Assembly: GCA_904063045.1 (NCBI GenBank)
Contig: CAJFCJ010000096.1
Location: 2,195 to 66,194 of the forward strand
Direction of reading: 5' to 3'
Source of the DNA: Dimorphilus gyrociliatus
Taxonomy: Eukaryota; Animalia; Annelida
Length of the DNA stretch: 64,000 nt
This document shows, in pieces, positions 1 through 64,000 of the stretch. Numbering within the stretch: the first letter of the stretch is position 1; the number at the start of each line of letters is the position of its first letter. The notes under the pieces are model-generated. The model was not told the DNA's origin and made no database searches. It saw only the letters and a list, made by a program, of their open reading frames with translations. A program made the translations under genes and the position numbers.

Positions 1-31
1 TCAATCACAATATTTTTGGGTTGTTCTCCAT

Positions 32-236
32 GGGACCGGTCGAAAACTTCCATAAAAGAAATATTTGAAAGTTAGATTTCAGCCTGGGAAATGGTTAGGA
101 GGAATAAGATAACTGTTGATATGTTCTTAGGAGGGTCCCATCTAAGGGTTAGGGGTATTCAAAAAGGTTAGGCAAAAACAAGGGCTGGGTTAGGGTTAGG
201 GTAAAACCATAGATATATGGCCGTTCTACCACATCC
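32..236 (+). mobile_element. MITE copy 1 (MULE-type non-autonomous element, 205 bp)
   Basis: Flanked by the 9-bp direct repeat gttctccat (23-31 and 237-245). Imperfect terminal inverted repeats. Near-identical to 27453-27659 and 44546-44752. Confidence 0.92.
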
Positions 237-590
237 GTTCTCCATCTAAAAGTTTTAGTATTTTTTTAAAATTATAGATATATTTGTACCACTTCAGACA
301 GAACATTTTTTAAAAATTTAAATGGATGTTATTGAAAACACCCACAGTTTTGTGGTTTACCCAAAATAACTTCAAAATGGGCGTTTTTAATTGCTCCCGA
401 TTAAAGTGTTAAAGAAACCCGATTATTATTGATTTGTTTGGTCATGTTGGTAAAAAGCACATATTTAGATATGAATAATAGATGGACAGAAAATGTCCTA
501 GAAAGAAGAGAAAACATTCATGAAATGCCAAAATAATCTATTATTATTATAATATTATATTCATATATAAATTTATATATACTGTATATA

Positions 591-1318
591 CAGTATAGAC
601 AAAAGTCCCTAGCCCCAGTTTAGATATTAAGCTATACAAAACAACTACTTTGATTTGGCAATAATAATCATTAATATGTATAAACTAATATTCTTTATCA
701 AAAAATTGTTTTTCTTTTATAAAATCCAGTTTTAGTAATTATACCTCGAAAAAAAGGGAGTTGTTAAAAATGAGTCACCATCTATTTTATCAAATATTTT
801 ACATAAAATTTACCTTAGGACACTGTTTTACAATTTATATATATGAACTATTATAACATTTTATAAAAATATAGTAATAATACTTTTAAACTTTTTTAAT
901 ACTTAGTATGACCAGCCTTATTGAAAAGACACTGCTGTAGCCTCTTTCTAAAACTATTAAGCCATTTTTCAACATATTCAGTTGGAATATTGTCAAATTC
1001 TTGCTGTGTTGCCCTCCTTAGATCATCTACATTTGTGCATGTATGTTTATCAGCCCTTCCTTTTATGTATGACCATAAATTTTCAATAGGATTTAGGTCA
1101 GGACTCTGGGCTGGCCAGTCTTCCATGTTTCTTATGTTCTTTTTATTTAGATACCTTAAGATACTCCTAGATGTATGGCATGGAGCACCATCCTGCATGA
1201 ATACATGATCTCTATTGTAATTCTCTAGAAAAGATTTATCAAGAATTTCTTGATATTTTTCTGAATTTAAATTGCTTTTATATAAATGTATACCGAAAGT
1301 GCTACAAGAAGAAGGCAA
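591..1318 (-). mobile_element. Tc1-like transposon remnant (3' half of transposase plus one terminal repeat)
   Basis: ORF 896-1318 has QDGAPCH...WPAQSPDLNPIENLW, the Tc1/IS630 catalytic motifs. End sequence TA|cagtatagacaaaagtccctagcccc at 589-616 matches the end of the copy at about 10920-10946. Confidence 0.88.
695..775. repeat. Dispersed repeat fragment, second copy at about 21686-21760
   Basis: Shared ttatcaaaaaa.tg...tttt...agttttagtaattatacct.gaaaaaa.gg..t.gttaaaaat. Confidence 0.65.
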
Positions 1319-1589
1319 CCAGCTTGATAAGTAACTATTAGACTAAAACAAAAAATAGAAATTTATAAAATAAAACAAGACAAAATAATTAATTAAGCTT
1401 ATATGGATTTTTTTGGCGCACCTTTTTGCCTCTTTTTTTAAGATAAATAAACAAAAAAACTATATGAGTGTATTCTACTAGTACAGTTCTATATATATAT
1501 TCCAGTGACAAGATATTTACTGCACTATGAGTAAAGGGAACCTTTGTATTCGGACCAATATCATAACTATTCTTCTTTTACTGGGTCAT

Positions 1590-1690
1590 TTATTATTATG
1601 AACTCCAAGAATATCAATAATTTTTGTACATCAATCCAACAATTTTGTGATGGAATCAATCATTGTACATATGTTATGAAAGCCATTTTT
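1590..1690 (+). pseudogene. Degenerate LDLa-repeat fragment related to the GRL101-like receptors
   Basis: Translation NFCTSIQQFCDGINHC resembles YCISVQNICDGINHC of the receptor genes. The rest of the repeat is lost. Confidence 0.45.
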
Positions 1691-2202
1691 TTGACAACAG
1701 CTCGGAGAAACAATCCTTTACATTCAGGCTCTTCGATAGCTAAAAATTTTAATAATAGAACCTTTCATAAAGCTATTAAATATAAATATAGTAATTCATT
1801 TAATACTTTAAAGAAAATACAATAAATTGAAAGTGTTGTCAGCACCTCCTGACACTACCTCTCTACACAACTAAAGTCCATGTTTTAGGAATACCCTTTT
1901 ATATTTCTAAATATAGAAAAAATTGAGAAAAAAAATCAATTTACCATTTCAAAATGGCCGCCAATCAACGTTTCAGGAATGAAGATTACTCTACATGTGG
2001 AAGTTGTTTGGTATCTTGAGTAGGATTTTATTCTGAAAGTGCTTCCTAGTAAATAACCATGCTGTTTTATATAAACTCAAAAACTGTCAATTGTAAAATA
2101 TTTTAGAAGGACTGCAAAAAATCTTAAACATTTTTAAGATTCATTATTTACATAATTGTTTTTTGAAGAACAGAGTTGATTGATTGAAATTTTTCTAAAA
2201 CA

Positions 2203-3918
2203 TTGTTCACCATTGAGGCAATAAGTCTATCTGGGAAAAGAGAGATGAGCAAGGGATTATTGAATATTTGTGAAGGACTTCAAATGTCATCGAATACTCT
2301 TAAATGTCTTAATTTTAATAGATGTAATTTAAATGAAGATCAAAGTGAACAAATTGGAAATTTGCTAAAACATTGTTCTGCAATAGAAACCATAAATCTG
2401 TCTGAGAATGAAGAGATGGGTAAAGGAATATCAAATATTTGTGAAGGACTTCAAATGTCATCAAACAATTTGAAGAATCTGGATTTAAAGCTATGTAATT
2501 TAAATGAAGATCAAAGTGCACAAATTGGAAATTTGCTAAAACATTATTCTGCAATAGAAACAATAAATCTGTCAGAGAATAAAGAAATGGGTAAGGGAAT
2601 ATTGGATATTTGTGAAGGCCTTCAAACATCATCAAAAACTTTAAAAAGTCTTAATTTTAATAGGTGTAATTTAAATGAGGATCAAAGTGCACAAATTGGA
2701 AATTTGCTGAAAAATTGTACTGCAATAGAAACTATAAATCTGTTGAGGAGTGACTTTGCTAAAGGAATATTGAAAATTTGTGAAGGACTTCAAATGTCAT
2801 CAAACACTTTAAAGAATTTGGATTTAAGTTTATGTTATTTAAATGAAGAACAAAGTACACAGATTGGAAATTTGCTAAAACATTGTTCTAGAATTGAAGC
2901 AATAAGTCTGTCTGAGAATAGACAGATGGGTAAGGGAGTATTAAACATTTGTGAAGGACTTCGAATGTCTGCAAATACTTTAAAGAGTCTTAATTTTAAT
3001 AGGTGTAATATAACTGAAGATCAAAGTACACAAATTGGAAATTTGCTGAAAAATTGTACTGCAATAGAAACAGTAAATCTATTAGGGAATAGGTTGGGTA
3101 ATGGAATGTTGAATGTTTGTGAAGGACTTCAATTATCATCAAACAGTTTGAAGAATCTGGATTTAAGTTTATGCCAATTGAATGAAGAACAATGCACACA
3201 GCTTGAAAATGTACTAAAGAATTGTTATAGAATTGAAAGAATAGGTCTTTTTGTGTACAGAAATACGAGTAACGAAATAATGAACATTTTTGAAAGACTT
3301 CAAATATCATCAGATACATTAAAGAATCTTAACTTAAATAGATATAATTTAAATGAAGATGAAAGTACACAGATTGGAAATTGGCTAAAACATTACTCCA
3401 GAATAGAATCTATAGATCTATCTAAGAATAGAGAGATGGGTAGGGGAATATTGAATATTTGTGAAGGACTTCAAATGTCATCAAACACTTTAAAGAGTCT
3501 TAATTTTAATATGTGTAATTTAGATGAAGATCAAAGTATACAGGTTGGAAATTTACTAAAAAATTGTTCTAGAATTGAAGCAATAAGTCTGTCCTGCAAC
3601 AGACAAATGGGTAAGGGACTTTTCAATATTTGTGAAGGACTTCAAATGTCATCAAATACTTTAAAGAGTCTTCATTTAAATGGATGTATTTTAAATGAAG
3701 ATCAAAGTATACAGGTTGGAAATTTGTTAAAACATTGTTGCAAAATAGAAACAATGTATCTTTTGTGGAATAGACAGATGGGTAAAGGAATAATAAATAT
3801 TTGTGAAGGACTTCGAATGTCATCAAATACTTTTAAGAATCTTAATTTAAAAAGGTGTAATTTAATTAAACCTCAAAATACGCAAATTGGAAATTTGCTG
3901 AAACTTTTTTCTGAATAG
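2203..3918 (+). CDS. RI/NLR-type leucine-rich-repeat protein, about ten 56-57 aa double repeats; 5' end decayed (first in-frame ATG 2245), possibly a pseudogene
   Basis: 571-codon ORF made of about 171-bp tandem units (IETINLSxNxxMGKGIxNICEGLQMSSNTLKxLNFNRCNLNEDQSxQIGNLLKxC). Upstream sequence is a frameshifted, stop-containing extra repeat. Confidence 0.85.
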   Translation: MFTIEAISLSGKREMSKGLLNICEGLQMSSNTLKCLNFNRCNLNEDQSEQIGNLLKHCSAIETINLSENEEMGKGISNICEGLQMSSNNLKNLDLKLCNLNEDQSAQIGNLLKHYSAIETINLSENKEMGKGILDICEGLQTSSKTLKSLNFNRCNLNEDQSAQIGNLLKNCTAIETINLLRSDFAKGILKICEGLQMSSNTLKNLDLSLCYLNEEQSTQIGNLLKHCSRIEAISLSENRQMGKGVLNICEGLRMSANTLKSLNFNRCNITEDQSTQIGNLLKNCTAIETVNLLGNRLGNGMLNVCEGLQLSSNSLKNLDLSLCQLNEEQCTQLENVLKNCYRIERIGLFVYRNTSNEIMNIFERLQISSDTLKNLNLNRYNLNEDESTQIGNWLKHYSRIESIDLSKNREMGRGILNICEGLQMSSNTLKSLNFNMCNLDEDQSIQVGNLLKNCSRIEAISLSCNRQMGKGLFNICEGLQMSSNTLKSLHLNGCILNEDQSIQVGNLLKHCCKIETMYLLWNRQMGKGIINICEGLRMSSNTFKNLNLKRCNLIKPQNTQIGNLLKLFSE

Positions 3919-4599
3919 AACCAATAGATCTATCTGTCAAGGGGTTGAGTGTGAATATGTAATAATTCTATTATTGAAGTTTTGAATGAATTGTTTGGCC
4001 ATAAATGTATAAACTGTTCTCTTGATTAGATAGAGTTATATTTCTTTAATTAATTTGAACCAAGTGCTTTTTGCAAGATTTAATAGAGATAAATATAACT
4101 ATGCTTTCTTGTGGATTATTGAAGTACAATATTCGATTTAAAGTACTATCTTCAATTTTTCAACTAAGTCAATATATTTCATAAATGAAATTGAATAGTT
4201 GGAAAAAAATTATTAATAACTTTCTACCTGATGAACTCTGCAGAGAGACATTTGTGAAAATAGGGAAAGGAATTTAATCTTTATAACAAACTCAAAACAT
4301 CAGTCGTATCTGATAAATAAACTTGAATAGTTTAAAAATCAACATGCTGGCTTGTGGTAGTATCATACATTATTGAAATTATAATATTAATCCATTGTTC
4401 AGCAAATTTAAAAGTATAATTGTAGCATTTTACATAGTTTGAGTATGGAAAATCTAAGATCACAGATGAAGCTGAGTTTCAATCAACTCTTACTTTTGAA
4501 TGATGGTTTGTCAACCTCCTGTCTGAAAATTGTACATTGTTTCTTTTTTTCTTGATTAGCTAGACTAAATATGGCATTTTTACTTCTTTCAATCAAATT

Positions 4600-5743
4600 T
4601 CACATAAAATAAAATCCTTTAGCAGACCCAGAGAATGAGGGAATCTGACTTAGCGACGCATAGTGACAATGACTCATTATATAGAATACATGATCAATGA
4701 TTGTAAACAGTGATGATGTGTGGGCTCTTTTTTCCATTGCACATATAAAGGCTCTGATAAATCTGCTTCCAGACCTTTCACCAGATAGACCTGCATATCC
4801 TTCAAAAAGACATTACTCTATCATAAGTGATTATCTGTTAGGATATCCATACCTTGAATTGTTGAATAGATTTGTAAGGTATCTCCGCCAGGAATTGCGT
4901 GTTCAGAAATGTATCTTTTTTTGCATATTTTCCCAGACTGTCTATTAGTTCTCAATTCATTTTCATGTTCAAACTCTTTGAAAACAGCTTCACATTCTTT
5001 TGTTTCTTTTTTATGGAAAACATAACCTGCAAAAACGTTTTTGAACAGTATTTAAATAGAAACTGGTACCATACTCATTACCTCCTAGACAAGTATTGAA
5101 AAAAAATATTTTCGGTTTTAAGTCCAGCTCTGTACAGTTGGAAGAACTAAACTTATTAATTAAATCAGCATAGGCAAAAAAATCATTTGATTCTCTCCTT
5201 TTCTTTTGATTAGGTTTTAAATAAAACCCATTTTCATCTCCATGTGCCATTGTAAAGAATATTAATCCTCCAAACTTTTTCAATTTTTTTTTTAGTTTTT
5301 TCAAAAGTGCTTGAAACGTATCAATGTCAAGGTCATCCCAATGTTCAGTGGAATATTTCGTCTCAAAAGCTTGTTTAACAATTTGATTATGAATTGTTAT
5401 GTTGAATTTATTTATAGATTCAATGTTAAACAAGTTTTTTACGAGATGATTTTGTCAGTTCTCTAAACAATTTTTGTAAATTTTTAACATCAATCTTGCT
5501 TTCTTGTCGCCTATTCTTCTTAGTTTCACTATAATAAATGCTTATGTTATTGAACATGTTAGAACAGCTGTTTTAAAAAACTACAAATATCCTGAAAGAT
5601 CAATTCTATCATCTCTAAATGTGCATATTTAACTTTCTAGAAGAGCTAACCCTAACATTACAATATGTAGAGAAGTGAACCTACTAAGTTTTTATGTTCA
5701 GTATTATAACTTTGATAATCTTTCCTCTGGTGTCATAGATGGT
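4600..5743 (-). CDS. Caspase (peptidase C14) domain, five exons
   Basis: Spliced translation gives IILNIKTY...RRQESKIDVKNLQKLF, TMAHG (catalytic His), KPKIFFFNTCLG (catalytic Cys), IPGGDTLQIYSTIQGY, GSRFIRAFIC and QIPSF...FYFM*, matching p20 and p10 caspase motifs. Confidence 0.9.
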
Positions 5744-8700
5744 CTGCAATGAAATAAAAAGAATGAATTAAGTAATAAAGTGTGTTTGAAGATTTTGCAC
5801 TGATTCACATAAAAGTGGCCACTAAGATTTTGGCTATTATTTATAATGTGTCAATGTGACAATGTTTAGAAATAAACCAATGCAAATCTTCTATATAATT
5901 TCTCTCTGTTTTAGACCTTTCCACACTCCATTTTAAATTGAAAATTATCTTTAAAATTTCTGTCTTTTCCAGTGAAAGGTATTATTAGTACATTCTCTAA
6001 AAGAATAAAGAGTAAACTTTTATAGAAAAGAGGAAAGCAACTAACATTGAACTTACCATTTGATAGAAAATATTTATAAGAATCCAACTGTGTTTTAGGG
6101 AATTTGAAATGTGGAACACGATTTATCAAAGTCTTAGAGTCACTCTCATAAAGTGGGATATAATCAGGTGTCTTAAAAACTAAATAGTCCAATGTAGCTT
6201 TTGCAATTGTTTTTGAACAGTTTTTTTTCTTCATGTGGCTCCTCTTCAATAAAAATGTTGTTATAAAAGCTGCCAGTGGATTGCTACAAACTTTTAGTAT
6301 ATTTGTAGTACTTGTCATTGAATTAAGATATTGATTTTTTTCACGTAACTGTTGAAAATATTCGTATGTTGATGAAAAGCCAATCACTTCTCTTTCATAG
6401 TCTGATTTTACATTTTCAGCTGAAAAATTTCTTGAGAATATTACAACTGAATGTGGAAAATGAATAGGTTGGCCAGTAATTATTTTATAGAAGTCATTCT
6501 GTTCATTATTCATTTTATCAAATTCATCCAAAAGAAATAAAATCCTTTTGCCTTTCTTTCCAAAATACTGCAGGAACCATTGGACACAGTAGATAGACTG
6601 CCAGAGATCATTTTTCCATTGATTATATAGAGAAGTGTAGTATGATTCATTTTCCTTAACTTTACTCAAGTCAATTCTGATAATCAAATCTATATTCTCA
6701 ATTTGAAAATGTTCAGGTTTTTTCATTATCTGTAAACATAGAAATGATTTTCCACTTCCTCCCTCTCCTTTTATCAACATTTTGAAACTTTTTTTCAAAT
6801 TTACAAAAGATAGAGATACTTCTTTATTGTGCGTATCTGTAATCTTTAATGGTTTGTAAGCTTTGTCAAAATCTATGTTTTCATGTTTCCTAATTAACTT
6901 TTTATTCAAAAGAAAATTTGAAATGTTTTGTAAAATTTCATTGCAAACATGTTGAATTGAATCTTTCACAATGGTTTGATTACGATTTAGAAAAATTTCG
7001 GAAATTTGTTCCAAAACCTCTTCAGTATAAACAGGTCCAATTTCTTCCAATAACTTGCATCTTATACCCAGATGTTCATCATAAACTATATGTAGATTAG
7101 TAAAATTTGGAGAATACTTTGTCCAATATTTGCTTTCACTTTGCAGTTTCTCCTTCTTCAGAATATCTTGAAATTTCACAGACCATTTAATAAAAAATTG
7201 GACAAACTTAAATTCTATCTTTTCTCCTAGTAATGCAGATTCAATATTACTGGTTTGCTTCTGAAAACAAACAGAAGGTTAAAAATTAACAATGAAACTG
7301 TAGTGAACAGTTTCTATATAGAATTTATTTTACTTTTCTTGGCAGCTTCCATTTATGAAGTGTATGTGGGCCTAACAGACGAAATCCATCCATTTCTTCG
7401 GAATTATTATTGATTAAAATTGAATGAGGAAAATTTTCAGTTTCTCCATTCAATATTTCACGGAATGCACTTGGAACTGTTCCATTAGGATCATATTTTG
7501 TAATCAGAAAAGTTATTGTATAGTTATTTTCTTTGCAAAATGTAAAAAATTTAGAAATCATCTCTTCTGTGTATTCATTGAAAATTTGTTTCTCTAAAGT
7601 TTTTAAATAGGTTTCATTCTTCTCAATTTTATTAAAATTTAGTTTCAAAAATATTACTGTATCTAATTCCTTCAGGCCAGGAAATTGACTACCAAATTGA
7701 CATCTGTAATAGTTAGAATGGTTACTCTTTTTAAAGTACTCAAAATACATCAGCCATTTTCCAAAATAGAATTTGTAGATATGAGAAATATTCTCTCTTA
7801 ATTCTGATTCATAATATTCTTCTACATGATACATGTGTATGATAGGAAAAAATTCATTATCCTCGGACAATAAAGTCTGTAATTGCTGTCTTTTCTCCTC
7901 CATCAAACAATTTTTTTGTACCAAATTATATACAGTTTCACTCATACTGTTCTCTGAAGGAGAAAAAATCTGTTTGTTTGAAAAAAATGCGTGATTATTA
8001 CATTACCAAATGAGCTTATTCAGAAATGTAAAATGACAGCTTACCGGAAATGGAATAGCACAAAATATTTCTAAATCAGCATTTTTCAATTCGAAAACCT
8101 CTTCGCTATTCAACCTTATTTGATTTTTTGACCAAGCATCAAAAGAGTATTTGAATTTTTTTTTACCTTGAATAACATTTGAAAAATATTCATTTTCAGG
8201 TGAAATATCATCTAAATGATCAAAGAAGAAATGAATTTTTCTTTCTTGTAATTTATAATATTCTAACATCCATTCAAACAGTTCATTTGAAAACCAAGAA
8301 GCTTTACTGTCAACTTCTCTTCTTATTAGTGTTAAATAATCATCCTGACCTTTCACCTTTCTCAAATCTAATTTAATTATTAGATCAAAAGGACAGGAAA
8401 TTTCTTCTTCTGTATCAAAAATAGAAATATATTGCATGTGTGATAATACTAACATGTGACTATAATCTTGGCTATGGAAATTTCTCAAATTTTTATTGTT
8501 TGTATATATTCTAAAAGCTGTGTCTTTCCATAAACTACTTTTGTCCATTGAAGAAAAAAGTTCACATTCCACGTAATTTGTAAGATAATCACATATCTGA
8601 TTTAAAAGAATAGTAGCAGTATTTCTATTTGATAACTTCTCTAATTCTTTGCATATTTCAACTATATTCTTTTCAGAATTAAATTCTTTGGCCACTTCAC

Positions 8701-8758
8701 CATACACATCTTCTAGTTGATCTTTAAACTTAATAATCGGACATTCTCTTGGATTCAT
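4600..8758 (-). CDS. Multi-exon NACHT-like x2 + NACHT NTPase + C-terminal caspase-domain protein (about 1146 aa model)
   Basis: Hand-built exons 8758-8045, 7969-7334, 7260-6057, 5996-5917, 5743-5685, 5528-5443, 5369-5082, 5026-4853, 4799-4600. All introns GT-AG with matching phases; total 3441 nt, open to the stop. Walker A GEGGSGKS and Walker B ILFLLDEFD in exon 3. The 5916 donor (gtctaa) is weak. Confidence 0.72.
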
Positions 8759-9237
8759 AACTAAACACTATAATAACTTTACTCATGCAAATAAATACTA
8801 CTCCAGTTAGCAATATACAATATCCCATGGGCCAAAAATTACAAAAGTCTTTGTAATTGATTATAAAGATAAAGAGTTATGTAGTTTCGTTTTCTGTGAC
8901 TCACCATGCTCACTCAATATCTGAAATGCTCTTAAGCAATACTACAGTACAGGTAACCTATTTTTGAACGCTCAGCTATTTTCTATTTTAGTTAAAATAT
9001 TTTTTCTTTAACATTAACTTTACAATCGAATAATTAGACATGGAAATTTGCCACTTTGTAATCAACATATTCAATTAATTAAATCTTCAAATTTCACTGT
9101 TTAAGTATCAAAAAAAATTTTATTCTGAAAAAATTACACAAAGTGCCCGATATCCTATTTTTGAACAATAATTGAATTATTGGGTACGGTTTGACCCAGG
9201 TACGGTTTCACCCGTAAATGAGGTTACTGAACCTAAC

Positions 9238-9360
9238 ATACTATTTCCTGTTCCTAAATGGGGTGGAGATGATTATAAAGTTATTTCAATTGAGGAATGC
9301 TTTGCTGTTTGCAATTCCTATGAAGAATGCAAGTATGTTAATTCGTGACAGAAACAAAAA
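9238..9360 (+). pseudogene. Orphan duplicate of PAN-domain gene exon 1 end plus donor site
   Basis: Nearly identical to 11795-11915 (ggagatgattataaagttatttcaattgaggaatgc...tgcaagta.gttaattcgtgacagaaacaaaaa). Confidence 0.8.
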
Positions 9361-10016
9361 TGTACTAATATAGTTACTATATACTACTGTTACTACTTAC
9401 GCCCTGCTTTTATACAATTCCTTATCAGTTGTTTTTATGCCTTAGCTGTTAAAAACAAGGGTCTAACCCCAGATAATGATTGTTTACAACAAACAGGGTC
9501 AAGAGTTATCATATTATGCAATAGTGATGTAAACAACAACAACTTTGTGTCAAGGGTCAATTCTTACATCATATTTATGTAAATAAACGCTTGTTGTTGT
9601 TGTCAACATGCTTTGTTATGTAATACCTTTGCTTATAAAAGGGGTTGATTCTGGCAGTTAGGTACCATCTACCCCAGAGGAAGTATCTACTTCAACACTT
9701 CTACCATATGGTAAGTATTATTTATAAAATATCTATAAAATATAGTTTATAAGCGTACAAAAATTATTTTTCTTAAATAGAATTATGTTGTTTAAAGGGT
9801 ATTTTATGTAATTTCATACAACATTTGTTTTTTTCAGATTTTTAAAGTACTTTTTTTTAATTTTAGACAACAAGTACTTTTTGCAATTAAATTATATAAT
9901 TTAAAAATGGCCATATATATCTATACAAACATGTTTCTTATCTAAATAGTTTTTAAAACATTTGAGTTTAGAACAAATCTTACTTCGCAGATAATTACTT
10001 ACATTTCTTTGTCAAA

Positions 10017-10946
10017 ATGAAATATCAATCACAAATTAGAGACCTAGCAAGGCGGAAAAAAGGTGAAATGACCTACAAAGAACTTGAGGCAGACTTGAAA
10101 ATCTCAAAACTTTCACTCCAGTATATCTGTGAGAACAAAAGAGAAGGAAAACCTGACAGAAGGGGAAGACCACCCAAAGCCAATGACAGAGTGAAGACAT
10201 TGATTAAGAGAGAGTGTATAAGATTGCAGGAAAACAAAGAGTTGGCAACTGCTGAAAAAATTAAGGATAATTTAAGCCTGGATGTTTCTGAAAGAACCAT
10301 TCTGAGGATTCTAAATAAAAATAGAGCAAAGTATCTGTCTATTTTGAAGGTATGCCCTTTGTCAGCAAGAGCAAAAAGCACACAGTTAAGTATACTTGGT
10401 AGATGGGTTCAGAGCCAAATTGAATACAAAAAAGTTGGCAAATATGCAAAAAAAACTTTTAAAGAGGCAAATGGTTCCCTAAATATATGGGGTTTTATAA
10501 AAAGTGATGGCAGCAGAGGTTTATATAAAAGTAATTTAAATTTGGAGAAATATCGAGAAATTCTTGATAAATCTGTTTTAGAGAATTATAATAGAGACCA
10601 TGTATTCGTACAGGATAGTGCTCCATGCCATACATCAAGGGGTACCTTGAGGTATCCAAATGAAAAGAACATAAGGCACTTGGAAGACTGGACAGACCAG
10701 AGTCCAGACCTAAATCCTATTGAAAATTTATGGTCATACCTAAAAGGAAGGGTTGGTAAACATATGTGCACAAATATAGATGATCTATGGAGGGCAACAC
10801 AGCAAGAATTCAACAATATGAATATGTTGAAAAATTGTTTAATAGTTTTAGAAAGAGGCTACAGATGTGTCTTTTCAATAAGGTTGTCATACTAATATCT
10901 AAACTAAAAATTTTACGAGGTGGCTGGGGACTTTTTGCCCATACTG
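10017..10946 (+). mobile_element. Tc1-like transposon, defective transposase with right terminal repeat
   Basis: 292-aa ORF with N-terminal HTH-like part, GRPPK, QDSAPCH and QSPDLNPIENLW. The first catalytic Asp region appears deleted. Ends ...ggggactttttgcccatactg|TA. Left end not found. Confidence 0.88.
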
Positions 10947-11069
10947 TATATATATAACTTTACATAGTCATCATAATTGTTAAATTGACATTTATAAAAA
11001 AAGGAGAGTTGCTTCTTGTAACAACAATGGGTTTATCTTCTCTCAAAAATTTATGATAAATTCCTAAAG

Positions 11070-11280
11070 AAGAGAAGAGAGTATATTAAATTATATTCTC
11101 CTATTATCTCAGATTAGAGCCATAACTCTGTCCTTATTTTCATTGTTACTGGCTGTTCTTGGGCGTCCTGGTCTCTCTTCATCAAGAATATTTGTTCTTC
11201 CTCCTTTAAATTCTCTAACCCACTTTCTTATTGAACCTTCACTAAGTGTTGTACTACCAGAAAAAGCTTTCATCATCCAT
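11070..11280 (-). mobile_element. mariner-like transposase N-terminal (HTH) remnant
   Basis: Minus-strand translation SEGSIRKWVREFKGGRTNILDEERPGRPRTA, the typical mariner HTH/GRP motif. Confidence 0.8.
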
Positions 11281-11395
11281 TAACAATGAAACTGTACCTA
11301 ACAGTTTCTAATAGAACTTGTTTTACTTTTCTTGCCAGCTTCCATTTAGGAAGTTTTTGTGGGCCAAATAACTTTACGCATGCAAATAAATATCC
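11281..11395 (-). pseudogene. Deleted duplicate of the NACHT-caspase gene 5' region
   Basis: 11281-11366 matches 7289-7373 (intron plus exon 2 end) and is joined directly to 11367-11395, which matches about 8771-8796. Confidence 0.7.
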
Positions 11396-11679
11396 TTTTG
11401 AGAAACTTTATGTTAGTTTTTTAGTTATCCCCACTAACCTTTACAATTTACAATTGTTGAAAACCATAGAGTTCATTTATAAATAAAAAAAGGATTTTTA
11501 AAAGTCAAATGTTTTCATTATCATAATGTCTAAATCCAAAAACACAAACACTACCTATAAATAATAAGATAGGAATGAATACTTGACTATCTACCTGTTC
11601 ATTCCGAGTTTTTGCATATAATCAAGTTTTATTTAAAAAAAATTTCTATTGCTGTTGTCACATATCCATTCGTGGAAGA

Positions 11680-12362
11680 ATGAAACTGTTATTTCAAAGT
11701 TTTTCCTATATTATCATATTTTTTCAATACTTTACTGAACAAGAACTTCTTGGTTTTAAACAGTATGAGAATGAGGTTGTTGAACCTAATGTAAGATTCA
11801 GTGTTCCTGAATGGAGTGGAGATAATTTTAAAGTTATTTCAATTGAGGAATGTTTTGCTGTTTGCAATTCCTATGAAGAATGCAAGTAAGTTAATTCGTG
11901 ACAGAAACAAAAAAGTACTAAATATATTTGGAATTTTTTAGGGCAATTGATTATAAAATGGCAACAAAACGTTGTCATTTAAAGAGTTCATATACAGGCA
12001 AGAGCTATCGTGATAACTTTGTATTATTTGTGAAAGATACACAACCTCAATTATCGGACAACTTTTATCATATTTGGGAGAATAAGGTAGTTGTTTCAGA
12101 CCCACCCTTTGTTTCTCCCATATGGAATACTGATTATAAAGCAGTAAGTCTTGATGTCTGTTTAAAAGAATGTAATTTGCATTCCGGATGCAAGTCAGTA
12201 ATATTTTTCTGTTCCATTATGAATACAATTTATATAACTATTCTTTTCAGAGCTATTGATTATGTTTTGGCATCTAGAAATTGCTCTTTAAAAACTCAAT
12301 ATACAAACTACAAATTCTTTGAAGCAGGTCTACTCTACATAAAAGGTGCTTTTTGTAAATAA
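11680..12362 (+). CDS. Secreted PAN/apple-domain protein (at least 3 exons, 2 PAN-like domains); 3' end uncertain
   Basis: Hydrophobic N-terminus. EECFAVCNSYEECK|AIDY...KRCHLK and VCLKECNLHSGCK|AIDY...RNCSLK give the PAN C-x3-C-x5-C...C pattern across short GT-AG introns. Confidence 0.72.
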
Positions 12363-13189
12363 TAATTCAATGATTGAAACTTTTTCCTACATTTCCTAAC
12401 ATTTCATAAAAGTAACGTTATCAATAATTCATTTGACATTTTTATCAAAAGAAAATAGTTCAGACAAGGGCTACTGATATGCAAGTGGTAATATATCAGG
12501 GTTAGGGTTTTTTTTTCATAAAATTTATACTTCACATTTCAATTTTTGGGGTTTCTGGTTGAGCAGTAGAAGACCAGTAAAATATTTGGGGAATGCTAAC
12601 TGTAAAATATGCGATGAAAATGATTTGGCTTATCCAGTTGAGCTATTTAGTGATCGTAGAAATTCCCTAAAAGGGTTTAATAAGGTAAGAGAGTAGAAGA
12701 TAATCTTTTTTCAATCTTAATTCTGTAAAGATAAATCTTTTCTCTAAATATAGACATTTGTTCCCCGAAAAGGTCAAACACTTCATCTATATCATGTTCA
12801 TTTAAGACATAGTTGCCAATTAACTGAAGAAAATGGTACTTTAATAACAAAATATGATGGTTTACCAAAGATAGCACTTTCTTGTTCAGCGAATTATGAA
12901 AGATTCTATTTGAAAATTGATGCAGTTCTCTTAGGTTTCTTTTTTCTTCAACTTAAATAATACATTGAGTAATTATCTCTCATTGGCTCTATTATAATTT
13001 CAGTTGAATGTAAACTTTCCAATGTCTGCCTATCATCAACCAATTCCATAAAGCTGTCTATCCACTTTTATGATGTACAAAATATGATAGAACTGTTTAA
13101 CGTTTAACCTCTATAGTATCACTAAATCCTATTAGCATTATTATAAAAAACAATTGGTTTGAGAATTTCTTAACAGAATTTCAATTTCA

Positions 13190-13780
13190 AAATGGCGTCC
13201 TTAGATCTTTGATAAAATTATATGAAGTTGGAGTCTATGATAATACATCTGATAGGAACTAATCCCAGAATGATTGGATTATACTAAACTTCAGGTGAGA
13301 TAATGTGAGGCAGGAATTTATAGTTGAATAATTTATTTGCAAAGCGATCCATTAAATTTTTTCTTTTACTTTTAAAATAATCATTTGTAACACAAATAAG
13401 AAATATAGTGTGGGATAGATCTAGCAATCCTTGTTCAAGTAAAGCAACATTTTATGTTTATATTGAATAGGGTGATAAAATAGAGACAATTGAAAGCACT
13501 ACTAAATTAGAAGAAACTCAACATTTAGCTACTGATAAACAATTTATCACTACAAGAAATTTAAATGAATTTCAACCAGATTCATCAGATTACAAAACTG
13601 AATCAGCAGATATGGTTACAGAAAATCACATAGCTATTCAACAAGGCTATCACAGTTATTTAATTATTGGTATTAGTAGCTCAACTGCTTCAATAATTAT
13701 TGCCTTAATTTCAATTCTATACACAGTTTATCAAAAAAAAAGTAGTTTTAATTCAAAAAGAAATTTTAGTATAAATTGAG
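13190..13780 (+). pseudogene. Decayed gene ending in a Thr/Glu-rich stalk and a transmembrane helix
   Basis: 13471-13780 reads GDKIETIESTT...YLIIGISSSTASIIIALISILYTVYQKK...*. The same frame upstream has in-frame stops. Confidence 0.35.
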
Positions 13781-13843
13781 TTGATATTTTAGAAAATTTA
13801 TTATTTGCTATAAAAATTTCCGTCTTCTGTTCAACAACAAAAC

Positions 13844-14802
13844 ATGAAGTTGACTGAAGCGTTTGCTTTATTATTAAGCTGTGTAATCTGCTTTATATCA
13901 GGTGGAGAGAGAATAAGAGATTTTGAATTTTTTTCATATTTTATGTCTATCTATTCAATTAATTCATTATTTCTCTATTTTAAGTTGAAGGACAAGATCT
14001 TTTTGGATTTAATGTCATCTCTGATAAAATTTCGTCGTAAACTTCTTTTGAAAATTCAGTTAAAAGTTTAAACAGTTGTCTTCAAAATGCTGCCTTTATA
14101 GCCAATCGAAATGCTATTATTTTTATGGAGGTAATGAGAATAATTTAAAATCCCAAATAGGAGCTAAAACATATTTCAGAAATATGGACATTTAGTCTCT
14201 AAACATAAAAATTTGAAATATTCAATATTCACTGTCAAAACAAACAAACAATCAACAGAAATGCTACCATATTATAATTGATCAAAGATGCTCTGCGGGA
14301 AAAGATATGAAAATTATATCTAATGGCACAGTGGAGAAATGCTCGAATTATTGTGCTAACAACAGTCAATGCCTTGGTTTTTCAATCAATTATAAGAGAA
14401 AGATCTGCTGGAACAAGCATACAGTAAAGAGCTCATTCCTTTTTACTGATAGACCAAACAATTCATTTTTTCGGAAAAATGTTAAGAGTTTGTATTACAA
14501 CTTTTTTATTTTTTTCTCTGATTCTACTCTATTCCTTTCTCCAACCAGATTTCCCAATCAGAGGCTTTACCAAACTTGACTATTCATTTACAATTAGAAA
14601 TTATGATGCTGTTGTACACGATGGAAGAGATTTTTCCAAATGCCCAAGTGAATGTGAAAAAAGGAGTTGGTGCGTAGGATTCCAAATATATTATAATACA
14701 TGCCGACTTGTTAAAACTGTACTCTACCCTGTGCACTCTTTTGACAAGCCATTATTCATGAGAAATACAAAACGAAGCTCTTGGCAGAATAAATTCAAAT
14801 AA
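13844..14802 (+). pseudogene. Second PAN/apple-domain gene with apparent disablements
   Basis: Signal-like MKLTEAFALLLSCVICFISG; PAN motifs CSNYCANNSQCLGF and CPSECEKRSWCVGF. In-frame TAA at about 14038 and a frameshift near 14270 in my splice model. Confidence 0.55.
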
Positions 14803-14953
14803 TTCAATTTATCTGAAAAATATTAATATAGTAAAAGCAAGTCTAATACAACTGCAGTGAAATTTCAGAAATACTAAGTCTCTCATTTTTTGTTAAACCT
14901 AAAAGGTTATACTGTAATTGCGTCAAAATTATGCAAACTTTTTTTGCAGTTTT

Positions 14954-17092
14954 TTAAAATTCTATTTGAATTTTTGAGAAATTTTTAAACATGTTCAAAA
15001 CTCTTTTACATTCCTCCTCATTCAAATTACAACCAAGGAAATTAATTTCCTTTAAAGCGTTTGCAGATTGAACAAGTCCACTGCAAATATCAAATAATCC
15101 ATTTCCCATCTGTTGATTTCGTTTTAAATTAATTATCTCTAATTTAAAACAATATTTTAACAGATTTCCAATTTGTTTACACTGTTCTTCATTTAGATTG
15201 CAACCGAGAAAATCCATTTCCTTCAAATGACTGGAGGATTTGATAAGTCCACTGCAAATTTCAAATAATCCATTTCCCATCTGTTGATTTCGTTTTAAAT
15301 TTATTACTTCTATTCTGGAGCAATTTTTCAAAAGATTTCCAATTATTCTGCATTCTTCTTCATTTAAATTGCAGTCTAGAAAGTTAACAACCCTCAAATT
15401 GTTTGCAGATTGAACGAGTCCGCTGCAAATATCAAATAATCCATTTCCCATATTTCCATTACCTCCAAAATGGATTTTTTCAATGTTGGAACAATATTCA
15501 AACAATTTTCCAATCTTTCTGCATTGTTGCTCATTCAGATCACACCAAAGAAAATTTATCTCTTTTAAAGAATTTGACGATTGAAGGAGTACTTTACAAA
15601 TATCAAATAATCCATTTCCCATTTGTTGATTCCATTCAAAATTGATTGTTTCTATATTTGAACAATTTTCAAATAGATTTCCAATCATTTTACATTCATT
15701 TTCATTTAAATTACACCAGAAAAATATCACATGTTTTAAAGAATTCGATGATTGGACGAGTCCATTGCAAATATTTGATAGACCATTTCCCATATTTTCA
15801 TTTCCTCCGATATTAATGGTTTCAATTTTTGAACAACGTTTGAGTAGTTTGCCAATATGCTTACAATGTTCTTCATTTAAATTACACCAAATAAAATTCA
15901 AATCCTTCAAAGTGCTCACAGCTTGTTCAAGTCCATCGCAAATCTGTAATAATCCATTTTCCATCATTAGATTTCCACCAAGATGAATTGTCTCTAATTG
16001 AGAGCATTTTTTAAACAATTTTCCAACCATTCTATTTTGTTCATCATTCAAATTACAACTAAAAAGGTTGATATTTTTCAAAGTATTGAATGATTGTTCA
16101 AGTCCATTGCAAATGTTAAAAAATCCATTATCCATTGTTTTATTATATCCAAGATTGATACTTTCAATGGTTGAGCAATGTTTCAAGAGATTTCCAATTT
16201 TAATGCTCAATTCCTTTTCTAAATTGCAGCAATTCTCCAAATTAACATTTACTGTTTTATGCTTAGAAAGTTGTATAGTTTTCCAGATTATTCTCAATTC
16301 TTTCTCTCCAACAAATCTCTTTGACAAGTCAATCAAATTTGATGAATTTTTTATTTTATCTTCATCAGTCTGCTGACAGGAATTTTCCGTTTGAATTTCC
16401 AATAAATTTCCAGCAATATCAATACTTTTCATAACATTGGAATTATTTTGAATATGGCAATTTATTTGTATATTTTCAACAATTTGTATTTCTAACTTTT
16501 TAAAATTATGTAAAAAATCTTCAACTTCAATATTTTCATTAAAAATTGAATTATAATATTTCTGTCTTGTTTTATTTGTATTTTTAATGATTTTTCTAAT
16601 ATTTTGAAATTCATTTTGAAGTTTTGCTGTTGCTTTTTTCTCGTGTTCATCAATTTTTCTTTGAAGATTTTCTTCATTCTCTGTTTCTTCTTTAAGGAAA
16701 TTTTCAATTTGTTGTTTTCTGCTTTCAAATTTTGACATTGAAAAAATTTTGCAATTTTTATGATCTTTATCTAAACATTTTAGGCATATATTTTCAATAT
16801 TTTCAGTTTGACAATAGAGTAATAATTCCTCTTGATGAATTTTACACAAATTATTGCCTATAGATGGCGGTAGTTGTATTGAAGGTTTAAAAAAACTTTT
16901 TGGTAATTTGTTTACCTGATTTCCAGGTATTCTTCCAGTTTCTATGCACTGAGGACAAATAATTTCAAAATTTCTTCTTTCTAATCTATCTATGCATTTT
17001 AAACAAATCACATGTTGACAAAACAGAAATACAGATTCATCATCTTTCCAAATATCTAAACAATTTACGCACTGTAGTTCATTGGTAGCCAT
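14954..17092 (-). CDS. TRIM-like E3 ligase: RING-HC + B-box 2 + coiled coil + about seven 57-aa NLR-type LRR double repeats; intronless
   Basis: C3HC4 RING CVNC...CQHVICLKC...CPQC; B-box CKIHQEELLLYC...ICLKCLDKDH; K/E/Q-rich helix; then repeats of the same family as 2203-3918. Start context ttcaaaATGG. Confidence 0.92.
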   Translation of the reverse strand: MATNELQCVNCLDIWKDDESVFLFCQHVICLKCIDRLERRNFEIICPQCIETGRIPGNQVNKLPKSFFKPSIQLPPSIGNNLCKIHQEELLLYCQTENIENICLKCLDKDHKNCKIFSMSKFESRKQQIENFLKEETENEENLQRKIDEHEKKATAKLQNEFQNIRKIIKNTNKTRQKYYNSIFNENIEVEDFLHNFKKLEIQIVENIQINCHIQNNSNVMKSIDIAGNLLEIQTENSCQQTDEDKIKNSSNLIDLSKRFVGEKELRIIWKTIQLSKHKTVNVNLENCCNLEKELSIKIGNLLKHCSTIESINLGYNKTMDNGFFNICNGLEQSFNTLKNINLFSCNLNDEQNRMVGKLFKKCSQLETIHLGGNLMMENGLLQICDGLEQAVSTLKDLNFIWCNLNEEHCKHIGKLLKRCSKIETINIGGNENMGNGLSNICNGLVQSSNSLKHVIFFWCNLNENECKMIGNLFENCSNIETINFEWNQQMGNGLFDICKVLLQSSNSLKEINFLWCDLNEQQCRKIGKLFEYCSNIEKIHFGGNGNMGNGLFDICSGLVQSANNLRVVNFLDCNLNEEECRIIGNLLKNCSRIEVINLKRNQQMGNGLFEICSGLIKSSSHLKEMDFLGCNLNEEQCKQIGNLLKYCFKLEIINLKRNQQMGNGLFDICSGLVQSANALKEINFLGCNLNEEECKRVLNMFKNFSKIQIEF

Positions 17093-18289
17093 TTTGAAGC
17101 TGTCTGCTCGATAAGAAAATATTTACTTTTCCTACCATTTTAAATTTAAAAAAAAGAAATAAACAGTATTGCATTTAATTGTTTTGTAATTAATTAATTT
17201 TTGTTAATATTGTTGTTGGTATTTTTAAACTATTTAAAAAATATCGTATTGACAGAAAGTAATCAATTAACAGATTACACAGAGATTATATCACTAGAAT
17301 TGAAGGATGATACAGTTGAGGTCTGCCTAAAATATGTTATCAGGTTCAAAATCTATGAAAATTTTATAGATATTTTATATTTTTTTTAGTATAACTGAAA
17401 TCTTAATTCTTTTAACTCCATTTCAGAATTTTTCTTCCCTGAACCTAACCAATCCAATCTAACCTTAGCCTAAAAGTGTTGGTTTTGATACAATTCCTTG
17501 GTGTTTTGCTCTTGAGTTCACTTTGTCTGTTATTGCAATTTTTTATTTCTTTATAAACTCAATAGTAGCTCCATCTATCAAGGGCTAACATTCTGCTGTA
17601 GGCTTAGAAAAATGTTAATTTTATTCATTTATGTTGATATTAAGACCAAAGTGAAGGTCTAATTTTTAGCCTTCTTGTAGTTGATAGTAACTCAACAGTG
17701 GCTCCATCTGTCATAATAAAATTATATTTTTATATAATTCTAACAAAAAGTGATATCACTACACGAGTTTACTCTAAAGGTCTTTTGTCAGAAACCAAAG
17801 CAAAATTATTGAATATGTTCGAAGTAGCAGTAAAATTGCACGATCTACTGCAAAGTAGCTAAAACAATTATTCTTACAAACAATGAGAGAGCAAGCGAGG
17901 CAAAAAGATTTAAATATTTAAAAATCTTTTTTATGAATGTAATTAAACCTTTAACAAATGTTTTTCTTTAGTGTTGGTTTGTAACAGATAAATATTTAAT
18001 GAGCATGTATAAAAGTCAATATTAATATTTATTTTTCTATAAAATATCAATAGAATATCCAAATAAACTGCAAATTCTTATATTTTGAACAATTGATAGA
18101 AGAGAAATGCAGATTAATAAAGCTTTCATATGCTTTTCATCAATTTTTTACATACAATCCCAGAGAGAGAGAGAAAGAGAGTGTAAGAGAATTATTTTCA
18201 AAAGATCTATCGTATTTGTCATGTTGAAAGATATTTTCATTTTTCTTCAATTAGCAAGTTTGTTTTGTTTGTTTTTCTCACTTTAAAAA

Positions 18290-20046
18290 ATGTTCTTATT
18301 AATTTTACTGTTTTTGCTGTTTGTCGACAGTACATATGTACTCTTTGCCAAGTGAAGAGGATAATCTCATTAGAAATAATCCTTCTTATCAAAGTACAAC
18401 AAATCTCGGCTCGTTAATTAACGTTTATTGGGCTTATAAGGCCAATGACGATAGGATTTTTTTTGGCCATGTTAATAATATATACGAAGGTAGTTATACA
18501 AGCAGAAACATTCCTGAAAAAAGTTGGTGGATGGTTGATCTTCGTAATTCTTATGAAGTAACGTCTGTTTGCGTTGCGAATAGAGCTGAAGATGGACACT
18601 ATAGTACTCAAATCTTTAACATATACGTCAAAAATGCCATTTATTTTCTTTGATTTTTTTTGTAGATGATTATTTAAAAAGTTTTAAAATATTCACAAAA
18701 CTTCATCCGAACGATAATGAAGGTAAATATTGCAATGAACGTGGATCTACACCAATACCAAAGGCTATACACAATCCGGAAGTAGATTATGTATGTTTCG
18801 ATTGTCCATCAAATCCAACTGGATCATTTGTTGAAATAATACAAACTATAGTCGGCAGCCATTTTGGTATGTGTGATGTTAAAATCTTTGGAAATTTAAA
18901 ATCGGAGAGAGGTAAAAAAGTAATAAAAAACTGCAAAAAAAAATTATTCCAGTTCTTTTTTTTATGTGTTTTGGCCAGACTTTCAAGTAATCGATCTATC
19001 AAATTCAAAATTATTTGAAAACCATTTAAATATCAATCATTTAAGAGATTTCAATCTGGCGACTGAGTTTGAGAAGTCATCTTCAAAAGATATATTTTTT
19101 AGAATTGATTTTCAGAGTATTATAAAAGTTAAAGGATTAATGATAATTGGTTCCCAATATGATGGTAAGTAAAAACAAAGGATTTAATGGTGTTTTCTGC
19201 CAAAAATTCAAATTTGAATTTGTTTTAGATTCTGAGATGAAATTTACCAATGTCTATATTTCTGTTAGCAACACACCACATACAACTTTTAATAGAAATC
19301 TTGTATTTCTTATTGAAAATTATATTCCAAATGTATTTGCCAAGTATAAAACTCATAAATTGTTTTCAAATACCACCGTTTCGGGAAGATATTTACTTAT
19401 GAATATTTATAATCCCAATGTATTGGATTTTAAAATATCTATGACAGAGCTCACCGTTTATGGACATACTGTTGGTCAAATTAGAGGTTCAAAACTTCAC
19501 GCCTACTGACCTATATATTTGAAAAATTTCTTCTTTCCAGAAAGCAGAAATAATATAAAAACTATTACTTATAAATCTTCAGATGTTACCGCTATACTTA
19601 CTGATAGTGTATACAATAACAATGGAGTTGGTGATCACGTGACACTCACAAAAGACGATAAACTTTTTATAGTACCAGCATTCACATCAATTTTAACAAT
19701 TTGTTTAACGCGTAAGTAGGATTTATGTGGAAGAGAAAAAATAATCAAAAATTTCACTCTTTTTCTATTTACAGTATTAAATAACCAAACAACTGAAGGA
19801 TTTCAATTGATAGTCATGAAATTAAATAATGAAATTGAAAAAAACTTAACAATACCTGGAAATTATTCAACTTATCAAACTCTATGTGTAAATAATATAA
19901 GAATAGTTGAAACGACAGTTGAAATTTTATCTTTGGATGACAATCAAAAGTTATCTGAAATTGATTTCATAGATTTACATGGTGAGATTGTTCAATTTTT
20001 CAAATTATTATTATTCATTTTGTCACATCTAGATATTATTTTTTAA
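18290..20046 (+). CDS. Tandem F-type lectin / F5-8 type C (galactose-binding fold) domain protein, multi-exon
   Basis: YQSTT...A.D...SWWMVDLRNSYEVTSVCVANR...C...GSFVEI..CDVKIFG fits the FTP/fucolectin fold. Further exons (RIDFQSIIKVKGLMI, GRYLLM..MTELTVYG) look like additional copies. The signal-peptide ATG near 18290 appears out of frame with ORF 18321. Confidence 0.65.
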
Positions 20047-20374
20047 AATTAAGTAGTACAGCTCATAATTTTTTAAATTTCCAATTTTTTTCAAATATAC
20101 ACAAAAACATTCAGAGTTCGAGGTTAAGGTAAGAGGTACATGTTTTTAAAGAAACAAATAATTAAGTAAGTATACTTTGACAACATTTTATAATTACATT
20201 AAAAGATTATTTCACCCCTCTGCTTCCAAATATGATAATTTCACTAGATTTTTTTTGTTCTGACAAAGATATTGTACAACTTTGGTAATATTTAACATGC
20301 TTAAACTCTATTATTTTATGCAACTCATACATGTACATCTTAAAAGATATATATCTGATTAGTCAGCTTGAAGG

Positions 20375-20470
20375 CTCATCCTTAATTACCAGTTAAGGTT
20401 TGGCCAAGTTATAGTTCAATTAACCTTCCTAAATGTTGAACCTTGTAACATCCTGTTACTGAAGATAAAA
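20375..20470. repeat. Dispersed repeat fragment, second copy at about 45415-45512; related motif ttataacttggcc repeated at 47370-47500
   Basis: Shared agttaaggtttggccaagttata...cctaaatgttgaaccttg.aacatcctgttact.aagataaa. Confidence 0.75.
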
Positions 20471-20831
20471 GTCCTTTCCAATCATTTTTCAACTTATCAA
20501 GGTACTCACACAAATAGAATCTTTCAATTTTATTTGGCGAAGAAAATTTTAATAAATCAAACATTTTTTTTTTCAGAGTGTAATTTTTGTTCTTTAAATG
20601 AGAATCTAGAATGATTTTTAAATATTTTTAAAACTACATTTTAAGTTTAAATTTCTAGAAAAGAACAGAAACAGGTAAAGTACAAAAGTTTTTGTTAGTT
20701 AAAAATATGTTGAGGATTTTCTGGAATAACTTGTTCAAAGAGTTTTGAAATTCTAACCAATCCAATGGAATATACAGTATTATAAAGTATCACGGGTAGG
20801 AGGATAAGCCTCTTCTGAATGTATTTTCCCT

Positions 20832-21508
20832 CTATTTAAGACTGACTTTAATAACTGAAAAATATACAAATGATGAAAAATTCAAAAGAAAACAATTCTT
20901 CTAAATACCTTCCAAATAAAAAATTCTATAAATTCAATAAGTGTGATGACAGAAGCTCCTAAAAGTAGTCCCAAAAAACCACCAACCTCTGAGAGAAAGG
21001 ATAAAAAACCAAATTTCTCCTGTTGAATAACCCTTTGATAGCTCATTTCATTGTAGAAAACATCAACTTTTGCAAAGTTCTTTCTGTTGAAAAATTCATT
21101 TAAAAAGTCAAATTAAGAAGAAAAGAGAGCGAGAGAGAAATCTTACAGGAAAAAATCTTTATCTATCTTGGATTTTTTGGAGAATTCAAACATCATAGCT
21201 TGAAGATTATTGTAATCGTATAAAATTTCATAGAATACTTTTGGAGAAATATTAGGAGATTTAAATGCGTGCTTCAGCATATCAATAGTGAAAAAGTAAA
21301 AACAATCACTCCATATATGTTTATAATAGATGTGAAAATTTTGAATTGAGCAGTTCTGACTAATTTTATATTCATTTTTCTTCTGATTAAATAACCAATG
21401 AAAATTTTCCATTTTTCTATAAAGAATACTTTTATTATTTTCATCTCTTTCTGNGTCCGGATTAGGCAAAATTAAAAATTTAAGTAGATAAACTGATTTG
21501 CAGTCCAA
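20832..21508 (-). CDS. DEG/ENaC (ASIC-like) channel, 3' exons only; probable truncated gene or pseudogene
   Basis: Exon 21083-20832 reads NFAKVDVFYNEMSYQRVIQQEKFGFLSFLSEVGGFLGLLLGASVITLIEF (TM2 with GG-x-LGL and GAS filter). It splices in phase to the exon ending at about 21147. Contains an N at 21454. Confidence 0.8.
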
Positions 21509-23080
21509 GTACTACTCCAACAATAGCGATAATAATAGTAAGAGATAAATGAGTGAATGCAATAATTACCCACTTCTTGACATTCATACGCTGCCTTCGG
21601 AATAAGACTATTTGTTTTGTTTGACCAGTAGTACGGTCATTAAAACTAGAATCTAGTTGTAAAAACTAATATCCTTTAAGAAACATTATCAAAAAAATGC
21701 TCTTTTTTTATGAGATCTAGTTTTAGTAATTATACCTGGAAAAAAGGGGTTAGTTAAAAATTCTTTAGACGAAATAATGGTGTTTTGTTGATTAATTTCT
21801 ACTGAAAATACATTTATTGAGACTATTTGAGGACGAACTTAGAAGGTTCTATTTGTTTGAGTACTTTGGTGAATTGGTAAATGATTGAAAGGACAATTAC
21901 TGTTCTGAAGAACCAGCAATTCCTACAATTACAATACAACAAAATATAGATATCTGTTATGTTTCTTCCGTTGTATTAGATGCTATTTCTACAGACAAAT
22001 TGGCATTTTCTAGGTGTGTAGATGTATCTACTAAAGGTTCTACCTTTTAATAGATAAGTTAAAAAGAGTCATAAGTGTGGTCTAGAGGTTCTGGTCATTG
22101 TTTCAAGACAAGGTTCACTTTTTGAAAAGGCACTTGATTCCAAGACATTTTGCTCCTCTTGTGTATATGATTTTTTTGAGTTTATAGAAATTGATTAAAT
22201 CTAATTATAAATATTAAAAATGAATATTTATGATGATTATTGAGACAAATTGTTGACACTAAATGACAAAAAATTTGATGTCAATTTATACTTGATATAA
22301 ACATTTTTATAATATTTTTCCAATATTTGCTTTATAGAATTGTTTTGTTTGCATAATAATTAGCCTCGACATATATTTTCAGATACAGATTAGTTTCAAT
22401 CTCTCTCTTTCTTCAGAGTACTTTGTACTTTGTTGTATTGTAATTGTGGGAATTTCTGCTTCTTCAGAACAGTCTTAATAAATGTAATTTTGGTAGAAAT
22501 TAATTAACAAAATACCAATATCTCGTCCATAGAATATGTATTGAGTAAATCAGTTTCTACTTCCTAAACAACTAAGCTGATAGTTAGAGAACTGAACTGA
22601 CAAGCTTGCGAAATGCATTTCCTTTTATACATTTACCAAAGCTCGGGTTCAAGTCGTCAAAAGCTTACTTAAATGAAATGTGACAGTCTCACAATTCAAA
22701 TATAACAAAAACATGAAAGACTGATATATCACATATCTAAAATATAATCTTCAGATTAGAGCAACATGGACACTACAAAACAAGCCTGCCTCTTCAGTAT
22801 CTGGTATTGAATAAGATTTGACAACTTTGACATGCATCTTTTCCATGTTCTTTGTTCCTTTGATAATTTCAATTCCAATAGTAAGTATTTAGTGTTTTAG
22901 ATAATATATAAAAAAGATTATCAGTACAACTGAAACTGGATAGATTGTAACAGCTAAGATTACGGTCATTACCCATGTTTCAAATAGGAAATACCGTTAT
23001 CCTTTAGTCGTTAATTAAACATTTGATCACAATGGTATAAAAACAAGAGAAAAGAGAACAAAATATATTTTCCATTGATA

Positions 23081-23973
23081 ATGAATTATCTGGAAACATT
23101 TCATATTCAATTAGTTCTATTCTTTATTTTATTTATTCATTATGTAACTGTAAAAGAAGAATATGCGGATGATGGATGGGATAAATTCACTGATGAATTG
23201 GAAATGCAACATTTAAAAGTGAATATAAGCCATTCAACAAATAATTACGACTATGGCAATCTATATGTCACCTATTCAAATGGTGTTGATCAAATAGATA
23301 TTGCCTATAGGCCATTAAGCATGAATATTACAAATATCATTTGTTCATCATTACAATATGACTCATTCGTATCGTTCTCAACAAGTGATTGGAAGAGGGA
23401 ACCCGACACTTGTCTAGAGATAGTCACTGATGCAAATGTATTGAAATTGTGAATATTTCCTCTTTGAAGTGAACAAAATGTTGAATAAAAACCTTACTAA
23501 GCATTTTTTTTTATTTCTTTCAAAAGCACAAACTCTACATCAAAAGGTTGCAAATCAGGATTATTTATGTTAAAATGTTTTAAATTGAATTCAAATTGTT
23601 TGTATTTTTAATAATTCAATCAACTTGAACAAAAATGTTGTTTTTGATATATTTCAGATTTTTTTACAATAAGAAATTCTTTATTAAACTACTTTTTGTA
23701 TTATAAATTAAATGGCGAAATTTATAAAATTGGAGTGTTAAAGTCGCTATTTTTGAAAAGAAAATACTGTAGACAAAGTGTATATAATTTAAAAGAAAAA
23801 AATTCTCTTCAATATTTTATTAATAAAATAAACAAAAATTTTAAATTAATACCAAAACAAATTGATAAAAATGAAATGATAAAATTGGATTCGAATTCTA
23901 CATCACACCAAATATGTGTTTATGAAGATTTGAATGGTTTGGATAGTCTTTTTTTAATTTGAATTTTATGTTT

Positions 23974-24008
<35 letters not shown>

Positions 24009-27000
24009 CCTTTCAGATTTAAGCATCATAAACAATAGTAACAAATTTGAATATAGCAGCATGGTGTTTAAAACAAAATCATTGGAAGAATTTCCTTTAT
24101 TATTCAATTCTAATATATCTGTGAGAATAGCTTGTCAATTCCTTCGCGAGGTAATATTAAAGGGGAAACTTGTTACAGAATGTAGTAGAAGAATTTATCT
24201 AAAGGTGAAAACAGGCTATTATATATTCTCTCTCTCTTTTTCAATGATTGATCAATTGATCTATAGAAAAGTCAACAATTAATATCTGGCTGTCGTGAAT
24301 GGAAAAATGAAATTGTAGATTGTATCTATGACAATGATAAAAAGGCCTACAAATATTTTGTAGATTACAAATTGAACTCGTCGAAAAACGAAATTTTTGT
24401 TATATTCAATTCAGTTGAGTCGATTGACTGGATACCAAAAATTTTAAATTCAACTAAAACATACAATTTAATAACTGCCACGGCTAAAGATCCTATTGAT
24501 TTAGATATATTTTATAAAATAGAATATATATACCATTACGCAATGTCAATTTATACGAATGCATTTTGCAACTATTTCGGTTATGATAATAAACATTCAA
24601 TAGCAACTTTTGGAACGAAACGTGTTCTTAGATATTTTTCAACTGTCAGAATAGAGTTTGACGATGATCAACAATTTGAAATGTATTCATTTAATTGTAA
24701 AACAATCATTATTCATTCACATTCTATTTTTTATTCTTTTCCACTCAGAATACTCAATAAAAACAAAACATACTTTTTTCGAGAATTAATATTTAAATGT
24801 TTTAAAAAAGAAACATTATGTAACAAACAGAAACCAATAGTTTAAATACTTAATTTTTCATACTTTTTTTCTATAGACATTTACTCAGTTAAAATCAGTT
24901 TTAATATTTATCAATTGAATTTGAGAAAGAATGGAATTTCGTACGAATTGCATAATTTACAAAATTCTAGTAAAGATTTATGTAAACTTTCTGAATTTTT
25001 TACCTTGAATAATCAGAACAAAACTGGTAGTAGGAGACGTCAATACGTACATTTTACAGATGATTTACTAATTTTATTGCCAATGAACAACAGTCTATTA
25101 AAAAGACGTGTTAATTGTACATTTCTAGAATTTAAAGGTTAAAACTTAAACTGTTAGAAATTATCTAAACTTAAAATGATATAAATTAACAGATTTTCAA
25201 TTAAAAAAATTAAAAAGAAAAATAGGATCACGTTTTCATTTGAGTTATACACAGTCCCAAAATCTGGAAAAAAATTATTTTATCGACTCGAAAACATTTG
25301 GAAAATTTTTGTTTTCTATTGAAACTGTTTCAATTGCTTTTTTAAGATTATTATGCTCAAATTTCAATTTAAAATATACCGGATATAGTTTAATGTCGCC
25401 AAAGAATACTAGTAATGTATAACATTTTGAAAAAATCAATGAATAGAATGCTAAAGCACTAACAAAAATCAAAAAAAAAAGGTTTATCCAGCATTTTCCT
25501 GCCAGAACGATTTAAACTGCGAAATATCTTTGAAACGTCTAAATGAAAGCAAATTTTTAAGTTTAAAATGCGAAAAATATAGTAAGACACAAATTTTTCA
25601 TTTTACATATAAATTATGAATTAAATTTTGGAATTTTGCCAATATTTTCTTTAAAACAAGTATTTAGAATAGCTACTAAAGAAATTGGTGTTATTTATCC
25701 ATATACAAAGCACAATTTAACAAAAATTATTGGAAATGTAACAACATTACAAAATGATAAATGGTTAATTTCAGAGTATCTTGAATATTCTGCCCAAAGA
25801 AAAATCTGTTTAGATTTTGGATTTAACACTTCAACATCTTCTATTTTCTCATATGGTAAATGGAGAAAACCTTCATCTAAAAGTGTCAAATGTGAAGAGA
25901 GTTTTGATTCTCAATCCTGCACATTCCCATATCATTCATGGACTGATCTTAAAAGAATATTTTGGAATGATTATGAATATTTTCAAACTGATATTCAATG
26001 CTCGAATGATTATATTGAAAAATGTCCTAATGATACTTTTATATCAATTAATGATGTTTGTTACTCAACTCGAAGTCCTGACTATACTGGTCCGCTACAT
26101 CGTCAAACTAACTTGTGCCACCATGACAATTCTATATTATCAGATTTAAATGTTTTCGATCCAACTATTGCCAGTTTTTTTCAACATGTATATAAAGAAA
26201 AAAAAATCACGAAAGCTTTTTGTAAGTAGAATAGAAAAAGAATAAAAAAAAACACCAAAAATAAAAATTGCCTTATCATTTCTTTTCATATTTAGTTATT
26301 AAAGAATTAAAAAACGCCAAAAATCAATCAATATTTACAAGCTCAAGTAAATTTTCATTCAACCTTCCATATAATTTCAAAAATACAAATTTTAAATTTC
26401 AAAATTTTCAAAAACGACTCCACAATAAAAAAAGACAAAATGAATATAAACTTTTATTTGTTCTCAATGTTTTTATATTTTTTTTAAATTCAAATTAAAA
26501 AAAAAACAATTCAAATTATTTATCATTTTCAGGACGGTTATTCTTTACGTAACGAATTTATAGTACCTTTTAATTTTATTTTCATTTGCCAAACTTTTCC
26601 AAGTAAAAAAATAACTATTAACTTCTTTATTGAGTTGTGTCATATTTATTTTTGTTTGATTAAACAGAAAGACGGAACTCTTATTCGACTATACGAATTG
26701 ATATCATTAACAATGATACATGTCACAATTGTTATGTTTGTCAAGGTCATGAGTATCTGATTAATTTAGCATTCCTTTGCGATGGTAAAATTGATTGTTT
26801 GGCAGGAGACGATGAGAAGTTTTGTTTGAATTCAATTTATAAAAAATTTCAATGCCATACGGGTAATCAGCAAGTTTCTTCCATCGTTGTTTGTAATCAT
26901 ATCAACGACTGTTCGGATTCATCTGACGAAGAGAATTGCAGTAGTGTCACTCAATTTGTTTTAAATTTTAAATAATCAAACAACAGACAAAACATTTACC

Positions 27001-29940
27001 TTCATCATTTCAGAATGGAATGAATGCGGAATGAATGAAAAATTTTGTCAAGATGGCAAACAATGTTTAAAAAATGAAATGTTTTTAAATAACGAACGAA
27101 ACTGCTTTGATCAAAGCGACGAATTACTTTTGTATCAAAAAATTGACAAAAGCTTTCATTTTCAAGGTAGAATTTTCAATTTTTGTACAAAAATTCAAAC
27201 ATCAATCAATTTAATTCTTTTTGAAGAATGTAGAAAAAATTTTCAAATTCAATGTGATGGCACTTGTTTACCTTTGTTTTTTGCAAATGACAACAAAATT
27301 GATTGCAAAAGTAAAATTGATGAAAAAATTCAAATAAATTCTTCACAACCTGTAAGTTGTAATATCATCTTCACAAGTCTCGACGAATGTTCAGTAAAAA
27401 TTTGTGGTGTTGAGGGTTCTTCTCCAATTCACACCAATGCATACTTTACTAAGGATGTGGTAGAAAACGGCCATAAATCTATGGTTTTACCCTAACCCTA
27501 ACCCAGCCCTTGTTTTTGCCTAACCTTTTTGAATAGCCCTAACCCTTAGATGGGACTCTCCTAAGAACATATCAACAGTTATCTTATTCCTCCTAACCAT
27601 TTCCCAGGCGGAAATCTAACTTTCAAATATTTCATTTATGGCCGTTTTCCACCGGTCCCCTTTACTAACTATGTTAACTGTTATAAAAAACAAAAAAAAA
27701 TTTTTCTTTTTTCCAGAAATGCAGTTTTCAAACAAATTCAATTGGATATCCAATTACTGATCTTTTTTTAAACATGCAAGATTGTTTGAATGTCCAATGC
27801 AGTAGTGGATTTTATCAATGCCATCGTCAACAATATTGCATTTCAGTTCAGAATATTTGTGACGGTATTAACCATTGTCCCCTTGGAGACGACGAACTTG
27901 ACTGTAAAGGTAAGAATTAGATACAAAAACACGAAAACAACTATAATTTTTATCTTCTTCTTCAAACTGACTGATTTTGCAGAGAATTTCTATTTGAGAG
28001 GCCAATTCAAGTGTCGTACGGAAGGAACATTCATTTCAACATCAAAGATTTGTGACGGTATCATTGATTGCCTGGGTGGATATGATGAAATTTTGTGTGC
28101 ACTACCAAGAATATCTTTTCCGAATTGTGAACAAATTCAAACATTTACATTATTGTGTAACTTCCGGTTAGGAAACAATGAAAATTCAAAGAGTAGCATT
28201 GAAAAAAACGAATTTTTAAAAACAATAATTATTGATGGAAAATCGGAAAATGAGGATATTTTGACAAGAAATTCGACGGAATTGACGAGTTTAACAATTG
28301 AAAACAATTCAAATCATTTTCTATATTCAAGAAAATCTTTTCCAAATTTGATTTATTTATGTTTAGTGAATAATGAAATTGATGAAAAATCTCATATCTT
28401 TCATCATAAATTCAATATTCTACAATCTTTGAATATTTCATCAAATCCTATTCGATCATTGTCTTCCCTGAAGAGATTGAATGCTACACTTCTACTTCAT
28501 CTCAACATTTCCCTAACTAGAATTCAAGTGATAAACAATCCAGATTTTAAATTCAATTCTAAAATACAAACTCTCATTATGATTGGTTGTCATTTAATCA
28601 AAATTGAAAAGTTTGCCTTCAGTCATCTTCTTCAATTGAAATCTTTAAATTTAAAAAAAACAGTATTTTCTGAAAAATTAATTCAACAGTTGAATTTAAA
28701 AACGTTGAAAAATGTTAGAAAAGTATATTCCAATAGTTTTTCGTTATGTTGTGTTTTATGGCAAAATATTGGATTTGATATTGATTGTTTGCCATCTGTT
28801 TCAAATTTTTTAATTTGTTCAAACATTTTGAATATAAAGGTTGAAAAATATTTATTATTTATAATTGGTGGATTTTGTTGTTTTTTAAATTTATTTTTAA
28901 TAATTCATACATTAATTGTAAGAGGGAAATCAGTACATTTTAAAAGTCTTGTATATTTCAGTAATTTTGGTGTGTCATCATATATTTTATGTACAGCAAT
29001 AATAAATTCAAGTTTTGGTAATAATTTTAAAGAAATAAGCCTAAATTGGAGATTGAGTTTTTCATGTCAAAGTCTTGGTGTTTTATTAACATTTTCATTA
29101 GTTTTACATATGATTTCCCTGAGCCTATTGGCTTTGGAAAGACATCAGGTTGTAGTCAATCCAATGAACGAGACAATATTGGTAAAATATCGAAAGATAT
29201 GGACAATCCTCACTATAGGAATAGGATTATTCCTATCATTAGTACCGTTGCTGATAGATAAGGTGGAATGTTTGAAAATATAGGCCTAGTTGAAAAAAAA
29301 ATCTTTTTTCACATTTTAATTCTCTTCTCGTTTTTTTATATTGAAATGATATAGGAATTTCATGGAAAGACGCCATTTTGTTTTAATTTCTACTTTGGAA
29401 AGTATGTTAAAAACGATTGGATATACATTTTAGTCATATTTCAAATAAGTTTTCCAATAATCAATGGATTCTGTGTTTTTCTCGACGTTCATATCATTTT
29501 TGTGATTATCTTATCGCAAAAGTTTTTTTCTAATACAAAAGTAAAGAAAACTGGTATAAAGTTTACTAATTTTCTTGTTAGCCTGTCAAATTTTGCTATT
29601 TGGTTTTTAATTTTGATATTAGGTTTTGGTCAAGTATTGCAAAAGAAATTTTTGATATATTCTAATTCTTTTCAGGTATTACTTCATTAAGTAAAAATAA
29701 CAATTTATCATTTAAGTTGTTAAAGCGGATAGTGCTCTTTATTTTACCTTTAAATTCCATTATTCAACCAATTTGCTTTTCTATTGGTATAATTTTCGAA
29801 AAAATGAAATCAAAGAAAATAAAAGTGTTGAGAGAAAGGTAAATTGTTTTTGTCAATTTCTAATCCAATTTCGATTAAAACATTTCAGGAAGAATCTCAT
29901 CGAAAGATCATATGAAACAACTTCGATAGAATGTAAATAG
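23081..29940 (+). CDS. GRL101-like LDLa-LRR GPCR A with SRCR-like and C-type-lectin-like ectodomain, multi-exon
   Basis: Signal peptide; NITNIICSSLQYD-type repeats; CPNDTFISINDVCY; several LDLa repeats (CDGIIDCLGGYDE); LRRs; 7TM with CQSLG, ERH and ILPLNSIIQP. Last exon ends at TAG 29938-29940. Confidence 0.85.
23968..24001. repeat. (CT)n microsatellite
   Basis: Direct reading of the sequence. Confidence 0.9.
27453..27659 (-). mobile_element. MITE copy 2 (207 bp), in an intron of GPCR A
   Basis: 9-bp TSD ctttactaa (27444-27452 and 27660-27668). Reverse complement of copies 1 and 3. Confidence 0.93.
27789..28686. repeat. 898-bp inverted duplicate, apparently identical to 37918-38815
   Basis: ORFs 27790 and 38814 have identical translations for about 299 codons. 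The included intron and the boundaries were checked by eye and match. Confidence 0.93.
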
Positions 29941-31929
29941 TTAAACAATTTTTAAACTCATTTGATATCATGAGATTTTCTTTTTCTTTTCTTTAGTTGC
30001 AAACTTTTACAACACTTATAAAGAATACGGTCTAAGATTTAAATTTTATGGCAAGAAAACTACTATTTCCGATTTAGGGGATACATTTTTTATAGTAGAT
30101 TACAGATATTATCGTTGTATAAAAAGTATATTTTTTGGATTAAAGAAACTACATGATTTGGAGATTTCAATATATTTATCAGAGGGAAATGTAATATATG
30201 ATGTAAAGAAATTTTTTTCTCTTCTTTATCCTCTTCTTTTAATGTCTCCATTTTTTTAAATAGAAAATGACTGACAGATTTCTTATTTATATGAAAAATA
30301 TAAAATTTGCTAAGGAGGGCAAAATGGAAGAGAATATCTTCAAGGCTGGTATAATAGTGGGTAATATCCTTGAAAAATGCTATAAACTCTTAGAATAATA
30401 GTCTTTTTTCCTCTTGTCTCTTTTCTTTATAAATACAAAAAAGAATTTAATGGAGTTATAAAGTGTAAATGTGAAGTAAATAATTCTGACAGTAAATTAA
30501 TATTATCATTTTTAGAAGAATTGAGCAATCTTAAAAAAAAAACCCACAATAAATTGCCAAGGGATATTCTCTTAGGGTGGAGAAATTGGATAGGGGATAG
30601 GCAAACCAAAAATATCATTAGAAACATGTATAGGCCAATATAAAACTATAATATTCATATTTCCAGCAATAACAATAGTGAGTTGTTTTATCTGAAGATA
30701 ATGATTTTGATATAAGCAAGTGTCAATCGATTTTGCTTTTTCACTTAAATGAATCATCAGACATAGTTTACTATATTGATTATAGATTATGAGTACTATT
30801 CTGAGCTGTGTAGTGTTAAATTCAAAAAGGCTTATACAGTCACGATAATAAGTAATTAGTACAAGGAAAAAAGGTTTTATAATGTGATTATTTGGTGTTA
30901 TATAACTTTCATTTGCGTATCATCATATTAAATCTATACATGAAGTCTTGGTCGAAAAACTGTAAAAGTTGATTAACGTTCCATTGGTGTCTTGACCTAT
31001 TTTAAAAAATAGTTTTATTTGAATGTTTAAACTATGAAAATAATCAACTTTCATTTGAACTGTTCAAGATTTCCTTTTGATGTGTCTTTGAGCAAATTTG
31101 ACTTAGCCATTTCTGTGAAGACTGGGGAATTAGTAAGATTATCTCTGCCATTTAGACTTGACAGCACTCTTTGACAATCTGTAATAAAAATAACACATAT
31201 GTAAGCTTTTCAGTTTATCCAACAATAAATTTCATCATTAAATGAGTTCATAAGCTCATTAAAAAAAATTGAAAATAAACAGTGGAAAAACATGAGAAAT
31301 GTTCTTTATAAGCAAATTAAATGAAAACTGGTTTAAATTACTAAATACCTGAAATTTAAAAACAATTAACTTCATATACAATTATTATTTTTGTTACTGT
31401 AACCAGTCTTTTTGATGTAAAACAAGGTGATTTTTGTATGGCAATTTCATCAAAGACTTTCATATTCTCAAGGTATTTATTTAAAAAAAAGTAAGTTGTT
31501 TACTTGTGGCCATTGTGTCATATCCACTTTCTAATTTTTCATCAGGTGATGGCTCCTTACTGTTAAATATGTGAATATAGAATATTCGGAAGAAAATTCA
31601 CAAGGAAATGCTTATTCTGCTCTCATCAATTTAATTTTCATAAAAAACTGCATTTCAAGTAATATTCACATTTGTTATTTTATCACTCATATTTATTTCT
31701 ATATATTTGCAGTGTCTGATGTATATTTATGTTTCACTTGCACTGATATCTCCAGAAAGAATTGCTTTGTCTCATTAACTGGAGAAAAAAATGCAAATAG
31801 ATGAAATTGTAGAGAACAAACAAGAATTATCTGATCATAGAAATAATGGAAATCATTCAACAAATGTCTCTCAAGATGATTTAATGGAAAACTCTTTTGA
31901 TAACTCAAATATTCAAGAAAAAATGAAAT

Positions 31930-32300
31930 TGACCCAAATTTCAATTTGGAAAGCACTTCTGTCTGTTTACCTTGATGCAAATATCAGAGGTTGTTGCTTT
32001 CATTGGATTCAAGCAGTCTATAGGGAAATACAAGAACTATGATATAGTTTTCTTTATAAGAAGAAAGAAGAGGAGTATCTGATAATGAAGAAACTACTAG
32101 CATTACCATCCCTAAAAACTGCTACCTTTGATATTCTCAGAAACACAGCATCTGAGAAAAAATTCCTTGGCAACCTAATTGACTATGTGGATAAGCAATG
32201 GATTTCTGGAGATTTCTTTGTTCCCAGTACGCGGTCAGACTACCTAAAAACAATTAGGATTAACAATGACTTGGAATGTTGACATAATAGGTTGAATAGA
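31930..32300 (+). mobile_element. MULE transposase remnant
   Basis: DANIRGCCFHWIQAVYREIQ and DYVDKQWI...RINNDLEC(W)HNRLN are the MULE C-x2-H and RTNN..EG.H motifs. Contains stops and frameshifts. Confidence 0.8.
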
Positions 32301-32460
32301 AATGTCCTGGCCTGTCTTCATCAAGTATATTTATTCTTCCTCTTTTACATTCCCTAATCCACTTTCTTACTGAACCTTTGTTAAGTTTTATACAACCAAA
32401 AAAAGCTTTCAATTGCTTTTGAATACTGATTGTAATAACTTGTGATACAAGAAATTGAAT
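32300..32460 (-). mobile_element. mariner HTH remnant abutting the MULE remnant
   Basis: QLKAFFG...KGSVRKWIRECKRGRINILDEDRPG. Confidence 0.78.
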
Positions 32461-33212
32461 AATTACTCTCTCCTTTATACTGTCATCCATACAGTGACAC
32501 AATTTAAGTCTCAATAACTTTTAATTAAGGGCTTGTAAGTTGAGAAGGTTTTTAGTGACAGTGCATTAGTCAATTCGCTTTCTATTAATGATAAAAATAT
32601 AGGCCTACAGTGTATCGTTTTAAAAATACTGTAATGTGGCGAGAATTTTTTGGGTGAATTTTTTTTCCTATCTTATCATTCAATCCAATGTTTTTGTAAA
32701 GTTTCCTCAACAGCTGAACAATAGGAAGAAGAACTTTCTGCAAGTGGCATATACACCCTTTCAACCAAACGTGATAGACAAGATAATTATAGTTATATTT
32801 GATGTTGAGGCCATTGATAGAAATTTCCCAAACAGAATTGACACAAAACAATTTTCAGTGGGAATATACCATAATAGCAATAGTTTTTGAATTAAAGTTT
32901 CAAATAGTAAAATCATAAATTCCCTTCTCATTTTAGCTTTAAATATCTTTCTATCCATATCATACTTCACATTTGCTGACAGGATACTTCTCAAGATTGG
33001 TATTTTATAATTTTTTTGGTCATCAAGCTTGACTGCATGTAGGTTCAATTTTTATATTTTTCCTCTTTTCTCCTCTTCTTTCATTCTTTTTAACAGACTG
33101 TCCCTAAAAGATATCAGTTTACAAGTTATGCCTGACAATTCTAAAACAAATAGCACAATGTTTGTAATATTTGAATATCAAAAGATAGTTTAAAAAACAA
33201 AATTTTTTAAAC

Positions 33213-33982
33213 AGATGCTAGTTATTACTTTGTTATAGCGGATGAGAATAAAAACTTAATTAGAACATTAGCATTGGATACTGAATGTTCATTAAATATT
33301 TATAAGGCAAGTTCTACACTGCAATTAATAGCAGTACCTACAAATGCTTTTGGAGATCCCCATTTTTCACAGGTGATGTTTTTACAACAAAAGTTGATAA
33401 GCCTATTTGTGATGATGTGACTGGAAAACCTGGTCAGACTATCTATATATTTTCCACTGACAATGGAGAAATCAAAATTCTTGGTAAATTGCTTGATGAC
33501 TATTACATGCATTCCATTTGGGTAAATACTCCAAATGGAACTCTGATTAAAGATACAAGTGGTTTCTATTACAAAGATCAAGTGCTGTCAGTATGGATGG
33601 TAAAAGGAAATGAGAAGCTTCAACTGAATATTTTCAAATCCATTTAAGCAAACATTTCATGAAATTTGAATTTTTAACAAAAAATTCATTCACAGCCTAG
33701 ATCCATAAAAGTTTGAATATGTTTAATAACGAACATGTCAATATAAACATCCAGAACAATAATAGAGGTATTTCATCAGCTTTTGGTGGACTAATTGGTA
33801 ATTTTGGAAATGAAAAATTTCAATTTCTATCAGCTATTCAAGACAATGAAAAGAAATTTTTATTAATCAATGGAAATTTGACAAGTGGAAGAAAACCGAA
33901 GAGACAAACTTTTAATAAATGTTTATTATTAAATGTTTTAGATTTAATTTACCCAGATTCTTACACTAAATATGTCTTTTGA
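33213..33982 (+). CDS. Inter-alpha-trypsin-inhibitor heavy-chain C-terminal-like domain, with one homopolymer frameshift
   Basis: AFGDPHF, then after a 1-nt shift at about 33380 KPICDDVTGKPG, then GISSAFGGLIGNF and KCLLL...DLI...Y..YV, which resemble ITIH C-terminal motifs. Confidence 0.55.
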
Positions 33983-35113
33983 AATGTAATTCTTTTCAAA
34001 TAAAATTTTAACATACATTTTTGTCTTTATATACTTGGAAAGTATCAATAGTATTAACTAGGTCATTTTAAAATTACAGCAAAACATCTGTAATATTGAG
34101 ACTTACCTAATATATTGATTACTATAAGATTTTGCATCAGGGCATTTGCATTCCGACTTTTAGCTGAACCCCAATCAAGTGCCTTCTCACATTCCAGGAT
34201 ATTTTGATGAATGGACAGTCTTTCTTGAACATTTATGTATTTAGTCTTTCTTATTAAAATATGTCATACCTTTTTAAAAATTAATATTTATTAGAAATAT
34301 TAATAATTGATAATGTGACAAACATAAGCAAATATTTGAAACATTTAAATCCAACTAATCAATCTAAGAGATTATCTAGATTGGTTTTTCTTTTTTCAAA
34401 CTGAAGTGTATTTCAAAGATTCTAATTGAGGTAAGTCTTTAAACATGGTTTTCTAAATTTCATCTTCAACCAATCTCTCTTCAGACTTCTCAGAAGCTTC
34501 TAAAGTTTATTTTAAATTGAGTGTTGTTTTTATAGCCTGCTTCAGATTCCTTCCTTCATTAGAAAGGGAAAGTTTGTTTATGCAACAAACTTTGAACCCT
34601 TTTGTAAAACATATGATGGGTATATTTGTTTTTGTGGCTTTTGTGTGCATATCAAAGTTGTTGAGGTGCTAATAATCTTTCAAATTCAATATGAAATTTT
34701 TCATATTTTTTCTTTTATTGCAATAAAAGATCGTATAATTTTATGCTTCCTTTTTTATAATTTAAAAATTATTGTCAAAAATATCAGAGAAACTCAATTT
34801 TTTTTGGTTTGATCTAAAGATATTTTGTGACATATGTTTACTGTTTTTACTTGGTCAATACTTAAATCATCAACAATAGAAGAGTCAGTGACATTATTTT
34901 CAAAGTCAAATAATAATCCTAACTGCAAAAATTCAAGAAAAGGATGATTTTTTTTATCTTATCCATAGAATTGTGCTCTTTGTAATGAACAGCATGGTAT
35001 TCTAGTTTATCATACCTGTGTTCCTCAACATTTAATACCTGATCAAATAATGTGAGGCCCCTGTCCAAGCTATTGTCTACAATGCCAACAAGCAGATGGA
35101 AAGATGATTTGTT

Positions 35114-35350
35114 TTGCAAGTTATTGCAATTGATATTCATAGGCAACTGAAAGCTTTTTTTGGTAAAATAATATTTGATGAAAGTTCAGTAAGGAGGTGG
35201 GTTAGAGGATTTAAAAGAGGAAGAACAAATATATTTGATGATGATAGGCAGGGACACCCAAGAACAACCAGTAACAATGAAAATAACGAGAAAGTTATGA
35301 CACTAATCACACATAATGGGGGAATAAGCAAGCCAGGCTTAGACATCTGA
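35114..35350 (+). mobile_element. mariner HTH remnant
   Basis: IHRQLKAFFGKIIFDESSVRRWVRGFKRGRTNIFDDDRQGHPRT. Confidence 0.82.
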
Positions 35351-36555
35351 AACATTTGCTGCTGTTATTGTCTAAAATCTCTTTTTAAATGGTTCACTCA
35401 AAGATCCCACAGGCATAAACTTTTTGCTTGTTCTTCAGCGACCTTCACTTTTGAACCAGGAAAATATTTTCATTTTAAAAAATCTGAGACTTTGTCAAAA
35501 GAAACTCAACAATTTCAATTTTGAAGGTATCCTTCTTTCTACAATCTTTTCATTGGTGTTTTTTATTTGTGTCATCACATCGAAGAATGTTGAACTATTC
35601 TGTATATTTAAATTATTACTTTCCAAACTTTGAAGATAGCTACCATTTTGAAGAAAGAAAAATAAAAAATTGGTCTTGAATTCTACTTTTACTTTTACTT
35701 TTTTGTAGACTATCTAATAGTTTAAAAAAATGCTTTGTCTAAACTGAAAGTAGAAATTTGTTATTTAACGGCCTATTATATTACATTTATAAACAATCTT
35801 AACCACTTCTGGAAAAAATTTGACCCTGTTCTCTGGTATTGTAGTGTGATATTAACAATTTTGAATTTTAAAGTATTTGTCTTCCTCTTTGAGTTTGATA
35901 TTAAACAGAGTTTTAATCATATTAAAGAAAACCAAATATTGACTAACTTTGTTCGTTGAATCATAATAATTGACTTCTATTACTTTTTATCCCCAGACAG
36001 AATCTGTATTAAATTCAATTTTTCCTCCTCTGTAGAGCAAGATTTAAAAAATTTAACTGATCGAGCAGAAACTCTATTGTATTACTAATAAAAAATATTC
36101 ATTTGTAAGTATTTTATTGTAAGTTTATTGTTTTTTATTTTTTTCAAAATAAAGTTTGACCTTGCCCTTGCTTTCAAGGTCAAAAAATTATTTAAAATAT
36201 ATGTGTCTTTTCTGTACGATTTTCCTCAATATCAATCCACTGTCGAGAATATTTTTTAACTTTAAATCTTCCTGTTTGAATTGCAATTTATTCAAACAAA
36301 CATAGAAAGTATCAGTGGTTTTCTAGAAAAAATGAACAATATCTGTGTAATAAAAACTGGTAGGAAAAAAATTCTTATACATCAAGATATAAACTGTCCA
36401 ATGAGAGCGTGGTGTCAATTGAAAAATGATGCTGATGAAGACGATTTAAGGCGAAAAAAATTGATTTTGAACACAAAAAATATCTAAACTTTCTAAATAA
36501 TTTTATATTCAATTCAAATTTTGAATATTCATCAACATCTTCCATTGGAATTATT

Positions 36556-39500
36556 TTATATTGTTTTAATGAATTCAACAATGTTGTACCTGGATTCGAA
36601 AGGAAATAAAATGATTAACAACCTGGAAATGAAATATAAGGATACTTTACATTTTAATCCTGTTTCTTCAAAGATCTGTCGAGTCAGCATTTGTCTATAT
36701 ATTTAAAAAATTAGATTACTGAGTACAATCGTAACAAAAACAAACCTTTCTTTCAATCTATTTAAATTTATTGATTCAATCTTTTTGAATATTATATCAA
36801 TAATTTGGAAAAGTTCTTGAACAATTGAATTCAAAGGTAGAATCAATAGAATAGTCCATTTTAAAAGAGGATACGGCATTCGAATTTCCTCATACACCGA
36901 TACAAAACCTAGCAATTAAATTACTGTTGTTTAAAGATAGAGGCGAAAAGGGGTTATTAAAGGGGCGGATAAAATTTCTTACTTGCAATCGACATTGAAA
37001 ACCAAACAAGAAAATTCGGAAGACTGAAAGGAAAACACAAACATTTTATCCATATTTTTTTCCTTCCTTTTATCGTCCTCTTTGCCATTTTAAATTTGTC
37101 AGATTCGCTACCAAAACACAACACATGAACATCCACTAGAACGCAAATCATACTGATTATTGGAAAAGCTATATGGAATAGGACTAGAAAATAACTCCAT
37201 TCAATTTGTCCATAATTTCCAAAATAGAAATTAAAGCAGAAAGGATTTCCAGCACGTGATTCCTTTTTTGAGTTAATGACATAATAGTACCAATGTCAAG
37301 GTCAAGATAACATTTCAAGTTAAAAAAGAAATATTTACCCAAAATACAACTATTGGTACAATTGATCCAGAAAGTGATAATAGTATTGTTATAGTTGTTA
37401 TTAAATTTACATTTGCACTGAAAAGTCCTGCTTCCGTTCCATTATTAATGAAACTTTCATAACGTTCCGTCACGAGTAAAGTTATTGAAATCAAATTCAG
37501 AATTAATGAAAATGTTAATACTCCACCAAGACATTTACATTGGAAACTCGATCTCCACTTTATGTCATTGTCCAGATAATTATTCTCATAATGTGAATGT
37601 ATTAGGCATATGGCAAGTATATAACCAAAAATACCCAAATTACTAAGACACAATAGAGATTTCAAATATCCGCAATTTTCTCTTGCAACTAAAATATGAA
37701 TTAGAAAAAAAAAATTTAAAAAACAACCAATTCCACCAATTGAAAACATAAGATATTTTTCAAATAAATCATTCAAAATGCTTGAACAGGTTAAAAGAGC
37801 CGAAAAATATGGTTGACAATTTACATTAAATGCAATAAATTTCCATACAAGACAACACAACTCAAAACTATTTGAATATACTTCTCTAACATTTTTAATA
37901 TAATTTAAAACGTTATCTTGAATTAATTTTTCAGAAAATACTGTTTTTTTTAAATTTAAAGATTTCAATTGAAGAAGATGACTGAAGGCAAACTTTTCAA
38001 TTTTGATTAAATGACAACCAATCATAATGAGAGTTTGTATTTTAGAATTGAATTTAAAATCTGGATTGTTTATCACTTGAATTCTAGTTAGGGAAATGTT
38101 GAGATGAAGTAGAAGTGTAGCATTCAATCTCTTCAGGGAAGACAATGATCGAATAGGATTTGATGAAATATTCAAAGATTGTAGAATATTGAATTTATGA
38201 TGAAAGATATGAGATTTTTCATCAATTTCATTATTCACTAAACATAAATAAATCAAATTTGGAAAAGATTTTCTTGAATATAGAAAATGATTTGAATTGT
38301 TTTCAATTGTTAAACTCGTCAATTCCGTCGAATTTCTTGTCAAAATATCCTCATTTTCCGATTTTCCATCAATAATTATTGTTTTTAAAAATTCGTTTTT
38401 TTCAATGCTACTCTTTGAATTTTCATTGTTTCCTAACCGGAAGTTACACAATAATGTAAATGTTTGAATTTGTTCACAATTCGGAAAAGATATTCTTGGT
38501 AGTGCACACAAAATTTCATCATATCCACCCAGGCAATCAATGATACCGTCACAAATCTTTGATGTTGAAATGAATGTTCCTTCCGTACGACACTTGAATT
38601 GGCCTCTCAAATAGAAATTCTCTGCAAAATCAGTCAGTTTGAAGAAGAAGATAAAAATTATAGTTGTTTTCGTGTTTTTGTATCTAATTCTTACCTTTAC
38701 AGTCAAGTTCGTCGTCTCCAAGGGGACAATGGTTAATACCGTCACAAATATTCTGAACTGAAATGCAATATTGTTGACGATGGCATTGATAAAATCCACC
38801 ACTGCATTGGACATTTGAACAATCTTTTCCCTGAATGTAGAGAATAGTTATTGGATATCCAATAGAAGTTTCTTCCATTTCGCAATTTGATTTATAAAAT
38901 GAGTTATAGAAATTGACACCAAATATATTAAAATAAGTGCTGTTAAAGTCTTTTTTATCATTACAATCTAATTTTCTATCTTGCAGATAAAAAATAGGAA
39001 GGCACATATCATCACATTTAAACTGATAAAATGGTGAACATTCTGTAAAAGTACATCACGTGACAATAAATAAGTTGACAACATATAAATTGAACTACCA
39101 TAATGTTTGGTTATCTGTTGAAAACGCCCAAATATTAAAAAAAAAACTGGTAAACAATGTGGAAAAATATAAAATGTGTCTATAAATTAATTTAAAATTT
39201 GTGAATATTTAAATTAGAATAAAAAGGTTAAGGCGTTTTCAACATCTTTATTCCTTCTTTGGGCATCTAAAATTTTTTCATACATAAGAGTTTCATCACT
39301 TTGATCGAAGCAGTTTCTCTCATTATTTAAAAACATTTCATTTTTTATACATTGTTTGCCATCTTGACAAAATCTTTCCTCGTTTCCGCACTCATTGAAT
39401 TCTGTATGATTGATAAAACATTTGTTATTAATTCGAAACAAAAATAATAATAGAGTGACACAACTGCAATTTTCTTCATCAGATGAATCTGAACAGTCAT

Positions 39501-42500
39501 TGATTCTATTACAAACAACAATGGCAGAAACTTGCTGATCTCCCGAATTGCATTGAAATTTCTTATAAATTGCATTTGAACAAAACTTCTCATCGTCTCC
39601 ACCCAAACAATCGACAAAACCATCGCAAAGAAGTGCTGAATTAATCAGATACTCGTGACCTTGACAAACGTAACAATTGTGACATGTATCATTGTTAATG
39701 ATATCAATTCGTATAGTCGAATAAGAGTTCCGTCTTTCTGTTTAATCAATGAAAACAAATTGACACAACCCAATGGAAATTAAAAAAAAATACTTGGAAT
39801 ATAATGACAAAATGCTACGTGATATAATGTATGATCACATTGCGTAATGTCAAATGATAGATGACTCTGACTGTCCTACAAAACAGAAAAAAAGGTGATT
39901 GAACTCTGTTATATGTTTAACTTGTTGAAAATAGTTCATAGACTGGTTATCTGTCTGTTTACAAATTTCTACCAGTTTTTTTCAATTGTATCAAGAGAAG
40001 GAAACCTGATAATAATTATGGAATAAACAATATTTTTGTTTTGGATTAATTTGCTTTTTTCTGTAAAATTCTTTTTGTAGATTTTGATAGATAACATTTT
40101 CAGTTGATTTTGTTTGAAAGAGTGGCAAGTTTAATGTAAATCCACTTGATGTTGTAAACATTGTTTGATTTCTTACATTAACCATCTCTTTAACATCTGT
40201 AACCGGAAGTAGTTTTATAACAATAATAATTGAAAATATTTTAGCGTTCTTACTAAAAACCAGCTTGAAAATAATAATATTAAACAGTGTGTTAAAAAAT
40301 TCTAATATAAGTTTCTTTTCAAAAGTTGGAAAATCTGTTAGAGTGAAATTAGTATCTTGGCATTTTTTCTCTATTGTGGAAATTAGATATTCCTGAGCAG
40401 GTATTGTTTTATAACAAATATCAAAAATAGAGATGAATGTGTCATTTGGACATTTTTCAATATATTCATTTGAACATTCAAGATCAGTCTGGACTTGAAT
40501 CAAGTCATCTCTGTTCATTTTTTAAGTAAAAAGAAATGATTGGTGGGATCTAATAGAAAGAGGAGGAAAATGTCAAAAGATATTGATATCCTTGACTTTT
40601 GACCTCCCTAATTTTTCCGCTTCTACCTACATGTGATGTTTAATTGTACAGAAATTAATATTAGTATTATTTGGACAAATAAAAGTTTCAAAAGTGGACT
40701 TGACATTGTTAGTATTAATAATATTTGAGGTTGCATGAATAAATCCAAATTCAGAGCATATTTTTGATTGAGCTGAATAATGTAAATATCCAAAATTCGA
40801 CCAATTTCCTTCAAAAAAAATGTAGACCTCTCCAGATATTCTCTCTGTAAAATTATTAGTTTCCGGATAGATTTCATTATCATTGTCAGTAATCATTTTG
40901 ATTTCTACAAAATGCAAAGAATATCTTCGTATTTTCTTTTAAAAATTATTCAAATTCTTACTTATTTCAATTTCTTGATATTCTATTTCTTGTTGGATTT
41001 TTTTACATGTTGGACGTATTAAACCAATATTTTGTCCTTTACGATTTTGAGTAATAATACAAGTAACATTCTTTGAATTGACTTCATTTTCAATCTTATT
41101 GCAATTTAACACTGGAAAACTGTTGTTCAACTGACAATAGAGTATAATTGTTAATTAATTAGGTTAAAATAAATGTTATGAATCTCATCTAGGCCTACAT
41201 ATTCAATAGGTAAAGAAGTGTAATTATACCAGCTATTAGTTTTATTAAAAGTTTGGCAAAATATATTGCTAACTAATTCAAAATTGGAAAAAATGAATGG
41301 TAAAAACGTTCCAAAAGTTTTTGAATCTATATAGAAATTTCCTTTTTCCTTTCCAAATATATTTTCAACAGAATAGAAGTAAGAGTTTTTTTCTTCATTG
41401 CTAAATTTCTTTATTTTAAAATCTGTAATAAAAAAATAGACAAAAAAATTCAAAAATTGGTGTTAAAATAAAAAAAGAAAAAAAAAGTTTTCTTTTTACC
41501 ATTTAATTCATCAAAAAAACATTCAATTGTTGTTCGATTTTCAATATTATTTTTATGAATGCCAAGGTCATTATTGAATTGTAAATTAAAATTTGATAAT
41601 GAGCATAATTCCTCTCTACCAATACTCTTCTGGCTGGATTGTAATAGAGAATTTTTTGAATTATTCCTCAAATAAAGCCTATACAATGGAAATCTTGATG
41701 TCCGATTATCAGCAATGGAAAATATATCTTTACAAATTTATAAGTTTTAAAGTTAAAAAAAAACAAACAAAACAAACAAACAATTTGAAGTTTTTTTAAA
41801 ACATTTAATTAATAGTTTGTCAAATGATGTCGAATTTTCGAATTCTCTATATAAAAATAAACAGTTAGTATATAGGCCTATAATATGTTAACATATTCTA
41901 GAGCTTATTACATTCCGTTCAATGTATTATCCTGGTTTGAAAAAACGCCAATTGGAGAAAAGTATGGCGTTACTCTTAAACAATTAACAATTGAATGTAA
42001 ATCGTCATAACCGAAATGATTACATAATTTATTGGAAAGTGTAACAGCTATATTTGAATATTTTACAAAGTAAATGTTCTTATCAAATTTCCTTTTGGCG
42101 GTTATAGTTATTAAATCGTAATTATTTGTTGTCTTATGAATGGAATGGAACCAGTCTATTTTGCTATGATTTTTTCCAAATTCTCTACACTCTACATTGA
42201 CACAAACTGGATCATCTCGAAAGGAATACATTTTAGGATAACAATTTTCAATACCATTGTCATTTGCTGTATTACAATTTTCAAATACCATATTAATCTT
42301 AAAAATTTGTGGATACAAAATTAATTTTGGTGTCTTTTATGTTGAGTTATAAGTTACCTCCTCTTTAGGGTTAGAATTGCATTTATGAACATGCAAAGTG
42401 TTTGAAACTAATAAACAAGCTGATTTGCAAGCCAATCGACTATCGACTTCAGCAAAGCACATAGTGTAAATATCTAAATTTTTTGATCTAAAACTAGTTT

Positions 42501-43393
42501 CAATATATCTGAAATTATTGATATAAACTTCCTTTTTAAATATATTTAAATCTAGAAAAAAAGATTATTCAAAATAAACTGGTAGATAAATTAATAGAAA
42601 AAAATGAACATTTTACCATTTAATTCTCTGTATGTGCATCGAGTTTGTTGGCCTTGCTTTTTTCGAATTTTTAACTTTCCATTTTTGTTCCGAATTAATA
42701 TTGAAGAATTGACAGTTTTTTTCTCAATATATTCCAAAGTTTGAGTCATTTGTTCTAGTAAGTTGAATTCACTTTTTCTACAATATTCCTTTCGTCTATC
42801 ACGAACATTGCCAACTTTATAAATGTTTTGTTGATACTTAAAAAATAAAAGATTTAAATGTTCACTTTCTCTTATAGTAAGAAAATCTAAAAACAGAATT
42901 TTTTAATTTAATAAAAAATGGTTTTTGAAAAAACAAAAAAAAGAAACAAACAATTCCTTTTCCTTTTGAAACATTTCAATAATAATTTAGTATGACATTG
43001 ATATATCCATTTTCTGTTTATAATAAAGTATTAACACAAAAAGAGAACATTTAAAAAATTTGCTCTTTTTCTCTCTTACAATTTACAAGTTGATTCGTCA
43101 ATCTTTATGCATTTTCTTTCTCTAATATAATTACTTTCCGATATGAAAGATATAAACGAATCATAACCAAAAAAATCACATAAGTGATTTGTAATATTGT
43201 AATTATGGATTACAGACGAAACGTCATAAACTTTAAACTTTCCAACCATTAATTTAACATTTCCTTGTACATAACTTTTACTGTATTTAGTGATATCCAA
43301 CACCAATCGTTTATGAAAACATTCACTGAATACAGTATGGAAAATATTTAAGAAGATAAAAAAGATTATTATTCTGCTGTTGAAATAAACCAT
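36556..43393 (-). CDS. GRL101-like LDLa-LRR GPCR B with SRCR-like/CTL-like ectodomain, multi-exon
   Basis: MVYFNSRIIIFF signal peptide; NITNHLCDFFGYDSF; SGEVYIFFEGNWS...KICSEFGF; LDLa repeats; LRR; 7TM CKCLG, ERY, ILPLNS. Collinear with GPCR A. Confidence 0.85.
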
Positions 43394-44269
43394 AATTTTG
43401 CAGTATACAAAAAAACCTGCAATGAAAAAACAATTTTTAAAACAAAAATTAGCATTAAAAATTTCAAATATCAAATTTTTTAAAAATTTGTATAAAATTT
43501 TTTTTTTTGTAAAGAAGATTTTGGGAAATTGAAACTTGAGATAAAGAGTTGGATTTTTAAACTAATTAGATTTATCCCACTCTCTCTCTCTCTCTCTAAA
43601 AATATCTTTCACAACAAGTCTGTTTTATTAAATAAGAGAAATTGACTGAATTTAGTAAAAATGTGAGTTGTAATCAATGTGATTTCCTCCAGTTGTTTAT
43701 TGTGAACAGATTTGAATTTCAATAATTAAAAAATATATTTTTATATCATTTCACAAGATTTATTGACGCATAGGACATATTAAAACTTAGTTTTTTGTAT
43801 TGGAATGTCTCTATCAGTAATTTTGTGAAGTGAGCATTATTAGATATTTTGTTATACAAGAACACCTTTCCAAAATCAATATCATCTACATTAATGAATC
43901 CTTTATTTTTGTTCAAAAGCTAGACGTAAATGAACACACTATTCAATCATTGATAAATAATTACATATTGAATAGAACTTTTTTAGGATAATGCACTGAT
44001 TGTATTAAGACAAATGTTGAATTGTTCTAAATTAGAAAAGTAATGTATATGGACAACATTGACTAGTTTTGTTCTTTTGTTTTTTTGTCAATTAGATATA
44101 AAATATCCAAGCCATTATTAACTTATTCAAAAGAGCGTCTATATCATCCAAAACAAAAAAAGATCCTTCACTTGGTTTGTTTTTTCTCATATACAATAAT
44201 TTAAGTAAAGGATGAAAACTGTAAAAGGATTTTTAGATAGCGAAACACCAAATAAAAAGATAGAAATGA

Positions 44270-44545
44270 AAGACAAGGGAAATATTATATTAGGCTATAG
44301 TGCTAATCAAAGTCTTGATTTTATACCTCCAAAGTAGAATACAAATACAAATATTGAAGCAGATATTAAAATATGCATGAATATTTGTAACTATTATCCA
44401 GAATGCAAGTATGTCAAAATAATAAAACACAAATCTCTTTTATAAAGCTACTCTTCCTCTTCTTTCTATAGGACTATTGATTTTGAACCTCTCACATTGA
44501 CATGTTTGATGAAAAGTGTCTATTCTGGAAAGATAGCTCAAAACT
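44270..44545 (+). pseudogene. PAN-domain pseudogene interrupted by MITE copy 3
   Basis: PK*NT...CMNICNYYPECK|TIDFEPLTLTCLMKSVYSGK parallels the 11680 gene. A stop sits at the Trp position, and the MITE is inserted in the exon. Confidence 0.65.
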
Positions 44546-44752
44546 GGGACCGGTGGAAAACGGCCATAAATGAAATATTTGAAAGTTAGATTTCAGCCTG
44601 GGAAATGGTTAGGAGGAATAAGATAACTGTTGATATGTTCTTAGGAGGGTCCCATCTAAGGGTTAGGGGTATTCAAAAAGGTTAGGCAAAAACAAGGGCT
44701 GGGTTTGGGTTAGGGTAAAACCATAGATTTATGGCCGTTTTCTACCGCATCC
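44546..44752 (+). mobile_element. MITE copy 3 (207 bp)
   Basis: 9-bp TSD ctcaaaact (44537-44545 and 44753-44761). Inverted gaaaacggccataaat at both ends. Confidence 0.93.
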
Positions 44753-44871
44753 CTCAAAACTGTTTCATTGATAGTAAAAACCTCAGAGAGTAAAGCATTA
44801 CTATTATTTTTTTGAGATTATTGTTTTCTAATTTTTCTCCTTCTCTTCTCTACTTTAACAGTTGTAAATTT

Positions 44872-45102
44872 TCAAAAATATCCAAGTACAGTATCTGCAA
44901 CTGCTCCATACACTTCTGCAATATGGGGATCTGATAACAAAAGTGTGATCAGCATTGAAGAATGTTTTAGAGTTTGTTCTACTGAAATTCTTTGCAGCAA
45001 TGGCACCTGCTTCAATTCCCCATTTTTCTTTAGAAATCTGTGTATTGAAAATACTTGGACAAATGGATCTTTTTCAATTATAAATGTACCATCAGAATTC
45101 AA
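44872..45102 (-). mobile_element. MULE transposase remnant
   Basis: SDGTFIIEKDPFVQVFSIHRFLKKNGELKQVPL matches the MULE first-Asp DGTF...QL..IH...PL motif. Confidence 0.78.
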
Positions 45103-45929
45103 TATTTAGCTTTAGACAAAAGGAACATTTATCATATAGCCAGTTGAACCTAACCTTTACCCAACTATAACACTTCATATTTGGTCAGATCCATGAATGG
45201 CCTATACACTTTAGGAAAGACAAAGAGAAACAAAGAAATTAATAAGTATACCTTTGTTTTTATTGACATGAAAAAGCTCATTTGAATATAAATGGCCTAT
45301 GTTCCAAATAATTATCACCTATTAAAACGGAATTCCAGATGTTGATGATGCTATAAAACCTACAAAAGAAAATACAATAACATTTGGCCAAACATAGATT
45401 TGGATAGACATCCTTAAGGTTCATCTTAAGTACTAGTTAAGGTTTGGCCAAGTTATAATTTAATTAAACCTCCTAAATGTTGAACCTTGCAACATCCTGT
45501 TACTAAAGATAAATATGAACTAGACAGTTTGACAACTGTAATGTGATGATTGGATATCAGAGGCAATGATAATTAATCATGTATTTTTTTTGAAGGCTTT
45601 ATCAGTTTTCTCTATGAAGTATTATTTTCTACCAGTTTTCTTAGAAGACTTTCTTCTAATAAAATCTTTCTAATAAGATAATATTATTCTGGTTAATGAA
45701 ACTTTGGGAGAAGGTAATTTAACAGAAAAAAATCAGGTGAAACATCAATATTTATATCACTCTATTTAATAACTCTTTAATTTTTTCAGTTAAGATTATC
45801 ATTTGACTTTGAAAATAATGTAACTGACTCTTCTTTTGTTGATGAACAAAGTGCTGACTAAGAAACAAGAGTAGACATATGGCATGAGTATCTTTAGATC
45901 AAACCAAAGAATTGAGTTTCAGTGATCTA

Positions 45930-46730
45930 AATATGGGAAATGGATTAGTAGAGATTTATAATGGACTCGTCCAAACGAATGTACAACTATTGGATAACTC
46001 TTGAAAAATTGTTCTAAAATTGAAATTTGTGAATTTAAGTCCAATCAAAATGCTGCCTTTGGTATATCCGATATTTGTATTGAACTAACCCAATCAACAA
46101 GCACTTTAAAAAGTCTTAACTTTTCAGAGTGTGACCCAATTGAAAATGAATGTACACAACATACAAAGATGCTCTACAATAGAAACACTTAAATTAGGAT
46201 ATAATAGTTAGATGGGAAATGGACTTTTAAAGATTTTTAGCCAACTGACTATAAACCATCAAATACACTAAATATTCTGATTCTTAATCAATGTAACCTA
46301 ACTAGTTTTGAATGTAAAAGTATTAAAAAAAGACTGTAAAATTGTCCTAAATTTGAAAAATTAAATATTAGCTGGAATAATAATATTCAAGATGGAATTT
46401 CAGATATTTGCACTGGACTTTTAAACTGTTCAAGTTGGTTGAAATATTTAAATTTTACTTTTTTTGTCTAAGTAACATTAAAAGTGAATTTATTGAAAAT
46501 ATGCTGAGTAAATGCTCAAAACTGGAAAAATTCAACATAAGTGATAATTCTGAAAAGGGAAATGGATTCTTTGACATTTGTAATGGACTCGTTAAATCAT
46601 TATTACCTTGAAATATGTGTATTTTAGCCATTGGTATCATTCGAAATACCTTGAAAACTGGTAATAAATTGAAAATTGAATTTTGAAAAAAACACAATCC
46701 CACACGGACTAAGTCATAGATTTTGTAAAA
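45930..46730 (+). pseudogene. Degenerate NLR-type LRR pseudogene of the 2203/14954 family
   Basis: Fragments MGNGLVEIYNGLVQ, KNCSKIEI...LKSLNFSEC and CSKLEKFNISDNSEKGNGFFDICNGL lie in different frames with stops. Confidence 0.8.
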
Positions 46731-46999
46731 TTTTATTATTTTCAAAACTCAAAAATGATTTCCCCTTTTGAAGCTTTTAAAAAATGTTTAGAAAAATATT
46801 TAACTCTTACCAGTGTACTGCTCAGGTACATGTATAAGTTGCGTAAAATAATAGAGTTCAAGCATGTAAAATATAACCAAAGTGGTACACCAGTTTTTAC
46901 AGTAAAATAAATAGGCTTATAATAGTCATTTTCTTTGTTTTTGACAATCTACAGAGAAGAAGGAGAAAGAAGAATATTGTTTTCTCACAACAAGTGAGA

Positions 47000-47250
47000 A
47001 AAAATTTCTAGCTAAGGTAATTGATCATATGGAGATGTCTTTGTTTCCAAAAGTTAATCAGTTTACAAAGAAACAATTAGGACTAACAATGAAGGTTGGC
47101 ATAATAGGTTGAATAAGAATGTATATGCTAAAGGCTCCTTATACATATTAATTGATAAGTTAAAAAGAGAAATTTAGGAAAATTATAGACTTGTAGGGCT
47201 ATTGACTGATGATCTATTAGTTCAAACAGGTCAGGGAAAACACATCTCTG
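47000..47250 (+). mobile_element. MULE transposase C-terminal remnant
   Basis: TIRTNNEGWHNRLNKN at about 47075-47125. Confidence 0.65.
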
Positions 47251-48172
47251 GAAAAAGTCGTCCCTATTTTGGGAAAACTGTCCCCTTTTCCAAAAGCAGC
47301 CTTTTTCACTTTTGAACAGAAATGAAAAGAAAACATGTAAATATAGTTTATGTAAAATGAAAAACTTTGTTTTTTAACTTGGCCACACCTAAGGAAAGCT
47401 AATTGAGTTATAACTTGGCCACTTTATAAGAGGGCTAATTGAATTAAAAGTGGGCCACACTTATAACTTGGTCGAAACTTAAAAAGGGTAATTAAATTAT
47501 AACTCCATCAACCTCAAAACTTAATAATCAATCTTTTTTTAAACATTTTACTATATTACTGTATTAAATAAATAGAGAGAATAGCCTCTTTAAATTTCTC
47601 ACATTTTCTCGTATTGTGCTTTCTTTCTTAAAAATGTTCTTACAACTCCTCCAAAATGATAAATATCTTTTCTGTCAGACTTTGTTATATTCTCTTTGAA
47701 TCGAGTTATAGATAAAATGAATTTCTCACTTTTCTATTATGTCAAAAAAAATAATATAAGTATATTGGGGCTAGCATAAAAATTTAAAAGCATTAATTTA
47801 CATTTTGATAGATTAAATCTGTAGAAAGGTCAAGGTCAAAACATAGATTAATTGCATGAATAACATTTAGAGATTGTGCAATATTTAATATACATTTAAC
47901 AAATGTATAGTTACAGAAGAAGTCGTTCGAAAACTCAATTTTTGAATTGTGATGAGGAAGTTGCTTATCAAAAAAGTACTTTTTATAATCATTTAGGAAA
48001 AAAGTTATTACTATAAAATTTTGAAAGAAAAAATACAAAAAAAAGAAACATAGAATTGTTTTTAACAATAATTAATTTACATTTGTTTGTAGCCTCAGAT
48101 TTTACTGATTGAATTAATTGAGATCTGTTTAAATGAAATTTTTTCAAAAATATTTGAAAATTTAACATTCAA

Positions 48173-51100
48173 CTATGAAAATTTCAATGACCTCTCTTCT
48201 AAACTTCTTTTTAAAGATCTTTTTCTAGATCGTAAAATGTATCCAAAAATGAATATGATAGGATTAAGAAGTGAATTTAATGGCAAAATGAGTATAACTA
48301 TCATGCTGTAAACATCATCTTTAATTTCCAATTTTATTATCTGGGCTAAAATTCCTTTGGAAAAAAAATAAAGCAAGGATACAGTAGAAAAATGGTGAGA
48401 TTTGGAGAAAATTAGAGTCTAGAAGATTAAATTTAGGGAAAAAAGTCTAGTGTTTCTAGGGTCATAGGTTTAGGATAGAGTTCTCTCCCTTTATTTTAAA
48501 TTAGCAAATTTACCCAAAAAAGAAAATGGAAACCATACAAGAATACTTGAAAATATTATAATTAAGACATTTCTATTTAATTTTCTACTTCTATTTGCAG
48601 TTTTAACCAGTTTAGCCGACTGAAAAATTACTTTTATTAAATGAAAATATAGAATACTCATAGCTAAAGAGAATATTGGTATTAAAAGTCCAAAGATGAA
48701 GAATGAATAAATCCAAGCCAACTTGTTTGCTGTTGATCTTATATGAACATTAAAGCAAATTGGAGTAAACTCCTTATGAAAAAAACCGAAATATTACAAA
48801 CAAAGATTAGGAAAAATAGTTTACCTCTTTAACTGCAAATTGTGCTAGAGTGGTTGCTAAGCAAAGTGCTATTGTTACTATTGATATTATTTTTGAGTAT
48901 TTAACAAAAATTGATTTAGTAAATGGATTAACAACAGCTTGGTGTCTATCACAAGTGATTAATAGGCTACAGATTGTTGATGATTGAAGGGAAAACGTCA
49001 TAATTTTCCCCAAGATCTGACAAACTCCACCAGTTCTCCATTGATCATCATTCTGTAGATAAATTCCTTTGAAATAGATATCAACAGAGGCAACCATCAA
49101 TATATATGATGACGTCAGCAAATCGCTAATTGCCAACAGAATATGAAAATTTTGTTTAAATCTAGTCACAATAGCAACAGAAATTGTAATGATATTGGCA
49201 GAAAAACCAATTAAACCATAAATCCATAAAACAATTCTAATATAATTTGAACTAATTAAATTTGAACATGTCCGAAAATATGCCGTTGATGGATAACAAA
49301 TGATGTTATCACTTAAATATTTCCAACTTAGGCAACACAATGAAAAACTTGTTCCAACAATAATTTCAATATTATTTAAGCCTTTAATCAAATTAACCAA
49401 ATTTTTTGATGGTAAAATTGTATTATTTAAATAAAGTTTTGTCAATAAATTCAAATTTTTAAACACATTTTCCTCAATGTTTTTTATCTTACAATTCATC
49501 ATTTTAAATTCAAATAATTTTGGTAAAATATTAAAAACGTCTTGTTGCATTATTGTAATTTTTGTATAAGAAATATCCAAATATCTTAACTGATAGCATT
49601 TTAAAGATTTTAAAAATTTAATGGAATCTATTGAATTATTTGATAAATATAAATGTTGTAATAATTTTAGAGGTGTCACGTGATCATTGATGGTTTTATT
49701 GCTAAGGGCATTATTTTTTATAGAGAGATAAATTAGATTTGGAAATTTTTCCCAAGGATATATTAAACTTTTTTGTTGATTTTCAATTTTGAATATTGAA
49801 GTAGTAGTAGACATTTTAAAAGATTTTATCGGAATTGATCCAAATATTGCTATACTTTGAAAATTTTCACCCAATTCAATCAGTTCTTTTATCTCGTATT
49901 TATTAAATGTTTCATTTGATAAAAATCTACAGGATATACTACTAGACAATTTAGATATTTTTAGGCAATTTTTGACAGATATATTTGAATTTGAACACAA
50001 CAATTCATCACTTCCGTATTGGCAATTGATGATATTATCACAAACTTTGTTGGGTAAAATATATAAAGTTTCATTTTGACATTTGAAAAAATGTTTTGGT
50101 TGGAAATTATCTTTAGGAATTTTAAAATTAAATTTGAATTTAAAGAAAAAATTGGTGATAAAAAATCAATTCTACCACAATTAAGTTCATCATCATGATT
50201 ATAACAATGAAATATTCCATCACAAACTTGTTCAATCGATATACAATAATTTTCTCTTTGGCAAAGGTATTCTCCATATGAACATATGACTTCTGGGCAA
50301 GGTTTACTTTGTAGAAATAAATTAGATATTGGTAATTTTTGAGAAGTTTCTTTATAGAAACAAGTTGAATGCTTTAAAGTGCTATTATTGTTATTGGTTT
50401 CAGTTATCTCATCTATATAACCACAATCATTTTTTCCATCCTTTATTAAAGAATTTGAAATGCAGTTGGTTGAACATCTGAATTGATGTTCCTCATTACA
50501 TCCTATTTTGTAGCAAGAAATAGATATAAATAAAGTTTTAACAAAATGTTGATCCACATATTGCTCAATATGATTTCACCTTGAAAAAATTTTCTAGAAA
50601 GTGATTGCTCTCCAAAACAAATTTCATCACTTTTATCAAAGCAATTAATTTCATTATCACAAATTTTATTTGTAGGAATACATTGATTATTTCTGCAAGG
50701 CCTATATTGAAGATATATATACACATAGATATATATATTAAATATTCTAAAAATAGATTTTACATTTGCAATGACTGGCACTTTTGATTTTCTAAAAAAT
50801 ATATACAGTATATATGTATATATATATATATATATGTATAATAAATATAAGCAGTATGATTGGACAATTGAAAGTTTCACTCTAAGTATACGTTACTGCC
50901 AATATAACTGAATGGTACCCTGTTCCATTCCCTATTATAACTATTTGTGTTAGGTGAAACATTTCAATTACTGATTATCTTAATAGTTATAATGATATTT
51001 AACCACAATCAATTTCGTCAGAATGATCAGAACAATCCACAATGAAATTGCACACTTTATGAAAACTGATGAACTTTTCACTTGTAAAACATTTGAATAA

Positions 51101-54100
51101 TGTTTTATAATTTTTGAAACAATTTAATTCATCTTCGTAATTAGGACAATCGTCAATACCGTCGCAAACATAAAAGATATGAATATAAATTTCACTTTTC
51201 TGACAGAGAAATGTTACATCATGAAATAAAGGTGAAAAATTAGGAGAATTTTTATCAATTATTCCAAAATCAAATTGAATTTGAAAATCTTTAATAATAA
51301 AAGAAAACAATGGGTTTTTATCGAATTTAAAAATATATCTTCTTAACTCTGAATTTCTTGGCATAATATCCATTTTGATACAATTTTATTACAGCTGATA
51401 CTTTCTATATCAAGATAAGCTCTGTATTTAACTATGTATTCTCTGTAATTGAAATCTCTTTTTCTTCCAGCTTTAATCTGAAAATAATGAAAAAATAATA
51501 CAAAACAGATGGCATTGATGTATTGTAAATTATCTTACGACGAAACTTAAATGTAAACAATCGCAAGAACTCGACGAACAGAAAGATCTTTTATTAAAAT
51601 AATAATTTCTATTATAATTTTCCAATATTTTTACTTTCTATGAAAAAATGTACAGAAACTGAATTAGTTGTTTGAAAAAATAATGATAAAAGTGTGAGTA
51701 GTATAACATTTTCAATGAGAATCAATGGTAAATTCAATGATGTTCCACTACTGCTTGTATAGTAAAGTAATTTATTAATTTCTATACTTTTCTTAAAGAC
51801 TGCAAAATTTTTGTTTGAATTCAATTTTTCTTGATAAAAAACCAAAAATAATACTGTACTGAAGCCTATTGGAAGAATTTCTAAATTTGAATTCTTTTCT
51901 CTTATGTTTATAAAATTTTCAAAATAATTCAAAATGAATATTTTATTTAATGTTGGAAAGTCTGATAATAAAAAATTTTTCTTTTCACAGTAAAGTTTCA
52001 TTTCATTGGTGCTTATCCTTTCCGACTCTTCAAAAAGATAATAACACACATCGTTAATTGTAAAGGCAAAATCATTTTTACACCCTATTTTGTAAATGAA
52101 CAAAATTTTAACAACAAAAAATAAAGACAAAAATTTGTTTTGTTTTAAAACTGACCTGGAGCTTTAGGCCTACTGCATTCAATTAAATGGGGTGTCCATC
52201 TCAAACTGAAGCTAGTAAGTTAAAAAATATATTATTGATTTTTAAAGAAAGACTTATTTTCTCAGTGATTTTGTCTCAGTTATTCTAAACAGAACAATAG
52301 AACATTTACAACTCTTAACAACCCAGTTTCAAAAATTTCTTTCCTTTTAGATCAACTGAAAGCAAAATATGAACTAAAACAATTTTTATTTACATATTTC
52401 CTTCAACAATATGGCAATTCTCTAAAGATTGATTTCTCTTGCAATGAAATGAATGGAAGAAGAAAACTCGATGTTTTGCTTGATTTTTCCTTTGTATCAC
52501 TTGTGGATTGTTGATAATTGTTCCATAATTGAAACCAAAGGCTTTACAGATTTTTTGAATTTCAAAATATTTTATAAATTTAAATAAAAACCAATTGAAA
52601 TTTTGAAAAATATGAAAGTTTCCTGTTAATTTATCAAAAGGATGATTTTCATTGAGATAAAGTGATAAACTTTCATTATGGTAGAATCTAAAAGCTAAAA
52701 TAAACATAAAATAGAACTAAAATTTCTATATGGCTTTTTCGTCAGAAATTTTTTTACTATGATTAAGTAATGATTCACAAGTTGGATCAAAAGTGAAAAA
52801 ATCTCTAATAGCAGTTTTGTGATCAGCATGTTGAAACCTAAACCAGACAGGATTAACTAATAAACAGTTGCTATCAGGATTGTTTTTATTTGAACAGTTA
52901 AAAAAAGAGAGCTGTAGAATGATGACAGATAATATTTATCATTTATTCAATCTATTCATCTTGAAATAAATTAACTTACATCAGTTTGGCTGTATCTTCT
53001 TATTGGACATGAAGTGGACTGTAAAGAGAACATTTTGCAAACTCTCCAACAAGGAAAAGTAGTTGTAGTTTGTTTGTCAAATGCTATCATCAATGGTCCG
53101 TAAGATTTTGATAACATGTAATAATTTGGTATTGAATCCAATTTATACAAGAAAGATAATATAGAAGCGTGTTGGAAATTGATATTTGTCTTGTTCTTGT
53201 ATTGAATCTCTTTAAAGTATTTAGAACAAAATATTGTCAGAATTGGCAATAATTATTCAAAACTAAAAACACCTTCCATTTCTTCCAGACTGCATTTAAT
53301 GTTTTTGTTATAAAAATGATATTCAGAAAAAAAAGATATTGCATATAATCCATTCGATGTGATCCTAATATTCCTAAAGTTAAAGTTTGCAAAATATCTG
53401 CCTTGATGTGTAAATACAACTTTCCGGCAAAGCTTGCGTTTTTCTTTTCCAAGATTGCCTTCTAATTGGAATGTTTCAGTTGTACCATTGTGATAGGCTA
53501 AAGCATACTGATGTCCTCTTGAAGATAATTGAAAACTAAACAGATCTGTTGAATTTGTTGGTTTATTGGTTGATTTAGCATATTATGGTGGATCTTATCT
53601 TAAGTAAATGTAACAGATAAGATTATAAACATTTGTCAACAAGACTATTCAAAGCCAAAACTATAGAAGCAACTGCTGCTTAAGGCTTTCCTGACCTAGA
53701 CTTTTGTTCCAATATATTTGTGAGTATTATTGTTCTGTTACAATTGCTTAGTCTAACCATTTTCATAGATAAATATTCTTACATTTAGCTGTTTTTTTAA
53801 AGCATTTTAAGAGTATTCCATGAGATATATTCTTCTTTGGCAAACTGAAAGGGAGTATAGTTTGTTACACTTCTCTGTGTGTGTGTGTGTGTGTCTAGAG
53901 GAAATATCCAATATGCAAAGATTACTGGGACATTTCCTTTCTTTCTTTGTCTACAATAAGTTAAACGTACTAGTAGCAGCATTGAAATCCTTCATCCCAT
54001 TCTTTTATCTCAGCAAATTTTGATGGATTAGTGGCATTTAATTTAAATGGTAGCAAAAGTACATAAATATTATCAAAATTCATTTTCTCACACAACTTTT

Positions 54101-55939
54101 TTTGATGGTCACGTTTGATATTTTTAAACTCAACAATATATTCCAACAATTCTTTTTTTATTTTAAAAATTCCCTCAACAAAAATATCTGTCTCCCTTAA
54201 AACATCAATCTTCAGATCTATAGATTCTTCATCCATAATCCCAGGTACTGCAGAGAAGACAGAAATTAACTTAGTTCTAATATAAAAATAATGTTGACAA
54301 TAAATTTTTTCTACTATTTTTTATTGATTGTTTGCAAACAGGTTTTGCAGTGTAAAGTTGTTCCCTATTCTTTTCATATTCTAGAAAACAATTTTCTACT
54401 GTGTCTCCATAAAAATTACAGCCCGAAAGTACTAAATATTCCTGAAAACAGCAGAGAGTTTGTTATATGCAACAATTTATACAGTACCAATAACATATTT
54501 TTATTATTAGCCACTCTAAATCCTGTAATAATTATGATTTTTATTTTCTAGAACAATACTACAAGTCTAGTAAAACATGACAATTATTTAATATGCTAGA
54601 AATTTCATTCATGGATGTCTTAACCTTCCTCCATTCAATTACTAATTGTCTAGAACCTAGTTCACTTTATTAAGGCAGTTAAAGTTTTTTATTAAACAGA
54701 CTGTTACTTATTTTTGAAAATAGAAGAGGCCTTCCAAAAAAATTGGTTATCAGTACTATGTATTTGAATTTATTGTAATAAGCCTCTAACTCTACTCTCG
54801 TGTACAAAGGTGTAATGGCAATTATTCGGAGGTGGATCAGGCTCCATTGAAGCAAGGTAGCAAACAGAATAGCAATCATTTGTGATTTCTATAGTATGGT
54901 AAAAATTAAGAGGGAAAATTCCATATGTTTTTGACAGGAAAAAGTAATCTGTGTCTTGGTAATCAAAAGAATGAAGATATTGAAAGCCCAATGACAAATT
55001 TGAAATTATCTTTATAACTTTAAGATCTGCTTTATATGAATAAATAAGTAAAAATTTGGTCAAAAAATTGATTTTGTATAACCATTCAATTCCAAATAGG
55101 AACAATGCATTTGAACAGAATCTATCATATTATTCAATTTTAAAATAATTGAATTGTTTTGAATAGAAAGAATAGCATTAGCAACAGATTTCTTAATTTT
55201 TATATCTTTACTATCAATAATAAATTCACTGTTTTTACATAAATCTTTTCTAAATTTTTCATGACTATAAATTTCATGGAATGAGTCATTTCTTCTTAAA
55301 TACATAATGTAATAATTAGTCATCATTTTTCTACTGAAGATATCTATAGATATAAATAGCTAATAATCTACTTTTATAGGTTTAACCACTAGTCAACAAA
55401 CATTTGCTGGTCTTAGTGAAACAATTTAATAACAATGCGGCTACTGTATTTTCATTTTGTTCATTTGATTCTTTGTGAAAGTTTCTTAAAAAAAATAAAA
55501 TTATTTTTTGATATTAAGTTTTTGGATTAAGAGAGAAAGAATATTCGCAAAATTGTTTTGTTCTCTTGTATAAACAATCGTCAGACTATTGAACTAACAT
55601 TTGACAGCAATTATCCTCTACAGTCATAGAGACATATTCAATTCTTCTTGTCCGATTTAAGAACCATTTACTCGAAATAGAATAGAAAGAATCATAACCT
55701 AACTCTTCGCAAATTAAATTTGTAAAATTCAAATTATATTTATTATATTTAATGATATAAGTTAAATTATCATTGAAATCTTTTGTCTGTAAAACTCCTC
55801 TAATAAAATTTCTTCCACCATTTATTCTTTTTAATGATAATTCTCCATCAAATTTCAACATATTTGACAAAATTGAACAAAAATCTTTACATAGTACTAT
55901 TGAAATTATTAAAAACCCATTCTTTTGGAAGTCTGGCAT
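48173..55939 (-). CDS. GRL101-like LDLa-LRR GPCR C with a longer SRCR-like ectodomain, multi-exon
   Basis: Signal-like N-terminus; NFTNLICEELGYDSF; further ICxxFGF and LCEKMNFD modules; CTL-like CKNDFAFTINDVCYY; LDLa repeats; LRR; 7TM CQILG, DRH, ILPLNSLLNP. Confidence 0.85.
53875..53894. repeat. (TG)n microsatellite
   Basis: Direct reading of the sequence. Confidence 0.9.
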
Positions 55940-56738
55940 TTTCTTTATTATAGTAAAAAGCAGAAATTGGAAATCACACCATTCTCATATAAAGTATTTT
56001 TCAGACTTTAAAAATTCGTGTTAATCTATCTTTATAAAAAATTTCATTCTTAATTACTAATAGCCAATTGAAAAAAGAACATATCCTTCTTTCTAGTATT
56101 GTTATTGGACAATTAAATTATTGTACAAAAAAATTCAATCATCATGACAGATTTTTTTTTAACTTTCTTACACCAGTTTATTCTTAAAAGGGAAAAGGAA
56201 ATTCTATTTCAATGGCCAATTGGTAATTTTGATAAAAGTCTACTAGTTCAAGCTCTTTTAGTATTCCAATCTGTTGAGAATGTTTTCTGTCACATCCGAT
56301 TGTTTCCTATACTAAAAAAAATATTTCATAAAACTACTCAATGAAATTTTATTTGTGTATTTCATTAAATGGTAAACTTGCCTTTAAACTTAACATTGTG
56401 ATGGTTTATTGTCCAAACTATAAAAAGATGATTTAATCTAAATATACATTTTTTCAAGATTTTTCATTACGTTTGTATCATGTAATTGAATTATAAGATT
56501 TTCGAATTCCTTTTCAACATTTATCAGTTTTCTCCAATCATTTTCGACCAGTATTTTTAATAATTTTAAATATTAACTGACTAACTTCTGCTGAGTGGTG
56601 ACTGAAACTCATTCTCTCATTGAATTCAACAATACTTTCAGACTATACAAGTGTAATGGCCACCATTTTCATATGGTCTTCTGTAAAGCTGTAATCTAAG
56701 TAATAGTAATAAATAGAAAATGGATCCAATAAGGTTGT

Positions 56739-57116
56739 CTAAAACATTCCATATTCATTTTTTATTTTTTTTAAACGGATTTCAATAAAAGATACAATTT
56801 CTGTTTTATTGAGTCCATCAGCAACCATTTCCTGAAATTGTTCATATTCTTCTAATAGTACTATCCAGAGTTTGATTGATTGAATAAAACTTTGGTCATG
56901 TGACCCTTGGCTAATCTTATTTACTTCGACAATAGCTTTTAAATAATGATAATAGTTGGAATTTCCGAAAAAACCATAAAGATTCGTTTCAAAATTATCA
57001 CTAAATGATTCAAAAAGAGAACACAGAAATTCCAAAATCCAGTAAGGGATATTGACATGTTCACTATGAAAGTTGGAATAGATTTCAAGAACAGGAATTA
57101 GCGTATTGCTCAACAA
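56739..57116 (-). CDS. Unidentified helical-looking ORF, probably an exon of a decayed gene spanning about 56400-57420
   Basis: 125 open codons. Flanking exon-like segments carry stops. No recognisable motif. Confidence 0.25.
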   Translation of the reverse strand: MLSNTLIPVLEIYSNFHSEHVNIPYWILEFLCSLFESFSDNFETNLYGFFGNSNYYHYLKAIVEVNKISQGSHDQSFIQSIKLWIVLLEEYEQFQEMVADGLNKTEIVSFIEIRLKKIKNEYGMF

Positions 57117-58199
57117 ATCTTCATTCTTTACCCAGGAAAGATTGAGGAATGCTCCATTTTAAGTAGATTTTTATTTTCGTCGAAAACATTAACGATTTTA
57201 TCAAATGTCGTCTCAGCTGAGCATATTGGTTGGCATATAAGTTGCTTTAGAGAGATTTTCAACAATTTTATAACCTTTTTCAAATGATTTTATAATACTG
57301 TTAATTTTGTCATCACTCTGAGTTTTTACTGAATTGTGGGCAGCAAAGAGTATTCTCTTATATCTATTTTCATTATTGTAATAATCAGTTTTATTTATAT
57401 GGAAATATTTCTCTGTAAAAAGAAATGAAATACAAAGATTTTTTTCATATTATTTATCTATTAAAACTATACCAGTTACTATTCCCTGTTCTCTCACACC
57501 GTTCTGTTACATTCACTCCCTTTTATACCTTGCTAGCGTCACTTAACTGGGCGTTTGACTGTGCTCATCCGTGGTGGCACGTATTATTTCTTTTTTTTTA
57601 GCTATTTATGACCTGACATCAAATCAACTAGGACAACATCGATGTACGACTGAGTTAAACGCCCCTGACGTGACACATAATCATTCTCTAATACATTCGC
57701 TGACTCTTTCTGACAGAGAACATACAAACGCTCTGTTTACTCTTTATATCAAGTTAATCATTTTTCTACTGTGATATCATGAGTGAATTTGAAAAGCTTT
57801 TACACAGCTACAATGGGATTGTCTATATATGCTTCACTGCTCTAAAATACTAAATTTAACACTTCAAATCTGCACATTTTGAAATATGGCAGTAAAATGT
57901 AAAAATTGCAAACTTACAGTTTATGGAAGACAGAAGAGAAAATTTTGTGTGCTTTGTAATGAGCTTCTACATGAGAAATGTCTCATCAGAATCGTTAATT
58001 CATCTGGTTAATTATAAATATACAATTATTTCCTTTTAGATTCGAAGACTAGAAGATCAAAAAATAGAAGAGAGAGATGCAATGGATGAGAATAAAGATG
58101 CAACAGATAACGGCGAAGATGATGGTCTAACAGATTCAAGTATAAAAGACTATGAAATATTGGACAATGAGGTTATTGACACTTTCCAAGAAATTATGG

Positions 58200-58789
58200 A
58201 TGACAACTTTCAAATAATTAGGAATGGAAGTTAACTGGGAAAGGATATCCTGCTTAACAATGGCTTTTCATTCACACTTAAGGCTAAAACTTCTAAAAGA
58301 GCGCTGTAAAAGAACCAAAAAGCAGAGATGTCCTGCAAGAATTCACCAACAAGGAAATTCATATATAAAGGGGAGCAAAGAACACATTTATGAAGCATAT
58401 GAATATTTATCATCCAATATAGCAATAAGGAAAGATAGATGGCACTAATAAAAACACATTCCATGATTGAGTTCCAAGGTTGTGTATTTCATTTCACACA
58501 AGTAGTATGTAGGAAAATACAAGTCAGTTATATTCATATACACACTATGTACATTGAATAAAGAAAAAGGAAATTATTGCATACAGATTAGCTTTTGGCA
58601 TCCAGAGACTGTCAATTTTTAACCAAACAATTAGAACTAACAATGATTTTAAAGGATTACATAACTTATCGTTTTACATGATTATTCATGAACTGAAGAA
58701 GGAGGCTGAGTTAATTGTTAAAATGAAAAATAAATAGTTTGAAATCAAACTTTTAAATATTTCATAAATGGCCGTTTTCGACTGGTCCC
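58200..58789 (+). mobile_element. FLYWCH-MULE remnant with terminal sequence homologous to the MITE end
   Basis: NGS*LGKDILLNNGFSF (FLYWCH-like) and FQGCVFHFTQVVCRKIQ (MULE). 58755-58789 is the reverse complement of the MITE left end. Confidence 0.75.
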
Positions 58790-59362
58790 GTATTCTGCTT
58801 TATATTATTAAATATGTGAAGTCTAAATTCAACAGTATTAAAAACATATTTAATAAATATGTGATGTACAAGTACCAGTTTTTTTCTCTTGCTATGACCA
58901 AGTAAAACTATTGCTTTTGACACATATGGAAACAAAAGTTTCTTTCTGCAGCTGTAGCCATTAGAATGAACTATGCAAAATGCAATAAGATAATATTTAT
59001 TAGAAATATGTGCTATAGATTAAACTGTAGACAACACCCTCTGTAATACTTTTTTTAATTTCTTTAAGTATTTACTGAAAATATTCTACAAAACCACAAA
59101 CTGTACAAATACAATTCCAAGTTCATTATTTGTAGTATGCGCTGTCCTTTTTCATACATCAATTAAACTATTTTTATTAAAATTTTATTAAATCAATCAA
59201 AAAATGAAAAAAAGAGGAGACATCTAGTCAGTCAGTCAGGGATTAATTTAGCTTAATACTAATATTTTTTAGATTAGCAAACAATTTTCAAAGGGGAGAC
59301 AGAGAGAACTAGTTTGGCAACTTTTTTAGTTGACAGAAATTCTACATAAATATTGTTTCTGA

Positions 59363-62300
59363 TTATCCAAGTCTATTTCTAATTTTAATGTTTTCAGAAA
59401 GACAACTGATATCCATTTGTCTAAATTGAATATTCCAAATGTGAAAGGTTTTTAATTTTTTTTGGAAAAATATTGCATCATAAATGGAATTTCCAATCTT
59501 GGAGTTAATTCCACAAAGATTGCAAAATAATTCAGAGATTTGATGGCAATTCTTTCTTATGTTTTGAAAGATACCTTTTCCAACATCATTTCCAAATTGA
59601 TTATTGCTGAAACATAATATTTTAAGTTGACTTTGCTGCCCAATCATCTCACCAATTACATTTCCAATATTAGGAGTAAAACCACAACTTTCAAATTTAA
59701 GAATTACTATACAAGAACAGTTTTGTTGTAGATTATAAAATAGATTAAAACCAATATCATCTCCTATTTGGTTATTAGAAAATATTAATTCTTTAAGGGC
59801 TCTCTGTTGGCCTATTGCATCTCCTAAAATATTTCCAATTAACGGAGAAAATCCACAATTAGCAAATTTAAGTACAGAAATATTAAAGCAATTTTCTTTA
59901 ATATTTTCAAATATATTTTTTCCAACATCATCTTGTAAAAAGTTTTCAGAGAAATATAAATATTCCAAACCTCTTTGTTTTCCAACAGCATCTCCAATAC
60001 AATCTCCAATATGAAATGTAAAATTACAACTTTCAAAGTGAAGAAATGTAAGTCTATTACATTTTCTTTTTAAATTTTCAAAAATACTTTTTCCAACATT
60101 ATTTCCAAAAGAATTTTGAGAGAATGAAAGTCTTCTAATTCGGGTTTGTTGACCAATGAATTTACCCACAATATCACCAATATTGGAGGTTAATCCACAA
60201 TTCGCAATATTTAAATTTAAAATATTACAGCAACTTTCTTTAATCCTTTCAAAGATATATTTTCCGAGATTATCTCCCAATGGATTATTAGCTAGACATA
60301 AATCTTTGAGATTGTTTCCTTGTTTACTAATAGCATTGCCAATAACTCTACCAATTTCAGATGTAAAATTACAATTCCTAAAATTAAAATTTTCTATCAT
60401 ACAACAATTCATTTCAACATTTTCAAAAATACATCTCCCAACATCATTTCCAAGTGAATTATTATATAATGACAACATTCTCAAATTAGCTTGTTCAGCT
60501 ATTGCATAACCAACAACATTTCCAATTTCAGATGTAAATCCGCAATTATTGCAATCGATTATTTCGATTTTTCTACAATTTTTTTGAATATTTTTAAAAA
60601 TATATCTACCAATGACACTACATAGTTGATTATTGCAGAGTGAGAGTACTTTTAACTCAGTAAAATTAGCAATTGCATCACCAATTATATAACTCAAATT
60701 TGAAGTGAAGTCACAATTACGAACATTTAAAAATTCTAAATTCAAACACTCTGATATCATACTTGAAAAGATGTTCTTTCCAACTATATCACCTAATTTA
60801 TTATCTTTTATACTTAAGGTAATAAGGGAACATTGTTTACCAATAGCATCACCAATAATATTTCCAATTCTATAAGTAAATCCACAATTTGAACATTTCA
60901 AATTGCATAGTTTTGTACAATTTTCATTTAAATTTTTAAATATCACTCTCCCAATATCATCACCAAAATTATTATCACTAATATCTAACACTTTCAAATC
61001 TTTTTGTCTGCCAATCATATTTCCAAGAAAATTGCCAATTTTACAAGTAAATCCACAATTTTTAATAGCCAAATAAGTTAATTTTTGACAATTTTGATAT
61101 AGTTTTTCAAATAGATTTTTACCAATGTCATCCCCAAACCTATTTCCAGAGATATGTAATACATCCAAATTAGTTTGTTGACCAATACCATTAGAAAAAG
61201 AATATCCAATTTTTGAAGTAAATTTACAATTTTCAAATTTAAGAAAAACTATTTGAAAACAAATTTGTTGAATTGATTGAAAAATACAAGAACCAACATA
61301 ATCTGTAAGTGCATTATCAGAAGAAGAAATACTTTTAAGATAAGTTAATTGACCAATTGCATTGCCTATAATATCATCAATTTTTGATGTAAATCCACAA
61401 TTATAATATTCAAGTTCTGAAATTTTTTTACATTTCAATTTAATGTTTGAAAATATATTTGCTCCAATAGAGTCTCTTAAATTATTTTCAGATAAAAAAA
61501 GAGATCTAAGATTTGTTTGTTGGCCTATTGCATCACCTAAAGTATTTCCAATTTGTGAAGTAAATCTACAATTGCTCAGATCTAAACATTTAATATATTG
61601 ACAATATTTCTTTATGTTATAGAATAAATGTCTACCAACAAAATTACCAAGATTATTGTTGAATATATATAATTCATTAAGATATTTTTGTTGACCAATT
61701 GCATCACCAAGAATATCACCAATTTCTGATGTAAATCCACAATCATTAAAATTGATTTTACGAATATTTCGACAATTATTACTAATATTTTGAAAAATAT
61801 TTTTTCCCACATAGTCTCCTAAATAATTATTAGAAATATCTAACCTTTGCAGATAATACTGTTGACCAATTGCATCACCTAAAATATTTCCAATATTTGG
61901 TGTAATTCCACAATTTTCAATATTTATAAATGTTAAATTATGATGTGTTTCTTTTATATTATAAAACAAAATTTTTCCAACAACATCTTCAATATTATTA
62001 TTCCAAAGATTCAATTCTTTGAGATATTTCTTTCTGCCAATCATAACACCTAATATATTTCCAATGTCTGAAGTAATTCCGCAATTACCTAGATCTAAAA
62101 TTGATATGTTTGGGCAATTGTTCTCCAAGTGTGATAAAATATATTTCCAACCTTCATCACCAAACTCATTGTCCCAGAGATACAGCTGTTTGAGTTTGTC
62201 TTGTTGATTAATAATTATATCAGAAATGATACCTGCTTCCTCTGAAGTAAATTCGCATTTTCCAAAACATATGGTAGAAAGATGTTTACATTTTTTTTCA

Positions 62301-64000
62301 ATATTCACAAGCATCTCTTTTGAGATATGAAAGTCATAGATAATTGTATAAATACATAATTCTTCTAAAAAATTCTGTCCACAAAAGAATTCTATAACAC
62401 TATTTGCAATTGCTGAAGAAAATCCACAATCTCCCACATTAAGTTCTGATATATTGTTACAATTTATTCTTATGTTCTTTAATAAATTCTCAATTAATGT
62501 ATCACCAAATTGATTTTCAGATAAAAGCAATTCTTGAAGGTTGGTTTGTTGTGAAATTGCAATAATTAAAACATTGCCAATTTGATCTGTAAATTTACAA
62601 GTTGATAAGTTCAGAGAAAGGATATTGTAACAATGATTGCTGATATTTAAAAATATATTTTTTCCAACATCATCTCCAAAATGGTTTTCATTAAGGTGAA
62701 TTAATTGAATATTTTTTTGTTGTCCAATTGCATCTCCAATATTATTTCCAATTTTTGAAGTAAAGTCACAATTATAAAATTTAAGAGTGGCAAGTTCATT
62801 ACAGTTTTGTTTTATATTATAAAAAATATTTTTTCCAACTTTATCTCCCAAAAGATTATCTGCTCCATTAATTTTGATTATGTTCTTTTGTTGACCAATT
62901 GCATTTCCAACTATATTTCCAATTTCATGTGTGAATCCACAAGATTCAAAATTTAAGTGTAAAATATTTTTACACCTTTTTTCTATATTCCAAAAGATAT
63001 TTTTTCCAATATCATCATCCAATAGATTGTTAGAAAAGTCTAGTTCTTTCAGTCTTTTTTGCTGTCCAATTGCATCACCAATACTATTGCCAATTTTTGA
63101 TGTAAATCCACAATTTGATATATTTAATATAATAATACTATGACAGTTGTTTTTAATGTTTTCAAATATACAAATTCCTACATCATTTTCCAAGCAATTA
63201 TCATTTAAACATAGCTCCTGTAGTTGATGTTGTTTACCAATAGTCAGTCCAAAAATATTGCCAATTTGATATGTAAATCCACAATTAGCAAAGTTCAATA
63301 CAACAATATTCATACAGTTCTCATTAATACATTGTAACAGAATTGTTCCATTATGATCTCCAACTAAACTATTACTTAGATCCAATTGTTGAATATTACC
63401 ATGATTAAAAGTTAATTGATTTATCAACAGATTACAACAATTGTACTTTGATAAAAAATTAGACTTTTGAAAAATAAATCCATGTAGTGAAATGTTTTTT
63501 AACTTCAATAGATATAAAACAATTTCCATTTCATATGATGATAAAATTCCAATATCCAGTGTCTTTATGCTGTAGATATGTTTTAAAATTCTACTCAATT
63601 CTTTCATTTGTATTAAGTTAAATGTTTGATGATTGATATCAATTATAACATTTTCATCTTCATTTTTCTCTAAACTTTGTTGTTTCGATTTTGAATTGAA
63701 AACTTTTAAAAAATCTATTTGTAAGATTATATTCAAATATTCAAATATATCATCATTATCCCAATTACAATGATGCATATATAAATGAGAAATATTTTGA
63801 AATTTCCCATTCTTTACCTTCGTTAAGAAACTTATACTCGTTTCCATCGAAAAGGTATTGTAGCTAATGTCAAGCTTTTTTAGTGAAGTAAAATCACACC
63901 AAAACTTTGTAAATGTCAATAGAAAATCATCTGACAATTGACAGTTTTTCAAGCAAATCTTTGTGAATATTTTAGAATAGAAAAAATTATTGAGATTTTT
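59363..64000 (-). CDS. Very long RI/NLR-type LRR protein, 5' part outside the window
   Basis: The 1529-aa ORF stays open to position 64000. It is built of 56-aa double repeats (LxxLDLSNNxLGDxVGKNIFxNIxxNCxxIxxLNFxNCGFTSKIGNxIGDAIGQQ). Confidence 0.92.
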   Translation of the reverse strand, partial: KNLNNFFYSKIFTKICLKNCQLSDDFLLTFTKFWCDFTSLKKLDISYNTFSMETSISFLTKVKNGKFQNISHLYMHHCNWDNDDIFEYLNIILQIDFLKVFNSKSKQQSLEKNEDENVIIDINHQTFNLIQMKELSRILKHIYSIKTLDIGILSSYEMEIVLYLLKLKNISLHGFIFQKSNFLSKYNCCNLLINQLTFNHGNIQQLDLSNSLVGDHNGTILLQCINENCMNIVVLNFANCGFTYQIGNIFGLTIGKQHQLQELCLNDNCLENDVGICIFENIKNNCHSIIILNISNCGFTSKIGNSIGDAIGQQKRLKELDFSNNLLDDDIGKNIFWNIEKRCKNILHLNFESCGFTHEIGNIVGNAIGQQKNIIKINGADNLLGDKVGKNIFYNIKQNCNELATLKFYNCDFTSKIGNNIGDAIGQQKNIQLIHLNENHFGDDVGKNIFLNISNHCYNILSLNLSTCKFTDQIGNVLIIAISQQTNLQELLLSENQFGDTLIENLLKNIRINCNNISELNVGDCGFSSAIANSVIEFFCGQNFLEELCIYTIIYDFHISKEMLVNIEKKCKHLSTICFGKCEFTSEEAGIISDIIINQQDKLKQLYLWDNEFGDEGWKYILSHLENNCPNISILDLGNCGITSDIGNILGVMIGRKKYLKELNLWNNNIEDVVGKILFYNIKETHHNLTFINIENCGITPNIGNILGDAIGQQYYLQRLDISNNYLGDYVGKNIFQNISNNCRNIRKINFNDCGFTSEIGDILGDAIGQQKYLNELYIFNNNLGNFVGRHLFYNIKKYCQYIKCLDLSNCRFTSQIGNTLGDAIGQQTNLRSLFLSENNLRDSIGANIFSNIKLKCKKISELEYYNCGFTSKIDDIIGNAIGQLTYLKSISSSDNALTDYVGSCIFQSIQQICFQIVFLKFENCKFTSKIGYSFSNGIGQQTNLDVLHISGNRFGDDIGKNLFEKLYQNCQKLTYLAIKNCGFTCKIGNFLGNMIGRQKDLKVLDISDNNFGDDIGRVIFKNLNENCTKLCNLKCSNCGFTYRIGNIIGDAIGKQCSLITLSIKDNKLGDIVGKNIFSSMISECLNLEFLNVRNCDFTSNLSYIIGDAIANFTELKVLSLCNNQLCSVIGRYIFKNIQKNCRKIEIIDCNNCGFTSEIGNVVGYAIAEQANLRMLSLYNNSLGNDVGRCIFENVEMNCCMIENFNFRNCNFTSEIGRVIGNAISKQGNNLKDLCLANNPLGDNLGKYIFERIKESCCNILNLNIANCGLTSNIGDIVGKFIGQQTRIRRLSFSQNSFGNNVGKSIFENLKRKCNRLTFLHFESCNFTFHIGDCIGDAVGKQRGLEYLYFSENFLQDDVGKNIFENIKENCFNISVLKFANCGFSPLIGNILGDAIGQQRALKELIFSNNQIGDDIGFNLFYNLQQNCSCIVILKFESCGFTPNIGNVIGEMIGQQSQLKILCFSNNQFGNDVGKGIFQNIRKNCHQISELFCNLCGINSKIGNSIYDAIFFQKKLKTFHIWNIQFRQMDISCLSENIKIRNRLG

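Follow-up and report, generated by a model that had tools for sequence, protein, structure and literature searches.

A transcribed gene of the annelid Dimorphilus gyrociliatus joins NACHT-type modules and an animal-type caspase on one chain

Initiator caspases are, in the textbook view, activated by induced proximity on a STAND NTPase platform. Both in Apaf-1/CED-4 and in NLRC4, NLRP1 and NLRP3, a separate caspase is recruited through CARD, PYD or DD adaptors situated N-terminal to the nucleotide-binding domain (NBD), and sensing by the Apaf-1/CED-4 apoptosome and the NLR inflammasomes is performed by C-terminal LRR or WD40 repeats. The effector that is clustered by the known STAND platforms lies N-terminal to the NBD. 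To our knowledge, caspase activation on such platforms uses separate proteins and death-fold adaptors in all animals studied.

Bacteria combine the two activities on one polypeptide. In their (meta)caspase-NACHT-WD40 and caspase-STAND fusions the protease is usually N-terminal (Asplund-Samuelsson et al. 2012, PMC3501461), as had also been stated in the initial annotation of the locus described here, and caspase-STAND fusions are found in the conflict systems of Kaur/Aravind as well (PMC8195603). Among animals, TNFR-caspase and LRRs-caspase fusions of amphioxus have been described as 'shortcut' proteins (Zhang et al. 2008, PMC2575513), and the accessible part of that study names no NACHT-caspase combination. 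For annelids, the accessible part of a preprint (bioRxiv 10.1101/2023.12.11.571055) lists caspases with odd prodomains (ROC, TIR, kinase, ANK and Z-binding) and reports that Apaf-1 is absent from the phylum.

The gene DgyrCDS14893, a minus-strand chain of nine exons (8758..4600) on a D. gyrociliatus contig, is a real, expressed gene that joins NACHT and caspase on one chain. GenBank and UniProt already list it as a CDS without name or characterisation. Exon bounds (Table 1) were taken from the joints in spliced RNA contigs of four public runs (X1, X3, X4 and X5). The translation of the exon chain (ORF of 3441 nt, 1146 aa) was identical to the deposited model, and the in-phase chain of 1146 aa proposed in the initial annotation is this same protein. 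From the N-terminus, two inactive NACHT-like modules are followed by a NACHT module with intact nucleotide-binding motifs, to which an animal-type caspase is joined with essentially no linker. All eight introns are GT..AG, every joint was represented among the spliced contigs of the four runs, and transcription was detected in four samples from two studies. The longest open frame comprises 455 codons, whereas shuffles of the region (n = 500) averaged 70 and never exceeded 141; the 1146 codons are uninterrupted by stop at a regional GC content of 29%. An in-frame stop (8770-8768) immediately precedes the ATG, an upstream ATG at 8786 is out of frame, and the X1 contig extends to 8807, with zero depth at 8968-9151. 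Given this stop and the contig ends near 8807, there is no sign of an overlooked 5' exon encoding an N-terminal death fold.

Table 1. Features of the DgyrCDS14893 locus (positions within the analysed window, i.e. the whole 64-kb stretch of DNA)
Feature	Position	Strand	Basis
5' UTR, minimum extent	8759..8807	-	X1 contig end; upstream in-frame stop
Exon 1, residues 1-238, degenerate NACHT-like module 1	8045..8758	-	BLASTP vs module 3
Exon 2, residues 239-450, degenerate NACHT-like module 2	7334..7969	-	BLASTP vs module 3
Exon 3, residues 451-851, helical N-terminal part + NACHT NBD + HD1	6057..7260	-	Pfam, phmmer, motifs
Walker A; Walker B	6768-6745; 6540-6517	-	Within exon 3
Exon 4, residues 852-878, winged-helix domain (WHD) remnant	5917..5996	-	Alignment; joints 5996/6057 and 5743/5917
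Intron 4, NACHT-to-caspase junction, 173 nt, GT..AG	5744..5916	-	Spliced in X1, X3, X5
Exon 5, caspase catalytic domain start (beta-1, VIILN)	5685..5743	-	RNA joints, alignment
Exon 6, caspase p20 incl. Arg905 (caspase-3 Arg64 equivalent)	5443..5528	-	RNA joints, alignment
Intron 6, 73 nt, alternatively retained	5370..5442	-	X1 contigs
Exon 7, caspase p20 core; His969 at 5244-5242, Cys1020 at 5091-5089 in NTCLG	5080..5369	-	
Exon 8, intersubunit region + p10 start	4852..5024	-	Joints in 4/4 runs
Exon 9, remaining p10 (GYAGLS, Ser1086) + stop codon	4600..4798	-	RNA joints, alignment
3' UTR, approximate	4224..4599	-	Contig ends 4402 (X3), 4224 (X4), 4434 (X5)

The initial annotation had observed that only about 170 bp without an evident start exon separate the NTPase from the caspase, and had proposed RNA evidence across the 5917/5743 junction as a check. 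The gap is a spliced intron, and the 5917/5743 joint was found together with the NACHT exon on the same RNA contig in X1, X3 and X5, at depths of 62.4, 17.5 and 8.11, respectively, where contigs assembled from short reads are not equivalent to single molecules and the crossing of intron 6 is supported by 30-nt sides. Four isoforms are annotated that differ by ORF-truncating intron retention, and the shorter ones (879, 897 and 931 aa) stop right after the NACHT part. Retention of intron 6, which yields the 931-aa isoform DgyrCDS14894, was visible in X1 (depth 79.2 for the spliced contig vs 28.9 for the retained contig, 5340-5472). Retention of intron 4 would give the 879-aa isoform; bin depths over this intron equal exactly the exon contribution, leaving no room for intron-retaining contigs.

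The isoforms that end after the NACHT part could also be read as products of a separate gene, with NACHT and caspase linked only by occasional read-through and the two proteins normally separate, and the somewhat higher X1 contig depth on the caspase exons (81.5 vs 62.4 on the NACHT exons) points in the same direction. This depth difference, however, fits ordinary 3' bias, and the joint from exon 4 to exon 5 was the only continuation of the NACHT exon observed in three runs. In exons 5-7, the reading frame encounters no Met until residue 967, two residues ahead of the catalytic His, so that stand-alone translation of the caspase is impossible: such a product would be devoid of beta-1 and most of p20. 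Spliced leaders are absent from D. gyrociliatus according to the genome paper (PMC7854359). We consider two separate genes highly improbable. A decayed caspase pseudogene was rejected as well: the raw frames seem to stop after NIKT and to shift after SSRKKLV, but both places are short introns (156 and 73 nt) that the RNA contigs show to be removed.

The NACHT module of exon 3 carries the two motifs named in the initial annotation, a Walker A motif GEGGSGKS (residues 615-622), aligning with GIGKS of the related proteins P0002, P0003 and P0004, and a Walker B motif LFLLDEFD (residues 691-698), aligned to LLLDGADE and LDGFDE of the relatives. Further downstream, the sensor-1 stretch IFSRN (724-728), the GF motif VIGFSS (742-747) and the CxxPL motif of HD1, CSNPL (775-779), were aligned to TSRP, IGFS and CSNPL/CHIPI. 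P0002, P0003 and P0004 were the sole phmmer relatives of the NACHT part (E values 7e-09 to 1e-04) and themselves pass the Pfam NACHT profile PF05729; the module of DgyrCDS14893 reached 24.7 bits as part of the whole protein and 26.1 bits as exon ORF, against a gathering cut-off of 26.7, and matched AAA_22 at 27.2-28.9 bits (cut-off 27). When the NACHT part alone was compared by phmmer to the sequences of solved structures, no meaningful match was obtained, while a profile of the four-sequence family matched NLRP3 at 1e-22 and also NLRP1, NOD2 and NLRC4. The AlphaFold2 model of the NACHT part with the 4-row alignment had a pLDDT of 40, too low for use.

In the alignment the module is truncated. 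P0002, P0003 and P0004 all carry the winged-helix motif FxHxxFQEFxAA at or just past the position of FQFKMECGK, and this helix with its His is absent from DgyrCDS14893, in which the chain reads FQFKMECGK and then continues into the caspase. The two upstream modules are degenerate: module 1 has lost the P-loop, retains a Walker-B-like IHFFFDHLDD, has no Pfam match and resembles the NACHT core of module 3 (BLASTP E 1e-09, 31% identity over 89 aa), and in module 2 (E 7e-08 vs module 3) the P-loop, the Walker B Asp and the sensor Arg are all gone. Residues 1-450 gave no Pfam match, and no N-terminal death-fold, BIR or other effector domain was found there. Likewise, LRR, WD40 and death-fold families had no Pfam match in the 1146-aa protein, in agreement with the NTPase having been annotated as free of LRRs. 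The LRR arrays of the window all belong to other genes or ORFs, which are distant or on the opposite strand. The closest NACHT relative is P0002, and the 696-aa ORF that neighbours it in Logan contigs matched no Pfam family.

The C-terminal part (residues 890-1138) matched Pfam Peptidase_C14 with an E value of 7.7e-22 and 78.6 bits (cut-off 21.4), covering profile positions 4-225 of 233. Its closest solved structures are caspase-3, -7 and -9, and its Atlas neighbours are animal caspases. AlphaFold2 modelling of the caspase alone gave a pLDDT of 36, too low for use. His969 (AHGDE) and Cys1020 (NTCLGG) align with SHG and QACRG of caspase-3. A complete p20+p10 fold with His and Cys, as had been claimed initially, is thus present, with the correction that the pentapeptide QACRG is not retained and that one of the two Asp-binding Arg residues is Ser. 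The active-site pentapeptide reads NTCLG in place of QACXG. In the S1 pocket the equivalent of Arg64 is kept (Arg905), Gln161 is replaced by Asn1018 and Arg207 by Ser1086, and the equivalents of Trp206 and Trp214 of caspase-3 are Leu and Arg. Because of NTCLG and of Asn, Leu, Ser and Arg at substrate-groove positions, altered specificity and weak or no activity are possible; the remodelled S1 pocket suggests a putative protease without classical strict Asp specificity. This pocket, the truncated NACHT, the two dead modules and the position of the caspase, which sits where an LRR or HD2 region would normally form the C-terminus, go beyond the initial annotation and complicate the mechanism.

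The replacement of several substrate-groove residues of caspase-3 and of QACRG by NTCLG would also fit a real fusion in which the caspase is not an executioner but a pseudo-protease, or a protease of altered specificity, that serves as a regulatory or bait module, with the NACHT signalling otherwise. It might, for example, be an integrated decoy for caspase inhibitors or proteases of pathogens, or pair with free caspases in a dominant-negative manner. Both the location of the caspase at the C-terminal sensor position and the missing WHD His helix, which normally locks the off state, would be in line with such a role. On the other hand, the domain is full length and has kept its catalytic His-Cys dyad and the first S1 Arg, and no alternative effector domain is found elsewhere in the protein. 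We regard a non-executioner caspase as possible but unlikely.

Protein homology searches with the caspase alone, the caspase region or residues 451-1146 returned the protein's own cluster or nothing, and no orthologue or relative of the same architecture was found in them. Among 1.84 billion representative proteins, only four matched the NACHT query at E<=0.001, one of them being DgyrCDS14893 itself, and no D. gyrociliatus paralogue of this query was obtained at that threshold; a tblastn search of the entire window with the protein as query likewise detected none. A literature search for 'NACHT-caspase' and 'caspase-NACHT' as hyphenated terms had no match. No description of a NACHT-caspase fusion in animals was found in the literature, including work on sponges, actiniarians, metazoan NLRs and amphioxus, and the surveys of animal NLRs and caspases that were consulted list no such protein, consistent with the initial statement that animal NLRs normally recruit a separate caspase. 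The layout is known from bacteria and has related precedents in amphioxus and annelids.

The scarcity of matches is what would be expected of a young lineage-specific chimera that is transcribed and spliced without selected function or is heading to decay. Two of the three NACHT modules are dead, the third is truncated and falls short of the Pfam threshold, and the caspase has an eroded pocket; the four isoforms with truncating intron retention add to this, and the introns on either side of the first caspase exon (introns 4 and 5, 173 and 156 nt compared to a median of 66 nt in this compact genome; PMC7854359) are consistent with a former intergenic region. Nevertheless, 1146 stop-free codons at such a low GC content and eight precisely removed introns speak against decay, as does expression in four samples from two studies. 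Moreover, the residues for NTP hydrolysis and the catalytic dyad are all kept while neighbouring positions have diverged strongly. A chimera without function therefore appears rather unlikely to us.

DgyrCDS14893 resembles the bacterial fusions in carrying a C14-fold protease and a NACHT/STAND NTPase on one polypeptide, with a presumed NTPase switch acting on a protease effector, and inactive STAND modules have been described there, too. The nearest large Atlas clusters with NACHT and Peptidase_C14 are all bacterial. However, the bacterial proteins usually combine an N-terminal protease with C-terminal WD40, TPR or HEAT sensors, whereas the caspase of DgyrCDS14893 is of animal type, C-terminal and without a repeat sensor, and nothing suggests its descent from bacterial fusions. 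With Apaf-1/CED-4 and NLRC4/NLRP1/NLRP3 it shares a STAND NTPase of the same superfamily and a caspase as output; it differs by the covalently attached caspase, the lack of death-fold and LRR, the truncated WHD and the two dead NBD-like modules upstream. Unlike the effectors of known STAND platforms, its caspase is at the C-terminal, normally peripheral, sensor position. The amphioxus fusions, as far as the accessible part of that study describes them, likewise place an upstream immune module directly on a caspase domain, bypass adaptors and are expressed, but they have no NTPase and keep QACXG. The annelid caspases of the preprint come from the same phylum and have CARD/DED prodomains swapped for another signalling module; in its accessible part, though, no NACHT prodomain is reported, and DgyrCDS14893 was not seen in its list of D. 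gyrociliatus caspases.

On balance, and with modest confidence, we favor a lineage-specific annelid gene whose product is a single chain in which a NACHT nucleotide switch clusters and activates its attached caspase. Driven by nucleotide, the NACHT module would switch the chain into oligomers, in the manner of Apaf-1, NLRC4 and bacterial NACHT proteins. Upon assembly, the covalently linked caspase would become locally concentrated and be activated by proximity without CARD, DD or DED adaptors, an arrangement that may amount to a 'shortcut' protease for cell death or immunity. The signal is likeliest to enter at the degenerate N-terminal modules or through nearby-encoded partner LRR proteins, and the intron-6-retaining isoform might act as a NACHT-only product that modulates the system.

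ORC and tandem AAA+ proteins mix active and inactive subunits. By analogy, the three NBD-type modules (two dead, one live) could form a part-ring, such that two or a few chains would suffice for a small closed platform in which the C-terminal caspases pair, a self-contained, adaptor-free 'mini-apoptosome', within a wider habit of D. gyrociliatus of hard-wiring caspases to sensors; we offer this as speculation and think it improbable.

The proposed activation of the attached caspase would point to cell-death signalling in D. gyrociliatus having been rewired to work without adaptors. With NACHT and caspase on one chain, the induced proximity model could be tested in a single polypeptide. If the proposal is true, the direct coupling of an NTPase switch to a caspase-fold protease is open to animals as it is to bacteria, and given the reported absence of Apaf-1 the gene is a candidate answer to how annelid caspases are triggered.

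A minor alternative joint (7593/7658) within the exon 2 region was seen in X1 only, and AATAAA/ATTAAA signals are located at 4278, 4084 and 4050.

Joining the nine exons defined by eight constitutive RNA-contig joints gave a 3441-nt ORF whose translation was letter for letter that of P0006 (DgyrCDS14893), as expected from the in-phase chain of 1146 aa in the initial annotation. Searched exhaustively with HMMER, the NACHT open frame matched the 931-aa DgyrCDS14894 of the annelid Dimorphilus gyrociliatus, the matched parts being identical. Its sister models DgyrCDS14893, DgyrCDS14897 (897 aa) and DgyrCDS14896 (879 aa) share its 66,194-bp contig, CAJFCJ010000096.1 in assembly GCA_904063045.1. The 1146-aa chain is already deposited in GenBank and UniProt as an unnamed, uncharacterised CDS. 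GC content of the window is 29%. Introns 4 and 5 are long, at 173 and 156 nt; all others span 53-75 nt, and the median intron of the genome is 66 bp (PMC7854359). A stop after NIKT and a frameshift before the p20 core in the raw frames were only apparent, both being short introns. As the gene's 5' end lies near 8807 and an in-frame stop immediately precedes the start codon at 8758, the set of N-terminal exons appears complete. An out-of-frame ATG in the 5' UTR, 28 nt ahead of the start codon, may open a short uORF.

RNA evidence came from Logan contigs of four public runs (X1, X3, X4, X5; two studies) over region 4000-9500. The runs carry no RNA label but behave as transcriptomes, since intergenic depth at 8968-9151 was zero in all four and all contig gaps were flanked by CT..AC, i.e., GT..AG on the minus strand. 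The junction 5917/5743, at which the initial annotation proposed an RNA check, was found in X1, X3 and X5 at the contig depth of the NACHT exon (62.4, 17.5, and 8.11), and a single 1689-nt contig in X1 ran from 7593 through the NACHT exon and exons 4, 5, and 6 to 5443. Over introns 4 and 5 bin depths exactly matched the exon contribution alone (e.g., X1, 62.4 x 59/184 = 20.0), so that no retained-intron contig was present there. Intron 6 was both spliced (X1 depth 79.2) and retained (contig 5340-5472, depth 28.9), retention giving the annotated 931-aa isoform that ends after SSRKKLV. At 60 nt, intron 3 keeps the frame and holds no stop, leaving the genomic ORF continuous (455 codons), yet all four runs showed it spliced out, along with the 20 hydrophobic residues it would encode. 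A minor, frame-shifting 64-nt GT..AG joint within exon 2 (7593|7658) occurred in X1 only, at depth 14.8 vs. about 60.

No start exon had been seen for the caspase, and indeed the earliest in-frame Met encoded by its exons is residue 967, which precedes the catalytic His by two positions. Spliced leaders are absent in D. gyrociliatus (PMC7854359), and beyond the NACHT exon the RNA contigs continued solely through the joint of exons 4 and 5. The two halves therefore are not separate genes, and the alternative raised before, transcripts stopping after the NACHT part with an independent caspase start, did not hold. The contigs were built from short reads and do not represent single molecules. Read-through between two genes is highly improbable, and the NACHT-caspase architecture is confirmed at the RNA level.

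Pfam NACHT matched residues 611-706 of the third module (exon 3) with 24.7 bits in the whole protein and 26.1 bits in the exon ORF, both slightly below the cut-off of 26.7 bits; AAA_22 scored above its own. The sequence has every diagnostic NACHT motif, including the two from which the NTPase had been recognized, and these align with relatives. HMMER with the NACHT open frame, run over 1.84 billion representative proteins, found just three matches at E <= 0.001 besides the gene itself, all bona fide NACHT proteins: P0002 (686 aa, Logan contigs), P0003 (a metagenomic trypsin-like-protease-NACHT protein), and P0004 (an Aspergillus ARM-NACHT-HEAT protein). The four-sequence profile matched NLRP3 at 1e-22, followed by NLRP1, NOD2, and NLRC4. 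The module is shortened, FQFKMECGK leading directly into the caspase where relatives have the winged-helix FxHxxFQEFxAA helix. P0002, the nearest NACHT relative (30% identity), keeps its FLHxxFHEY WHD motif intact and ends in an LRR-like tail. Together with the 696-708-aa ORF downstream of it, which has no Pfam family, it occupies L002:1343-3403 and L002:3972-6062, on Logan contigs from runs SRR23372231 and SRR23372229.

No Pfam family was detected in exon 1 (residues 1-238) or exon 2 (residues 239-450). Both align to the beta2-Walker B-sensor region of the third module (BLASTP E 1e-09 and 7e-08), and by sequence they are degenerate NACHT-like modules, one per exon. In the multiple alignment both have lost the P-loop, and module 2 additionally the Walker B Asp and sensor Arg; they are presumably inactive. 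Pfam found no CARD, DD, DED, PYD, TIR, or LRR in the chain, in line with the LRR-free architecture first described.

Residues 890-1138 match Peptidase_C14 (E 7.7e-22, profile positions 4-225 of 233), the best solved structures being caspase-3 and caspase-7, and caspase-9 for the C-terminal half; Atlas (protein cluster collection) neighbours are animal caspases. Judged by alignment with caspase-3, the fold and the catalytic dyad are intact, as originally read. The active-site pentapeptide is NTCLG, not QACXG, and with the pocket substitutions this makes classical Asp specificity doubtful. Set between an intact dyad and an altered pocket, a bait, regulatory or pseudo-protease role of the caspase part seems unlikely. 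The fusion falls about ten residues ahead of beta-1, and the entire caspase prodomain is thus replaced by the NACHT array.

Features of the NACHT-caspase protein and of the window
Feature	Position	Strand	Remark
Walker A	residues 615-622		GEGGSGKS
Walker B	residues 691-698		LFLLDEFD
Sensor-1 strand	residues 724-728		IFSRN
GF motif	residues 742-747		VIGFSS
HD1 motif	residues 775-779		CSNPL
Catalytic His	His969		caspase-3 His121, retained
Catalytic Cys	Cys1020		caspase-3 Cys163, retained
S1 pocket	Arg905		caspase-3 Arg64, retained
S1 pocket	Asn1018		caspase-3 Gln161
Substrate groove	Leu		caspase-3 Trp206
S1 pocket	Ser1086		caspase-3 Arg207
Substrate groove	Arg		caspase-3 Trp214
Transposase ORF	896-1318	-	Tc1/mariner-type (DDE_3-like)
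LRR frame	2188-3915	+	576 codons, ~57-aa double RI/NLR-type units
RNA-like contigs	4000-4183		immediately downstream of LRR frame
NACHT open frame	5914-7278	-	
Intron 3	5997-6056	-	
Alternative joint	7594-7657	-	
Upstream ATG	8786	-	
Loose contig ends	9181-9428		several
High-depth region	9336-9500		
Transposase ORF	10017-10895	+	Tc1/mariner-type (DDE_3-like)
Paralogous LRR array	14957-16453	-	annotated 712-aa TRIM-LRR, 42-45% identity
Paralogous LRR array	45938-46599	+	
Paralogous LRR array	59909-62158	-	

The most likely mode of action follows the example of Apaf-1, NLRC4, and bacterial NACHT proteins: nucleotide exchange would make the live NACHT module oligomerise and so concentrate the covalently linked caspase, which would then be activated by proximity without adaptors. 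Signals could enter via the dead modules, inactive STAND modules being proposed sensors in bacteria (PMC8195603), or alternatively via partner proteins. Against such oligomerisation-driven activation, which we infer from these analogies, stand the caspase's position, peripheral in known STAND wheels, the absent WHD His helix, and the remodelled S1 pocket.

The gene belongs both with direct sensor/platform-caspase fusions and with STAND-protease fusions. Among the former, the 'shortcut' proteins of amphioxus have TNFR or LRRs joined directly to a caspase (PMC2575513), and annelid caspases with ROC, TIR, kinase, ANK or Z-binding prodomains are described, Apaf-1 being reported absent from annelids (bioRxiv 10.1101/2023.12.11.571055). 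Among the latter, metacaspase-NACHT-WD40 proteins are common across bacteria with the protease usually first, bearing out the N-terminal placement given for bacteria in the initial annotation; one cyanobacterial protein is NACHT-HEAT-metacaspase (PMC3501461). Large Atlas clusters near residues 451-1146 with NACHT and Peptidase_C14 were all bacterial. No animal NACHT-caspase fusion is listed in the bacterial (PMC3501461) or amphioxus (PMC2575513) surveys, the annelid caspase study (bioRxiv 10.1101/2023.12.11.571055), or the sponge and metazoan NLR surveys consulted, and a full-text search for hyphenated NACHT-caspase terms returned no paper, a statement about the literature that does not prove rarity across Metazoa. 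That the gene is a young chimera lacking a selected function seems slightly less probable still than the bait or pseudo-protease role.

The LRR frame and the NACHT-caspase gene are convergent, with about 680 bp between the end of the frame and the gene's stop codon. The frame shows no evident start exon with an ATG and does not figure among the genes called on the deposited contig. The locus lies between two transposase ORFs, and the one at 896-1318, adjoining the upstream side of this frame, may have truncated it. The high-depth region (526 in X1, 48-127 in other runs) begins some 530 bp upstream of the NACHT-caspase gene and is either a neighbouring transcript of high abundance or a repeat.
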